Notes: generated from the sequence alone by a model not told the origin. A stretch of 49,262 nucleotides of DNA from Spirochaetales bacterium (GCA_031274005.1 JAISQU010000157.1:1-49262), one strand, 5' to 3'; shown: positions 1 through 49,262, counted from the stretch's first letter. Translations and numbers: made by a program.

Positions 1-37
1 TACAATAGCTTTATAGGGCCTCGGTTCTGGCACAATC

Positions 38-76
38 ACGGAATAAGAAAATGCGGCATTTTCTTATTCCGTTTTT
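38..76 (+). terminator. Rho-independent terminator-like hairpin (16-bp perfect stem, 3-nt loop, T-run)
   Basis: ACGGAATAAGAAAATG-CGG-CATTTTCTTATTCCGT followed by TTTT. Probably ends a gene lying upstream of the window. Confidence 0.6.
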
Positions 77-543
77 AGTATCACACGCTTTCGCGTGCGT
101 TTATCGGGGCGTGCTTTGAAGTCTTGTTATCATGAACACGCTTCGCGTGCTCTTGCTTGCATGGCGTCGAGCGCCGGAATGACGGCTGGTTCGGGGTTAT
201 AGTAAAAACTTGTCCTTAAACATGTATTCACATATACGATGCTGTGTCTGTAATAGTTAAGCGCAGAAAAAAGGGGGCCAAGTAATCCGGCCATTCACCC
301 GGATTACACAGGGTCAACACAAGGTTGCCCTACAGGTAGATGTTGGCTACTCTCTCAGCATAGCATATCCTGCAAAAAAAAAGCAATACGTACAGGGCAT
401 CGGCGTTTACCTTTGCTTTATGGAATTAAATTGCGCGAAGTGCAAAAGACCGCTATAGATGACTCGAAAAAAGTAAACGCCGATGCCCTGAATACGTATG
501 TACGGGGGGAAATTGAGAATAGTTATCAGGGAGGCGCGGGAAG

Positions 544-1983
544 TTGAAGAAGGGCGTGTTTTCGGAGTATATTCTTCCCATGATGATACACAAAAGAACC
601 CCCGCTGCCATTCTTCTGCTCCTCTGCGCGGCGGGACTGAGCCTTGGCGTATCCGGCTGCGCGAGCCAGGCCGAAAGTTCCGAGGGCAGTATAGAAAAAC
701 CGCTTCCCGAGGAAGATGAACTCTATTCAGGGGTTGCGTATTCCCTGTCCATGGGAGACCCGGAACAGGCCATCCGCGCCCTTGAGGAGGCGCAGAAGCG
801 CGATCCTGATTCCCTTGAAGCAAAACAGCTTCTGGCGGATGTTTTTCTGCTGGTACAGCAGTTTGATGAAGCGCGGGCTCAGCTTGAGGAGATTCTGCGC
901 AAAGACCCGGACAATCAGAAAGCCTTGTACTCCCTGTCTCTTATTGAATCGGCTGCGGGTAAAACAAACGAACAGAAAAAAATCCTTGACCGTCTTCTTA
1001 AAATCAATCCGCAGAACGACAGCGCCCAGGCCGCCATGGGAGAAATTTTTCTGCGCGAAAAAAAATACGCCGACGCGGAAAAAATCTTTACCCAAAGCCT
1101 TGATAAAAATCCGGACAATCTTGTTGCCCTCATAGGACTGGGCAATACTCAACTGCGCCAGGGTAAAGCGGAGGAGGCGGCAACAACCCTGACGCAGGCC
1201 ATAGAACGGCAGCCTGACTATCCTTTTGCTTATACCGACCGCAGCAAGGCCCATGTGGGTAAGGGCGATCTGGAGGAAGCCGAAGCGGACCTGACAAAGG
1301 CCATCGGCCTGATTCCCGATTTTGCGTGGAATTATTATGATAGGGGCAAACTGCGGGCTAACAGCGGCAGCACTGCCGCGGCTCTGGAAGACCTGAACAA
1401 GGCCCTGGAGATGGATCCCGGAATCAGCCTTGCCTACTTTTACAGGGCCCGCATCTACGACGGCATGGAAAATATCGAAGCGGCCTATGCGGACTACAGA
1501 AAGGCTCAGAGTATGAATCCCCAATATCCTTACCTTAATCTGCCTCTGGCGATTCTGGAGTACAAAAAAGAAAACTGGACTCAGGCCGCCGCCTGCTTTA
1601 TCAGGGCGGCCGAAATAGAAAAAGATGAACATGCGTATCACCTTCTCGCGGCCCTGTGTTATAAAAAAGCGGGAAACGAAAAACAGGCCTTTGACTATCT
1701 GGGGAAAGTTCTGGGCCGCCTGCCCCGCGAGTCCCTTTTTTACCACATGGCGAGGTACTATATGCAGCCGTCTTCCGATCTTTTTATCATGCAGCAGGTA
1801 ACGGTCGAAAAAAACAAAATACTGAGGGCCCGTATGTTGTTTTACATAGCCGCGCAGTATACACTGCAAAACAGAATCCCCCCGGCAATGAAGTATTTTA
1901 TGGAAGCTGCCGGCGAGGAAACACGGGGGTACATTGAAAACAGAATCGCGGAGTGGGATTTGAAAAAAATCGGGGGAAAATAA
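544..1983 (+). CDS. TPR-repeat lipoprotein
   Basis: 479-aa ORF. It has a hydrophobic signal peptide ending in the lipobox LGVSG-C, and the body consists of repeated ~34-aa TPR-like units (A/Y/L/P-N-P spacing, e.g. KDPDNQKALYSL, KNPDNLVALIGLG, MDPGISLAYFY). TTG start is preceded by GGGAGG; an alternative ATG lies at 580. Confidence 0.8.
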   Translation: MKKGVFSEYILPMMIHKRTPAAILLLLCAAGLSLGVSGCASQAESSEGSIEKPLPEEDELYSGVAYSLSMGDPEQAIRALEEAQKRDPDSLEAKQLLADVFLLVQQFDEARAQLEEILRKDPDNQKALYSLSLIESAAGKTNEQKKILDRLLKINPQNDSAQAAMGEIFLREKKYADAEKIFTQSLDKNPDNLVALIGLGNTQLRQGKAEEAATTLTQAIERQPDYPFAYTDRSKAHVGKGDLEEAEADLTKAIGLIPDFAWNYYDRGKLRANSGSTAAALEDLNKALEMDPGISLAYFYRARIYDGMENIEAAYADYRKAQSMNPQYPYLNLPLAILEYKKENWTQAAACFIRAAEIEKDEHAYHLLAALCYKKAGNEKQAFDYLGKVLGRLPRESLFYHMARYYMQPSSDLFIMQQVTVEKNKILRARMLFYIAAQYTLQNRIPPAMKYFMEAAGEETRGYIENRIAEWDLKKIGGK

Positions 1984-1993
1984 CCAAAAGGGA

Positions 1994-3010
1994 ATGCGGA
2001 CAAAGTGTTTTCAGGATCTGATGCGGGTGCTGGACAGGGAAAAACCTGTCATTATTCAGGCTCATGATTATCCCGATCATGACGCGATTGGTTCGGGCTT
2101 TTCCCTGCTGAGCCTCCTTCGGGATTTTGGCTTCCGCTGTGAGTTCTGCTACGGCGGGGAAGTGCAGGGTTTCAGCGTCGCGGACATCATTACAAACCTG
2201 CATATACCCCTTGTTCCGGCATCTTTGCTGCGCATAGGCGGGGACGCGCAGATCATTCTGGTAGACGCCGTGGCCGGCAACACAAATGTTACCCGTCTGA
2301 CGGATTTACCCCTGACAGGGATTATCGACCACCACCAGCCGCCCGAAAAAATTCCCGAATGTCCTTTTGTCGACATCAGGCCCGAGGCCGGTTCCTGCTC
2401 GACCATCATCTATCAGTATTACCTCGAAACCATGACCGAGCCGTCCCGCGATGTAGCTACGGCCCTGCTCACCGGCCTGATGATGGATACGGCGCAGATG
2501 ACCAGGGGCGTAGGACCTGTTGACCTTGCGGCTTTTTCCGGTTTATTTTTCAAAGGCGATTGGGAAGGAGCGGTGTACATTCTGCGCAACAGTTTTTCCA
2601 TTCAGGATATTCCGACCCTTCGTTACGCCTTTGATCATTACTACCGCCACGACAGCGTATGTTTCGTGGAACTGGAGCCTTCCGCCGGGACCGCCGAAGC
2701 CCCCGCGGAAAAGGTGCGGCCGGAACTGCCGGGGCTTATCTCGGACTATTTTCTGCGCATGCAGGAGATTCATTTTGTCGTTACCAGCAAGGTGGAAAGT
2801 TCCGTATGCAGATTATCCCTGCGCAGTGAGGATCCGCGGCTGCCGGCGGATTTGATTGTAAAGCGGGCGCTGGAGGGTATAGGGGAGGGGGGAGGGCATC
2901 CCCACATGAGCGGGGGAACGATTTCCGGGGACAGCATTCCCGGCGGCCCGGGGCTGCGGGAAAGGTTTCTTACTGTTATCGAAAAATTTTTACACGAAAA
3001 TAAGGAATAG
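1994..3010 (+). CDS. DHH/DHHA1-family phosphoesterase (NrnA-like)
   Basis: 338 aa. Carries the motifs AHDYPDHDAIGS (DHD), LVDAV, IIDHHQP (DHH) and C-terminal EGGGHPHMSGG (GGGH of DHHA1). Confidence 0.8.
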   Translation: MRTKCFQDLMRVLDREKPVIIQAHDYPDHDAIGSGFSLLSLLRDFGFRCEFCYGGEVQGFSVADIITNLHIPLVPASLLRIGGDAQIILVDAVAGNTNVTRLTDLPLTGIIDHHQPPEKIPECPFVDIRPEAGSCSTIIYQYYLETMTEPSRDVATALLTGLMMDTAQMTRGVGPVDLAAFSGLFFKGDWEGAVYILRNSFSIQDIPTLRYAFDHYYRHDSVCFVELEPSAGTAEAPAEKVRPELPGLISDYFLRMQEIHFVVTSKVESSVCRLSLRSEDPRLPADLIVKRALEGIGEGGGHPHMSGGTISGDSIPGGPGLRERFLTVIEKFLHENKE

Positions 3011-3012
3011 CC

Positions 3013-4191
3013 ATGAATAAAAACATAACCCGGCTTGACCTGGGCGGCAGAGAATTTATCCTTGTGGGAACAGCCCATGTATCACGGGAAAGCGTGAATG
3101 AAGTTGAGCGCATCATTACGGAAGAAAAACCCGGCAGGGTGTGTGTGGAAATCGACAACTCCCGCTACACATCCATAACGCAGAAACAGGACTGGTCGTC
3201 ACTCAACATTTACCAGGTCATGAAACAGAAAAAAGGATTTCTGCTGCTGGGGAACCTGGTTCTGGCTTCGTTCCAGCGGCGGCTCGGCATAGACCTGGGG
3301 GTCAAGCCCGGCGAAGAGATGATGAAGGCAATAGAAACTGCGCAAAAGCTGGGGATTCCTTTTTCATTTTCCGACAGGGAAATACAGATAACCCTCAGAC
3401 GGGCCTGGGCGAAAACCGGCTTGTGGGGAAAGAGCAAACTCCTGACAGCCATGCTCTCGTCGGTGTTTTCTACGGAAAAACTCTCCTCCGAAGAAATAGA
3501 AAAACTGAAAAAAAAGAGCGAAATTGAAGGCATGATGGACGAGCTTGCGGAGTATCTGCCTTCCGTCAAGAAAGTGCTTATAGACGAAAGGGATTCCTTT
3601 CTTGCGGCAAACATATACAAAAGCGAAGAGAACAGGGTCCTGGCCGTTGCCGGCGCGGGACATATACCGGGCATTATCAAACATCTTACGGCAATGTACG
3701 AAACCGGCGCTGTCATTGATACGGCGGAGATTGCCGAAGTTCCCAAAAGCGGGTTGTTTTCAAAAGTCCTGGGATGGCTTATTCCCGCCGCAGTTGTGGC
3801 GCTTATCGCCTGGGGATTTTTCAGCGCCGGCCAGGGGCATGGAATACAGATGCTGTGGATATGGCTTGCCGCAAACGGCGGACTTGCCGCCCTTGGTTCC
3901 CTGATTGCGCTGGCCCACCCTGTAACAATACTGGCGTCCTTTGTAGCCGCCCCGATAGCTACGCTGAGTCCCGTGATAGGCGTGGGGATGTTGACCGGAC
4001 TCCTTGAGGCCTATCTGCGCAAACCGAGGGTGGAAGATTTTGAAAAACTCCACGACGACATTGCAAGCGTTAAAGGTTTTTTCCGTAACCGTTTTACCCA
4101 TGTGCTTTTGGTGTTTCTGTTCTCCAGCCTCGGAGGCATGGCAGGGAACTTTATCGCCCTGCCCTATCTTACGCTTATGGCGGGAAAGTAA
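3013..4191 (+). CDS. TraB/GumN-family protein
   Basis: 392 aa. N-terminal ILVGTAHVSRESV motif and GAGHIPGI motif, with a C-terminal block of hydrophobic TM helices typical of the TraB/PrgY family. The start follows the previous stop by 2 nt. Confidence 0.75.
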   Translation: MNKNITRLDLGGREFILVGTAHVSRESVNEVERIITEEKPGRVCVEIDNSRYTSITQKQDWSSLNIYQVMKQKKGFLLLGNLVLASFQRRLGIDLGVKPGEEMMKAIETAQKLGIPFSFSDREIQITLRRAWAKTGLWGKSKLLTAMLSSVFSTEKLSSEEIEKLKKKSEIEGMMDELAEYLPSVKKVLIDERDSFLAANIYKSEENRVLAVAGAGHIPGIIKHLTAMYETGAVIDTAEIAEVPKSGLFSKVLGWLIPAAVVALIAWGFFSAGQGHGIQMLWIWLAANGGLAALGSLIALAHPVTILASFVAAPIATLSPVIGVGMLTGLLEAYLRKPRVEDFEKLHDDIASVKGFFRNRFTHVLLVFLFSSLGGMAGNFIALPYLTLMAGK

Positions 4192-4193
4192 TC

Positions 4194-5840
4194 ATGAACT
4201 TTGACCCCTGTTATTTCCCTTATCCCTCGCGGCGGCAGCTTATGTACGCGGCAAAAGCGGTTGTGGCCGCTTCGCAGCCCCTGGCGGCCCAGGCCGGCCT
4301 TGATGTGATGAAACGGGGGGGCAACGCCATGGACGCGGCCGTTGCCTGCGCGGCGGCGCTGACTGTGCTGGAGCCGGTCAGTAACGGGCTTGGCGGCGAC
4401 GCCTTTGTCATCCTGTGGTCGGAAAAAGAAAAGCGCCTCCGGGGCCTGAACGCCTCAGGAACAGCCCCCGCCCTGATGACCGAAGAGGCCATACGCAGCA
4501 AAGGATTCACCGACATGCCCCGCTTCGGCCTTGTCCCCGTTACCGTACCGGGAATTCCTTCCGCCTGGGCGGCCGTGTCGAAAGAATACGGAAATCTGCC
4601 CTTCGCGGAAGTTTTGGAGGGGGCTGCGAAAATCGCGGAAGAGGGTTTTCCTGTAATGCCCGTAACCGCGCTCCTGTGGGCTCAGGCAAAAGAGGTATAT
4701 CAAAAAGAGCAAAAGGCCGCCGCCGGCAGGGGAGACGACAGGGAAGCCGCAGCCTTTGAAGGCTGGTTCACGGTATACGCTCTGGGCGGGAAAACCCCGG
4801 AAGCGGGAGAACTGCGCCGCTTTCCTGCCCAGGCGCGGACCTTGCGCAAAATAGGCGAAACGCGGGCCGAATCTTTCTACAGGGGAGAACTCGCCGAAGG
4901 CATTGACGCCTTCATGAAAAAACACGGCGGCCTGCTCCGTAAAGAAGACCTTGCTTCTTTTCAGCCGGAATGGACGCCGCCCATTTCCGTCAATTACCGG
5001 GGCTATGATATTTGGGAGATTCCTCCCAACGGTCAGGGCCTTGTGGCAATCCTGGGCCTGAACATTCTGGAAAACTTCAGTTTTCCCTTTGGCAGGGATC
5101 ATCCGGATACCTGCCACAAGCAGATTGAGGCTTTGAAGCTGGCCTTTGCCGACGGCCACCGGTACATAGGCGATTCCCGTTTTGTACCTCAAAACACGGA
5201 CGGCCTTCTTTCAAAAGAGTACGCCGCGGGCCGCGCCGCCCTTATAGGTGAAACAGCTTCGCGGCCCGGGCCGGGAAAGCCCGCCGGTTCGGAAACAGTG
5301 TATTTCTGCACCGCCGACGCCGAAGGGAATATGGTTTCCTGGATACAAAGCAATTACGCGGGTTTCGGTTCCGGCATAGTCATCCCCGAAAGCGGCGTCA
5401 GTTTTCAGAACCGCGGCCACGGCTTTACTCTGGACAAAGACTCCGTCAAATATCTGAGGCCGGGAAAGCGGCCTTTCCATACGATTATTCCGGGCTTCAT
5501 TACCCGCGCGGGCCGGCCCGTCGGACCTTTCGGCATTATGGGCGCGGCCATGCAGCCCCAGGCTCATATGCAGGTTGTCAGCAATCTTGTTGATTTTCAT
5601 CTGAACCCCCAGGCGGCGCTGGACGCTTACCGCTGGCAGTGGCTGGAGGGCAGCCGCGTCCTTCTTGAGCCGGACTTTCCGCCGCACATAGCCGCCGCGC
5701 TGCGGAAACGGGGGCACGAAATTTTCTGCGACAGTAATGATTTGACTTTCGGCAGGGGGCAGATCATTCACAGGCTCCCCGGCGGAGTCTACGCCGCAGG
5801 CGCCGAAAAAAGAGCCGACTCCTATATTGCGGTTTGGTAA
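4194..5840 (+). CDS. ggt: Gamma-glutamyltransferase family protein (no obvious signal peptide)
   Basis: 548 aa. Ntn-hydrolase region GSETVYFCTADAEGNMVSWIQSNY (nucleophile Thr context), plus GFTLD, RPFHTIIP and GIMGAAMQPQAHMQV motifs characteristic of GGT. Confidence 0.85.
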   Translation: MNFDPCYFPYPSRRQLMYAAKAVVAASQPLAAQAGLDVMKRGGNAMDAAVACAAALTVLEPVSNGLGGDAFVILWSEKEKRLRGLNASGTAPALMTEEAIRSKGFTDMPRFGLVPVTVPGIPSAWAAVSKEYGNLPFAEVLEGAAKIAEEGFPVMPVTALLWAQAKEVYQKEQKAAAGRGDDREAAAFEGWFTVYALGGKTPEAGELRRFPAQARTLRKIGETRAESFYRGELAEGIDAFMKKHGGLLRKEDLASFQPEWTPPISVNYRGYDIWEIPPNGQGLVAILGLNILENFSFPFGRDHPDTCHKQIEALKLAFADGHRYIGDSRFVPQNTDGLLSKEYAAGRAALIGETASRPGPGKPAGSETVYFCTADAEGNMVSWIQSNYAGFGSGIVIPESGVSFQNRGHGFTLDKDSVKYLRPGKRPFHTIIPGFITRAGRPVGPFGIMGAAMQPQAHMQVVSNLVDFHLNPQAALDAYRWQWLEGSRVLLEPDFPPHIAAALRKRGHEIFCDSNDLTFGRGQIIHRLPGGVYAAGAEKRADSYIAVW

Positions 5841-5935
5841 AACCTGAGTCTAAAAACGCAGATATGCGTAATTCGACCAAAACAATAGACTTGCGAGGAA
5901 CCCAAGCGGGTTTCCGAACAACTCCAATAAACCAA

Positions 5936-5972
5936 TTGACAATGCATATAATATCCATTACATTGTATGCAT
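5936..5972 (+). promoter_or_regulatory. Candidate sigma-70 promoter plus palindromic operator for vapBC
   Basis: TTGACA (5936-5941), 17 nt, then TACATT (5959-5964). The inverted repeat ATGCATA (5942-5948) / TATGCAT (5966-5972) brackets the -10. AAGGAG lies 8 nt before the ATG. Confidence 0.45.
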
Positions 5973-5986
5973 AAGGAGTCATAATA

Positions 5987-6181
5987 ATGAGAACTACTCT
6001 AAATTTGGATGAAAAATTATTAGTTGAGGCAATGAAATGGACAGGAGAATCCACAAAAACAGCGGTTATAAATGAGGCGTTAAAACAGATAATACAAAAC
6101 AGAAAACGTCTCAGACTTATCGAAATGGCAGGAAAAGTTAAATTGGATGCGGATATTAATGTAACGAGAAATAGGATATGA
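5987..6181 (+). CDS. vapB: Type II antitoxin, VapB-like (DUF2191/RHH type)
   Basis: 64 aa. N-terminus MRTTLNLDEKLLxEAMKxTGxxTKTAVINEAL is typical of VapB antitoxins. It overlaps the PIN gene by ATGA (6178-6181). Confidence 0.8.
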   Translation: MRTTLNLDEKLLVEAMKWTGESTKTAVINEALKQIIQNRKRLRLIEMAGKVKLDADINVTRNRI

Positions 6182-6561
6182 ATTACATTATCGATAGCTG
6201 TGTTTGGATAGATTATTTTAAAAAAAAGATTAACTTTAAGGAAATCTCCCAACTATTGATTGATAATACGGCATTAACAAATAAAATTGTGTTAGCTGAA
6301 TTAATCCCATCGGCCCGATCAAATAAAGAATATGATTTTATTGATTGCCTTTCAGGAATAGATGTTGTACCGCTTAATATAGACTGGAGTGAAATAATTG
6401 AAATTCAATATCAATGTATAAGGGCAGGAATTAATAAATTGGGATTATTGGATATAGCAATTGCACAAAATGCAAAACAAAATGATGTAGCAATATTTTC
6501 TACAGACAGGCATATGATATTATTAAGTCAAAAGGTGGGAATTAACTGTAGAATAAAATAG
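6178..6561 (+). CDS. vapC: PIN-domain ribonuclease toxin VapC
   Basis: 127 aa. PIN acidic residues occur in the expected contexts (IIDSCVWID, LAELI, LDIAIAQNA, STDRH). It is translationally coupled to vapB. Confidence 0.85.
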   Translation: MNYIIDSCVWIDYFKKKINFKEISQLLIDNTALTNKIVLAELIPSARSNKEYDFIDCLSGIDVVPLNIDWSEIIEIQYQCIRAGINKLGLLDIAIAQNAKQNDVAIFSTDRHMILLSQKVGINCRIK

Positions 6562-6658
6562 TCGAACTGCGCAATGAAAACACGGTTATGCGGCAGTGGT
6601 TTTGAAGAATGATATAAATAAATGAGAATTGGCCCATGTCCTTTTCCAATTCAGGGTA

Positions 6659-7519
6659 TTATCCTAGCGCGTTTCGGGAAAGCTGATCGAAAAGCCTGAA
6701 CAGGGACGGGCTTGTTTCCCTTACATATCTGTAAGCCAGATAATTTTGCTTCACCGCCGCAAGGCACAGATCCCGCGTCTTTTCCCGTACAAATTCGAGG
6801 GCAAGGCCATCCTGCTTTACCGCCGCGCGGCAGATTTTTAAAGACTGGTTGTGTACAAAACGCAGGGCCCTGCCCTTGTTTTCTACCGCGGCAAGGCATA
6901 TCTTCTCCGTTTGCTTTTGAACAAACTCAAGGGCGTCCCCGTCGGCCTGTACCGCCGCGAGAGACTCTTTGAGGCTCCGCTTCTCCGCGGCGTCCCTGTC
7001 ATCCGGCTGCGGAGCAGCCCCGACCGGTTCCCCTGAGGGCGGCGCGGCCCCGCCTGTCTCGTCTTCGCGCAAAAGCCAGTGCCCCTGCAGCGCATATATC
7101 CAGGCCAGCCGGGCGCAGCAGGCCTCGCCGGTATCATACTTCCATCTGCCGCTTATCCTCATGCGGCCGTTTTTGGCTTCAAAAGCGGCGCAGGACCAGG
7201 CCCCGTCTGCGCTTACGCGCTGGACAATAAAGAAGCTCAGACGGGGAAAAGCCTTTGCCAAAACAGGATAAAATGTTTCGGGATTGATCTTTGATTTTTC
7301 ACCCCGGATGGAATTGAGATGAGCGTCAATATCGATAACGGAATCCGCGGAAACAAAAGCGCCGGGATCCTTCCCGGTATGGGGCGAGAACTTCCGAAGA
7401 ATAAACTGCCTTTCCTCTGTGTTGCCTTCTTTGGGCCGGCTTACGGCGAGCCACATTTCCCGCATATCGCCGGGATTTCCCTTGCAGGCAATATCTATAT
7501 CATACATCAGCGCGGCCAT
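6659..7519 (-). CDS. DUF4116-type repeat protein, short paralog
   Basis: 286 aa. The C-terminal half has about 4 units of the motif (K/Q)TxxxCLAAVxQ(D/N)GxAL(E/R)(F/Y)V. The N-terminus (MAALMYDIDIACKGNPGDMREMWLAVSRP) is paralogous to the N-terminus of the next gene. Confidence 0.7.
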   Translation of the reverse strand: MAALMYDIDIACKGNPGDMREMWLAVSRPKEGNTEERQFILRKFSPHTGKDPGAFVSADSVIDIDAHLNSIRGEKSKINPETFYPVLAKAFPRLSFFIVQRVSADGAWSCAAFEAKNGRMRISGRWKYDTGEACCARLAWIYALQGHWLLREDETGGAAPPSGEPVGAAPQPDDRDAAEKRSLKESLAAVQADGDALEFVQKQTEKICLAAVENKGRALRFVHNQSLKICRAAVKQDGLALEFVREKTRDLCLAAVKQNYLAYRYVRETSPSLFRLFDQLSRNALG

Positions 7520-7534
7520 TGGCTTCCTGCTCCT

Positions 7535-9400
7535 TTACCTGCGGCATGAGAATCTTTTTATGAAGCGCTTTGCGGCCTCATTTTGGGCCGTTGCGGCGGC
7601 GATAATTTCTTCGGTCTGCCTCTGTACGTGCGCAAGGGCAAGACCGTCCTGCTGTACCGCGAGAAGACAAATTCTTGGCGTCTTTTTCTCCACATATTCC
7701 AGGGCCCGGCCGCTCTGGCGCACCGCAGCAAGGCAAATTTTCCGCGTTTTATCCCTGACATATTTCAGCGCGTACCCGTTTTGCCTCACAGCGGCCAGGC
7801 AGATTTGGGGAGTCTGCTCCCGCACATATTCCAGCGCCCAGCCGTCCTTGCGGACCGCGGCAAGGCACATCTGCCTATATTTCTCCGCCGGGCACAAGCG
7901 CCGGTTCACATACTCCAGGGCCCGCCCGGTTTTTTTGACCGCAATCAGGCAGAGCTGCGGATTCTGATCCTTCACAAACTCCAAAGCGCGTCCATCCTGT
8001 TTTACCGCGGCAAGGCACAACTGCGCTGTGCGCGCCTTTTTCCCGATAAACTCCAGGGCCCGCCCATCCTGCCTGAGCGCGGCCATGCAGATTTCCGGCG
8101 TCTTGTCTTCAACATATTCCAAAGCCCGGCCGTTCTGACGTACCGCGGCCATACACAGTTTCGGCGTCCTGTTTTCGACATACTCCAGCGCCTGACCCCG
8201 TGAGCGTACCGCCGCCATACACAATTTTTGGGTTTTCTTTTCGACATATTGCAGCGCGTATCCGTTCTGCTTTACCGCGGCAAGGCACAGCAGGGCATAG
8301 CGCGCGGCGGTAAAAAGATTTTTATCCGTGTATTTCAGGGCAAGGCCGTTCTGCTCCACGGCGGCAAAACAGAGCTCTTCTGTCTGCCTGTGCGCGTACA
8401 TCAGGGAGCTTCCGTTTTGCTGCGCCGCGGCCAGACAAATTTCGGGAGTCTGGTTTTCCACATACCTCAGGGCATTGCCGTCCTGGCGCACCGCCGTAAG
8501 GCACAGTTCTTCGGTCTTGTCCCGAATAAGCCGGAAAATTTCCACAGTCCGGTTATCATCCCCGCTCACCGCGCCGCGCAGGGCGGCAAGACAAAGCCCG
8601 GCAGTCTGCTCCCTGACCAGGCCAAAACACCCCGCGTCCTTCTGAATCGCCGCAAGGCAAAGCGCTTCGGTTTGATTTTTGACGAGAGCCAGCGCCCTGG
8701 GATTGATCTCTATGGCCGCGCGCAGAAGGTCCTCCGCGGGATTATCGACAAACTGAATCGAGAAAGGGTTTCCCAGAACCGCGATTCTGCAGAAGCCTCC
8801 GGACTTGTTCAGAATATTCTTCAAAAGATAACCGTTTCTGAAGAGCTTTGCCTTAAGCAACAGTCCGTGGTTTTGATGTTCCGGCGTCAACCGTAAGGCC
8901 CTGTTCGAAATCTTTCTCACAAAAGCCCGCTGCGCCGCCGCCCATTCCGCCCTGAGGCGGGCGTTCCAGCCGAACATGTCTTCTTCGGAGTTTCTGGTAA
9001 ACTCACGGCTTGACTCGGCCTCGACGAATCCTCCGCTGCCCTGAACAAAACCCGCCCTGTCATAGTCGTCATAACACGCATACGTGATAAAAAAATTGAT
9101 ATGGGGAAAGTTCAGAATCAAGGCCCTGTAAACAGGAAGAGGTTCCGACTCCAAAGTATCAAAAGACACAAACATTTTGGCGGCGTTCACAGCTTGTTCG
9201 TGAATCGCGTTTGAGCAGCAGCCCCAATTGTCCCTTTGCCATTTCCTGTCTGTTTCCTTCCCCCGCGGGACAGGAAGGAGCAGGCCAAAATCAACCGATA
9301 AACCCTTTGCCCCGGCGTTTTCGCGGGAAACAGAAAGCCACATCCGTCTGATGTCATCTTCGTTCCCCCGGCAGTGTATTTCGGTGTTCACATGCGCCAT
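7535..9400 (-). CDS. DUF4116-type repeat protein, long paralog (about 16 repeats)
   Basis: 621 aa. The ~200-aa N-terminal domain (MAHVNTEIHCRGNEDDIRRMWLSVSRE..., WQRDNWGCCSNAIHE) recalls DUF1281/Api92-like ferredoxin-fold domains from memory. It is followed by about 16 tandem 22-30-aa units such as TPxxCLAAVRQNGRALEYV. Confidence 0.75.
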   Translation of the reverse strand: MAHVNTEIHCRGNEDDIRRMWLSVSRENAGAKGLSVDFGLLLPVPRGKETDRKWQRDNWGCCSNAIHEQAVNAAKMFVSFDTLESEPLPVYRALILNFPHINFFITYACYDDYDRAGFVQGSGGFVEAESSREFTRNSEEDMFGWNARLRAEWAAAQRAFVRKISNRALRLTPEHQNHGLLLKAKLFRNGYLLKNILNKSGGFCRIAVLGNPFSIQFVDNPAEDLLRAAIEINPRALALVKNQTEALCLAAIQKDAGCFGLVREQTAGLCLAALRGAVSGDDNRTVEIFRLIRDKTEELCLTAVRQDGNALRYVENQTPEICLAAAQQNGSSLMYAHRQTEELCFAAVEQNGLALKYTDKNLFTAARYALLCLAAVKQNGYALQYVEKKTQKLCMAAVRSRGQALEYVENRTPKLCMAAVRQNGRALEYVEDKTPEICMAALRQDGRALEFIGKKARTAQLCLAAVKQDGRALEFVKDQNPQLCLIAVKKTGRALEYVNRRLCPAEKYRQMCLAAVRKDGWALEYVREQTPQICLAAVRQNGYALKYVRDKTRKICLAAVRQSGRALEYVEKKTPRICLLAVQQDGLALAHVQRQTEEIIAAATAQNEAAKRFIKRFSCRR

Positions 9401-9479
9401 ATTTTATAGTATATACAACGAAATCATATTTGGAAACCGGGAGGGCGGGAAATAGCCGGAATAGTTGGGAGGAATTTTT

Positions 9480-10877
9480 TCAACTGTTCACTTCTGCCCG
9501 TTCACCGCTGTTTTTTTGGGGCGCGAATACTTTTTGTATGCTTTGCGTCACAGAGGCGGCGCGTATCCAGCCTTCGGCGGCATCCTCCTCGTCGCCGGGC
9601 TTTTCCGGCCCGATAAAGGCGGTAAATCCCATTTCCGCAGCGGCCCGCAGCCGCCGCCTGAAGTGCGGGACAGGCCGTATCTCGCCCGCAAGGCTTACTT
9701 CGCCGGAAACAGTCGTATTTCCGGGAAAACACAGACCGGTACGCGCCGAATACAGGGCCATTGCGAGGGGAAGCTCTATGCCTACCTCGGTAAGCCGTAT
9801 TCCCCCCGCGACATTGACGTACACATCCTGATCGGAAAACCTTAGAGACGCGTGTTTTTCCAGAACAGCCGCGATGCGCGACACTCTGCCGGGGTCGATT
9901 CTGTCGGAATATACGCGCGACAGCCCGCCCTTTGCGGGAACCGTCAGCGCCTGAATCTCGACCAGAAGAACGCGGCTGCCCTCGTAAACAGGCGCGGGGA
10001 CCACGCCGGGAGGCAGGCTGCCCTCGCGCTCCACAAGAAACAAGGCCGAGGGATCGGCAACCTGCGCAAGGCCTTTTTCCCCCATAGAGAAAAGACCTAT
10101 CTCGTCAACAGAACCGAAACGGTTTTTTGCCGCCCGCAGAAACCGTATATCGCCGCCGGACTGGTCAAAATATAAAACCGTGTCCACCATGTGTTCGATA
10201 ATCTTGGGTCCCGCTATGGCGCCTTCTTTTGTAACATGTCCTATAAAAAAAACCGAAGCGCCCCGCTGCCGGGCCCATTCCGCGATTTCGTGACAGCAGA
10301 ATTTGATTTGGTTAATAGTACCGGGTACTGCTCCCAGATCCGGGGAATGAAGGGTCTGAATGGAATCGACAATGAGCAGTTCGGGGTCAAGCCGGCGCAG
10401 GCAGCCGTCCACAAGACTCAGTTCCGTTTCCGCGAAGATGTGGAGGTTCTTTGAATCCAGCCCCAGACGGTCGGCCCGCCGCCTGATTTGTCCCGGCGAT
10501 TCTTCCCCGGAAAGGTAGAGCGTCCTGTAGCGCATACCCAGCCCGGCGGCGGTTTGAAGCATCAGTGTCGACTTGCCTATTCCCGGCTCGCCGCCTACAA
10601 GGATGGTAGACCCCCTGACAATGCCGCCGCCTAAAACCCTGTCCAGTTCCGTAAGCGTTGATCCCAGCCGAATGCCTTCGGAGGCTTCCACGCTGGAGAG
10701 CAGTACCGCTTCTTTCGGGATTTTTGCGGCGTCCCGCGCCGCGCCGGTTTTCCGGACAGCCTCGCCCTCAATAAAGGTGTTCCATTCACCACAGGAGGGG
10801 CACCTGCCCATCCACTTGGGCTGCGTGTGCCCGCAGCCCCGGCAGGTAAAAACAGGCCGGTTTTTATCTTTGGCCAC
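9480..10877 (-). CDS. radA: DNA repair protein RadA
   Basis: 465 aa. N-terminal C4 zinc finger CRGCGHTQPKWMGRCPSCGEWNTF, Walker A GGEPGIGKST, the KNRFG motif (AAKNRFGSVDE), and a Lon-protease-like C-terminal domain. Confidence 0.95.
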   Translation of the reverse strand: MAKDKNRPVFTCRGCGHTQPKWMGRCPSCGEWNTFIEGEAVRKTGAARDAAKIPKEAVLLSSVEASEGIRLGSTLTELDRVLGGGIVRGSTILVGGEPGIGKSTLMLQTAAGLGMRYRTLYLSGEESPGQIRRRADRLGLDSKNLHIFAETELSLVDGCLRRLDPELLIVDSIQTLHSPDLGAVPGTINQIKFCCHEIAEWARQRGASVFFIGHVTKEGAIAGPKIIEHMVDTVLYFDQSGGDIRFLRAAKNRFGSVDEIGLFSMGEKGLAQVADPSALFLVEREGSLPPGVVPAPVYEGSRVLLVEIQALTVPAKGGLSRVYSDRIDPGRVSRIAAVLEKHASLRFSDQDVYVNVAGGIRLTEVGIELPLAMALYSARTGLCFPGNTTVSGEVSLAGEIRPVPHFRRRLRAAAEMGFTAFIGPEKPGDEEDAAEGWIRAASVTQSIQKVFAPQKNSGERAEVNS

Positions 10878-10881
10878 TCTC

Positions 10882-11895
10882 CTACCGTGAGACCTTCAGA
10901 AGCTCTACTTCGAAAAGAAGATACGCGTTCGGGGGAATCACTCTACCCGCGCCCCCCGCTCCATAGGCAAGATCGGGAGGCAGCACAAAAGCGCGCTGTT
11001 CGCCCTCTTTCATATCGAGAATCATTTCGTCCCAGCCCTTGATGACCATCCCCCTGCCGGCCTGAAACTCAAAAGGATTCCTGTTCTTGCTTGAGTCGAA
11101 CACCGTACCGTCAAGAAGAAGTCCGGTATAATGAACGGTAACGTAATTGCCCCTGTTCGCCTTGTCGCCGCTTCCGGTTTTTGTTGTTTTGTAGTAAATG
11201 CCCGACGGGCTTGTCTGCGCTCCGGGGAGTATCTGCCTGATTCTGGCGGTAATGTCTTTCTTTTCTTCCTCGGCCGCCAGCGCCGCTTTCCTTGAGGCTT
11301 CCGCAAAAGCCCTGTCAAAAGCAGCCTGATCCGCGGCAAAAGCGCCGGCCTTTGCGCCCTGGCGGATAATTGTAATACTCTGAATTGTATCGCCTTCCCT
11401 GATTTTATTCACCACATCCTGACCCTGGACGACGTGGCCGAAGACGGTATGTTTGCCGTCCAGATGCGGGGTTGCCACATGCGTAATAAAAAACTGACTG
11501 CCGTTGGTACCCGGCCCCGCGTTTGCCATGGACAGGATTCCCGGCCCGGAATGTTTCAGGCCGGGGTCGAACTCATCGGGGAATTTGTAGCCGGGGCCGC
11601 CCGTACCATTACCCGCCGGGTCGCCGCCCTGAATCATGAAATTATTGACAACCCTGTGGAATTTTAGCCCGTCGTAAAAGGGCTTTCCGGCGCGGGGCGA
11701 ATTTTTGATTTTACCTTCCGCGAGGCCCGCAAAGTTAATAACCGTCAGGGGTGTTTTTTCATACTCAAGCTGAACCAGAATATCCCCCTTGACGGTTTTT
11801 ATCCGCGCGTATAATCCATCAGGAAGCGTCTGCGCCTCCAGGCTGCCCACGGCCGCCGAAAGCGCCGCCGCAAAAACAAGTGTTCTGAACTTCAT
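10882..11895 (-). CDS. Secreted dual-family peptidyl-prolyl isomerase (cyclophilin domain + FKBP domain)
   Basis: 337 aa. Signal peptide [21 protein letters not shown]. Cyclophilin motifs [15 protein letters not shown] and GSQFFIT. C-terminal FKBP motifs [27 protein letters not shown] and PPDLAYG. Confidence 0.9.
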
Positions 11896-12162
11896 GTATA
11901 TCCTCCCAAAAATGCTGTTTTTCTATAATAATACTGGTAATATACCGCATCGCGCGTATTATTTACAATGCGCCCCGAGCCTTACAGCCCTTCCCTGTGT
12001 CTACTGAAGCAGGAAACCTTTTGAACCCGCGCTGTACACCCCCGCGGAAGAAATGGTCGGCTCCGTTATTCACGGGAGTCTTCTGGTATAAGAAAAAACA
12101 CATGAGGCGGTCTTTTCACTTCCGCGCGGGTACTCTATAATGCGGAAAAGGATATAAACGGC

Positions 12163-13026
12163 ATGACGAATCCTGCGAACAAGGCAATTCTGCTTCTGTC
12201 CTGTCCCGATGCGCGGGGGATTGTGGCGGAGGTGTCGCATTTTATTTTTACCTATAATGGGAATATCCTGTATTCGGATCAGCATACGGATTCCGAGACG
12301 GATACTTTTTTTATGCGGGTCGAGTGGGACCTGGCGGGCTTCAGAATAGCGGAGAACAAAATCCTGGCGGCTTTTGAGCCTGTTGCGGACAAGTTTTCCA
12401 TGAACTGGCGCATTGAGTTTTCTTCGCATATTCCGCGGATAGCGATTTTTGTTTCAAAAATGGACCACTGTTTGTACGATCTTCTTTTGCGGACGCGGGA
12501 GGGGGAACTGGCCGGCGATATTGTTATGATTGTGAGTAACCATAATGCGCTTGCGCCGGTGGCGCAGTATTTCGGAGCGCCTTTTCATTTTATTCCTGTA
12601 ACGGAGGCGGCAAAGGCCGCGGCGGAGGCGAAGGAGCTTGAGCTTTTGCGTGAGCAGAATATAGACCTTGTTATTCTTGCGCGGTATATGCAGGTTTTGA
12701 GCGATACTTTTGTCAGGGAGTTCAGGAACAGGATAATCAACATTCATCACAGCTTTCTTCCCGCTTTTGTGGGGGCAAAGCCGTATCATCAGGCTTTTGA
12801 GCGCGGCGTTAAAATCATAGGGGCCACGAGCCATTACGTGACCCCTGATCTGGATCAGGGGCCCATTATTGAGCAGGATGTGGCGCGGATAAGCCACAGG
12901 GACGCGGTGTCCGATCTTGTGCGAAAGGGCAAAAATCTGGAGAAAATTGTGCTTTCACGGGCGGTGCGCTTGCATCTTGAACACCGTATTCTTATATTTG
13001 GAAATAAAACTGTCGTTTTCGGTTAA
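12163..13026 (+). CDS. purU: Formyltetrahydrofolate deformylase
   Basis: 287 aa. N-terminal ACT-like domain (ILLLSCPDARGIVAEVSHFI) and a formyltransferase core (IINIHHSFLPAFVGAKPYHQA, GATSHYVTPDLDQGPII). Confidence 0.9.
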   Translation: MTNPANKAILLLSCPDARGIVAEVSHFIFTYNGNILYSDQHTDSETDTFFMRVEWDLAGFRIAENKILAAFEPVADKFSMNWRIEFSSHIPRIAIFVSKMDHCLYDLLLRTREGELAGDIVMIVSNHNALAPVAQYFGAPFHFIPVTEAAKAAAEAKELELLREQNIDLVILARYMQVLSDTFVREFRNRIINIHHSFLPAFVGAKPYHQAFERGVKIIGATSHYVTPDLDQGPIIEQDVARISHRDAVSDLVRKGKNLEKIVLSRAVRLHLEHRILIFGNKTVVFG

Positions 13027-13085
13027 GACCGGTTTCGGTTACATGGCCGGTTGGGCGCAGATGAGGACATGAGGAGAAGATCGCT

Positions 13086-14738
13086 ATGGTAGAAGCCTTA
13101 AAAAAGAATCCCAAATTTCAGGGAAGGCGGGGCCCTGTGGTGCTCGCCATTCTGGACGGAGTCGGCTACGGCAAATATAAAGAGGGGGACGCTGTCGCGG
13201 AAGCGAAGACCCTTACTCTGGACGCGCTGGAATCCTCGTGTCCGCACACAAAACTCAAGGCCCACGGGACTGCGGTGGGCCTTCCCTCTGATGAGGACAT
13301 GGGCAACAGCGAGGTCGGGCACAACGCCATGGGCTGCGGCCGCGTTTTCGCGCAGGGTGCAAAGCTGGTAAGCGGTTCCATCGAAACAGGAGATCTTTTC
13401 AGCGGCGAGACATGGAAAACCCTTGTGAGCGGGGTAAAGCAGTCGGGGGGCAGCCTGCATTTTATCGGGCTTTTTTCCGACGGAAATGTCCACAGCCACA
13501 TAGACCACTTGAAGGCCATGCTGAGGCAGGCCGCCGCGGAGGGCGTGGGAAAGGCGCGGATTCACATTCTGCTGGACGGCCGCGACGTGGGGGAGACTTC
13601 GGCTCTGGAATACATTGATCCTTTTGAGGCTTTTCTCGCGGAGCTGAACAAGGGCGGCGCGGACTATCGTATTGCCTCAGGCGGCGGCCGACAGGTTATT
13701 ACGATGGACCGCTACGGCGCGAACTGGGACATGGTACGCAAGGGCTGGGAAATCCACGTGCAGGGCAAGGGCCGGCAGTTCGCGAGCGCGCGTGAGGCGG
13801 TGGAAACCCTGCGCGGGGAAACACAGGCCATAGATCAGGATTTGCCGCCCTTTGTTATCGCCGAAGGAGGATCTCCGGTGGGGCCCGTGGCGGACGGAGA
13901 TTCTGTTATTTATTTCAATTTCCGCGGGGACAGGGCTTTGGAGATTACCGCGGCTTTTGAGGACGACGCCTTTGACAAGTTTGACCGCGGTCTGAGGCCT
14001 GCGGCCTGCTACGCCGGCATGATGGAATACGACGGCGACCTGCATATACCCAAACAGTATCTTGTCTCGCCGCCGTCAATCGACAGAACTCTGGGTGAAT
14101 ATCTTGTGGCTTCCGGTGTGAAGCAGCTGGCCATCAGCGAGACGCAGAAGTACGGCCATGTCACGTATTTCTTTAACGGAAACAAGCTGGGCAAGTACAG
14201 TGAGGAACTTGAAGACTATGTTGAAATAAAGTCCGATGTCGTTCCTTTCGAGCAGCGGCCCTGGATGAAATGCGCGGAGATTACCGACAAGGTGATCGCG
14301 GCCATAGAAAGCGGTAAGTACGGCATGATACGGCTGAACTTTCCCAACGGCGATATGGTTGGGCACACGGGCATCTACCAGGCCGTTATCTGCGCCCTTG
14401 AGGCTGTGGATCTTTGCCTTGGCCGCATCCGGCAGGCCGTCGCGAAAGCCGGCGGCGTTTTGATTATTTGCGCAGACCACGGCAACTCCGACGATATGTT
14501 TGAGCACGAGAAGAAAAGCGGGAAGGTTCTGACAAAGGCCGACGGAAGCCCCTGTGCGAAGACGGCCCATTCCCTGAATCCCGTGCCCTGCATTATTTAT
14601 GACCCTGAATCAAAGGGGGAGTATTCGGCGCAGTTAAAAGAGGGTTTGGGCATCAGCTCTCTCTCGGCGACGAGTATGGAACTTCTGGGCTTTACGCCGC
14701 CCGGGGAGTATGATCCGTCTGTACTGACTTTCAAGTAG
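13086..14738 (+). CDS. gpmI: 2,3-bisphosphoglycerate-independent phosphoglycerate mutase (long, ~550-aa type)
   Basis: 550 aa. Catalytic-Ser motif GNSEVGHNAMG, plus LLDGRDV, NGDMVGHTG and CADHGNSD metal-ligand motifs. Confidence 0.9.
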   Translation: MVEALKKNPKFQGRRGPVVLAILDGVGYGKYKEGDAVAEAKTLTLDALESSCPHTKLKAHGTAVGLPSDEDMGNSEVGHNAMGCGRVFAQGAKLVSGSIETGDLFSGETWKTLVSGVKQSGGSLHFIGLFSDGNVHSHIDHLKAMLRQAAAEGVGKARIHILLDGRDVGETSALEYIDPFEAFLAELNKGGADYRIASGGGRQVITMDRYGANWDMVRKGWEIHVQGKGRQFASAREAVETLRGETQAIDQDLPPFVIAEGGSPVGPVADGDSVIYFNFRGDRALEITAAFEDDAFDKFDRGLRPAACYAGMMEYDGDLHIPKQYLVSPPSIDRTLGEYLVASGVKQLAISETQKYGHVTYFFNGNKLGKYSEELEDYVEIKSDVVPFEQRPWMKCAEITDKVIAAIESGKYGMIRLNFPNGDMVGHTGIYQAVICALEAVDLCLGRIRQAVAKAGGVLIICADHGNSDDMFEHEKKSGKVLTKADGSPCAKTAHSLNPVPCIIYDPESKGEYSAQLKEGLGISSLSATSMELLGFTPPGEYDPSVLTFK

Positions 14739-14743
14739 GCGCC

Positions 14744-15307
14744 ATGCCTGTAGAGATTGAAATGAAAGCCTGGGTGCACAGGCCGGAAGAAACGCTCGGG
14801 CGCGTCCAGAGGCTGTGCGTTTTTCAGAAAGATTATGTGAAGAATGACGCCTACTTCAGCGCGCCGAAGGCTTCGCCCCTGGCCGGGGACGCCGGGTCGG
14901 ATTTACGCGTTCGCAGCGAAAACGGGCAGTGGGTGTGTACCTATAAAAAGAAGAGTGTCAAAAACGCTCTGGAGGTTAACGAAGAAAACGAGTTTACGCT
15001 TTCCGACGGGCCGCTCTTCATGGATTTGCTTGAGAAGCTCGGCTGTGAAAGAAGTATACGTAAAGTAAAGCGGGGCAAACAGTATGCCTGCCGGGGGCTT
15101 ACCGTGGAAGTCTCTGATGTTCAGGGGCTGGGTCTTTTTGTGGAGGCCGAGAAGGTTCTGGAGGCGGCCCGGCCGGAGGAGATAGCCGCCTGGGAAAAAA
15201 CAATAAGGCGGTTTTTTGCGGATATAGGCATCCGCGATGAGGATATTGAGGCAAGGCCGTATTCTGCTATGCTGAGGGAAAAAGGACAAACAGGAAAGGC
15301 GCCGTAA
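14744..15307 (+). CDS. CYTH-domain protein (class IV adenylate cyclase / triphosphatase family)
   Basis: 187 aa. N-terminal EIEMK (ExExK signature), LRVRSENG, and GLGLFVEAE near the C-terminal third. Confidence 0.75.
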   Translation: MPVEIEMKAWVHRPEETLGRVQRLCVFQKDYVKNDAYFSAPKASPLAGDAGSDLRVRSENGQWVCTYKKKSVKNALEVNEENEFTLSDGPLFMDLLEKLGCERSIRKVKRGKQYACRGLTVEVSDVQGLGLFVEAEKVLEAARPEEIAAWEKTIRRFFADIGIRDEDIEARPYSAMLREKGQTGKAP

Positions 15308-15309
15308 AA

Positions 15310-15867
15310 ATGTTTCAAAAGAAAAGGCGTGGCGCGGATATAAACGATATTGCCGCTTTTTTCAGGGAGCTGGTTTCCCGCTCCGGGGAATTTCTGGGCC
15401 GGCCCGTGCGCGTGCATTTTATCGCGGATGCCGCTCAGTGCAGGGCCGGGTCTTCCGATGCGGGAGATTTCCTGCCCTTTCTGCGTATGGTACTTTTTGA
15501 CGCCGCCCAGAATACCGCTGCCAATCCGGACACATCTCTTCATGTTCATACAGCCGATGGGGGCGTGGCCGGCGCCGCCGGAGAAATCACCGCCGCCATT
15601 GCGGGCAAGTCCGGCGATGATATGAATAACGATGAGTTTTTTATCATAACCTGGGGAAAGGCGGGCATGCAAAAAAATCTCGTGAAGGAGTTTTCCGGCC
15701 TGCCCGAGGCCGCTCGGAAAAGGCTGACCCTGTTTCATTTGCCTCTGGGCATGGGTAATACACGGACTGAAATGAACGCCCTCGCGGCGGCGGTGAGGAC
15801 TCTTCTGAAAGGTAAGCGCATCGCGGCCGGCGAGGCGGGCCTGCGTATAGTTCAGGGGAAAATATAA
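15310..15867 (+). CDS. Hypothetical protein
   Basis: 185-aa ORF starting 2 nt after the CYTH stop, so possibly co-transcribed. No motif recognised. A longer antisense ORF (15121..15933) competes for this interval. Its 3' end overlaps the convergent MBL gene by 16 nt. Confidence 0.4.
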   Translation: MFQKKRRGADINDIAAFFRELVSRSGEFLGRPVRVHFIADAAQCRAGSSDAGDFLPFLRMVLFDAAQNTAANPDTSLHVHTADGGVAGAAGEITAAIAGKSGDDMNNDEFFIITWGKAGMQKNLVKEFSGLPEAARKRLTLFHLPLGMGNTRTEMNALAAAVRTLLKGKRIAAGEAGLRIVQGKI

Positions 15868-16724
15868 TACACGTGCTGCCGGGCGAATCCCGCAAAACCC
15901 GCCTCTTCCACGGCGGGAAGAACTTTTTCCCAACTGTCCTGATAATGCATCAGATAGGTTTTTGCCCTGATGTCTTTGGGCAGAGTCGACAATTCCTCCA
16001 AAGAAGAATGAACCCCGCCGGTGAAAAACTGACAGTCATGAAAAATTGCCTGGATTTTTTTGTTTGACCCGTAATCGCGGACCATGTCGGGGTCAAAGCG
16101 TGTGTCGCTGGAAAAAAGTATTATATTGTCGATGACAAGCCCGAAGCTGGGAAAGCTGTCTTCCCATGTGGAGGCGCTGTCGGGAATGTGCATGGTTCTG
16201 AATATTTTAAGGTTAATCGAACCAATATCGGCCTCCCATGTCTCACGGGGATAGCCGGCAGCCCATACGGGACGCTTTATTTCCCAAAAATCACCAAAGG
16301 TAAGGGGCTTGCCCCCCGTACGCTCATTGTAGGCCGCGCCGCCGGCCAGTGAATAATCCCACAGAATGTTTTCAAAATATTCAGGGATACAGATTGCCGG
16401 TTTTTTCTTTTTCATGTACCTGCTGGTAAGGCAGACCTCTTCAACGCCGCCTATGTGATCCGCATGTGTATGGGTCAGAAAATAATTGCGAATATTGCTT
16501 AGCGGGCAGCCGATACTGTGCAGAGCCTGAGGGGTTTTTGTGCCGCAGTCAACAAGCAGATGGTCTTTGCCCTTGATGATTAAAAGATTTGTCTGGTTAA
16601 GGATTTTTGAAAACGCGCTTCCTGTTCCGATAAAAAACAACCGCAGCTCTTCGTCTTCATATGAAAGACTGAGCTTTTCGCCATTGGCAAGTGGTTCTAT
16701 ACGCATACAATCAGTATAGCACAT
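15852..16724 (-). CDS. MBL-fold metallo-hydrolase
   Basis: 290 aa. HxHxDH motif (LTHTHADHIGG) with downstream His/Asp ligand positions typical of the metallo-beta-lactamase fold. Confidence 0.8.
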   Translation of the reverse strand: MCYTDCMRIEPLANGEKLSLSYEDEELRLFFIGTGSAFSKILNQTNLLIIKGKDHLLVDCGTKTPQALHSIGCPLSNIRNYFLTHTHADHIGGVEEVCLTSRYMKKKKPAICIPEYFENILWDYSLAGGAAYNERTGGKPLTFGDFWEIKRPVWAAGYPRETWEADIGSINLKIFRTMHIPDSASTWEDSFPSFGLVIDNIILFSSDTRFDPDMVRDYGSNKKIQAIFHDCQFFTGGVHSSLEELSTLPKDIRAKTYLMHYQDSWEKVLPAVEEAGFAGFARQHVYYIFP

Positions 16725-16758
16725 TTACAGCAAAAGTGCAGAAAATCGGATAAGAAAA

Positions 16759-18120
16759 TCAGATTTCCCTGGAAAAACCGCAGAGTTTTTCAAGAATCTG
16801 CGTTACCTTTCGCCGTTCTCCCGAAAAGAAGGCCGCAAAATCGGAATTTTCCCGACAGGGGATGTCCAGTCGGAGATTTCCCGCGGTTCCGGTACTTTGC
16901 CTGTTCCGGATGGTTTGGGCGGGATCCAGCGCTTTCAGCTTTTCAAGGTTGAGCCCTACATCCCTGTAGGCGTCCCGAAAGCTCTTTCCCCGGACTACCT
17001 GGAGGTAGGCTTCGTCAGTGGCAAATATTTCAGGCGAAAAGGCCCGGCGCAGGGCATCGCCGTTAACGGTAAGAGCGCGCACGGTAAGTTCCATAATGCG
17101 GAAGAGGGATAAGGCGGTTTTAAGCCCCCGCATGAAAGGTTCTTTTGTTTCCTGAAAATCCCTGTTGTAACCCGAAGGCAGCGCCCGAATGACGGACTTT
17201 ATCTGAAAGGCGCAGCTTCCCAGGGCAGCGGCTTTTGCGCGGGTAAGCTCCAGCCCGTCGGGGTTTTTCTTTTGCGGCATGATGCTCGACCCCGTACACA
17301 TTTGCGCCGGCAGGCAAAAGTAACCGAATTCCGGCAGCGAAAACATTATAAGGTCCGCGGCCATTTTGGACAGGGTAATGCCCATACTGTCCAGAGCGTC
17401 CAGGACGCAGGCTTCAAGCCTGCCCCGGGAATTATTGGCCGCAAGGACATTGTTGTGAACCGCTTCAAAGCCCAAAAGTTCTGCGGTCAGTTCCCTGTTC
17501 AGGGGCAGGGGCGTACCGTAACTCGCCGCCGAACCCAGGGGACAACGGTTAACCAGATGATAAACCGTTTGCAGAAGTTTAAGCCCGTCAAGCAGTTCTT
17601 CCGCCCAGGCGGCGAACCACAGCCCCACCGAGGAGGGCATGGCGATTTGCGTATGGGTACGACCCGGCATGGGAATATTTTTGTTTTTTTCGGCGGCGCA
17701 AAGAAGGGTTTCCACAAGCCGGCACACGGCGTCCGCGCTGTCAAGCAGAAAATCCCTGCAATACAGGCGCAGCGCCGTAAGCACCTGGTCGTTACGCGAA
17801 CGGCCCGTATGAATTTTTTTACCCGCGCCGCCCAGCTCTTTTGTAAGCCGGTTTTCTATGGCGGTGTGGCAGTCCTCCTCTTCGGGCCGGATAATGAAGG
17901 CGCCTTCGGCCTGCTCGTGCATAATGGCGGCCAGTACCACATGCAGGGATGCTTCTTCCTGCCGGGTAAGTATGCCTATGTCCGTCAGCATTTTTGCATG
18001 AGCCATGCTGCCCAGGCAGTCCGCGGGAACAAGAGCCCTGTCCAGAAGGTAATCCTGCCCGACGGTAAACTCCTCAAGAAAAGCGTCAACGTTATAATCT
18101 TTTTCCCACAGCTTCGCCAC
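16759..18120 (-). CDS. argH: Argininosuccinate lyase
   Basis: Fumarate-lyase signature GSSIMPQKKNPD, TGRSRNDQ, and N-terminal KLWEK typical of ArgH. The ORF is open to 18258, but homolog-like sequence begins at the GTG (V-A-K-L-W-E-K) at 18120, so the start is uncertain between 18120 and 18258. Confidence 0.85.
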   Translation of the reverse strand: MAKLWEKDYNVDAFLEEFTVGQDYLLDRALVPADCLGSMAHAKMLTDIGILTRQEEASLHVVLAAIMHEQAEGAFIIRPEEEDCHTAIENRLTKELGGAGKKIHTGRSRNDQVLTALRLYCRDFLLDSADAVCRLVETLLCAAEKNKNIPMPGRTHTQIAMPSSVGLWFAAWAEELLDGLKLLQTVYHLVNRCPLGSAASYGTPLPLNRELTAELLGFEAVHNNVLAANNSRGRLEACVLDALDSMGITLSKMAADLIMFSLPEFGYFCLPAQMCTGSSIMPQKKNPDGLELTRAKAAALGSCAFQIKSVIRALPSGYNRDFQETKEPFMRGLKTALSLFRIMELTVRALTVNGDALRRAFSPEIFATDEAYLQVVRGKSFRDAYRDVGLNLEKLKALDPAQTIRNRQSTGTAGNLRLDIPCRENSDFAAFFSGERRKVTQILEKLCGFSREI

Positions 18121-18275
18121 ACATCCCCCCGAATATACCGGAAGATTTACATTACACAGATATTGTCTGCGGGTCAAGTTTAAGCATTCCCGCCGCAGGC
18201 GGGTGGAAATTACGGTGAAAGCCGCCAGGACTCTATCGGTTAAATTTGGGTTGCGCAAGGGGTTTGGAGGGGCGG

Positions 18276-19637
18276 TTAATCCTTTTTTTCCTCAATCCCA
18301 TATTCTTTTATTTTATAGATTATGGTCCGCCGGCTTATGCCCAAAGCCCCGGCAGCCCTGGTTCTGTTACCGTGGTGTTCCCTCAGGGCTTTCTCGATAA
18401 GGTCCCGTTCCGCGTTGCGTAAAAGGAGTCCGGACTCCGGCTGCGCCTCCCAGGCGGTATCCGGAATTGCCGTGGATTTTGGCGGCGGTCCGCCTTCAAT
18501 ACAATCTTCGCGGATAAGGCCGTCTTTTGACGAATAGATGACAGCCCGTTCCAGAATGTTTTCCAGTTCGCGGACATTTCCGGGAAAATCATAACGTTTC
18601 AGCTTTGCCAAAGCTCCGTTTGTAATCTCCCGCGGGCCGCAGTTCAGGCGGCCGCACAGCCGCGGCAAAAGGGTCTGCGCGAGGAGCGGGATATCCACCT
18701 TTCTGTCACGCAGGGGAGGAATGGCCAGGCGTATAACATTGAGCCGGTAAAAAAGATCCTCGCGGAAAAGCCCCTTGGCTACGCGGGCCTCAAGATCGCG
18801 GTTGGTCGCGGACAAAATGCGGGCGCCCAGGGGGATGTCGCGTATTCCGCCCAGGCGGCGAATCATTCTGTCCTGTAGAACGCGCAGAAGTTTTACCTGC
18901 AAAACCTGCGGCATTTCGCCGATTTCATCAAGAAAAAGCGTTCCTGACCCCGCAAGTTCAAAGAGGCCGATGCGCCGGGAGTCCGCGGAGGTAAAGGCGC
19001 CCTTCTCGTGGCCGAACAGTTCGCTTTCCAGCAGATTTTCCGGTATCGCCCCGACATTAACCGCCACAAACGGTTCGCTCCGGCGGGGGGATGTGTCATG
19101 AATTTCGCGGGCCACAACTTCCTTGCCGCAGCCGCTTTCTCCTGTAATGAGCACCGTGGAATCCGTCGCCGCGACTTTTTGGATTTTCTCCCGCAGCTCG
19201 CGTATCAGGGCATGCTCCCCCACAAGGCGCGGCTTTTCCGGCTGCTTGCGGGCTTCGGCCTCCGTTACATTGCGGCTGTTTGTTTCGCCGATTATTTTGC
19301 GTATCTTGTTGATAAGGGCCTTCGAGTCAAAGGGTTTCTCCACAAAATCCTTTGCCCCCGCCTGCATCGCTTTTACCGCGTCCTGGATCTCGCCGTGAGC
19401 GGAAATCATAATAACAGGAAGAAGAAACCCCTCGGCCCGTATCCACTCCACAAGATCCTGGCCGGACATGCCGGGCAGCCTCAAATCCACCAGGGCAAGG
19501 TCAAAACGCTGGCTGGCGACAAGCTCCCGCGCCTTTTCGCCGGACTCGGCGGTCTGGGCCTTCATGCCTTCAAGTTCCAGAAGCCGCCCCAGTGAGTCAC
19601 GGATATTTTTTTCATCATCAACAACAAGGATTTTCAT
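18276..19637 (-). CDS. Sigma-54-dependent response regulator (NtrC/AtoC family enhancer-binding protein)
   Basis: 453 aa. REC domain (DLALVDLRLPGMSG), AAA+ Walker A GESGCGKE, GAFTSA loop, ESELFGHEKGAF, and a C-terminal Fis-type HTH (NRTRAAGALGISRRTIIYKI). Confidence 0.9.
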   Translation of the reverse strand: MKILVVDDEKNIRDSLGRLLELEGMKAQTAESGEKARELVASQRFDLALVDLRLPGMSGQDLVEWIRAEGFLLPVIMISAHGEIQDAVKAMQAGAKDFVEKPFDSKALINKIRKIIGETNSRNVTEAEARKQPEKPRLVGEHALIRELREKIQKVAATDSTVLITGESGCGKEVVAREIHDTSPRRSEPFVAVNVGAIPENLLESELFGHEKGAFTSADSRRIGLFELAGSGTLFLDEIGEMPQVLQVKLLRVLQDRMIRRLGGIRDIPLGARILSATNRDLEARVAKGLFREDLFYRLNVIRLAIPPLRDRKVDIPLLAQTLLPRLCGRLNCGPREITNGALAKLKRYDFPGNVRELENILERAVIYSSKDGLIREDCIEGGPPPKSTAIPDTAWEAQPESGLLLRNAERDLIEKALREHHGNRTRAAGALGISRRTIIYKIKEYGIEEKKD

Positions 19638-20995
19638 TTTCTGGCCTCCTCCGCAAGGGGAATTTCGAGCGCGGCCTTGACGCCGCCGCCTTCGCGGTTT
19701 TCAATCTGTAAAGAGCCGGCGGCGGCTTCCGCGAAGCGCCACGCGATACAAAGCCCCACGCCGGAGCCCTTGCTTTTTGTCGTAAAGAAAGGATCAAAAA
19801 GTCTGCCCATCTCCGCATCGGGAAGACCCTCCCCCTTGTCCAGAACTTCCAGTACGGCGCGGCCGCCTTCGCGAAAAACCTTCATCCGCACCTCCCCGGG
19901 CGCGCTGCCGCTTTCCAAAGCGTTGCGCAGAAGGTTCTCCACAATCGACTGAAGCCTGTCGGGGTCTATAATTATCCACACGCCCTCTTCGGCGAAAAAA
20001 GCCGGAATGTCGGGATGAACAGGCGTCTGCGTCTGCCAGCCCGCGCGTCTGACTATGTTCCGCGCGAAATCCCCCAGGTCGACAGGTACGGGCATCCCCC
20101 TGGGTTCCCGCAGAAAATCCCCTATCCTGTCGGTAAGCCGCCGCAGCCGCGCTACTTCCTGGGTAATGGCGTCCAGCTCGGCGCCGACTTTTTCCGGGCA
20201 CACCCGGCCAATGATGTCGGCCTGGAGTTGAATCGCGCTCAGGGGGTTTTTGATCTCGTGGGCCAGAGTCCTTGCCGCCGAACCCAGGGCCACAAGCTCC
20301 TTCTGTTCCTGCAGCTTCCGGCTGTAAGCCCTGGTCTTTGCCAAAAGACTTCCAAGACGCCACAAAGCTATAGCAAGAAAAATTTCCCAACCCGCAAAAA
20401 CCAGACAGGCGATGCGCCTTCGCAGCCAGTAGTCACTCTGCCGTACGGAAAAAATCACAACGGCAGCCCTGTCCCCCTCATCTTTTCTGTGCATGTGCTG
20501 TGACGGAAGAAGCGTAACAATGTGCAGATTCCCGCTGGACTCATCAATAACATAATTCCGCAGAGGGCCGTCCGGACTTTCCTCTTCGGGGGGCGGATAC
20601 CTGTCGGGAATATCGCCGTACCGGAAAATATTCTCACCCTCCGCGGAATATACGCCTATGCCCGCTATCTTTTCTTTCAGCAGCGGATACTCATCAAGAA
20701 CCCCGGTAAGGCCGGAGAACTCCCTCTCGGCGCGAAAACGGCGCGGTTCCCTGCTCTGTTCCTGAAACCTTTCCTGCCGCATCGCGGTAAAGAGATTGTT
20801 CATTGTCTGTTCCGCCTTGTTGCGGGCAAGAAGCAGATTCGTATATAACTGGCCGCGCAGAAAGCTGTAGCCCAAAACGGTAAACAGAAGAAAAATTCCC
20901 GCTGTTCCCACAAAAAAAAGCAGTCTGCCGCCGCCGGTTGTATGTCTTCCGGGCATTTCCCCGTTAGAAACCGCAGAAGAAACTTTGCGCCTCAT
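19634..20995 (-). CDS. Sensor histidine kinase (HisKA + HATPase_c)
   Basis: 453 aa. Two TM segments, H-box LAHEIKNPLSAI, and N/G boxes (NLLRNALES, DKGEGL, GSGVGL). It overlaps the downstream regulator gene by 4 nt. Confidence 0.9.
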   Translation of the reverse strand: MRRKVSSAVSNGEMPGRHTTGGGRLLFFVGTAGIFLLFTVLGYSFLRGQLYTNLLLARNKAEQTMNNLFTAMRQERFQEQSREPRRFRAEREFSGLTGVLDEYPLLKEKIAGIGVYSAEGENIFRYGDIPDRYPPPEEESPDGPLRNYVIDESSGNLHIVTLLPSQHMHRKDEGDRAAVVIFSVRQSDYWLRRRIACLVFAGWEIFLAIALWRLGSLLAKTRAYSRKLQEQKELVALGSAARTLAHEIKNPLSAIQLQADIIGRVCPEKVGAELDAITQEVARLRRLTDRIGDFLREPRGMPVPVDLGDFARNIVRRAGWQTQTPVHPDIPAFFAEEGVWIIIDPDRLQSIVENLLRNALESGSAPGEVRMKVFREGGRAVLEVLDKGEGLPDAEMGRLFDPFFTTKSKGSGVGLCIAWRFAEAAAGSLQIENREGGGVKAALEIPLAEEARK

Positions 20996-21025
20996 TAAAA
21001 GCCGTCCCCTTTCATGCGTCCGCCT

Positions 21026-22219
21026 TTAATCAGCCCGCAGCGCGTCAATAGGATTCATCGCCGACGCCTTGTGCGCGGGATAGTAGCCAAAGAAGATTCC
21101 CACAGCCGCCGCGAATCCCGCGGACAGCAAAATAAAAAACGGACTGATGATTGCCCGCAGCCCGAAAGCCGACTCCAGAAGATGCGAGAGCCCCACGGCA
21201 AGCAGTATGCCGATAAGCCCGCCGGAAAGACTCAAAACCACGGACTCCGTCAAAAACTGCCGCAGAATATCCCGCCGCCGCGCGCCCACGGACAAACGTA
21301 TGCCGATTTCCCGCGTACGTTCGGTAACGGACACCAGCATAATATTCATAATGCCTATCCCCCCGACCAGAAGGGACACTCCGGCGATAGCGCCCAAAAG
21401 CATGGTCAGCGTCTTTGCTACGGACGAGGCCATCTCAATAATCTGGGCCTGGTTCATCACGCTAAAGTCGTTCTCGGCCTCCGGGGACAGCCTGTGCGCT
21501 TCGCGCAGAATATCCTCAACCTCGGCCTGCGCGTCGTCCATGCGATCCTCGGAGGCGGCGCTGATTTCTATGCTTTGCAGGTATCTGCTCCGCCTCAGCC
21601 TGCTTATGGCTGTCGAAAGGGGAACCATCACAATATCGTCCTGATCGCTTCCCATGGCGTTGGAACCTTTAGACTCCAAAACGCCCACGATTTCAAAGGG
21701 AGTGTTCGCTATGCGGAATCTTTTTCCCACAGGATCATCATCGGGAAAAAGCTGTTTCGCGACGGTCATGCCGATGACGGCTTTCTTTGCGCGGAGGTTC
21801 ACATCGCGCTCGGTAAAAAAATCCCCCGCGCCGGTAGTCCATTCCTTGATGCGCAGGTAATCCGGCTCCACCCCGTACACCGTTGTCGGCCAGTTGCCTA
21901 TGCCGCCCACAACAGCCTGCGCGCTGCGCACAACGCCGGAGGCCGCGCCGACATGCACACCCTCTTTGCGGATTTTTTCCACATCTTCAATGACAAGGCG
22001 GTTGGCCGCGTTCTGCCCGCGCGGAGGCATTATCATAATAAGGTTTGTTCCCATGGACGAAATATTGTCCCTGATGGAAGCCTGCGAACCCTCGCCGACC
22101 GCCACCATGACAATAACCGAACAAACGCCTATGATGATGCCCAGAGTCGTCAGAAGACTCCGCATCCTGTTGCGTAAAATACTCCTCAGGGACAGCCGTA
22201 CAAGCGTGGATGCGTTCAT
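21026..22219 (-). CDS. ABC transporter permease, MacB/FtsX type
   Basis: 397 aa. N-terminal TM helix, a large periplasmic domain, and a C-terminal 3-TM FtsX module (REIGIRLSVGARRRDIL). It overlaps the ATPase gene by 4 nt. Confidence 0.85.
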   Translation of the reverse strand: MNASTLVRLSLRSILRNRMRSLLTTLGIIIGVCSVIVMVAVGEGSQASIRDNISSMGTNLIMIMPPRGQNAANRLVIEDVEKIRKEGVHVGAASGVVRSAQAVVGGIGNWPTTVYGVEPDYLRIKEWTTGAGDFFTERDVNLRAKKAVIGMTVAKQLFPDDDPVGKRFRIANTPFEIVGVLESKGSNAMGSDQDDIVMVPLSTAISRLRRSRYLQSIEISAASEDRMDDAQAEVEDILREAHRLSPEAENDFSVMNQAQIIEMASSVAKTLTMLLGAIAGVSLLVGGIGIMNIMLVSVTERTREIGIRLSVGARRRDILRQFLTESVVLSLSGGLIGILLAVGLSHLLESAFGLRAIISPFFILLSAGFAAAVGIFFGYYPAHKASAMNPIDALRAD

Positions 22220-22923
22220 ACCTCCTCCCGCGGCGCGGCCGGCCTCAGCTCTTCGCGGATAACGCGCCCGTCCCGCAGAACAATCTTCCGCCTGGCCCAG
22301 AGCGCTATATCCTCCTCGTGCGTCACCATTACAATAGTAATGCCCGCGTTGTTCAGTTCCTTAAAAAGGCTCATAATTCCGTTTGACATCTGCGTATCCA
22401 GATTGCCCGTGGGCTCATCGGCGATTATAATGGCGGGATCGGTAACAAGCGCCCTGGCAATGGCGACCCTCTGCTGCTGCCCCCCCGAAAGCTGATTTGG
22501 TATATGATGCAGTCTCTCGCCCAGCCCCACGCGCTCCAGGGCCTCTTTGGCTTTTTTCATTGCGTCTTTTCCCCCGCCGGCCCTGTCATACAAAAGAGGA
22601 AGTTCCACATTTTCCAGGGCCGTCGTTTTTTGCAGAAGATTAAACCCCTGAAAGACAAATCCTATCTTTTTGTTGCGTATGTCGGCAAGACCATCGTCGG
22701 TCGCGCCGGAGGTATCCATACCGTCAAGGACGTACGTTCCCGCCGTAGGCACATCAAGACAGCCTATGATATTCATTAAAGTTGACTTGCCCGAACCCGA
22801 GGCGCCCATAATGGCGACAAACTCCGTCCGGTCTATCGTAACATCCACCCCATCCAGAGCCTTGACCGTAACCTCCCCAAAGGAGTAATAACGCTTTATC
22901 CCTGTTAACTCAATAACCGCCAT
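22216..22923 (-). CDS. ABC transporter ATP-binding protein (MacB/LolD-like)
   Basis: 235 aa. Walker A GASGSGKST, signature LSGGQQQRVAIARA, Walker B IIIADEPTGNLD. Confidence 0.92.
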   Translation of the reverse strand: MAVIELTGIKRYYSFGEVTVKALDGVDVTIDRTEFVAIMGASGSGKSTLMNIIGCLDVPTAGTYVLDGMDTSGATDDGLADIRNKKIGFVFQGFNLLQKTTALENVELPLLYDRAGGGKDAMKKAKEALERVGLGERLHHIPNQLSGGQQQRVAIARALVTDPAIIIADEPTGNLDTQMSNGIMSLFKELNNAGITIVMVTHEEDIALWARRKIVLRDGRVIREELRPAAPREEV

Positions 22924-22947
22924 GCTAAAATCCCCGCGCCCCGCAGC

Positions 22948-24252
22948 CTATTTCTGCCGCACAATAACGGACAGCCCCTCAAGAGCGTCCGCGTCTACAA
23001 TCTCGGTATTCGACCCGTCGACAACGCCCGTCCTGACCATGTGCAGGGAAACCGAACCATCCGCCCCCAAAAACCACAGGGGCCGCCGCGCTGCGCCGGA
23101 AGACGCGCCGCCCGCCATACCCGCGTTCTGCTGCCGCCCGCCCCCGCCCGGAAAGCGCGGCATACCCAGAATCCCGCCGCCCACAGGCAAAGCCTGCGCC
23201 GAAGCGGCGGCGGCCTTCGCGTTTTCATCAAACTGCCGCAGCGCCGCCTGCCTCTCCTCAGCCGGCCTGTCCGCGAGACGCTCCTCCAGCATCCTTCTGC
23301 GCGCGGCCGAAGCCACATCCTCCGGCGGACTAAACCGAAAAGCCGAGGAGGGCGCCACAAGCGCGTCTTTTTTTTCCATCACAATAAATTCCATATTCGC
23401 CGTCATCCCCGGCAGAAGAACCCCGCCGGGATTCTGCGTTGTCACGACAACCGTATAATTGACAACATTATCCGTCGCCACCGGCACCTTGCGGATCTGA
23501 CTCACCGCGCCCGTAAACTTCCTGTCCGGATACGCCTCCACGGTAAAGCGCACATCCATCCCCGTACGAATGCTCGAAATATCAAGCTCATCCACCTCGC
23601 CCTTGATCTCCATCGTATCCAGATTTTCCGCGAGAATAAAAAGCTGCGTTACGCTGCCGGAGTTTGCCACAACCGTCTCGCCCTTCTCGACCTTGCGGTC
23701 AAGCACAATGCCGTCAATAGGCGAAAGAATAATCGCGTACTCATCGATATTCAGCCGCGCCTTCTCGTACTGCGTCTCCGCCTGAATCAGCGCCGCCCTC
23801 TGCACCTCCATATCCGTCTTGCTCGTATGCAAATCGAACTCTGAAATCAGCTTACGCTCAAAAAGCTGCCTGTTATTATCCCAGGACAGCTTCGCGTGTT
23901 CATACTGCGCCCGCGCCCGCGTCAGCGCCGCCTCCGTCTCGCGCAAAGTAATTTTCAGCATCTCCGTATTCAGCTCAACAAGCGGCTGCCCCTTTTTCAC
24001 CGTATCATTAAAATCCACCAGCACCTTCTCCACAGTCCCCGTCAACTGCGTCAGCACATTCACCGTTCCCACCGCCTGCAGCTTGCCTGAACTGGACACC
24101 AGTTCCTCAATGGTACTGCGCCCAATCACCGCCGTCTCGTACTCCGCCGCGGCCTTTGCCTTTGCTCCCGAAAAAAACAGAAGCCCCCCCGCAATGGCGA
24201 GAAAGCCGCCGGCGAAAACAAAGCTCTTTTTGCGTTTACTGTTCATGACCAC
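22948..24252 (-). CDS. Efflux periplasmic adaptor (HlyD/MacA family)
   Basis: 434 aa. N-terminal membrane anchor, a coiled-coil hairpin region (QYEHAKLSWDNN...QAETQYEKARLN), and beta-barrel/lipoyl motifs (SPIDGIVL). The Gly/Ala-rich C-terminal insert is unusual. Confidence 0.85.
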   Translation of the reverse strand: MVMNSKRKKSFVFAGGFLAIAGGLLFFSGAKAKAAAEYETAVIGRSTIEELVSSSGKLQAVGTVNVLTQLTGTVEKVLVDFNDTVKKGQPLVELNTEMLKITLRETEAALTRARAQYEHAKLSWDNNRQLFERKLISEFDLHTSKTDMEVQRAALIQAETQYEKARLNIDEYAIILSPIDGIVLDRKVEKGETVVANSGSVTQLFILAENLDTMEIKGEVDELDISSIRTGMDVRFTVEAYPDRKFTGAVSQIRKVPVATDNVVNYTVVVTTQNPGGVLLPGMTANMEFIVMEKKDALVAPSSAFRFSPPEDVASAARRRMLEERLADRPAEERQAALRQFDENAKAAAASAQALPVGGGILGMPRFPGGGGRQQNAGMAGGASSGAARRPLWFLGADGSVSLHMVRTGVVDGSNTEIVDADALEGLSVIVRQK

Positions 24253-24262
24253 CTCATTTATT

Positions 24263-24368
24263 CGCAGGCGTATGGCGGCTCCGCCGCCACCGGGCTTTGC
24301 GGGGGTTCCGCCCCGGCCTTGCGGCCGGGGCCCCTTTCGGGCCCCTTCAATCCCTTACGCCCCACGGG
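24263..24368 (-). repeat. Copy of the dispersed GGGATTGAAG hairpin-repeat family (X5), in the 5' leader of the efflux operon
   Basis: Minus-strand read: CCCGTGGGGCGTAAGGGATTGAAGGGGCCC-GAAA-GGGGCCCCGGCC-GCAA-GGCCGGGGCGGAACCCCCGCAAAGCCCGGTGGCGGC-GGA-GCCGCC. It aligns module-for-module with 47087-47188. Confidence 0.6.
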
Positions 24369-24435
24369 TAAGCAGCGGTCTGCTGTTGCGACCAGCCCCT
24401 TACGCGTCCCGCCCGGAACGCACCCCATAAAGTAG

Positions 24436-24451
24436 AGCAAATTCCGTGCCA
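24436..24451 (-). promoter_or_regulatory. Sigma-54 (-24/-12) promoter upstream of the MacA-like gene
   Basis: The minus strand reads TGGCACGGAATTTGCT, an exact fit to TGGCAC-N5-TTGCW. It lies ~185 nt upstream of the ATG at 24252. Confidence 0.7.
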
Positions 24452-24705
24452 TAATAATAGGCCATTTTAGAGTTAAAAAGAAGGGGCGCGCGCGGGAATT
24501 CGCGCAAACCCTGCGCGGGACATGCAAAGCCTGCGCGCCGGACGCAATTAAGAAAAAGAGTTCTAACCTCCGGACTCACGTCCTCCGGACCGCATGATAC
24601 GCCGGACAATACCCATTGCCGAAACCCCCGGATCGCCGCCGTATGCCTCAAGGCGCGGCGTACGTACGTATTTACGAATAATAAGAAATCTCTTACAATA
24701 AAAGT

Positions 24706-25119
24706 ATGGAGACGGATATCCGCTGGAAGCAGCGGTTCCAGAATTACCGCAAGGCTTTTTCTTGTTTGACAGGGGCTGTGCGCACAGCGAAAGAACATCC
24801 TCTCAGCGATATGGAACAATTGGGTCTGGTCAAAGCCTTTGAGTTTACTTTTGAGTTGTCCTGGAATGTGATGAAAGACTATCTAACAATGCAGGGTATT
24901 ACCGGAATAATCGGTTCAAGGGACGCCGTGAGGCAGGCTTTTAAGGCGGAATTAATTACGGACGGCCAGACATGGATGGAAATGATAGATTCCCGCAACT
25001 TAGCTTCCCATACATATAATGGTGATACAGCCGCCATGTTGACTGAAAAAATCCTACAAAACTATTATCGGGAATTCTCCGCTTTCGCGGAAAAAATGAT
25101 GGCCCTGGCGGAGTCATAA
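24706..25119 (+). CDS. HEPN-domain protein, HI0074 family (nucleotidyltransferase substrate-binding protein; HepT-like toxin)
   Basis: 137 aa. N-terminus DIRWKQRFQNYxKAF and an Rx4H motif (SRNLASHTY) are typical of the HI0074 family. Confidence 0.85.
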   Translation: METDIRWKQRFQNYRKAFSCLTGAVRTAKEHPLSDMEQLGLVKAFEFTFELSWNVMKDYLTMQGITGIIGSRDAVRQAFKAELITDGQTWMEMIDSRNLASHTYNGDTAAMLTEKILQNYYREFSAFAEKMMALAES

Positions 25120-25461
25120 ATGCCCTATGGATTGTCCCCCCGCACCCAAAAAACCCTTACTTCAATATTTGAAAAATATCCCGGAATACAAAAAGTGATA
25201 TTATACGGCAGCCGCGCTCTGGGATCCTATAGGCCCGGCTCGGATATCGATATTACCCTGTGTACCGGCCCCGCCTTTACCTTAAGCGATTTACTGAGGC
25301 TGATGGGCGATTTTGATGAGTCCGATATGCCGTATCTCGTTGATGTTTCTTTATATCAAAATCTGACAAACCCTGAACTGAAAGCCCATATCGACAGCGC
25401 GGGCAAAATTCTTTATTCGCGGACAGCGGCCTTTGAGGGCAAGCCGGTAGAATCCGTGTGA
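25120..25461 (+). CDS. Minimal nucleotidyltransferase (MNT; MntA-like antitoxin)
   Basis: 113 aa. GSxxxG...DxD signature (LYGSRALGSYRPGSDIDI). The ATG directly abuts the stop of the preceding HEPN gene. Confidence 0.85.
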   Translation: MPYGLSPRTQKTLTSIFEKYPGIQKVILYGSRALGSYRPGSDIDITLCTGPAFTLSDLLRLMGDFDESDMPYLVDVSLYQNLTNPELKAHIDSAGKILYSRTAAFEGKPVESV

Positions 25462-25492
25462 TATTGACGGCCGCCCGCTTTCAACCTATAGT

Positions 25493-25822
25493 TTGAGCAT
25501 GGACGCGGCAGTACAGACGGAAATCGATATGCTCACAAACATAATTGTACAAACCATTCCCGTGGAGCAGATTTACCTCTTCGGCTCCTACGCCTACGGT
25601 ACGCCGCATAAAGATTCCGATTTGGATTTGTATGTGGTGATGAAAGATGAAGTACAGATGCGGAATGTCGAGGCGGGGTTGAAAATTCGCTTTGCGATTG
25701 ATTCGCAAAAAACGATGCCTGTTGATGTTCTTGTGTCAAAAAAGCGGGAATATCTTCAAAACAAAGACGGTCCTACACTGGAACATAAAATCGCGCGCGA
25801 AGGCAGGCTGATTTATGGCTAA
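25493..25822 (+). CDS. Minimal nucleotidyltransferase (MNT), second module
   Basis: 109 aa. LFGSYAYGTPHKDSDLDLYVV signature. Confidence 0.8.
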   Translation: MSMDAAVQTEIDMLTNIIVQTIPVEQIYLFGSYAYGTPHKDSDLDLYVVMKDEVQMRNVEAGLKIRFAIDSQKTMPVDVLVSKKREYLQNKDGPTLEHKIAREGRLIYG

Positions 25823-26216
25823 CAAACCGGAAGACTGGTGTTTTTTAGCGGATAGGGATTTACGAGCGGCGGAACATCTTGCCTCGACTATGCGACCTGT
25901 TCCTGTTGAAATAATCTGTTTCCATTGCCAGCAGGCTGGCGAAAAATATCTGAAAGGCTTTGTTACCCTCAAGGAGAACAAAGAACCGCCATATATTCAC
26001 GATGTAGCCCAATTATGCAAACTGTGTGAAAAATATGATTCAACGTTTTCCGGTATCCTCAAACTGTGTTCCATTTTGACGGAATTTGGCATACAGCCCC
26101 GCTATGACCGTATGATGCAGCTATCGGAGGACGATATGCATCAGGCCGTAAAATGTGCGCAGGAAGTTGAAGTTTTTATCAAAACAAAGATGCCGGAAAC
26201 TGACGAAGGTATGTAA
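25815..26216 (+). CDS. HEPN-domain protein, second module
   Basis: 133 aa. CFHCQQAGEKYLKGF is typical of PF05168-type HEPN helix 1. It overlaps the preceding MNT gene by 8 nt. Confidence 0.75.
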   Translation: MANKPEDWCFLADRDLRAAEHLASTMRPVPVEIICFHCQQAGEKYLKGFVTLKENKEPPYIHDVAQLCKLCEKYDSTFSGILKLCSILTEFGIQPRYDRMMQLSEDDMHQAVKCAQEVEVFIKTKMPETDEGM

Positions 26217-26336
26217 AATCCTTCGCTATGCTTTCAATAATTACAATGGGAAGGGAAATTGGGGATTGAAGTCATACCCGGCGAACAGCCCGTAGGCGAA
26301 GGGCTGCCCCTGGCCAAGAGGGGACATTAATTGGCG

Positions 26337-26365
26337 TTGACAAATCCCGCAATAATGACTATATT
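26337..26365 (+). promoter_or_regulatory. Sigma-70 promoter of the tRNA array
   Basis: TTGACA (26337-26342), 17 nt, then TATATT (26360-26365). The tRNA 5' end lies 20 nt downstream of the -10. Confidence 0.6.
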
Positions 26366-26385
26366 GATTCCCCGATTGTATAAAC

Positions 26386-26470
26386 GGAGAGGTGTCCGAG
26401 TGGTTGAAGGAGGCGGTCTTGAAAACCGTTGAACCGCAAGGTTCCGGGGGTTCGAATCCCCCCTTCTCCG
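26386..26470 (+). tRNA. tRNA-Ser (anticodon UGA)
   Basis: Manual cloverleaf: acceptor GGAGAGG/CTTCTCC, anticodon stem GCGGT/ACCGT with loop CTTGAAA, long variable arm, T arm GGGGG-TTCGAAT-CCCCC, discriminator G. CCA is not encoded. Confidence 0.9.
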
Positions 26471-26613
26471 AAGGAGAAGGGGGGATTCGAAACGAGCCTT
26501 CGCCGACCGGGAGGGAGGAAAAGGCGGCAGGGATGCCGCCGGCAGAGGGCGAAGGCGGGTCTGCGGGAGCGAACAGGAGGTTCGCGACTGGAGACCGGTT
26601 CCCCCCTTCTCCG
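26471..26613 (+). repeat. tRNA-linked GC-rich structured repeat, copy A (full length)
   Basis: It starts with GGAGAAGGGGGGATTCGAAAC, an inverted copy of the tRNA 3' end. The core has hairpins GGCGGCA-GGGA-TGCCGCC and GCGAAC-AGGAG-GTTCGC. It ends in CCCCCCTTCTCCG, a direct copy of the tRNA-Ser(UGA) 3' end. Confidence 0.7.
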
Positions 26614-26670
26614 CGAAGGCATTCAGCAGCCGTGTGCTTCCTGGTGGTTAAGGTTTAGCAAACCGGTAAT

Positions 26671-26735
26671 GGGGGGGGGGTAGAAACGAGCCCCCGCCGG
26701 CCAGCGGGAGGAAAAGCGCGCGGCAGTTTAGCGTT
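26671..26735 (+). repeat. tRNA-linked repeat, copy D (degraded; begins with a G10 run)
   Basis: G10-TAGAAACGAGCCCCCGCCGGCCAGCGGGAGGAAAAGCGCGCGGCAG aligns to the 5' half of copies A-C. One hairpin arm plus loop is deleted. Confidence 0.55.
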
Positions 26736-26749
26736 ATAGACGACCAATT

Positions 26750-26837
<88 letters not shown>

Positions 26838-26841
26838 TAAA

Positions 26842-26866
26842 ACGGCGTTTGCTGCCGTGTTTTTTT
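26842..26866 (+). terminator. Short hairpin plus T7 run after tRNA-Ser(GCU)
   Basis: ACGGC-GTTTGCT-GCCGT followed by GTTTTTTT. Confidence 0.45.
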
Positions 26867-26900
26867 CGTGTTGGGTTAAGGCTTTAGAAAGCCGGGCAAT

Positions 26901-27030
26901 GGGGGATTCGAAACGAGCCCTCGCCGACCAACGGGAGGAAAAGGCGGCATGGATGCCGCCGGCAGAGGGCGAAGGCGGGTCGGAAGGAGCGAACAGGACG
27001 TTCGCGACTGGAGACCGACCCCCCTCTCCG
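26901..27030 (+). repeat. tRNA-linked GC-rich structured repeat, copy B (full core)
   Basis: Near-identical to copy A over more than 100 nt. Hairpins are GGCGGCA-TGGA-TGCCGCC and GCGAAC-AGGAC-GTTCGC. It ends in CCCCCCTCTCCGTA, which matches the 3' end of tRNA-Ser(GCU) rather than that of tRNA-Ser(UGA). Confidence 0.7.
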
Positions 27031-27033
27031 TAT

Positions 27034-27107
27034 GTGCCCATAGCTCAGTTGGATAGAGTACCAGATTGCGGATCTGGTGGTCGGAGGTTCGAACCCTCTT
27101 GGGCACG
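27034..27107 (+). tRNA. tRNA-Arg (anticodon GCG)
   Basis: Acceptor GTGCCCA/TGGGCAC, D arm GCTC-AGTTGGATA-GAGT, anticodon stem CCAGA/TCTGG with loop TTGCGGA (U33, G37), T arm GGAGG-TTCGAAC-CCTCT, discriminator G. Confidence 0.85.
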
Positions 27108-27114
27108 TTTTTTT

Positions 27115-27202
27115 GGAGAGATGCGAGAGCGGTTGAATCGGGCGGACTCGAAATCCGTTGCGCCGCATTGCGGCGCCGAGGGTTCGAATCCCTCTCTCTC
27201 CG
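27115..27202 (+). tRNA. tRNA-Ser (anticodon CGA)
   Basis: Acceptor GGAGAGA/TCTCTCC, anticodon stem GCGGA/TCCGT with loop CTCGAAA, long variable arm (GCGCCGCATTGCGGCGC), T arm GAGGG-TTCGAAT-CCCTC, discriminator G. Confidence 0.9.
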
Positions 27203-27288
27203 AAGGAGATGGAGGGATTCGAAACGAGCCCTCGCCGACCGGCAGGGAGGAAAAGCGCGCAGGGATGCGCGCGGCAGAGGGCGAAACA
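27203..27288 (+). repeat. tRNA-linked repeat, copy C (3'-truncated)
   Basis: It starts with GGAGATGGAGGGATTCGAAAC, an inverted copy of the preceding tRNA 3' end. It has the same core as A and B, but the hairpin is GCGCGCA-GGGA-TGCGCGC (three compensated pairs). Similarity ends after GAGGGCGAA. Confidence 0.65.
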
Positions 27289-27314
27289 CAGATTTTTTCA
27301 CATGAAAAAATCTG
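27289..27314. terminator. Perfect 12-bp palindromic A/T-flanked hairpin (bidirectional terminator-like)
   Basis: CAGATTTTTTCA-CA-TGAAAAAATCTG. Confidence 0.45.
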
Positions 27315-27317
27315 CCT

Positions 27318-27442
27318 CCCTTGGGTCCGCGCCAGGGATTGCAGCGGAAATCCTTTTTTGCCGCGGAACGCGGCAAAAAAGATTGGAGCGGAAAGCCCGG
27401 TTTTTTGTCCGCCTACGGCGGACAAAAAAGGCGCCCAAAAAG
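27318..27442 (+). repeat. Copy of the dispersed GGGATTGmAG hairpin-repeat family (X1)
   Basis: GCGCCAGGGATTGCAGCGGAAATCC-[TTTTTTGCCGCG-GAA-CGCGGCAAAAAA]-GATTGGAGCGGAAAGCCCGG-[TTTTTTGTCCGCC-TAC-GGCGGACAAAAAA]-GGCGCCCAAA. It aligns with the reverse complement of 49151-49262. Confidence 0.65.
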
Positions 27443-27459
27443 TTGTGTATGTGTGTGTT

Positions 27460-27546
27460 GGAGAGATGTCCGAGAGGCCGAAGGAGCACGCTTGGAAAGT
27501 GTGTGTATCCGTGAGGGTACCGTGGGTTCGAATCCCACTCTCTCCG
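27460..27546 (+). tRNA. tRNA-Ser (anticodon GGA)
   Basis: Acceptor GGAGAGA/TCTCTCC, anticodon stem CACGC/GTGTG with loop TTGGAAA, long variable arm, T arm GTGGG-TTCGAAT-CCCAC, discriminator G. Confidence 0.9.
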
Positions 27547-27551
27547 TATTT

Positions 27552-27676
27552 CCCCTTTAGCGGTGAAGGTCAGGCTCCGTGCAATTGGCTGGCGCCCAAC
27601 CCCGTCAGATCCGGAAGGAAGCAGCGGTAAGTGTCCGGCTGATGTGCCACAGATCGCTTGGCTGGAGCTAAAGGGG
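27552..27676 (+). ncRNA. ffs: Signal recognition particle RNA (small, 4.5S type)
   Basis: Conserved domain IV sequence GTCAGATCCGGAAGGAAGCAGCGGTAAG. Terminal helix CCCCTTTAGC...GCTAAAGGGG, followed by ATTTTTT. It lies immediately upstream of dnaX, as in the Bacillus scr-dnaX-yaaK-recR arrangement. Confidence 0.85.
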
Positions 27677-27704
27677 ATTTTTTCAGGGAGGCAGTTGAAG
27701 CGCC

Positions 27705-29339
27705 GTGTCATACGAAGTAACCGCCGCGAAAAAAAGGCCGTCATCTTTCGAATCCCTTGCGGGTCAGGATTTTGTCGTAGCGACGCTGAAAAACTCTATA
27801 AAAAGCGGACGCATTGCCCACGCGTATCTTTTTTCCGGCCCCAGGGGAGTGGGTAAAACTTCCGCGGCCCGGATTCTCGCAAAATCTCTGAATTGCTTAA
27901 AAAACGAAGGGCCCGCCGAGGAGCCCTGCGGAACCTGTACAAACTGCGTTGGGATAAGCCGCGGGAATTCCCTTGATGTCATAGAAATTGACGGCGCCTC
28001 GAATACGTCGGTCAATGATGTGCGGCAAATAAAGGACGAGGTTCTCTTTGCGCCGGGCGGAAGCCGGTATAAAGTCTACATCATAGATGAAGTACATATG
28101 CTGTCCGTCAACGCTTTTAACGCTCTTTTGAAAACCATTGAGGAGCCGCCGCCGTATATCGTCTTTATTTTTGCCACAACGGAAATCCAGAAAGTGCCCG
28201 CGACAATACGCTCGCGCTGCCAGCAGTTTAACTTCCGGCGCATATCCCTCCAGACCATTCGCGATCTTCTGAAAAAACTGTGCGATGAAATGGCCCTTGC
28301 CGCGGACAGCGACGCCCTTCTGTGGATTGCCAAAGAAGCGACAGGTTCCCTGCGGGACGCCTATACCCTTTTTGATCAGGTGGTCTCGTTTTCCGGGGAT
28401 TCCATTACCATCGCGAAAATACGGGACAAGCTGGGTTTTGCCGGCCTGGACAGAATGAATGAACTGTGCGAACTTTTCGCCGAGGGGAAAATCAATGAAA
28501 GTTTTCTTTTTCTTGATGATCTTTTTGCATCGGGAGTTTCGCCGGAACAGTTTGTGACGGATATGAGCGAATACTTCCGTAATATTTTGTGGCTGAAAAA
28601 TGGTATCCGCAGGGAGGCCATTCTTGGTTACGCCGCCGATGGTTTTTCGCAGAAAGTCATTCAGGCTTTCCAGCCGTATCAGATTGAAAAAGCCCTGGCT
28701 TTACTGTTCGAGTTGTATCGTAATTTACGGTACTCGCTGAATCAGCGTTTTGAGATAGAGCTTGTGGCCGCCCGGCTGGCCGATCTGAAAAATTACATTA
28801 CGCCGCAGCAGGTTGCCGCGCGGGTTTTGGCCCTGCGCAAAGAATTGAAGACGGGTTTTACCGTGCAGACCGCGGATGAGGGGTCTTCCGCCGGAGCCGC
28901 GGATTGCGGGGAGGAGCCTTCTCCCGCGGCCCTCTGTCCGGCGCAGAGCGGGGGGGGAAGCGGAAAGCAGGAAGAATATGCTGCGGGTGAAGGCGATGTT
29001 CCGGCGGAAAAAATAACGGCGATAATTCAGAACATACGCAAGAAAAAACTTGCTTTGGGTTCCAATCTGGAGAAAGCCGCCCTGTGGCGTATTACCGGGG
29101 ATGAGCTGTCCGTATTTTTTGACGCAAAATTCGCGGCGGATTTTATCCGCGGAGACCTCCTCCCGGTTGAAGAACAGGTCAGGGCGGTTCTGGGACGGAA
29201 GCTGAAGATTATCGTCAGGGAGGTCAAGGATGATGAGAAGGCCGAAGAAAGCGCCGCAGACCAGGAGGCCGTGGATGAAGAAGAGGAACGGGTGGTGGAA
29301 TCAGCAAAAAAAGTTTTTCGCGGCGAGGTCATACAATGA
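27705..29339 (+). CDS. dnaX: DNA polymerase III subunit gamma/tau
   Basis: 544 aa, GTG start. Walker A GPRGVGKTS, zinc module CGTCTNC, Walker B IIDEVHML, sensor TIRSRCQ. Confidence 0.95.
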   Translation: MSYEVTAAKKRPSSFESLAGQDFVVATLKNSIKSGRIAHAYLFSGPRGVGKTSAARILAKSLNCLKNEGPAEEPCGTCTNCVGISRGNSLDVIEIDGASNTSVNDVRQIKDEVLFAPGGSRYKVYIIDEVHMLSVNAFNALLKTIEEPPPYIVFIFATTEIQKVPATIRSRCQQFNFRRISLQTIRDLLKKLCDEMALAADSDALLWIAKEATGSLRDAYTLFDQVVSFSGDSITIAKIRDKLGFAGLDRMNELCELFAEGKINESFLFLDDLFASGVSPEQFVTDMSEYFRNILWLKNGIRREAILGYAADGFSQKVIQAFQPYQIEKALALLFELYRNLRYSLNQRFEIELVAARLADLKNYITPQQVAARVLALRKELKTGFTVQTADEGSSAGAADCGEEPSPAALCPAQSGGGSGKQEEYAAGEGDVPAEKITAIIQNIRKKKLALGSNLEKAALWRITGDELSVFFDAKFAADFIRGDLLPVEEQVRAVLGRKLKIIVREVKDDEKAEESAADQEAVDEEEERVVESAKKVFRGEVIQ

Positions 29340-29659
29340 ATTTTAATCCTTATGAGTTATTGAAAAACTTCGGGAATATTCAGTCGAAAATGGCGGAAGT
29401 TCAGGGGAAGCTGGCCGATGTGAAGGTTACGGGGTCTTCCGGCGGGGATATGGTGAGGGTCGAAATAAACGGCCACTTTGAGATCCTTTCGGTAAGCATC
29501 TGCGCCGAGATTGTCAACCCCAATGAGCTGGAAATGCTTCAGGATTTGACCCGCGCCGCTATGACCGACGCCCTTCAGAAAATCAAAGAAGCGATTCGAA
29601 CGGAAATATCCGCTTTGACGGGCGGTTTGAACCTTCCTCCCGGGTTTATGGGAATGTGA
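29336..29659 (+). CDS. ybaB: Nucleoid-associated protein YbaB/EbfC
   Basis: 107 aa. Conserved position after dnaX (4-nt overlap) and the typical pattern (QSKMAEVQGKL...V.G.SGGDMVRVEINGHFEI). Confidence 0.9.
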   Translation: MNFNPYELLKNFGNIQSKMAEVQGKLADVKVTGSSGGDMVRVEINGHFEILSVSICAEIVNPNELEMLQDLTRAAMTDALQKIKEAIRTEISALTGGLNLPPGFMGM

Positions 29660-29663
29660 GCGT

Positions 29664-30260
29664 GTGAAATCCCTGGACATGCTTGTTTCCCGCCTGTCGA
29701 AACTTCCGGGAATCGGTAAAAAAAGCGCGCTGCGGATTGCCTATTATCTTCTGCGGGCGGACGCATCCTTTGCGGCGGCCCTGGCGGAAGCTGTCGCCGG
29801 AATACGGGACAAGGTGAAAACCTGTTCGGATTGCGGCAGTTATACGGAAGATGACCCCTGCCCTGTCTGCGCCGACCCTGGCCGGGACAGGCGGACGCTG
29901 TGTGTTGTGGAACAGCCTCAGGATATTGATCCGCTGGAATCAACGGGGGAATACCGGGGGATGTATCATGTGCTGGGAGGGGTCATATCTCCCCTGGACG
30001 GAGTAGGCCCCCGTGATCTGAGCATTGTCCGTCTTGTGGACAGGATAAAAACCCTGTGTGTGAAAGAAATCATTCTTGCGACAAATCCCACCGTGGAGGG
30101 CGACGCCACGGCCCTTTATCTGGTAAAACTTCTGGAAAACCGTGATATAAAAATTTCCCGTCTGGCCCTTGGTTTGCCTGTAGGCGGCGACCTTGAATAC
30201 GCCGACAGGCTGACTCTCGCCCGGTCGCTTCGGGGCAGAACGCCGATGACAGGCGGATAG
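29664..30260 (+). CDS. recR: Recombination protein RecR
   Basis: 198 aa, GTG start. HhH (LPGIGKKSALRIA), C4 zinc finger CSDCGSYTEDDPCPVC, Toprim (LCVVEQPQD, ILATNPTVEGDATA). Confidence 0.95.
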   Translation: MKSLDMLVSRLSKLPGIGKKSALRIAYYLLRADASFAAALAEAVAGIRDKVKTCSDCGSYTEDDPCPVCADPGRDRRTLCVVEQPQDIDPLESTGEYRGMYHVLGGVISPLDGVGPRDLSIVRLVDRIKTLCVKEIILATNPTVEGDATALYLVKLLENRDIKISRLALGLPVGGDLEYADRLTLARSLRGRTPMTGG

Positions 30261-30349
30261 CTTGAAAAAGTGATTTGCGCGCCCGCTTTTCCAATTTATT
30301 TGAGATAGAGTATTATTATTGAAGTAGGCAGGTTATTGAAGGAGGTTCC

Positions 30350-30763
30350 ATGGGAACAGTTTACGCCGAGATCACTTTAAAAAACGCCGGTGATATAGCC
30401 GGCGTTCAGCGCGGATATATTACGGAAAAGGAAGTCCGCGCCACAACGGTACAAGCCCTGGTGGATACCGGCTGCGGAACCCTGGTTATCACCGATGAGG
30501 TCCGCAAGGCCTTGGGGCTTGAGATAGTAGGGCTGCGCGGCAGCACTCTTGCCAATGGCGCGCGTCAAGTCTGCCAGGTGACGGAACCGGTACAAATCCA
30601 TTGGAAAAACCGCGATACGGCGTGCAGGGCAATCGTGCTGCCGGGCGCGGAAGAGGTGCTTTTGGGCGCTATCCCCCTTGAGGATATGGATCTGATCATA
30701 AATCCGGCCCGGAAGGAATTGACCGGCGCCCACGGCGATGAGGTAATCTGCTTAATTAAGTAA
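30350..30763 (+). CDS. Retropepsin-like (clan AA) aspartic protease
   Basis: 137 aa. The active-site motif VDTGCGTLVIT (D-T-G) and LLGAIPLEDMDL are typical of single-domain bacterial retropepsin-like proteins. Strong SD GAAGGAGG. Confidence 0.75.
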   Translation: MGTVYAEITLKNAGDIAGVQRGYITEKEVRATTVQALVDTGCGTLVITDEVRKALGLEIVGLRGSTLANGARQVCQVTEPVQIHWKNRDTACRAIVLPGAEEVLLGAIPLEDMDLIINPARKELTGAHGDEVICLIK

Positions 30764-30775
30764 GAAGGAGGCATT

Positions 30776-31780
30776 ATGCGCGCGCTGGTTACAATTCAAA
30801 GAGTAAAGGCAATAACGGCAATTCCCGATTCGGATTTTCTTGAGGCGGCCCAGATCATGGGCTGGCAATGCGTGGTCAAGAAGGGCGAGTTCAAAGAGGG
30901 GGACCTGGGGGTTTATTTCGAGGTGGACAGTTTTCTCCCCATCGATCCGCGCTACGAGTTTTTGCGCAATTCCTCGTACCGCGAAAACGCGGATAACGGG
31001 AAAGGTTTCCGCATCCGCACCGCGAAGATGCGCGGCCAGCTTTCGCAGGGCCTTTTTTTGCCCCTCCCCCTGTTTCCCGAACTTGAAGGCTTTGCCGAGG
31101 GCGAGGATGTAACCGAAAAACTCGGCGTCAAAAAATGGTATGTCCCCGAAACCGCCGCCGCCGGAGGAACCATCATCGGCGAACGGCCCAACGGAATCCC
31201 CGCCTCCGACGAAATACGCCTACAGTCGGCCCTTGAACTGCTGGACGAACTCCGGGGCAAACCTTACTACATCACCACAAAAATGGACGGCACATCCGCC
31301 ATAGTCTATTACATAGCCGGAAAAATCGGCTGCTGCAGCCGCAACAAAGAAATCAAAGACGAAGCGGACGCCCTGTACTGGACGCCGGTTTACGCCTACG
31401 GCCTCAAGGAAAAGCTCCCGCGCTACGGAAAAAACATAGTCTTTACCGGAGAACTCTGCGGCCCGGGAATACAAAAAAACAAACTGAGGCTCCCCGCCCT
31501 CGCCTGGTATGTCTTCGACGTAAAAGACTGGGACACGGGCACATACCTTCCCTACGACGAAGCCCTTGAGCTCTGCGTTTCCCTCGGCCTCAGCTTTGTC
31601 CCCCTTGAGGAGCGGGGCGGCAGCTTTGCCTACACCCTGGAAGAACTGCTGGAAAAGGCCCGGGGCAAGTACCCCAGCGGCCTCGACAAAGAAGGCATAG
31701 TCGTGCGCCACGCCCTGTCCCCCAAAGCCGTTTCGTTCAAGGTTTTGAACAACGACGCGCTGCTGAAAGAGAAAGATTAA
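30776..31780 (+). CDS. ATP-dependent RNA ligase, DraRnl (DRB0094/Rnl5)-like, with N-terminal OB domain
   Basis: 334 aa. N-terminal OB-like segment (IPDSDFLEAAQIMGWQCVVKKGEFKEGDLGVYFEVDSFLP), nucleotidyltransferase motif I TTKMDGTS (KxDG), motif III FTGELCG, motif IV EGIVVR, motif V SFKVLNN. Strong SD GAAGGAGG. Confidence 0.75.
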   Translation: MRALVTIQRVKAITAIPDSDFLEAAQIMGWQCVVKKGEFKEGDLGVYFEVDSFLPIDPRYEFLRNSSYRENADNGKGFRIRTAKMRGQLSQGLFLPLPLFPELEGFAEGEDVTEKLGVKKWYVPETAAAGGTIIGERPNGIPASDEIRLQSALELLDELRGKPYYITTKMDGTSAIVYYIAGKIGCCSRNKEIKDEADALYWTPVYAYGLKEKLPRYGKNIVFTGELCGPGIQKNKLRLPALAWYVFDVKDWDTGTYLPYDEALELCVSLGLSFVPLEERGGSFAYTLEELLEKARGKYPSGLDKEGIVVRHALSPKAVSFKVLNNDALLKEKD

Positions 31781-31810
31781 GAACTTACGCCATGTGAGCC
31801 GAAGATGGTT

Positions 31811-32803
31811 TTACGCGATATTTGCGCCTTTTTTTCTGATGACACAGTAAAGAAAAATTTCCAGAAGGCGGGAATGCATATCCGCGCCGCCGGAACGCAG
31901 ATATTCGTCAAAATCGGCGCAGAGGTTGATAATATCGTCGAGCTGCGCGGCGGAAAAATTTCTGGCCCCCTCGGTATGGGTGCGCTGACTGCGCTTGAAG
32001 ACAATTTTGAGGCTGGCAAAAGCGTCTGCGGCGGGAATATTCATGGACAGAAGCTGACTGTACGACCTGAGGCTCCTGAACTGCCGGAACAGCCCTCCCA
32101 AAAGCTGAACAGGCCCGGAACTCCCCTCAAGGAGCAGCTTGGCAAGTATCTCAAGGGACATTTCAAGGTCCAGGGCGCAGACCGTCGCGAACAGGGAATA
32201 CACTGTTTCCTGCCTGCTGTGATACAAATAGGTCTCAATGTCGGCGGTCGTGATTTCCGCGTTTTCACCCTTGAAAAGACACAGATTCACGCATTCCCGC
32301 TCAAATTCTGTCGTGGTATTTTCTACCAAATCCAGAAAAAGATCGGCCGCGCCGGAAGTTATCCGCGCCTTGTGACGCGCAAAACAATTTATAATCCAGC
32401 CTTTTTTCTCGTTGTCAAAAAGTTCGTAGAACTTTTGGGTTCCCTTTGCCCCCACGCAGTCCGCCAGTTTTTTATCTGTCTGAAAGGTATCCGAAACAAA
32501 AACAAGAACTCCGTCCGGCGAAGGCTTTTTGGCGTACGCGGCAAGAAGGGCAAGTTCATCTTTTTTGTGCAGATCCTCCGCGCCGTTATAAATGACAAGT
32601 TTGCGGGAAGCAAAAAGCGAAGCGTTGCGTAAAAGAGAAACGACATCCTGAATGGAGGTCTCAAAGGCGTAGAAATGGTATTCTTCGGGGGGAGATCCTC
32701 CCAGGGTAAGGGCCTCGCGTATATCGCCGATAAAAGCGTTTTTTTTGCCGGTTTCCGGCCCCAGAAGCAGATACAGGGGCTGCGGGGAGGCCGGTTTACT
32801 CAT
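31811..32803 (-). CDS. holA: DNA polymerase III subunit delta
   Basis: 330 aa. The N-terminus (PLYLLLGPETGKKNAF), size and helical C-terminal domain are typical of HolA. It overlaps lexA by 8 nt. Confidence 0.8.
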   Translation of the reverse strand: MSKPASPQPLYLLLGPETGKKNAFIGDIREALTLGGSPPEEYHFYAFETSIQDVVSLLRNASLFASRKLVIYNGAEDLHKKDELALLAAYAKKPSPDGVLVFVSDTFQTDKKLADCVGAKGTQKFYELFDNEKKGWIINCFARHKARITSGAADLFLDLVENTTTEFERECVNLCLFKGENAEITTADIETYLYHSRQETVYSLFATVCALDLEMSLEILAKLLLEGSSGPVQLLGGLFRQFRSLRSYSQLLSMNIPAADAFASLKIVFKRSQRTHTEGARNFSAAQLDDIINLCADFDEYLRSGGADMHSRLLEIFLYCVIRKKGANIA

Positions 32804-33410
32804 ACGAGCGCATCACATGCGCCAGCCGTCCGAGGATAAAGACATTATGCTTTTGTTCATAGCGGGTCTTGTAGCCGGGATTCTCGGCTTCAAGCCGTAC
32901 CCGGTTTTTTTCTTCGTAGAACCTCTTGAGCGTGGCGTTTTCATCATTCACAAGAGCGACAACTATGTCTCCGTTATGAACTTCGTTTTGCTTCGCGATA
33001 ATCGCCATATCCCCCTCAAGGATGCCGGCGTTTATCATGCTGTCCCCTTTTACCCGCAGGGCAAAGTAGTCCCCTTTTTTCAGATAGCGCTCAGAGACGC
33101 GCAGATACCCCTCAAGGTTTTCATCGGCAAAAACCGGATTACCCGCCGCGACCGTACCGACAATGGGAATTTTCCGCTGGCCCTCTTCCCGTATGCCTGA
33201 ACCGTCCAGAATTTCGATGGTCCGGGAGCGGTTTTTGTTAAAGCCCAAAAACCCTTTTTTTCCCATGGCCCGCACATGGTCATGCGCGCTTTTGGCGGAA
33301 AAATGGAAATATCCGGCAATTTCCCTGATGGTGGGGGGGAAATTGTGCTCGTAAATAAAGTTCCGGATAAACTCAAGAACTTCTTTCTGCCGTGCCGTTA
33401 ATCCTTTCAT
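32796..33410 (-). CDS. lexA: LexA repressor
   Basis: 204 aa. wHTH LTARQKEVLEFI...PPTIREIA, cleavage-site context VAAGNP (Ala-Gly), catalytic Ser in VKGDSMINAGI, and Lys in ATLKRF. Confidence 0.93.
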   Translation of the reverse strand: MKGLTARQKEVLEFIRNFIYEHNFPPTIREIAGYFHFSAKSAHDHVRAMGKKGFLGFNKNRSRTIEILDGSGIREEGQRKIPIVGTVAAGNPVFADENLEGYLRVSERYLKKGDYFALRVKGDSMINAGILEGDMAIIAKQNEVHNGDIVVALVNDENATLKRFYEEKNRVRLEAENPGYKTRYEQKHNVFILGRLAHVMRSYE

Positions 33411-34765
33411 TTTTCTGTTTTTATCCCATACCTTTTAATTTTTCCGTGCAGATTGCTCGGATACATTCCGACAGCCTCCGCGGTTTTAGTAATGTTGTAA
33501 TCAAAAGCCTTCAGTTTTATCTCGATGAAATTCCTTTCAAAGGCTTCCCTCGCGTCAGTCAGGGACATGGAGCCATACTCCCCAAGCCCGTCATCAGATC
33601 CGCCCGACTCACCCAGATAGTATTTTACCGTCTCGGCGGAAATTAATTGCTCATCTGTCATTATATTAATACGTTCGATAAAATTTTTCAACTCCCTGAT
33701 ATTCCCCGGCCAGGGATGGGCGCACAGAAGGGCCATGCCCTCGGCGCAGATGGTCCGCACGCAGGCCTCTCCCGGAGGCTTGAACTTTAGCATAAAGTAA
33801 TCAGTTAAAAGAGGAATGTCGGATATTCTTTCCGCGAGGGAAGGCGCCTGAATGGGAATAACGTTCAGGCGGAAAAAAAGATCCTCGCGGAATTTCCCCG
33901 CGTGAATCTGCTCCCGTATGTTTTTGTTTGTCGCGGCGATGATGCGCACATCCACCGTCAGGGAATCTTCCCCGCCGACGCGCTCAAACTTCAGGTCCTG
34001 AATGACGCGCAGCACTTTAGCCTGAGTCCCCAGGGACATGTCGGCAACCTCGTCCAGAAAGAGCGTCCCCCTGTGGGCAAGCTCGAACTTTCCCTTGCGG
34101 CGAGAGACGGCCCCGGTAAAAGCTCCCTTTTCGTGGCCGAGAAGTTCGCTTTCGATAAGGGATTCGGGGATGGCGGCGCAGTTCACCTCGATAAAAGGCC
34201 CGGCTGATCTGCGGCTTTGCCGGTGAATCTCGCGGGCGATAAGCTCCTTGCCCGTGCCGTTCGGTCCCGTAATAAGAACGCGGGAATCCGTGCGGGCGCT
34301 TTGTTCGATAAGGCCGCGCATTTTCGCCACAGCCTCGCTCACGCCGATAATTTCATCCTGCTGCAGCATGGAATTACGCAGGTACAGGTTTTCCCTGCGC
34401 AGTTTTTCCATTTCAAAGGCGTTGCGCACAATTGTTATGATTTTCTCAAGGCTCAGGGGTTTTTCCAGAAAATCGAAGGCGCCCAGCTTTACGGCCTTTA
34501 CCGCAAGGTCTATATTCGCGTGGCCGGAAATCATGATAACCGGAACCGCCGCGGACTTTTCCCGTATCTGTTTCAGAACGTCAATGCCTCCCATATTGGG
34601 AAGCCATACATCAAGTATGACAAGGCCGGGATCTTCTTTTTCCAGAATGGCAAGCCCCTCATAGCCGTCCGCTGCGGTAAAAACCGTATACTTTTCGTCC
34701 ATAAGGATATCACGCAGAACAGAGCGTATACCCGGCTCGTCATCGATTACCAGAACTGTATTCAT
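33407..34765 (-). CDS. Sigma-54-dependent response regulator (NtrX/NtrC-like enhancer-binding protein)
   Basis: 452 aa. REC ([13 protein letters not shown]), Walker [15 protein letters not shown], and a C-terminal Fis-type HTH. The stop overlaps the lexA start by 4 nt. Confidence 0.9.
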
Positions 34766-36536
34766 CCTGTCTCTCCGCCGGCAAATCTATAAAAAAGGTT
34801 GTTCCCACGCCGGGGTGGGACTCGAACCATATCTGGCCTTTGTGATCGAATACTATCCTTTCTACAACGCTCAGGCCCAGGCCGGTTCCAAAACTTTTGG
34901 TTGTATAATAGGGATTAAAAACCTGCGAAAAGTTTTCCGGCGCAATGCCTTCGCCCGTGTCCTCCACCTGTATTCTGCAATAACGGGTATTTCCCTTTTT
35001 GACAAGGTCCGCCCGGAAAATAATGTCGCCGCCCCGCGGCATCGCGTCTATGGAGTTGGTGATGAGGTTCGCGAAAACCTGCCTCATCTGCCCCGGATCC
35101 AGGGAAAGCCGGATATCGCCGGCGACTTCTTCGCAACGGATGGAAATGTTTTCGGCTTTATGGCTATAGGTAGCCGCGGCTTCAAGGATGAGGTCCTTCA
35201 GGATCACCGGCTGGGGCTGGGGCGCGGGCAGGCGGGAAAAGTTACGGAACTCCGTCAAAAGCGCGTCCAGTCCGTTCACCTCGCGGATAATTGAATCCAC
35301 CGCAGAATGAAGCACTTCCCCGAAATCTCCGGCGTTTTCGCTGTACCTTTTGAGTATTCTCTGGGCTGAGAGCTTTATCGGCGTCAGGGGGTTCTTGATT
35401 TCGTGGGCGAGCCTCTGCGCTATCTCCTGCCAGGCCGCGACTTTTTCTGTCTGCATGCTTTTCAGGCGGCTTTTCTCCAGTTCCATCACCATCTGGTTGA
35501 AGGAATCGGCAAGAAGAGACAGCTCGTCGCGTGAGCGCGACAGGATGCGGAAAGAAAAATCCCCCTCCGCCACTTTGCGGGTGGCTTCCTCCAGATTGAC
35601 GAGGGGCCGTACAATTTCGTCGCTTAAACGGAAACTCGCCAAAGCCGCCAGCAGCATAAGGGGAAAGGAAAAAAGTCCGAACAGGCCGGCTATAACGAAA
35701 AGAAAGGAGGGCCGGTACTGTTCAAACTGCCTGTAGGTTTCAAGGGTGGCCGTCAGGTCTTCGGCATAGCGGTCAAAGGTTTCCGGCAGAGTCACCGTCA
35801 GGATAACAAAAAAATCGCCCCGGCTGTTTTGGAAGTTTTTCCTGGCCCGCAAAACGCTTGTTCCCTGGTTCAGGACTTCGCGGGGCAGAAGCCCTTCCCC
35901 CGCCGGCAGGGCGTTTTCAGCATCGATAAAACTCCGGCCGTCTCCGGCGCTGCGGATTTCACCGCCCTCCGCCGAAAAAACCTGAAAAGCGCTCAGGCCG
36001 GGAATCGCGGACTTCAGTTTTTCCCATATTTCCGCTTCCTGCTGGTCTGAATCACCCAGCAGGGCCGAAAAATAATCGTTTGACGGCAGCTTGTCCAGGA
36101 ACTCCGCTTTTTCGTTGTAATAGTATATTGCCAGGGAAAGGCCGCCTTGCAGGGCCGCGTCAATACGGGAATTAAAAACCGAACCAAGGGCCGAGTTAAT
36201 AAAGTTAACGGACAAAAAGGCCTGGGGAAGGGCTGAAACTACAATAATAACCAGAAAAAAAATAACCAGCCGCAGCTTGAAACGCCCCCCCGGTTTCTTC
36301 GAGGACCCCGCGCGCAAAAGATGGAAAGCCTGGAACCCTAGGACAAACAAAAGCAGAAAGCTGAACAGAACCGTCAGCCCGGCGATAACCGACAGGGCGA
36401 TATTCCTGTTCAGGGAAAAATCCTGCAAAACCTGGCTGGAGAAAAACAGGACAAACGCTACAAGAAGAATATAAAAAAAGAAAAGCCCCGCGAGGACGGC
36501 AAAGGAACCCTGTGTTCTTTTCCACCGCATGTTCAT
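34740..36536 (-). CDS. Sensor histidine kinase, NtrY-like (multi-TM, HAMP, PAS-like, HisKA, HATPase)
   Basis: H-box LAHEIKNPLTPI, HAMP (RPLVNLEEATRKVAEGDF), and G boxes GTGLGL. The chosen start MNMRWKRTQ at 36536 makes an ATGA overlap with the upstream gene. The ORF is open to 36920, but that extension would overlap the upstream CDS. Confidence 0.85.
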   Translation of the reverse strand: MNMRWKRTQGSFAVLAGLFFFYILLVAFVLFFSSQVLQDFSLNRNIALSVIAGLTVLFSFLLLFVLGFQAFHLLRAGSSKKPGGRFKLRLVIFFLVIIVVSALPQAFLSVNFINSALGSVFNSRIDAALQGGLSLAIYYYNEKAEFLDKLPSNDYFSALLGDSDQQEAEIWEKLKSAIPGLSAFQVFSAEGGEIRSAGDGRSFIDAENALPAGEGLLPREVLNQGTSVLRARKNFQNSRGDFFVILTVTLPETFDRYAEDLTATLETYRQFEQYRPSFLFVIAGLFGLFSFPLMLLAALASFRLSDEIVRPLVNLEEATRKVAEGDFSFRILSRSRDELSLLADSFNQMVMELEKSRLKSMQTEKVAAWQEIAQRLAHEIKNPLTPIKLSAQRILKRYSENAGDFGEVLHSAVDSIIREVNGLDALLTEFRNFSRLPAPQPQPVILKDLILEAAATYSHKAENISIRCEEVAGDIRLSLDPGQMRQVFANLITNSIDAMPRGGDIIFRADLVKKGNTRYCRIQVEDTGEGIAPENFSQVFNPYYTTKSFGTGLGLSVVERIVFDHKGQIWFESHPGVGTTFFIDLPAERQDEYSSGNR

Positions 36537-37060
36537 GGAACACCGAACCTGCGCCAGGCGCTTTGCGGCTGGCTGTCCGCGTAAAACACCTGCAAAATAT
36601 TCAGGGGAGGCCGGAATACCATCTGCTGAAAACTCACCCGTGCAAGCATGTAGAGTTTTTCTTCGCCGGAAAAAACCAGAAGAGGGAATTTTAGTTCGAG
36701 AAAATTCCTGAAAAAGGCTTCCCAGTCCGCATAAAAAACACGGCGTCCGTTGGCGTGGCGGATTTCCCAGGAAGAGCTGAAGACATCCCAGCGGCCCTCC
36801 TGCACAAGATCCATCTCCAGGAGCATCCTGTCGCCCAAAAGCGGCGGCCGCCCCGTGTCCTGATAGATTTGCAGGGTATACTGTATCCGCGCCCGGAAAC
36901 CCTGCAGGATGTGTGACCACAACTGCGCGTCATTTATGCCGGATATGCGGACAGTTACCTGCGAGTTCTCTATATCCTGAACAAAATCCAGGAGAGGTTC
37001 TCCCGCGCGCAGAGCGCCGCCGGCGCATAACAACAGAAGAAACAGAATGCGCCGCCTCAA
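36533..37060 (-). CDS. Secreted hypothetical protein (possibly a DUF4390-like accessory protein of NtrY-type kinases)
   Basis: 175 aa. Signal peptide MRRRILFLLLLCAGGALRAG. It is translationally coupled to the kinase gene. The family assignment is from memory of synteny only. Confidence 0.6.
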   Translation of the reverse strand: MRRRILFLLLLCAGGALRAGEPLLDFVQDIENSQVTVRISGINDAQLWSHILQGFRARIQYTLQIYQDTGRPPLLGDRMLLEMDLVQEGRWDVFSSSWEIRHANGRRVFYADWEAFFRNFLELKFPLLVFSGEEKLYMLARVSFQQMVFRPPLNILQVFYADSQPQSAWRRFGVP

Positions 37061-37063
37061 GAA

Positions 37064-37336
37064 TTAGTCCTCCTCAAACCGCCGTTCAAAAAGATCGGAG
37101 AGAGCCTGAACCGCTTCCGCCTCGTCGGGCCCTTCCGCCCGGATAAGCAGGCTCGTATTGTAGCCGGCGGCAAGAGTAATGATACCCATAATTGATTTCG
37201 CGTTTATGGTCTCATTTTCCGCTTCTTTAATCATGCTGATTTTTGAAGCAAACTTGGTGGCTACCTTTACAATAAGACTCGCCGGCCGGGCATGAATTCC
37301 CGCCCTGTTTTTTGTTGTAACACGTTTTTCTGTCAT
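37064..37336 (-). CDS. ptsH: Phosphocarrier protein HPr
   Basis: 90 aa. His-15 site GIHARPAS and Ser-46 site INAKSIMGI. Confidence 0.93.
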   Translation of the reverse strand: MTEKRVTTKNRAGIHARPASLIVKVATKFASKISMIKEAENETINAKSIMGIITLAAGYNTSLLIRAEGPDEAEAVQALSDLFERRFEED

Positions 37337-38313
37337 AGGCTGCTGTTCTGTAAGTATACCGTTCTTGCATTCTCACTTTCAAGCCACTTCAGCACGCTCT
37401 TGTTAAATTCCTTCGCGGAGAAGTACCCCATCTCCTTTAAGCGTTCGTTTTTGGCCGCTGTCTCGATGAGGATGGGAATATTGCGCCCGGGCTTGACGGG
37501 AATCATCAGGTAAGGAATTTGCACCCCAAGAATTTCAGTTGTCACCTCGTGATCGCCAAGCCGGTCATAATTTTTGTCTGTTTCCCAGTTTTCCAGTTCT
37601 ACAACAAGCTGTATCGTTTTTTCGTCCCGAATGGCCGACACTCCGTACAGGTGGGTCACGTTGATGACCCCCAGGCCCCGGATTTCCATGTGGTGGCCGA
37701 TAATCCTGTTTGCGCCGGCCCCCAGAAGAATGTTTCCCGAAACACAGCGGATTTCTACCGCGTCATCCGCGACAAGCCTGTGCCCCCGCTCTATAAGTTC
37801 CAGAGCGGCCTCGCTTTTGCCGACCCCGCTGTCCCCCAGGATGAGTACGCCCACGCCAAAAACCTCGACAAGAACACCGTGGCGCGTTTCCTTGGGGGCG
37901 AATACATTCGAGAGCGCCCGCATGATGCGGGTGGCAAAATCGGATGTCGGCAGACTCGTTTGTAGAAGCGGGCAGCCCGAATCTCCGCATATTTTTGTAA
38001 ATACGTCGTTGGGCTGCAGCGAATGGGAAAAAATTACGCAGGGCATTTCGTTGCGGAAAAACCTCTCGACCGACGCTATGGAGTTTTCCTCAAACAGCTT
38101 TACCAGATACGCGTACTCGCCCCGGCCAAAAAGCTGAATGCGCTGAAAGGCAAAATTATCAAAAAAGCCTGAAAGCGCAAGCCCGGGACGGTTGATGTCC
38201 GGTATTTCAATGACGCGTACAAGCCCCGGACGGCCGGCGATGCAGCGCAGATCCAGGGCGTCGTGCTCCCTTAAGTCCAGATTCAGCAGATCCAAAACCG
38301 TAAATTTATTCAT
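37333..38313 (-). CDS. hprK: HPr kinase/phosphorylase
   Basis: 326 aa. HGVLVEVFGVGVLILGDSGVGKSE (P-loop) and the conserved IRGLGVINV segment. Confidence 0.93.
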   Translation of the reverse strand: MNKFTVLDLLNLDLREHDALDLRCIAGRPGLVRVIEIPDINRPGLALSGFFDNFAFQRIQLFGRGEYAYLVKLFEENSIASVERFFRNEMPCVIFSHSLQPNDVFTKICGDSGCPLLQTSLPTSDFATRIMRALSNVFAPKETRHGVLVEVFGVGVLILGDSGVGKSEAALELIERGHRLVADDAVEIRCVSGNILLGAGANRIIGHHMEIRGLGVINVTHLYGVSAIRDEKTIQLVVELENWETDKNYDRLGDHEVTTEILGVQIPYLMIPVKPGRNIPILIETAAKNERLKEMGYFSAKEFNKSVLKWLESENARTVYLQNSSL

Positions 38314-38603
38314 TTTGAGTGTTTTTTAATTTTTCCTTTTTCTTTCACGACTTTCGCGTCGATTTTATCAGACAATTTATCTATACCCCCGCGCAGGTCA
38401 AAGTCATGTATCCGCAGATGATGAACTTTTCCCCAGCGAAAATGGATATCCGCTTCCAGGGAGTAGTCTTTTCCTTTGGATACCGTACAGGCCAGACTCA
38501 CAATCATGTCCTGGGCGAACTCAATCTTCTGCATTTTCTTTTCAATAAGTTCGCGAAAATCTTCCGGAAGATCAAAATGGATTGATTTGATTTCTACGTT
38601 CAT
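38310..38603 (-). CDS. hpf: Ribosome hibernation promoting factor / sigma-54 modulation protein (short HPF)
   Basis: 97 aa. S30AE-family pattern (MNVEIKSIHFDLPEDFRELIEKK...) and the conserved position downstream of rpoN. Confidence 0.85.
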   Translation of the reverse strand: MNVEIKSIHFDLPEDFRELIEKKMQKIEFAQDMIVSLACTVSKGKDYSLEADIHFRWGKVHHLRIHDFDLRGGIDKLSDKIDAKVVKEKGKIKKHSK

Positions 38604-38618
38604 TGTTTTGCCTCCATA

Positions 38619-39998
38619 CTATCTTTCGTACGAAGAACTTATATCCAGTTCCTTGCGGTACTTGGTAACAGTTCTCCGCGCCAGGGAAATTCCCCGTTCG
38701 GACAAAAGGTTTGAAATTTTTTGATCCGACAGCCCTTTACCTCCTTCTTTTTCGATAATTTCCTTGACAATCTGCTTGACGCCTTCTTTGGAAAAACGGG
38801 AACCCGAAGAACCCGGACCGGAAATGGAGTTCGAGAAAAAATACTTTAATTCAAATATACCCCATTCGGTCTGCATATACTTCGCCGTTGTGGTACGGGA
38901 CACGGTTGTCTCGTGTACGCCGATCTCCGCGGCAATATCTTTGAGTGTAAGCGGTTTGATGAACTTGGGCCCGCGTATAAAAAACTCGCGTTGAAACTCC
39001 ACAATCGCCCTGGCGACTTTCAGCAGGGTCTGGTTACGCTGGTGTATGCACTTGATGAACAGGCGGGCTTCCTGAATATTGGTATTGACGAACTTTCGCA
39101 GTTCCCGCGTGTCGCGCGCCCGGCCGCAGGAATCGTGAATCCCCGCAAAGAAAGGATCCACCCCCAGCACGGGGATTTCCTCGTCGTTCAGAATAATGAC
39201 AAACTGCCCGTCCTTTAACTTCACCATAAGGTCGGGAATGACATAGCGCGGAGCTTCCCCGGAATAAAGCCGGCCGGGAAAGGGCGTAAGGGTTTTGATA
39301 AACGCAAGGGCCTGCGCAACCTCCTCTTCGTGTATTTTCAGATCCTTCGCAATCTCCCTGTATTTGCCCCGCTCCAGAGCCTCAAAATGGTTCTGCAGAA
39401 TGACAAGCGCGTGGTCCGGAATGTCCGGCCGCGCGGCAGCCTGAACAATAAGGGACTCTCTGTAATCCGCCGTACAGACCCCTATGGGATCGAGCTTGCG
39501 CACAAGCTGTATGCTTTCTTTCAGAAGGCGGCGCTTTGATTCGGGTACAAAAGTTTGCGGATTTTCGCGGTGGAAACCGTTTTCGTCGAGGTTGCGGATA
39601 AGAAGCTCGCAGACTTCAACGACCGCAGGAGAAACAGGCTGCAGCCGTACCTGCCACAAAAGATGGTCCTGAAGCGATTCGGGCCGGGACAGAGCCCCTT
39701 CCATAAAGCGCCTCTTTGCGTCCCCGCCCTCTTCGTCATAGCCCGGACCGCGGGTAAAGCCGGGGTCTGAAGAATCCTCGAAATATTCGTACTCTTCGGA
39801 ATTCTTTTTGGGCCGCTCATCCAGGGAATAGCTTTGGGGTTCTTCAAACACTTCAAGGGCGGGATTTTTTTCAAGCTCTTCCTGTATTCTGATACGAAGC
39901 TCCTGCAGGGGCATCGCCATTATCTGGATGCCCTGCAAAAGCTGGGTGTTCATCTGTAACCTTTGATCCTGTACCAGAACAGGTTTCTGCGACAGCAC
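38619..39998 (-). CDS. rpoN: RNA polymerase sigma-54 factor
   Basis: 459 aa. Gln/Leu-rich region I, HTH (IGVHETTVSRTT), and the RpoN box ARRTVTKYR. Confidence 0.95.
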   Translation of the reverse strand: MLSQKPVLVQDQRLQMNTQLLQGIQIMAMPLQELRIRIQEELEKNPALEVFEEPQSYSLDERPKKNSEEYEYFEDSSDPGFTRGPGYDEEGGDAKRRFMEGALSRPESLQDHLLWQVRLQPVSPAVVEVCELLIRNLDENGFHRENPQTFVPESKRRLLKESIQLVRKLDPIGVCTADYRESLIVQAAARPDIPDHALVILQNHFEALERGKYREIAKDLKIHEEEVAQALAFIKTLTPFPGRLYSGEAPRYVIPDLMVKLKDGQFVIILNDEEIPVLGVDPFFAGIHDSCGRARDTRELRKFVNTNIQEARLFIKCIHQRNQTLLKVARAIVEFQREFFIRGPKFIKPLTLKDIAAEIGVHETTVSRTTTAKYMQTEWGIFELKYFFSNSISGPGSSGSRFSKEGVKQIVKEIIEKEGGKGLSDQKISNLLSERGISLARRTVTKYRKELDISSSYER

Positions 39999-40038
39999 TC
40001 CGCCTACCCTCTTTTGTTTCTAAAATGCTCTGCGATTA

Positions 40039-40067
40039 ATATTGCTGGAGGGGAGAGAGTTTGTCAA
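40039..40067 (-). promoter_or_regulatory. Candidate sigma-70 promoter of the rpoN cluster
   Basis: The minus strand reads TTGACA (40067-40062), 17 nt, then CAATAT (40044-40039), about 40 nt upstream of the rpoN ATG. Confidence 0.4.
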
Positions 40068-40118
40068 TGATCTATATTGATGATTCTCCCTTCGGTATCC
40101 GGCAGAGGCGGCAGGCCT

Positions 40119-41966
40119 TTACTGCCGCTCCCCCGTGCCGTACACACCGCCGGCTTTCCGCAGATATTTCCTGAGCATATCCAGTACCGCATCGAAGTCC
40201 AGCGGTTTGCTCAGATGGCCGCTCATACCCGCCTCCAGGCAGCGCTCTACATCCTCATGGAACGCGTTGGCGGTCACCGCTACAATCGGGACAACCCTGG
40301 CGCGGGGATTGTTCAGAGCGCGGATACGGCGGGCGGCCTCGTACCCGTCCATCTCGGGCATCTGGATATCCATAAGGATCATGCTGTATTTTTCAGGATT
40401 TTCGCGGTATAGGTTTAACGCCTGCGCGCCGTTTTCCGCACAGTCAATCTTTACTCCGGTGGGCGAGAGAATCTCCATAACAATCTCGCGGTTTATCTCT
40501 ACGTCCTCAGCCAGCAGGATACAGTGTCCCGCAAAATCATCCGGCGGCTGCGCGTTGTCCGTGTCTCCGCCGCTTTGCTCGTCCGGGACCGGGCCGCGCC
40601 TGAGCCGCAGGGTGAAAGAGAAGGCTGATCCTTTACCCGCAGAAGACTTAACCGATATAGAGCCTCCCATCATCTCCACAATGCGCCTGGAAATCGAGAG
40701 CCCCAGCCCCGTTCCCCCGTATTTGCGCGCCCTGCCGCTTTCGGCCTGCTGGAAGGGCGTAAAAAGCCGCGCCTGCTGTTCCGCGCTCATGCCTATACCG
40801 TTGTCCGTCACAACGCCCTCTATGGTGCATAGACCGTCTTCCTCGCCCAAAAAACGCATTTCCAGGCCGATGGAGCCGCCTTCAGGCGTGAACTTCACCG
40901 CATTGGAGAGCAGGTTGGTAATTACCTGCGCCAGCCGCAGAGAGTCGCCGTCAAGCCGGCGCGGGATATGGGGGTCGATATTCACGGTTAAGGTCAGGTG
41001 TTTTTCTTCGGCCCTGAAGCGGATGATATTTATGACGCCCTGAATCGCTTCTTCAAAGACGAACACCGTTTCGGACAACTCGAATTTGTTCGCCTCGATC
41101 TTGCTCATATCCAGAATATCGTTTATAAGCTGCAGGAGATATGCCGAGGCAATCTCAATCTTTTCAAAGGCATGGTCCTTCTTCTCAACCCCGGGAGCGC
41201 TTTTGCCGATGGCAGTCATGCCGATTATGGCGTTGAGGGGCGTCCGCATCTCATGGGACATATTGGACAGAAATTCACTCTTGGTAATGTTTTCCCTGTC
41301 CGCCCGTATCTTGCCGCTGCCCAGCCGGATAACAACAAGCCCCATGAACACGATTATTACGGTGCTCACCGTGATGACGGCGAGGTAGTTCCTCATTATT
41401 GCGTCATACTGGTCAATGGAAATGTCCACGCCGGCCAGTCCGATAAACTCCCCGGCGCCGGTGTCGAACACAGGCGCGTAGGCCGACAGCAGGGTACCCC
41501 ATTGGGTGGTAACAAAATCGCCGATAACCGCGCTCTGCGTCTCATAAGCCTGCCTCCGCGTCTCGGTAAAGGGCTCAACAGTACCCGGCGGAGAATACAA
41601 TGCCGTGCCCTCCTTTTCGCCGATGAGCGGATACATTACCTCGTTTTCCGAAAAGCGGACCTCCATGGTTATAAAGGTAGCGTTATCTTTGTTGGCGTCG
41701 TGGATTTTCTCTATCAGCTTCTTGGTCCGGATATAGTAATCGCTCGTTGTGTCCAGCGTTCTGATAAAATCCCGGTACTCCCCGGAGTGTTCCTCCAGCA
41801 GCGCCGCTACGGTGGTGGCAATTCCGAGGCATCTGCTGCCCAACTGCTGTTTCACGATTCGCGCGGAGACGGAGTAAAGAACGCTGCCCAACGCGATTGC
41901 CATACAAATCAGAAAAGATACAGCATAGATGTAAGTTTGGACAGACTCAATCTTTTTTACAGCCAT
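40119..41966 (-). CDS. Hybrid sensor histidine kinase / response regulator with extracytoplasmic Cache-like domain
   Basis: 615 aa. Two TM segments flank a ~170-aa sensor domain. H-box SHEMRTPLNAI, HATPase GTGLGLSI, and a C-terminal REC (ILMDIQMPEMDG...K). Confidence 0.9.
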   Translation of the reverse strand: MAVKKIESVQTYIYAVSFLICMAIALGSVLYSVSARIVKQQLGSRCLGIATTVAALLEEHSGEYRDFIRTLDTTSDYYIRTKKLIEKIHDANKDNATFITMEVRFSENEVMYPLIGEKEGTALYSPPGTVEPFTETRRQAYETQSAVIGDFVTTQWGTLLSAYAPVFDTGAGEFIGLAGVDISIDQYDAIMRNYLAVITVSTVIIVFMGLVVIRLGSGKIRADRENITKSEFLSNMSHEMRTPLNAIIGMTAIGKSAPGVEKKDHAFEKIEIASAYLLQLINDILDMSKIEANKFELSETVFVFEEAIQGVINIIRFRAEEKHLTLTVNIDPHIPRRLDGDSLRLAQVITNLLSNAVKFTPEGGSIGLEMRFLGEEDGLCTIEGVVTDNGIGMSAEQQARLFTPFQQAESGRARKYGGTGLGLSISRRIVEMMGGSISVKSSAGKGSAFSFTLRLRRGPVPDEQSGGDTDNAQPPDDFAGHCILLAEDVEINREIVMEILSPTGVKIDCAENGAQALNLYRENPEKYSMILMDIQMPEMDGYEAARRIRALNNPRARVVPIVAVTANAFHEDVERCLEAGMSGHLSKPLDFDAVLDMLRKYLRKAGGVYGTGERQ

Positions 41967-41984
41967 ATTTTCCTCCTTGCCGGT

Positions 41985-43505
41985 CTATTCTTCGAAGAGC
42001 GGGGGCGCGGCGGCAAGTTCAAACTCGCGCTGAATTTCCCCGGAAGGCGGCCGCGTTGCCATGCTTGTCACATAGATACAAAAAAGGGACATACAGAAAC
42101 CCGGGCCCAGGGAATAGATACCCGTGGCTTCCCCCGGATTCATCCAGCCCCCCGCCGCCCGGACAAGGGGGATATAATCCCAGATAATCACCGTAAGCCC
42201 CCCCGCAAGAATTCCCGCAACAGCGCCGGACCGGGTCAGCCGCCTCCAGTAGAGGGAGAGGAGGATGAGCGCGCCGAAGCATGAACCGAAGCCGGACCAG
42301 GCGTTGGAAGCGAGGAAACTCAGGGCGGAAGATTGATCACTGGCGATGACATAGGCGAGGAAGGAAACCGCCACAACGGAAAGCCTGCTGAGCCGGAGAA
42401 CGTGTTTTAGTTCTCCTTTATTCTGAACCAGCGTCCCGTGAATATCGTTGAGGAGTACCGACGCGGTCATGATAAGCTGGGAATCGGCGGTGGACATGAC
42501 GGCGGAGCAGATGCCGCAGAAAAAGATACCCCCAAGAAGCGGGATGGGCAGCAGGGCGCCGGCGCCGGTGAACATTTTCTGAATCATCAGGATAAAAACC
42601 TTCTCCGGGTCCGGCGCCACCGGAAACATGGCTGCGCCGATTATGCCGATAATTACCACGGCGCCCATGGTAAGGACAGTAGCGGCGCCGGCGATAAGCG
42701 CGGCGCGGTTAATGGCTCTTTCATTTTTTGCTGCCATAAACCGTATCAAAATATGGGGCAAACCAAAATACCCCAGCCCGTAGGTCAGTCCCGATATGAT
42801 CGAAACCGCGAGACTGCCCGGTTTGTCCTGCGGTATGGCGGGTAAAAAAGGCGAAGGCAGTTCTGAAACAACCTTGGTGACGCCGCCCAGGAGGGCGACG
42901 GCGATAATAGGGACTCCGATTACGGTAATAAGCAGTAATATGCCCTGAACAAGATCGGTCCAGCACACCGCCTGGAATCCGCCAAGGGAGGTATATATCA
43001 CGATCACCAGAACGCCCGCGAGAAGGGCAAGGTGGTAATCCATGCCGAAAATAAAGGAAAAAAAGGTCCCGCAGGCGACAAAACCCGATGCGGTATACAG
43101 TGTAAAAAAGAAGAGGATAAAAAAGGCTGAAATAATCCGCAGCGTATGGGAGGAATCCCGGAAGCGGCTTTCAAGGTATTCAGGAATGGTGATGGAGTCT
43201 TTTGCGGTCAGGGAATAACGGCGCAGCCGCCTGGCAACCAGGAGCCAGTTCAGTACGCTTCCCAGGGCAAATCCCACCGCCATCCATATCCGGCCGGTTC
43301 CGTAAGCATAAAACGCGCCCACAAGCCCCATGACGAGCCAGCCCGACATATCGCTGGCATAGGTTGAAAGAGCCGCCACCCAGCAGCCAAGCCGCCTGCC
43401 GCCGATAAAAAAATCCGCAGGGCTAGCCGTTTTTTTGAAAAAAAGCCATCCAATAACCAGCATTGCCGTTATATACAGTACCAGAACCGGAAGTATCCAC
43501 GCCAT
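41985..43505 (-). CDS. putP: Sodium/proline symporter (SSF family)
   Basis: 506 aa, about 13 TM segments. N-terminal motif FFIGGRRLGCWVAALSTYASDMSGWLVMGLVGAFY matches the PutP signature region. Confidence 0.85.
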   Translation of the reverse strand: MAWILPVLVLYITAMLVIGWLFFKKTASPADFFIGGRRLGCWVAALSTYASDMSGWLVMGLVGAFYAYGTGRIWMAVGFALGSVLNWLLVARRLRRYSLTAKDSITIPEYLESRFRDSSHTLRIISAFFILFFFTLYTASGFVACGTFFSFIFGMDYHLALLAGVLVIVIYTSLGGFQAVCWTDLVQGILLLITVIGVPIIAVALLGGVTKVVSELPSPFLPAIPQDKPGSLAVSIISGLTYGLGYFGLPHILIRFMAAKNERAINRAALIAGAATVLTMGAVVIIGIIGAAMFPVAPDPEKVFILMIQKMFTGAGALLPIPLLGGIFFCGICSAVMSTADSQLIMTASVLLNDIHGTLVQNKGELKHVLRLSRLSVVAVSFLAYVIASDQSSALSFLASNAWSGFGSCFGALILLSLYWRRLTRSGAVAGILAGGLTVIIWDYIPLVRAAGGWMNPGEATGIYSLGPGFCMSLFCIYVTSMATRPPSGEIQREFELAAAPPLFEE

Positions 43506-43659
43506 ATCCGCCTTCTTTTCCGCTTTTATTCGTATTGAGGTTTAATGCCCCTCCCGTTCGTCCCGGCGGTTATCAATTCCTGACAGCCTGTTAAGCATAC
43601 CCGGAATTTCGGACCAAGTTAGCGCTTGAGGCGGGATTGCCGATTTTCCGGAAAATCCT

Positions 43660-43679
43660 GGGGGGGGGGGGGGGGGGGG
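43660..43679. repeat. Homopolymeric G20 tract (C20 on the putP strand)
   Basis: Counted directly: 20 consecutive G residues, 155-174 nt upstream of the putP ATG. It is immediately preceded by the 16-bp perfect palindrome GATTTTCCGGAAAATC (43642-43657). Confidence 0.95.
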
Positions 43680-44218
43680 TAAATGCTTACAGCATAAGGA
43701 CTTACTTTCGGTCAAGCGGCCGACTTTTCGGCTGAGAGAATCAAATATGATATACCCGCAACCTCTTTGTATCATATAATTACACCAAATTTCATTATCT
43801 TGCATCCCCTCAAAAATGTCAATGCAGCGCGAAGGGCCCGGGCGCACCAATTTTTTCCGTGCAAAATCACCGGAAGCCCTTGGGCCGTGCCCTCGGATTG
43901 CCGGGCCGTGAAAGTGAAGAGGCCGAAGACGGCCCCAAATTTCGGTAAGCCCGAAATTTGTTATAGGTGATTTCGGGCAAAATCGCGCTCCGTCTTGGCT
44001 ATACGCAGGGAATCTGCAGAGCAGATTCCCTGGCCCGGTGTTCAACAATCCGCGCCAGGGATTGCAGCATGCCCAAGTAAACGCACGCGAAAGCGTGGTT
44101 GTGCCAGAAGAGACCCTAAAGAGCCCCGGCGTATTCCGTGTGTGCGATAGCACACCTACAATCATACCTATCGGAACAAAGCGCCGGAGGTGCTGTATAC
44201 AAATGTTATGGGCCGAGC

Positions 44219-44249
44219 AAAAAAGGCGCGCGGAAAAAATTGGCGCGCC
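44219..44249 (-). terminator. Rho-independent terminator of the lipoprotein gene
   Basis: The minus strand reads GGCGCGC-(10-nt loop)-GCGCGCC followed by TTTTTT, 14 nt after the TGA at 44263-44265. Confidence 0.6.
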
Positions 44250-44262
44250 CTTGTTCAGCCCG

Positions 44263-45039
44263 TCATTCCCGCGCACGCGTGAGCGTGTTTAAGGATAAGT
44301 TCTCATTCGTTACTGTGTACAGGATTCCGTCCGCCTTTATCTGTATGTCCGCTTTTCCGCCGCTGTCCGGCCGGTAATAACGGTGATAGCCTTCGGCGAG
44401 GTAGCCGAAGTCGCAGACGCCTTCTTCATTTGTCCGCACAACGGAGGCAAGGGGATTGCGCGGCAGCCAGCTTCCCGCAGGCAGGCTCAGGCTGACAGGA
44501 TGGGCCGGCAGCAGTTTGATTCTGTCCGCCCGGAAAGACAGGCCCGCGAGGCTGCTCAGGATAAGCTCTTCGTCCAGGGCCCAGGGGTTTTCCGCGCCGC
44601 GCAGAACGGTTTCCCGGAAAAATCTGCCGGAGTTGAAAGCCTCCACAGGGTAACCCCGCTCCTTTAACCGAATAAGAAAGACCGCCGCGAAGCCTTTTTC
44701 CCAGCTCAGATGAAGGCTGCCTCCGCCGCAGTCATGGGGGTACAGACCCCCCGCAGGGAAAAAGAGGTCGTCCCTGCCGCCGAACATCATCGAACAGGCA
44801 ATGGCGGCGGGAGGTCCAGGGGGAATAAGGACGGATACCGATGTCTCGCCCGCGGCGGCATATATGGTCTTGACTGTTCCGTCCGCTTCGGAAAGGCTGA
44901 GTTTCCACGCGGGTGAGCCGAAGCCCTCCCGAACCGCGGCCGGAGGTTCAGGAAAAACAACGCGCACATCCTCGCCCACAAGCCGGTCCATACAGCCCGC
45001 GAGAAGCGGAATGAACAAACAGAAAAACAGGTGTTTCAT
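44263..45039 (-). CDS. Lipoprotein, function unknown
   Basis: 258 aa. Signal peptide with lipobox LLAG-C (MKHLFFCLFIPLLAGC). Confidence 0.7.
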   Translation of the reverse strand: MKHLFFCLFIPLLAGCMDRLVGEDVRVVFPEPPAAVREGFGSPAWKLSLSEADGTVKTIYAAAGETSVSVLIPPGPPAAIACSMMFGGRDDLFFPAGGLYPHDCGGGSLHLSWEKGFAAVFLIRLKERGYPVEAFNSGRFFRETVLRGAENPWALDEELILSSLAGLSFRADRIKLLPAHPVSLSLPAGSWLPRNPLASVVRTNEEGVCDFGYLAEGYHRYYRPDSGGKADIQIKADGILYTVTNENLSLNTLTRARE

Positions 45040-45065
45040 ACCTATTAATTACAGGAAAAAAAGCC

Positions 45066-45596
45066 TCAGCGCTTCAATTTTTCTTTATAAATCTCACGAA
45101 TTTCTTTTAAAATGTCACGATATTCCCGCGTAGCATAATCAGGATAAGTCCAGGGTAAAACCTGAAAATCCTTTTGCGTGAACCGGAGGGTCAGTTCGGC
45201 GTAAATACCTTTTGCCAGGGGAATCCGGTGGGAGTTGTCCTTTGTTGTGGCAAGGATAAAGCGGCTTAAGGAAAGAAGGCCGGGGTCAAGGTTGACCGTG
45301 CGCCCCGCCGGGGGCGCGGCGCGATACCCCTCTTCGATTGCATTTGTCATGATCTTGATGTCCGCAAGAAGATCAGGCTGAACAGCGTTTGCGAACCCCA
45401 TAAAGCAGCGGGAAATACTGTCTCCCATCTCCTGTTTGTAATAATCGGTAAAGGTAAAGGCAAGCGCGGGACTCTGGTAATCCGCGGGACCAAAGGCCGC
45501 CTCAAGGCGGGGCTTCAGCGAAGCCGGCGGAGCGCTGCCCGCAAAAAGAATGCCCATAACCAGTTTCCATGGTGTAAATGCTGCTATATGCCCCAC
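45066..45596 (-). CDS. Conserved hypothetical protein (DUF4416-like, tentative)
   Basis: 176 aa, GTG start. The pattern FTFTDYYKQEMG...L.R.F recalls DUF4416 from memory, so the name is low-certainty. A 26-nt gap separates it from the downstream lipoprotein gene. Confidence 0.55.
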   Translation of the reverse strand: MGHIAAFTPWKLVMGILFAGSAPPASLKPRLEAAFGPADYQSPALAFTFTDYYKQEMGDSISRCFMGFANAVQPDLLADIKIMTNAIEEGYRAAPPAGRTVNLDPGLLSLSRFILATTKDNSHRIPLAKGIYAELTLRFTQKDFQVLPWTYPDYATREYRDILKEIREIYKEKLKR

Positions 45597-45647
45597 ACGT
45601 ATTATCCTGTTGTTAATTTCCCGATTTTTGCCGATAATAACACAAAA

Positions 45648-47054
45648 ATGGAAGAAAAGGAATTGTCAACACAACTTGAAGACACATTTGTCCGCTTTCA
45701 GGATAATCTTGACGCGGTTGTTCTTCCCAAGTTCAAGGAAGACCTCCGGCTTATTTACTCGGCCTATAAGACCGTGCACAGCATTCTTCTAAAAAAGGGT
45801 TTTATCCATGAAGACCCGTACAAAAGCGAGACAAAACTTTCGGAGATAACCCTTCCGGCAACTACGGGTTTCACCGATTCAGAAAAAATTGACCAAATGA
45901 GCATACGGCTTTCTTCCTACGAGGTACAGCTTGATTTTCTTTTGAATTATTATCAGTTCAGCATGGAGTTTCTGGATATTCCCCGGATACGCCTTGTCGC
46001 GGGACTTCTGCGTTATATAAGCTGGGACCAGTTGGGCCCCTCTGCGCAGGATCCTGTAACCAAGGCTCTGGCGGAGCTTATCACAAAGGCAAAAACCGGC
46101 GCCGACGCGCTTTCGGTCGGGCTTATGAACGACTCCCTTGAACAAATACGGAAAACCATTCCCGCCTGTTTTAAGCCCCTCAAAGACATAACGGATTTCA
46201 GCAGGGAACTCTACAAAATAGAAATGCGGGCAAAGGTGTTTTCCGGCCTCTCCATTAAATCCGGAAGCCCGGTCAACAAGGAAGATCTCATCAGGCAGGT
46301 AAAAAAGGCTTTCCCTTCCGCCATGTCGGGCAAACCTTTTTACCCTGAGCTGGCGGGAGAAGTTATTGACGAGGACTACGGACCGGGGGGGGCGGAACTC
46401 AAAGAAACCATTGTCCGGCGCTTCACAATAGAGGCAAGCAAACCCAAGGTCGTGCGGCAGGCCGTTTCCTTTACCGGGATGCTGCTGGACTCCATACGCA
46501 CCATGGCTTCGGCAGCCCGCTATCTTGAAGACGCCGTCAGGAAACTTGTCGAGAATAATACCCTCATGCAGAACAAAAAAGCAACGGGCTTTATGGAAAA
46601 GTTCAAACAGTGGTTCTCCCAGCTTTCCAGCAAACCGGAGGCGGACGCATCATACGAGCTGGAATATTTTGACAGCGCTACATCAACGACAAAACGTGAA
46701 AAAATCCAGTTTGAGAGCTTCATTACGGATGTTCAAAAACATGTGAGGGTTTTTAACGGCCTCACTGTCAGGGGCGGCGTCATGTACAACCGCATGGAAA
46801 AGGCCGACGAGAATACGCTTTTCTCTTTTCTGGAAAAACAAACGGGAGAGCTTTCCCTTATGTACCGCCGCCTTCAGGGGCTGGACACCTTTTTTAAGAA
46901 CGAAATCCCCCGCGAGCAGAAAGAAGATCTGCGCGGCATTAAAATTGAACTTACCGCCATCAAGAACAGCATGGCGCGCGCAACCCAGAAAAAGCACGAA
47001 TACATCGCGCGCAAGGAAGAATCCGAACAGATGAAAAAACTGGGTATTAAATGA
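45648..47054 (+). CDS. Hypothetical protein (largely alpha-helical, charged)
   Basis: The ORF is open from 45588, but that start would overlap the divergent gene. ATG 45648 (MEEKELSTQ) is preferred. No recognisable motif. Confidence 0.6.
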   Translation: MEEKELSTQLEDTFVRFQDNLDAVVLPKFKEDLRLIYSAYKTVHSILLKKGFIHEDPYKSETKLSEITLPATTGFTDSEKIDQMSIRLSSYEVQLDFLLNYYQFSMEFLDIPRIRLVAGLLRYISWDQLGPSAQDPVTKALAELITKAKTGADALSVGLMNDSLEQIRKTIPACFKPLKDITDFSRELYKIEMRAKVFSGLSIKSGSPVNKEDLIRQVKKAFPSAMSGKPFYPELAGEVIDEDYGPGGAELKETIVRRFTIEASKPKVVRQAVSFTGMLLDSIRTMASAARYLEDAVRKLVENNTLMQNKKATGFMEKFKQWFSQLSSKPEADASYELEYFDSATSTTKREKIQFESFITDVQKHVRVFNGLTVRGGVMYNRMEKADENTLFSFLEKQTGELSLMYRRLQGLDTFFKNEIPREQKEDLRGIKIELTAIKNSMARATQKKHEYIARKEESEQMKKLGIK

Positions 47055-47221
47055 GCCGGTTCCAAAATGAAACCATTTTTTGAAGCCCGTGGGGCGCAAT
47101 GGGATTGAAGGGGCGCGAAGCGGCCGCGCCAGCGGCGGAACCCCCGAAAAGCCCGGTTTTTTGCGGTTTCGCCGCAAAAAATGCGCACGAATGATTAGGG
47201 TTTTCATTTTGGAACCGGCTC
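47053..47221. repeat. 169-bp element bounded by 19-bp perfect terminal inverted repeats (MITE-like or giant stem-loop), containing repeat-family copy X3
   Basis: GAGCCGGTTCCAAAATGAA (47053-47071) is the exact reverse complement of TTCATTTTGGAACCGGCTC (47203-47221). The interior (47087-47188) aligns with 24263-24368 (reverse complement). Confidence 0.7.
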
Positions 47222-47247
47222 AAGTAAGTAGTATGAGGAGTGTCCAA

Positions 47248-47943
47248 ATGCGATTCTTCAGAATAATAGCGCCGGTATGCGCGGGAATTCTTGTCTGTTC
47301 CGCTTTTTGGGGATGCGCGGGCGGCCCGGCCCCGGTAGAAGAAACGCCTTCCCCTCCGGTGTCCGAATCAAAACCGGAACCCGAAGTTTCCCCGCAGATA
47401 GTCGACGGCGCTTCCGCGGCGCTTCCTGCGCAGCCGGCGGCTGATTCCGAATTTTCCCTGCAGCCAATTGACAGGAGAATAGTCTATCAGGTCATAGAAG
47501 GCGGGGACAGCCTGAAAAAACTCCAGTATTATATTTCGGAAACCGTCACCCTGGTACAGGAAAACGTCATGCGAAGTATAGAAATCAGGCAGGGCGCGGG
47601 GCTGCGGCGCGAGACCTCCGCGACCGGGCAAATAGTGATACAAAAGGAAACGCCCGGCGTTCTTGTTAACACCTTCTTTGATTCAGACAAACGCAGAATC
47701 CTTGCCGTTTCTTTTGATGAAACCAGCGATAGAAACACCTTGTTTTTTCGAGAAGACAACGTTTCGCGCCGGTTTGTCCTCATGTATGACGCAAAATCGT
47801 ATCTTACAGGCTACGGCGACCGGCAGTATCTGCTGAACTTTAACGGAGATGTTCCCCACCTGCTTATCCGTTTTAGCGAAGAAAAAACCAGCGTTCCCTC
47901 CGAGCGGGTAGTACGAGGCCGTTTCCTGAGCACGGAAAACTAA
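47248..47943 (+). CDS. Lipoprotein, function unknown
   Basis: Start ATG 47248 is preceded by AGGAG at 7 nt. Signal peptide MRFFRIIAPVCAGILVCSAFWG-C. The ORF-track start at 47080 would run through the inverted-repeat element. Confidence 0.65.
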   Translation: MRFFRIIAPVCAGILVCSAFWGCAGGPAPVEETPSPPVSESKPEPEVSPQIVDGASAALPAQPAADSEFSLQPIDRRIVYQVIEGGDSLKKLQYYISETVTLVQENVMRSIEIRQGAGLRRETSATGQIVIQKETPGVLVNTFFDSDKRRILAVSFDETSDRNTLFFREDNVSRRFVLMYDAKSYLTGYGDRQYLLNFNGDVPHLLIRFSEEKTSVPSERVVRGRFLSTEN

Positions 47944-48287
47944 CATACGCCTCCGGTTGCGCAGCCGCGCCTTTGGTTTGCGGCGGTTTGTTTTTTCGCA
48001 TGTAGCGCGCCGGCGACATTCACCGCAATTTCCGCCCGCCTGCGGCGGGAGCGCCATCACGGAAATTGCGGAAGGGGCATAACTAACCCGGCAATTGCTG
48101 CGCAATTGCGTTGTATCAAGGAGCTTGTGTGAACAAACCTAAAGAGGCTTGGTGACTTTCTCCGCAATTTCCGGGGCGATTTCCCCCGCCGATGCGGGGG
48201 GAAATCGCCTCCGTGGGGCAGCCGAAAAATTGATACTTTTGCGCTCGGCAGCCTTATTGAGCCAGGACGGGATAGTCAGGGTTTTTT

Positions 48288-48650
48288 TTACCGGCTTTTC
48301 TTCGTAATCTGCCTTAAAATTTTCGGTATAGATATAAACAAGAGAAACAAATCCTTCGGCGGCTTATCGATCCGCGGTCTTCCCCGGAGCCGCTTCGGTC
48401 CAGGGGTTTTAGGTCGCTCTTTGCAGGGCCGGCCAACATGGAACTTCCGCACCTTTATCTTCGGCGTATGTCGGTCCAAATCCTCCGGCCTGAGGGCGAC
48501 TATCTCATCTTCATCGAAGGCATCCCGCTGGGTTTCATTCGCCTTTGGCGGCTTTATGTCACGAAAGGCATTGTGCCATTTTTCATGGGTAATTCCGTAT
48601 TCCCGAAACGCCATGCGGATAAACCTGATGATCTTCGTCACTGCCGGCAT
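48288..48650 (-). CDS. Hypothetical basic protein with AT-hook-like GRP motifs
   Basis: 120-aa ORF. Its C-terminal half contains HVGRPCKERPKTPGPKRLRGRPRIDKPPK. There is no family recognition, and competing ORFs exist on the other strand. Confidence 0.3.
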   Translation of the reverse strand: MPAVTKIIRFIRMAFREYGITHEKWHNAFRDIKPPKANETQRDAFDEDEIVALRPEDLDRHTPKIKVRKFHVGRPCKERPKTPGPKRLRGRPRIDKPPKDLFLLFISIPKILRQITKKSR

Positions 48651-48863
48651 ACTCTTTCAGGCAATCCGCAGATGGAATTGAGCGAAATCCGGAAGGTTTC
48701 CGCATCATTACGCCGTGGCGTAACAAAGGGTTTCGGGACACGGGGCATTGCCGCACTCCAAAACACGAAAAAATAATCGCACGATAAGCGCACGATTCCA
48801 CGCAGATTCGTTTTTGGAGCATAGGCCTGTACGGTAATTCCTTACAGTACAAACACTTAATTC

Positions 48864-48936
48864 TGAGCCGCACAAGATTCGAACTTGTGACCCACGCCTT
48901 AAAAGGGCGTTGCACTACCAACTGAGCTAGCGGCCC
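48864..48936 (-). tRNA. tRNA-Lys (anticodon UUU)
   Basis: The minus strand reads GGGCCGCTAGCTCAGTTGGTAGTGCAACGCCCTTTTAAGGCGTGGGTCACAAGTTCGAATCTTGTGCGGCTCA. Anticodon stem ACGCC/GGCGT, loop CTTTTAA. Confidence 0.9.
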
Positions 48937-49150
48937 GTAAGTCCTTATCTTATATAGAGTTACTAGATAAATCTCTACAGGTATCCGCTATATAAGATGG
49001 TCATTATGTATAACCGCAATTTACTCTAATGTCAAGCGGTCAGCGCGTGATGGGGCTATTTTTTTTCAGGACGTCTTTTTTGCTTTGCCTGGCCTTAAGC
49101 GCAGCAGGCTCATAGTAACTTAGAGCCTGTTCAAAATCTCCTTATAATTC

Positions 49151-49262
49151 GGAATTTGGGTGCATTTGCGGCGTAAAACGCCGCAAACCGGGCTTTTCGC
49201 TCCAATCTTTTGGCTACGCCAAAAGGATTTCCGCTTCAATCCCTTGCACGCCCGAGGGGGGG
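49151..49262 (-). repeat. Copy of the dispersed GGGATTGmAG hairpin-repeat family (X2), possibly truncated by the window edge
   Basis: The reverse complement reads GCGTGCAAGGGATTGAAGCGGAAATCC-[TTTTGGC-GTA-GCCAAAA]-GATTGGAGCGAAAAGCCCGG-[TTTGCGGCG-TTTTA-CGCCGCAAA]-TGCACCCAAA. It is collinear with 27318-27442. Confidence 0.65.

Follow-up and report, generated by a model that had tools for sequence, protein, structure and literature searches.

A 19-bp palindrome at the 3' end of a spirochaetal tRNA-Ser gene as the probable junction with an RtT-like family of tRNA-linked structured repeats

The RtT repeat has for decades been an orphan curiosity of a single E. coli tRNA operon. These 178-bp repeats of tyrT-tyrV (rttR; Rfam RF00391) lie downstream of the tRNA and are co-oriented with it, with one unit found after tyrT and three after tyrV. 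In each unit the tail of tRNA-Tyr is followed by a spacer of about 55 nt, an arm (GGGGAAGGAT), a GC-rich core and finally a copy of the tRNA tail (AATCCTTCCCCCACCACCA), and the Rfam consensus pairs the arm with the tail copy. To our knowledge RtT is tied to one tRNA, that for tyrosine, in the enterobacteria, and we know of no previous occurrence of this arm-core-tail layout outside the poorly understood repeats of E. coli. Boesl and Kersten reportedly described rtT RNA in 1991 as a 171-nt processing product of the tyrT transcript, and it is said to be possibly linked to the stringent response. Two further kinds of RNA offer points of comparison. In the sX4 sRNA of Xanthomonas (RF02223) a GGGGGG trailer of tRNA-Ser pairs back to a CCCCCC that, in the consensus, lies in the T stem and acceptor 3' strand of the tRNA; the other kind comprises the tRNA-like ends of tmRNA and of viral or plasmid tRNA-like structures. 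At the level of DNA, direct repeats running from C56 to the 3' end of a tRNA gene are the classic signature of integration at the T-loop sublocation of tRNA genes.

The locus considered here lies in a 49,262-nt stretch of DNA from a Spirochaetales bacterium (GCA_031274005.1, JAISQU010000157.1:1-49262), hereafter the window, in which a tRNA cluster is flanked by ffs, dnaX, ybaB and recR, with the conserved order Ser(UGA)-Ser(GCU)-Arg-Ser(CGA)-Ser(GGA)-ffs-dnaX. By its dnaX homologues the window belongs to an uncultured Spirochaetales lineage. The tRNA calls of a preliminary description were reproduced by ARAGORN and Rfam. The sole promoter-like site within 26200-27750 precedes the cluster (Table 1), and the same motif is found upstream of the cluster in the related loci L001, L003, L005, L021 and L025. 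The end of tRNA-Ser(UGA) and the sequence downstream of it read GGTTCGAATCCCCCCTTCTCC-G-AA-GGAGAAGGGGGGATTCGAAAC. A repeat search finds 26451-26469 and 26473-26491 to be 100% complementary, as arms of 19 nt set 3 nt apart, which bears out the 19 contiguous Watson-Crick pairs (19/19) noticed earlier. The arrangement recurs after tRNA-Ser(CGA), where 27183-27201 and 27205-27223 are 89% complementary in the same search and a reading by hand recovers the 17 Watson-Crick pairs, one G.U pair and one mismatch reported before; the accompanying caveat was likewise correct, as the arm at this second locus is two positions off the complement of either tRNA.

A hairpin scan identifies the 19-bp palindrome as the longest perfect short-loop hairpin of the window. 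Across 100 dinucleotide-preserving shuffles the longest perfect stem had a mean of 8 bp and a maximum of 14 bp, and none reached 19 bp; hence, the palindrome is not due to chance. Its position at a gene end is a common place for terminator hairpins, but it is continued by AACGAGCC and not by a run of T, it lacks the pairing of a GC-rich hairpin with a U run that makes an intrinsic terminator, and a scan for terminators does not call it. As for an assembly artefact, the same arrangement is present in independent assemblies from NCBI, JGI and ENA. The notion that chance, an intrinsic terminator or faulty assembly accounts for the palindrome is thus already refuted by the shuffles, the terminator scan and the independent loci, and we give it practically no credence.

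By alignment and folding we delimited four copies (A-D) of an element of about 130-140 nt in the tRNA-Ser/Arg cluster, with A and C being full and B and D truncated (Table 1). In a full copy an arm antisense to tRNA nt 54-72 is followed by a core, made up of P2-P5, and then by a direct copy of the tRNA that runs from C56 as far as the 3' end. The 17-mer GAAACGAGCCCTCGCCG, with up to 3 mismatches allowed, occurs 4 times in the window against an expectation of 0.36, all within 26489-27237, and pattern, alignment and covariance-model searches alike find no copy elsewhere in the 49-kb window. The inverted copy behind tRNA-Ser(UGA) is the 5' arm of this conserved element and not a free-standing feature; the special trait of 26449-26493 is the 3-nt spacer and not the arm. 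We favour, with some reserve, a reading in which tRNA-Ser(UGA) and one member of an RtT-like family of tRNA-linked structured repeats meet at the palindrome. The arm is directed at the T loop, the T-stem 3' strand and, variably, the acceptor 3' strand of the tRNA. In the family copies it starts opposite C56 of the T loop, by virtue of which its last bases and the next AA complement TTCGA, and it is a perfect complement over 7-17 nt. The direct copy is identical to the local tRNA at 18/18 to 21/21 positions in most full copies, with lower values in diverged ones. It bears a CCA only where the local tRNA gene encodes one, which indicates copying from DNA or a primary transcript rather than from mature tRNA.

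Table 1. Features of the tRNA cluster in the window, with positions counted from the first nucleotide of the window.
Feature	Position	Strand	Remarks
sigma-70-like promoter, TTGACA-17-TATATT	26337..26365	+	11/12 consensus matches
tRNA-Ser(UGA)	26386..26470	+	ARAGORN, Rfam 55.9 bits; nt 54-72 (26451-26469) form the left arm of the palindrome
Copy A, antisense arm	26473..26491	+	perfect complement of tRNA nt 54-72; right arm of the palindrome and 5' strand of closing helix P1
Copy A, full length	26473..26613	+	arm, core helices P2-P5, direct copy of tRNA 3' end; covariance model R1 128.6 bits at 26478-26606
Copy A, direct copy of tRNA 3' end	26600-26613		TCCCCCCTTCTCCG
Copy B, 3' truncated	26643..26726	+	5' extension hairpin, G10 run, GTAGAAACGAG...GGGAGGAAAAGCGCGCGGCAG; 33 bits
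tRNA-Ser(GCU)	26750..26837	+	ARAGORN, Rfam
Terminator-like hairpin with T7 run	26842..26866	+	between tRNA-Ser(GCU) and copy C
Copy C, full length	26871..27032	+	covariance model 145 bits at 26899-27026; abuts tRNA-Arg; 5' extension GGTTAAGG-hairpin-GGCAATGG
Copy C, arm	26901-26912		GGGGGATTCGAA, followed by the core
Copy C, direct copy of tRNA-Ser(GCU) 3' end	27019-27032		CCCCCCTCTCCGTA
tRNA-Arg(GCG)	27034..27107	+	ARAGORN, Rfam
tRNA-Ser(CGA)	27115..27202	+	ARAGORN, Rfam; nt 54-72 (27183-27201) form the left arm of the second palindrome
Copy D, 3' truncated	27205..27285	+	arm 27205-27223 and 5' module (P2, P3); 70.4 bits
Hairpin and a Flavo-1 motif	27289-27314 (hairpin)		in place of the 3' module and direct copy of copy D

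Copy A folds with -88.3 kcal/mol (z = -7.4), and the closing helix attributed to it in the preliminary description is real: 26473-26485 pairs with 26600-26612 over 13 bp in the repeat search. The tail copy has here drifted from CGAAT to CGGTT, which accounts for a P1 of 13 bp as against 19 bp with the tRNA. That the arm of copy A pairs better with the tRNA than with the tail copy counts against P1 as the selected partner of this arm. Comparison with the corresponding spacer of L001 shows that copy B was inserted into the ancestral Ser(UGA)-Ser(GCU) spacer. The 5' extensions of copies B and C contain no acceptable -10 element for an internal promoter. The terminator-like hairpin ahead of copy C has a homologue lacking the T run in L001 and L025, both of which are devoid of copy C. 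Copy D, without its 3' module and direct copy, has a full-length orthologue at L001:4140-4281.

Applied to related loci of Spirochaetota and Omnitrophota, about 200 kb in all, a covariance model built from 13 full copies retrieves 31 copies. Every one of the 31 is situated directly downstream of a co-oriented tRNA, and their hosts comprise 14 tRNA species (four for Ser, two for Arg, and one each for Pro, Ala, Glu, Asp, Leu, Lys, Gly and Val). For instance, L018, which belongs to Candidatus Omnitrophota by its PtsI homologues, has three copies, behind Leu, Lys and Gly. A pattern scan of metagenomes yielded 16 true loci along with 5 coding false positives. In the genome collection a first, strict DNA pattern had no match and a second one recovered L007 only, a Treponemataceae MAG; the second pattern left out the common GAAACGAAGCC variant, so the distribution among genomes is underestimated. 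The family spans at least Spirochaetota and Omnitrophota and is absent from Rfam 15, where no family matches the element at gathering score or at E<=10; the searchable literature contains no description of tRNA-linked miniature elements of this type.

Whether the arm follows the tRNA that it adjoins had been left open in the earlier account, and the related loci settle the point. The relevant part of tRNA-Ser(UGA) reads CCCCCCTTCTCC in the window, CCTACCATCTCC in L021, L025 and L027, and CCCCCCTGCTCC in L008, with the arm co-varying in each case; together with the occurrence of the family behind 14 tRNA species, these changes in the arm establish the tracking. The pairing itself is kept in the orthologous loci L001, L008, L021, L025 and L027. 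The relatives further differ in the number and state of their copies. L001, whose dnaX is 81% identical to that of the window, has one full copy, behind Ser(CGA), with both the arm (GAGAGAGGGATTCG) and the tail (CGAATCCCTCTCTCTCCG) matching that tRNA. Copies behind Ser(UGA), Ser(GCU) and Ser(CGA), along with stubs, are found in L021 and in L027 (dnaX 69%; same contig as L031), a decayed copy in L029 (dnaX 70%), and one copy with one remnant in L025. L003 and L005 (dnaX 63-65%) have no element, and their tRNAs lie 1-50 nt apart.

The tRNA order of L003 and L005 is the same without the element, and wherever the element is present the ancestral spacer resumes beyond the distal tail copy, which together identify the element as an insertion. 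On the evidence of these comparisons it has been both gained and lost within the window's clade, and loss is easily explained by recombination between its two identical tails. Decay or truncation has affected a number of copies (window B and D, L014, L025 and L029), so that the RNA is not universally maintained. The tandem and partial forms of L018, L021 and L027, and a core-less 'solo' form in L027 (GGGGGATTCGAA followed by CCGAATCACC), show ongoing rearrangement. Between the window and L027 the cores are 80-88% identical as against only 41% at the 4-fold sites of dnaX, and copies within a genome are often more alike than positional orthologues. This pattern fits constraint plus concerted evolution or recent copying.

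RNAalifold predicts five helices: P1, formed by the arm with the tail copy, P2, the P3 hairpin, P4 and P5, with 18 pairs showing compensatory changes in a MAFFT alignment. Among 21 model-aligned copies 97.7% of the cells are paired and double changes occur at 22 of 34 pairs, figures that are somewhat inflated by the fitting of this alignment to the covariance model but with which the independent MAFFT and RNAalifold analysis agrees; none of 500 column shuffles reaches the observed pairing, and slid controls pair at 42-56%. In P1, double changes affect 4 of 5 pairs. Thus, it is shown by covariation that the arm and the direct copy pair, closing the fold, and that the RNA ends like the top half of a tRNA; the downstream copy being itself the tRNA tail, covariation cannot separate the two partners of the arm. 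G.U pairs exceed A.C pairs by 9 to 2, with one invariant U.G pair excluded, pointing to the tRNA-sense strand as the one that is folded. The unpaired segments GAAAC, CGCCGACC, GGGAGGAAAAG and CAG are invariant or nearly so.

Several other identities were considered for the element and rejected. It is not coding: the stems change by compensatory swaps, an ATG in the P3 loop is frame-shifted or absent between copies, and no ORF is conserved between copies across elements of 140-250 bp. The order of motifs fits neither hammerhead, HDV-like nor twister ribozymes, and no Rfam covariance model for self-cleaving ribozymes or group I or II introns matches over the element. The sub-threshold Rfam matches are chance hits of microRNA type to the hairpin, a match of a plastid 3'UTR model to the antisense tRNA, and tRNA-driven ones. 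A retroviral-type primer-binding site was discarded on the ground that the arm has no complement of the discriminator and CCA. Nor is the arm a relic of the tRNA's own 5' strands, being a perfect complement where the tRNA itself has G.U pairs (GGAGAAG versus GGAGAGG; GTAGG versus GTGGG). The element also departs from a MITE in that its inverted repeats, the arm and tail copy, vary with the target tRNA, and in that the duplication of 14-26 bp is set by the tRNA end and has no fixed length.

The likeness to RtT is much closer. Like RtT, all 4 window copies and all 31 family copies occupy a distal position in a tRNA operon on the same strand, a direct copy of the preceding tRNA's 3' end terminates the unit, and a closing helix joins an antisense arm to the T-stem 3' strand of that copy. 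Both have a GC-rich, multi-helix core with a hairpin after a purine run (GAGAGAG in RtT; GGGAGGAAAAG in the window), both include tandem and partial units, and they have short strings in common (CGACCAAGG with CGACCAACGG; GGGCGAAG). RtT differs in being attached to one tRNA, as against 14 species with arm and tail tailored to each, and in an arm that sets in at nt 59, the complement of the T loop having been lost; its spacer of about 55 nt precludes a tight palindrome with the tRNA. The sequence models do not connect the two. With RF00391 the four units of E. coli reach 133-137 bits; in the same search this model finds nothing at its gathering score (45 bits) in the window, nothing at E<=10 within 26200-27700 and nothing at E<=1 among copies of the Omnitrophota type (L016, L018, L019, L023 and L024). 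Conversely, the RtT units receive no significant score from our models R1 and R2, only 7-10 bits, a value equalled by an unrelated stretch. By analogy, therefore, the family would appear to work like RtT without being filed in RF00391, and homology between the two is not demonstrable.

The other RNA systems are more distant. The sX4 model gives sub-threshold matches over three window tRNA-Ser genes (34.1, 27.7 and 20.9 bits against a gathering score of 70), which extend into the start of the following spacer or element. However, the score is almost wholly that of tRNA-Ser, the downstream alignment consists mostly of gaps, and the sX4 consensus is without the conserved core motifs of the present family. 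With respect to the tRNA-like ends of tmRNA, viral and plasmid systems, the P1 of long-arm copies makes a comparable minihelix of 12-17 bp from acceptor and T stem, with the tRNA's own discriminator, CCA where this is gene-encoded, and a large structured insert in place of the T loop; the present family differs in having neither a T loop nor a D-loop analogue and, in most copies, no acceptor 5' strand. ARAGORN calls no tmRNA in the window.

The direct repeats raise a different reading, namely that of a miniature integrative element, non-autonomous and moved in trans by a T-loop-targeting recombinase, with the two tails as attL and attR, and with a core that acts as single-stranded or protein-bound DNA, any RNA being incidental. 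As in tRNA-targeting integrative elements and their remnants, such as tyrosine-integrase islands and non-autonomous elements of the CIME type, repeats of the tRNA 3' part flank the insert and begin in the T loop, running from C56 to the tRNA 3' end and sometimes a few nucleotides beyond; the tRNA stays intact at one end, the ancestral flank follows the distal repeat, and related genomes differ in presence and absence with clean empty sites. The tandem and partial forms of L018, L021 and L027 look like accretion and decay, and the greater likeness of copies within a genome and the distribution over two phyla also favour mobile DNA. Against this, a Pfam search of 40 window ORFs finds no integrase inside or next to the element and no integrase, transposase or reverse transcriptase in the 49-kb window as a whole, and pattern scans of viral contigs, phage records and plasmid records return no element. 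Integrative elements are kilobases long and carry an integrase and cargo, whereas the present inserts of 140-250 bp have neither and are very small for excision as a circle. To the left of the distal tail stands a constant sequence (GGAGAC, GGAAGG or GTAAC) that does not resemble a T stem, and at the proximal junction the inverted repeats are 10-100 bp apart as opposed to the 6-8 bp of core-type sites, which are not found at both junctions. The G.U excess and the five covarying helices point to a single strand folded in the tRNA sense. Further, closely related, even near-identical, cores occur at many tRNA species, each with a matching tail, and the element has a conserved folded interior and an internal antisense copy of the repeat, both of which set it apart from integrative elements. 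On this balance we regard the DNA element as an unlikely account of the family.

Under the preferred reading, that of a tRNA-linked structured repeat, the 19-bp hairpin itself has to be placed. The preliminary description had proposed that it competes with the cloverleaf. ViennaRNA energies favour the hairpin: in copy A the tRNA alone has -33.8 kcal/mol, as does the tRNA with its arm when the cloverleaf is enforced, as against a minimum of -56.5 kcal/mol for tRNA plus arm, where the 19-bp hairpin forms and the cloverleaf is lost. For copy D the corresponding values are -42.6 kcal/mol, both for the tRNA alone and with the cloverleaf enforced, and -55.2 kcal/mol for tRNA plus arm. In the whole precursor of copy A the minimum of -129.6 kcal/mol is strand-swapped, with the arm holding the genuine tail and the tRNA 5' strands pairing with the tail copy, as against -121.8 kcal/mol for a cloverleaf with closed element; for copy D, whose precursor contains a truncated copy, the values are -87.2 and -75.1 kcal/mol. 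The energies of L001, L021a and L027a behave like those of copies A and D. Hence, the energetic part of the proposal stands, and nothing in these figures makes the competition a function in its own right; nor does anything in the data support the cruciform suggested for the DNA.

It is conceivable from such values that the hairpin is a selected RNA switch that locks up the acceptor 3' strand, T stem and T loop of the nascent tRNA and so delays or gates the folding and processing of tRNA-Ser, with the tail copy as the release strand. In all five short-spacer copies put to the energy test (window A and D, L001, L021a and L027a) the hairpin is ahead by 13-23 kcal/mol at the tRNA-plus-arm stage, and the strand-swapped fold leads by 4.5-12 kcal/mol in the full precursor, although the energy model is blind to tRNA tertiary structure, modification and co-transcriptional order. 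The layout of short spacer and long arm at Ser(UGA) and Ser(CGA) is kept across dnaX identities of 69-81%, and a switch would also fit an arm that, in copy A, finds more pairs in the tRNA than in the tail copy. However, most family members have spacers of 13-100 nt with arms of 7-10 nt and keep the cloverleaf; for instance, window C, L007 and E. coli RtT, with short arms and long spacers, retain it at the tRNA-plus-arm stage. Long arms also exist at a distance: those of L011 (Ala) and L020 (Pro) make 15 pairs, lie 62-72 nt from the tRNA and form no tight hairpin with it, which suggests that the selected partner of the arm is probably the downstream copy. Moreover, the element is missing behind tRNA-Ser(UGA) of L001, the closest relative, and is absent altogether from L003 and L005, indicating that these tRNAs do not need it. 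That relatives manage without the element argues that the arm was selected for P1 and not for a hairpin with the tRNA, and copy D has lost the very strand that would effect release. We thus find a selected switch quite improbable. Competition between hairpin and cloverleaf is plausible on paper, from the modelled energies, as a reasonable secondary consequence for the two short-spacer window copies, and is probably not the reason for the existence of the inverted copy.

These considerations can be combined in a tentative scheme for the tRNA-linked repeat. The element would be transcribed by read-through from the tRNA promoter, and its ends would be produced by the tRNA-maturing enzymes, as is reported of the 171-nt rtT RNA. 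A single strong promoter upstream of the cluster counts for read-through; in window C, L015 and L028 a terminator-like hairpin stands between tRNA and element, such that read-through is not assured there. The two tails being identical, pairing of the arm with the genuine tRNA tail is unavoidable, and in copies A and D, where the spacer is 2-3 nt and the arm extends through the acceptor strand, the by-product grows into a hairpin of 19 bp, a possible transient competitor of the cloverleaf. Copies presumably arose through duplicative insertion at the 3' ends of tRNAs and disappeared through recombination between the two tails.

A bolder proposal, which we offer as a long shot, is that the element is a self-propagating mimic of the tRNA top half that acquires antisense and sense copies of its target tRNA by templated copying. 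The insertion mechanism would then rewrite the element's own ends to match the target, and the resulting minihelix RNA would share its acceptor and T stem, its discriminator and its CCA status with the host tRNA. RNase P would cut 2-3 nt after the upstream tRNA and the 3' end would mature in tRNA-like fashion; the RNA would possibly be given CCA or even be charged, and, as a decoy or competitor, it could engage those enzymes or toxins that recognise the 3' ends of tRNAs. In that event the RtT of E. coli would be a degenerate relative.

The family has practical implications too. Fragments of tRNA 3' ends beside tRNA genes are not always integrase scars, which is a warning for annotation, and covariance is unable to distinguish pairing with a tRNA from pairing with a copy of that tRNA. 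A mechanistic puzzle is also posed by the manner in which one core gains ends matched to each new tRNA. If these elements are indeed counterparts of RtT, they would represent a recurrent, cross-phylum design that attaches a folded RNA to tRNA operons. Now that diverged copies are available by the dozen, at many different tRNAs, the fold and its invariant motifs can be defined by comparison, and the function of RtT-type RNAs thereby becomes open to test.

Beyond the full-length and truncated copies of the tRNA-linked repeat, which combines an arm antisense to the tRNA tail, a core of helices P2-P5 and a direct copy of the tail, four comparison loci (L027, L021, L018 and L025) show, 3' of the distal tail copy, a second stretch of spacer, arm and initial core bases. 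These additional repeats represent derived forms of the element, whether tandem, partial or lacking the core; a core-less 'solo', GGGGGATTCGAA|CCGAATCACC, and an arm-plus-remnant are examples. The core itself varies: in several copies of the Omnitrophota type (L016, L018, L019, L023 and L024) the strands equivalent to the spirochaete P2 are not complementary and present the same hexamer twice in direct orientation (GTGAAC...GTGAAC; GTAAGC...GTAAGC). The Lys and Gly copies of L018 still have a complementary P2, and their P3 hairpin contains an insert of about 35 nt.

Copies B (truncated) and C (full-length) share with some orthologues a 5' extension, in which GGTTAAGG, a small hairpin and GGTAATGG precede the arm; in copy C it lies directly 3' of a terminator-like hairpin. 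A promoter serving the downstream tRNAs might lie in this extension; we searched it in both copies for an acceptable -10 element and found none. On the minus strand, the P3 hairpin followed by CTTTTCCTCCC scores as terminator-like in each copy (three sites); hence, the element's invariant GGGAGGAAAAG has a second possible reading, as a weak terminator tail in the antisense direction.

Coordinates of the element-associated and other features
Feature	Location	Strand	Score or context
Element derivatives	L027:1603-1712; L021:1703-1745; L018:10950-11005 (-); L025:~590-640 (-)		
Shared 5' extension	window 26643-26672 (copy B), 26871-26898 (copy C); L021:1878-1912; L032:175-205		
P3 hairpins of element copies, antisense reading	window 26523-26541, 26943-26961, 27255-27273	-	
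Two toxin-antitoxin-like gene pairs, HEPN or substrate-binding + nucleotidyltransferase (MNT-type)	window 24706-26216		
Retropepsin-like aspartyl protease gene + RNA ligase gene with PHA02142-type OB fold	window 30350-31780		3' of recR
Flavo-1 RNA (RF01705)	window 27326-27406	+	62.9 bits, above gathering score
Flavo-1 RNA (RF01705)	window 49182-49251	-	50.7 bits, above gathering score
ORF matching Anti-Pycsar Apyc1 family, metallo-beta-lactamase fold	window 15852-16724	-	129 bits
Perfect 16-bp palindrome, 3-nt loop: ACGGAATAAGAAAATG CGG CATTTTCTTATTCCGT	window 38-72		
tpr, annotated 'protamine-like protein'	L034, E. coli NC_000913.3:1287087-1287176		entirely within one RtT unit

The HEPN/MNT-type pairs lie directly 5' of the promoter of the tRNA cluster. 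Judged by gene order, they look like an insertion adjoining the tRNA-Ser cluster, since the end of parB directly precedes the cluster in the orthologous loci L001 and L005, and matE and marR intervene between the two in L003. Similarly, the protease and RNA ligase genes look like a lineage-specific insertion because recR is followed by pth in L001-L005.

The Flavo-1 motif takes its name from Bacteroidetes. In this Spirochaetales genome, the window carries two matches to it, each 5' of a tRNA gene on the same strand (Ser-GGA and Lys-UUU, respectively), and a sequence resembling them occupies an equivalent position in a further comparison locus (L032:230-350). Elsewhere in the window, the Apyc1-matching ORF sits in chromosomal surroundings, and the tabulated palindrome, the second longest in the window, is probably a bidirectional terminator.

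In the E. coli tyrT/tyrV repeats (RtT, Rfam RF00391), tpr begins at an ATG shortly before the antisense arm and ends at a stop shortly before the tRNA-tail copy. This arginine-rich reading frame may be incidental to the GC- and purine-rich RtT fold.
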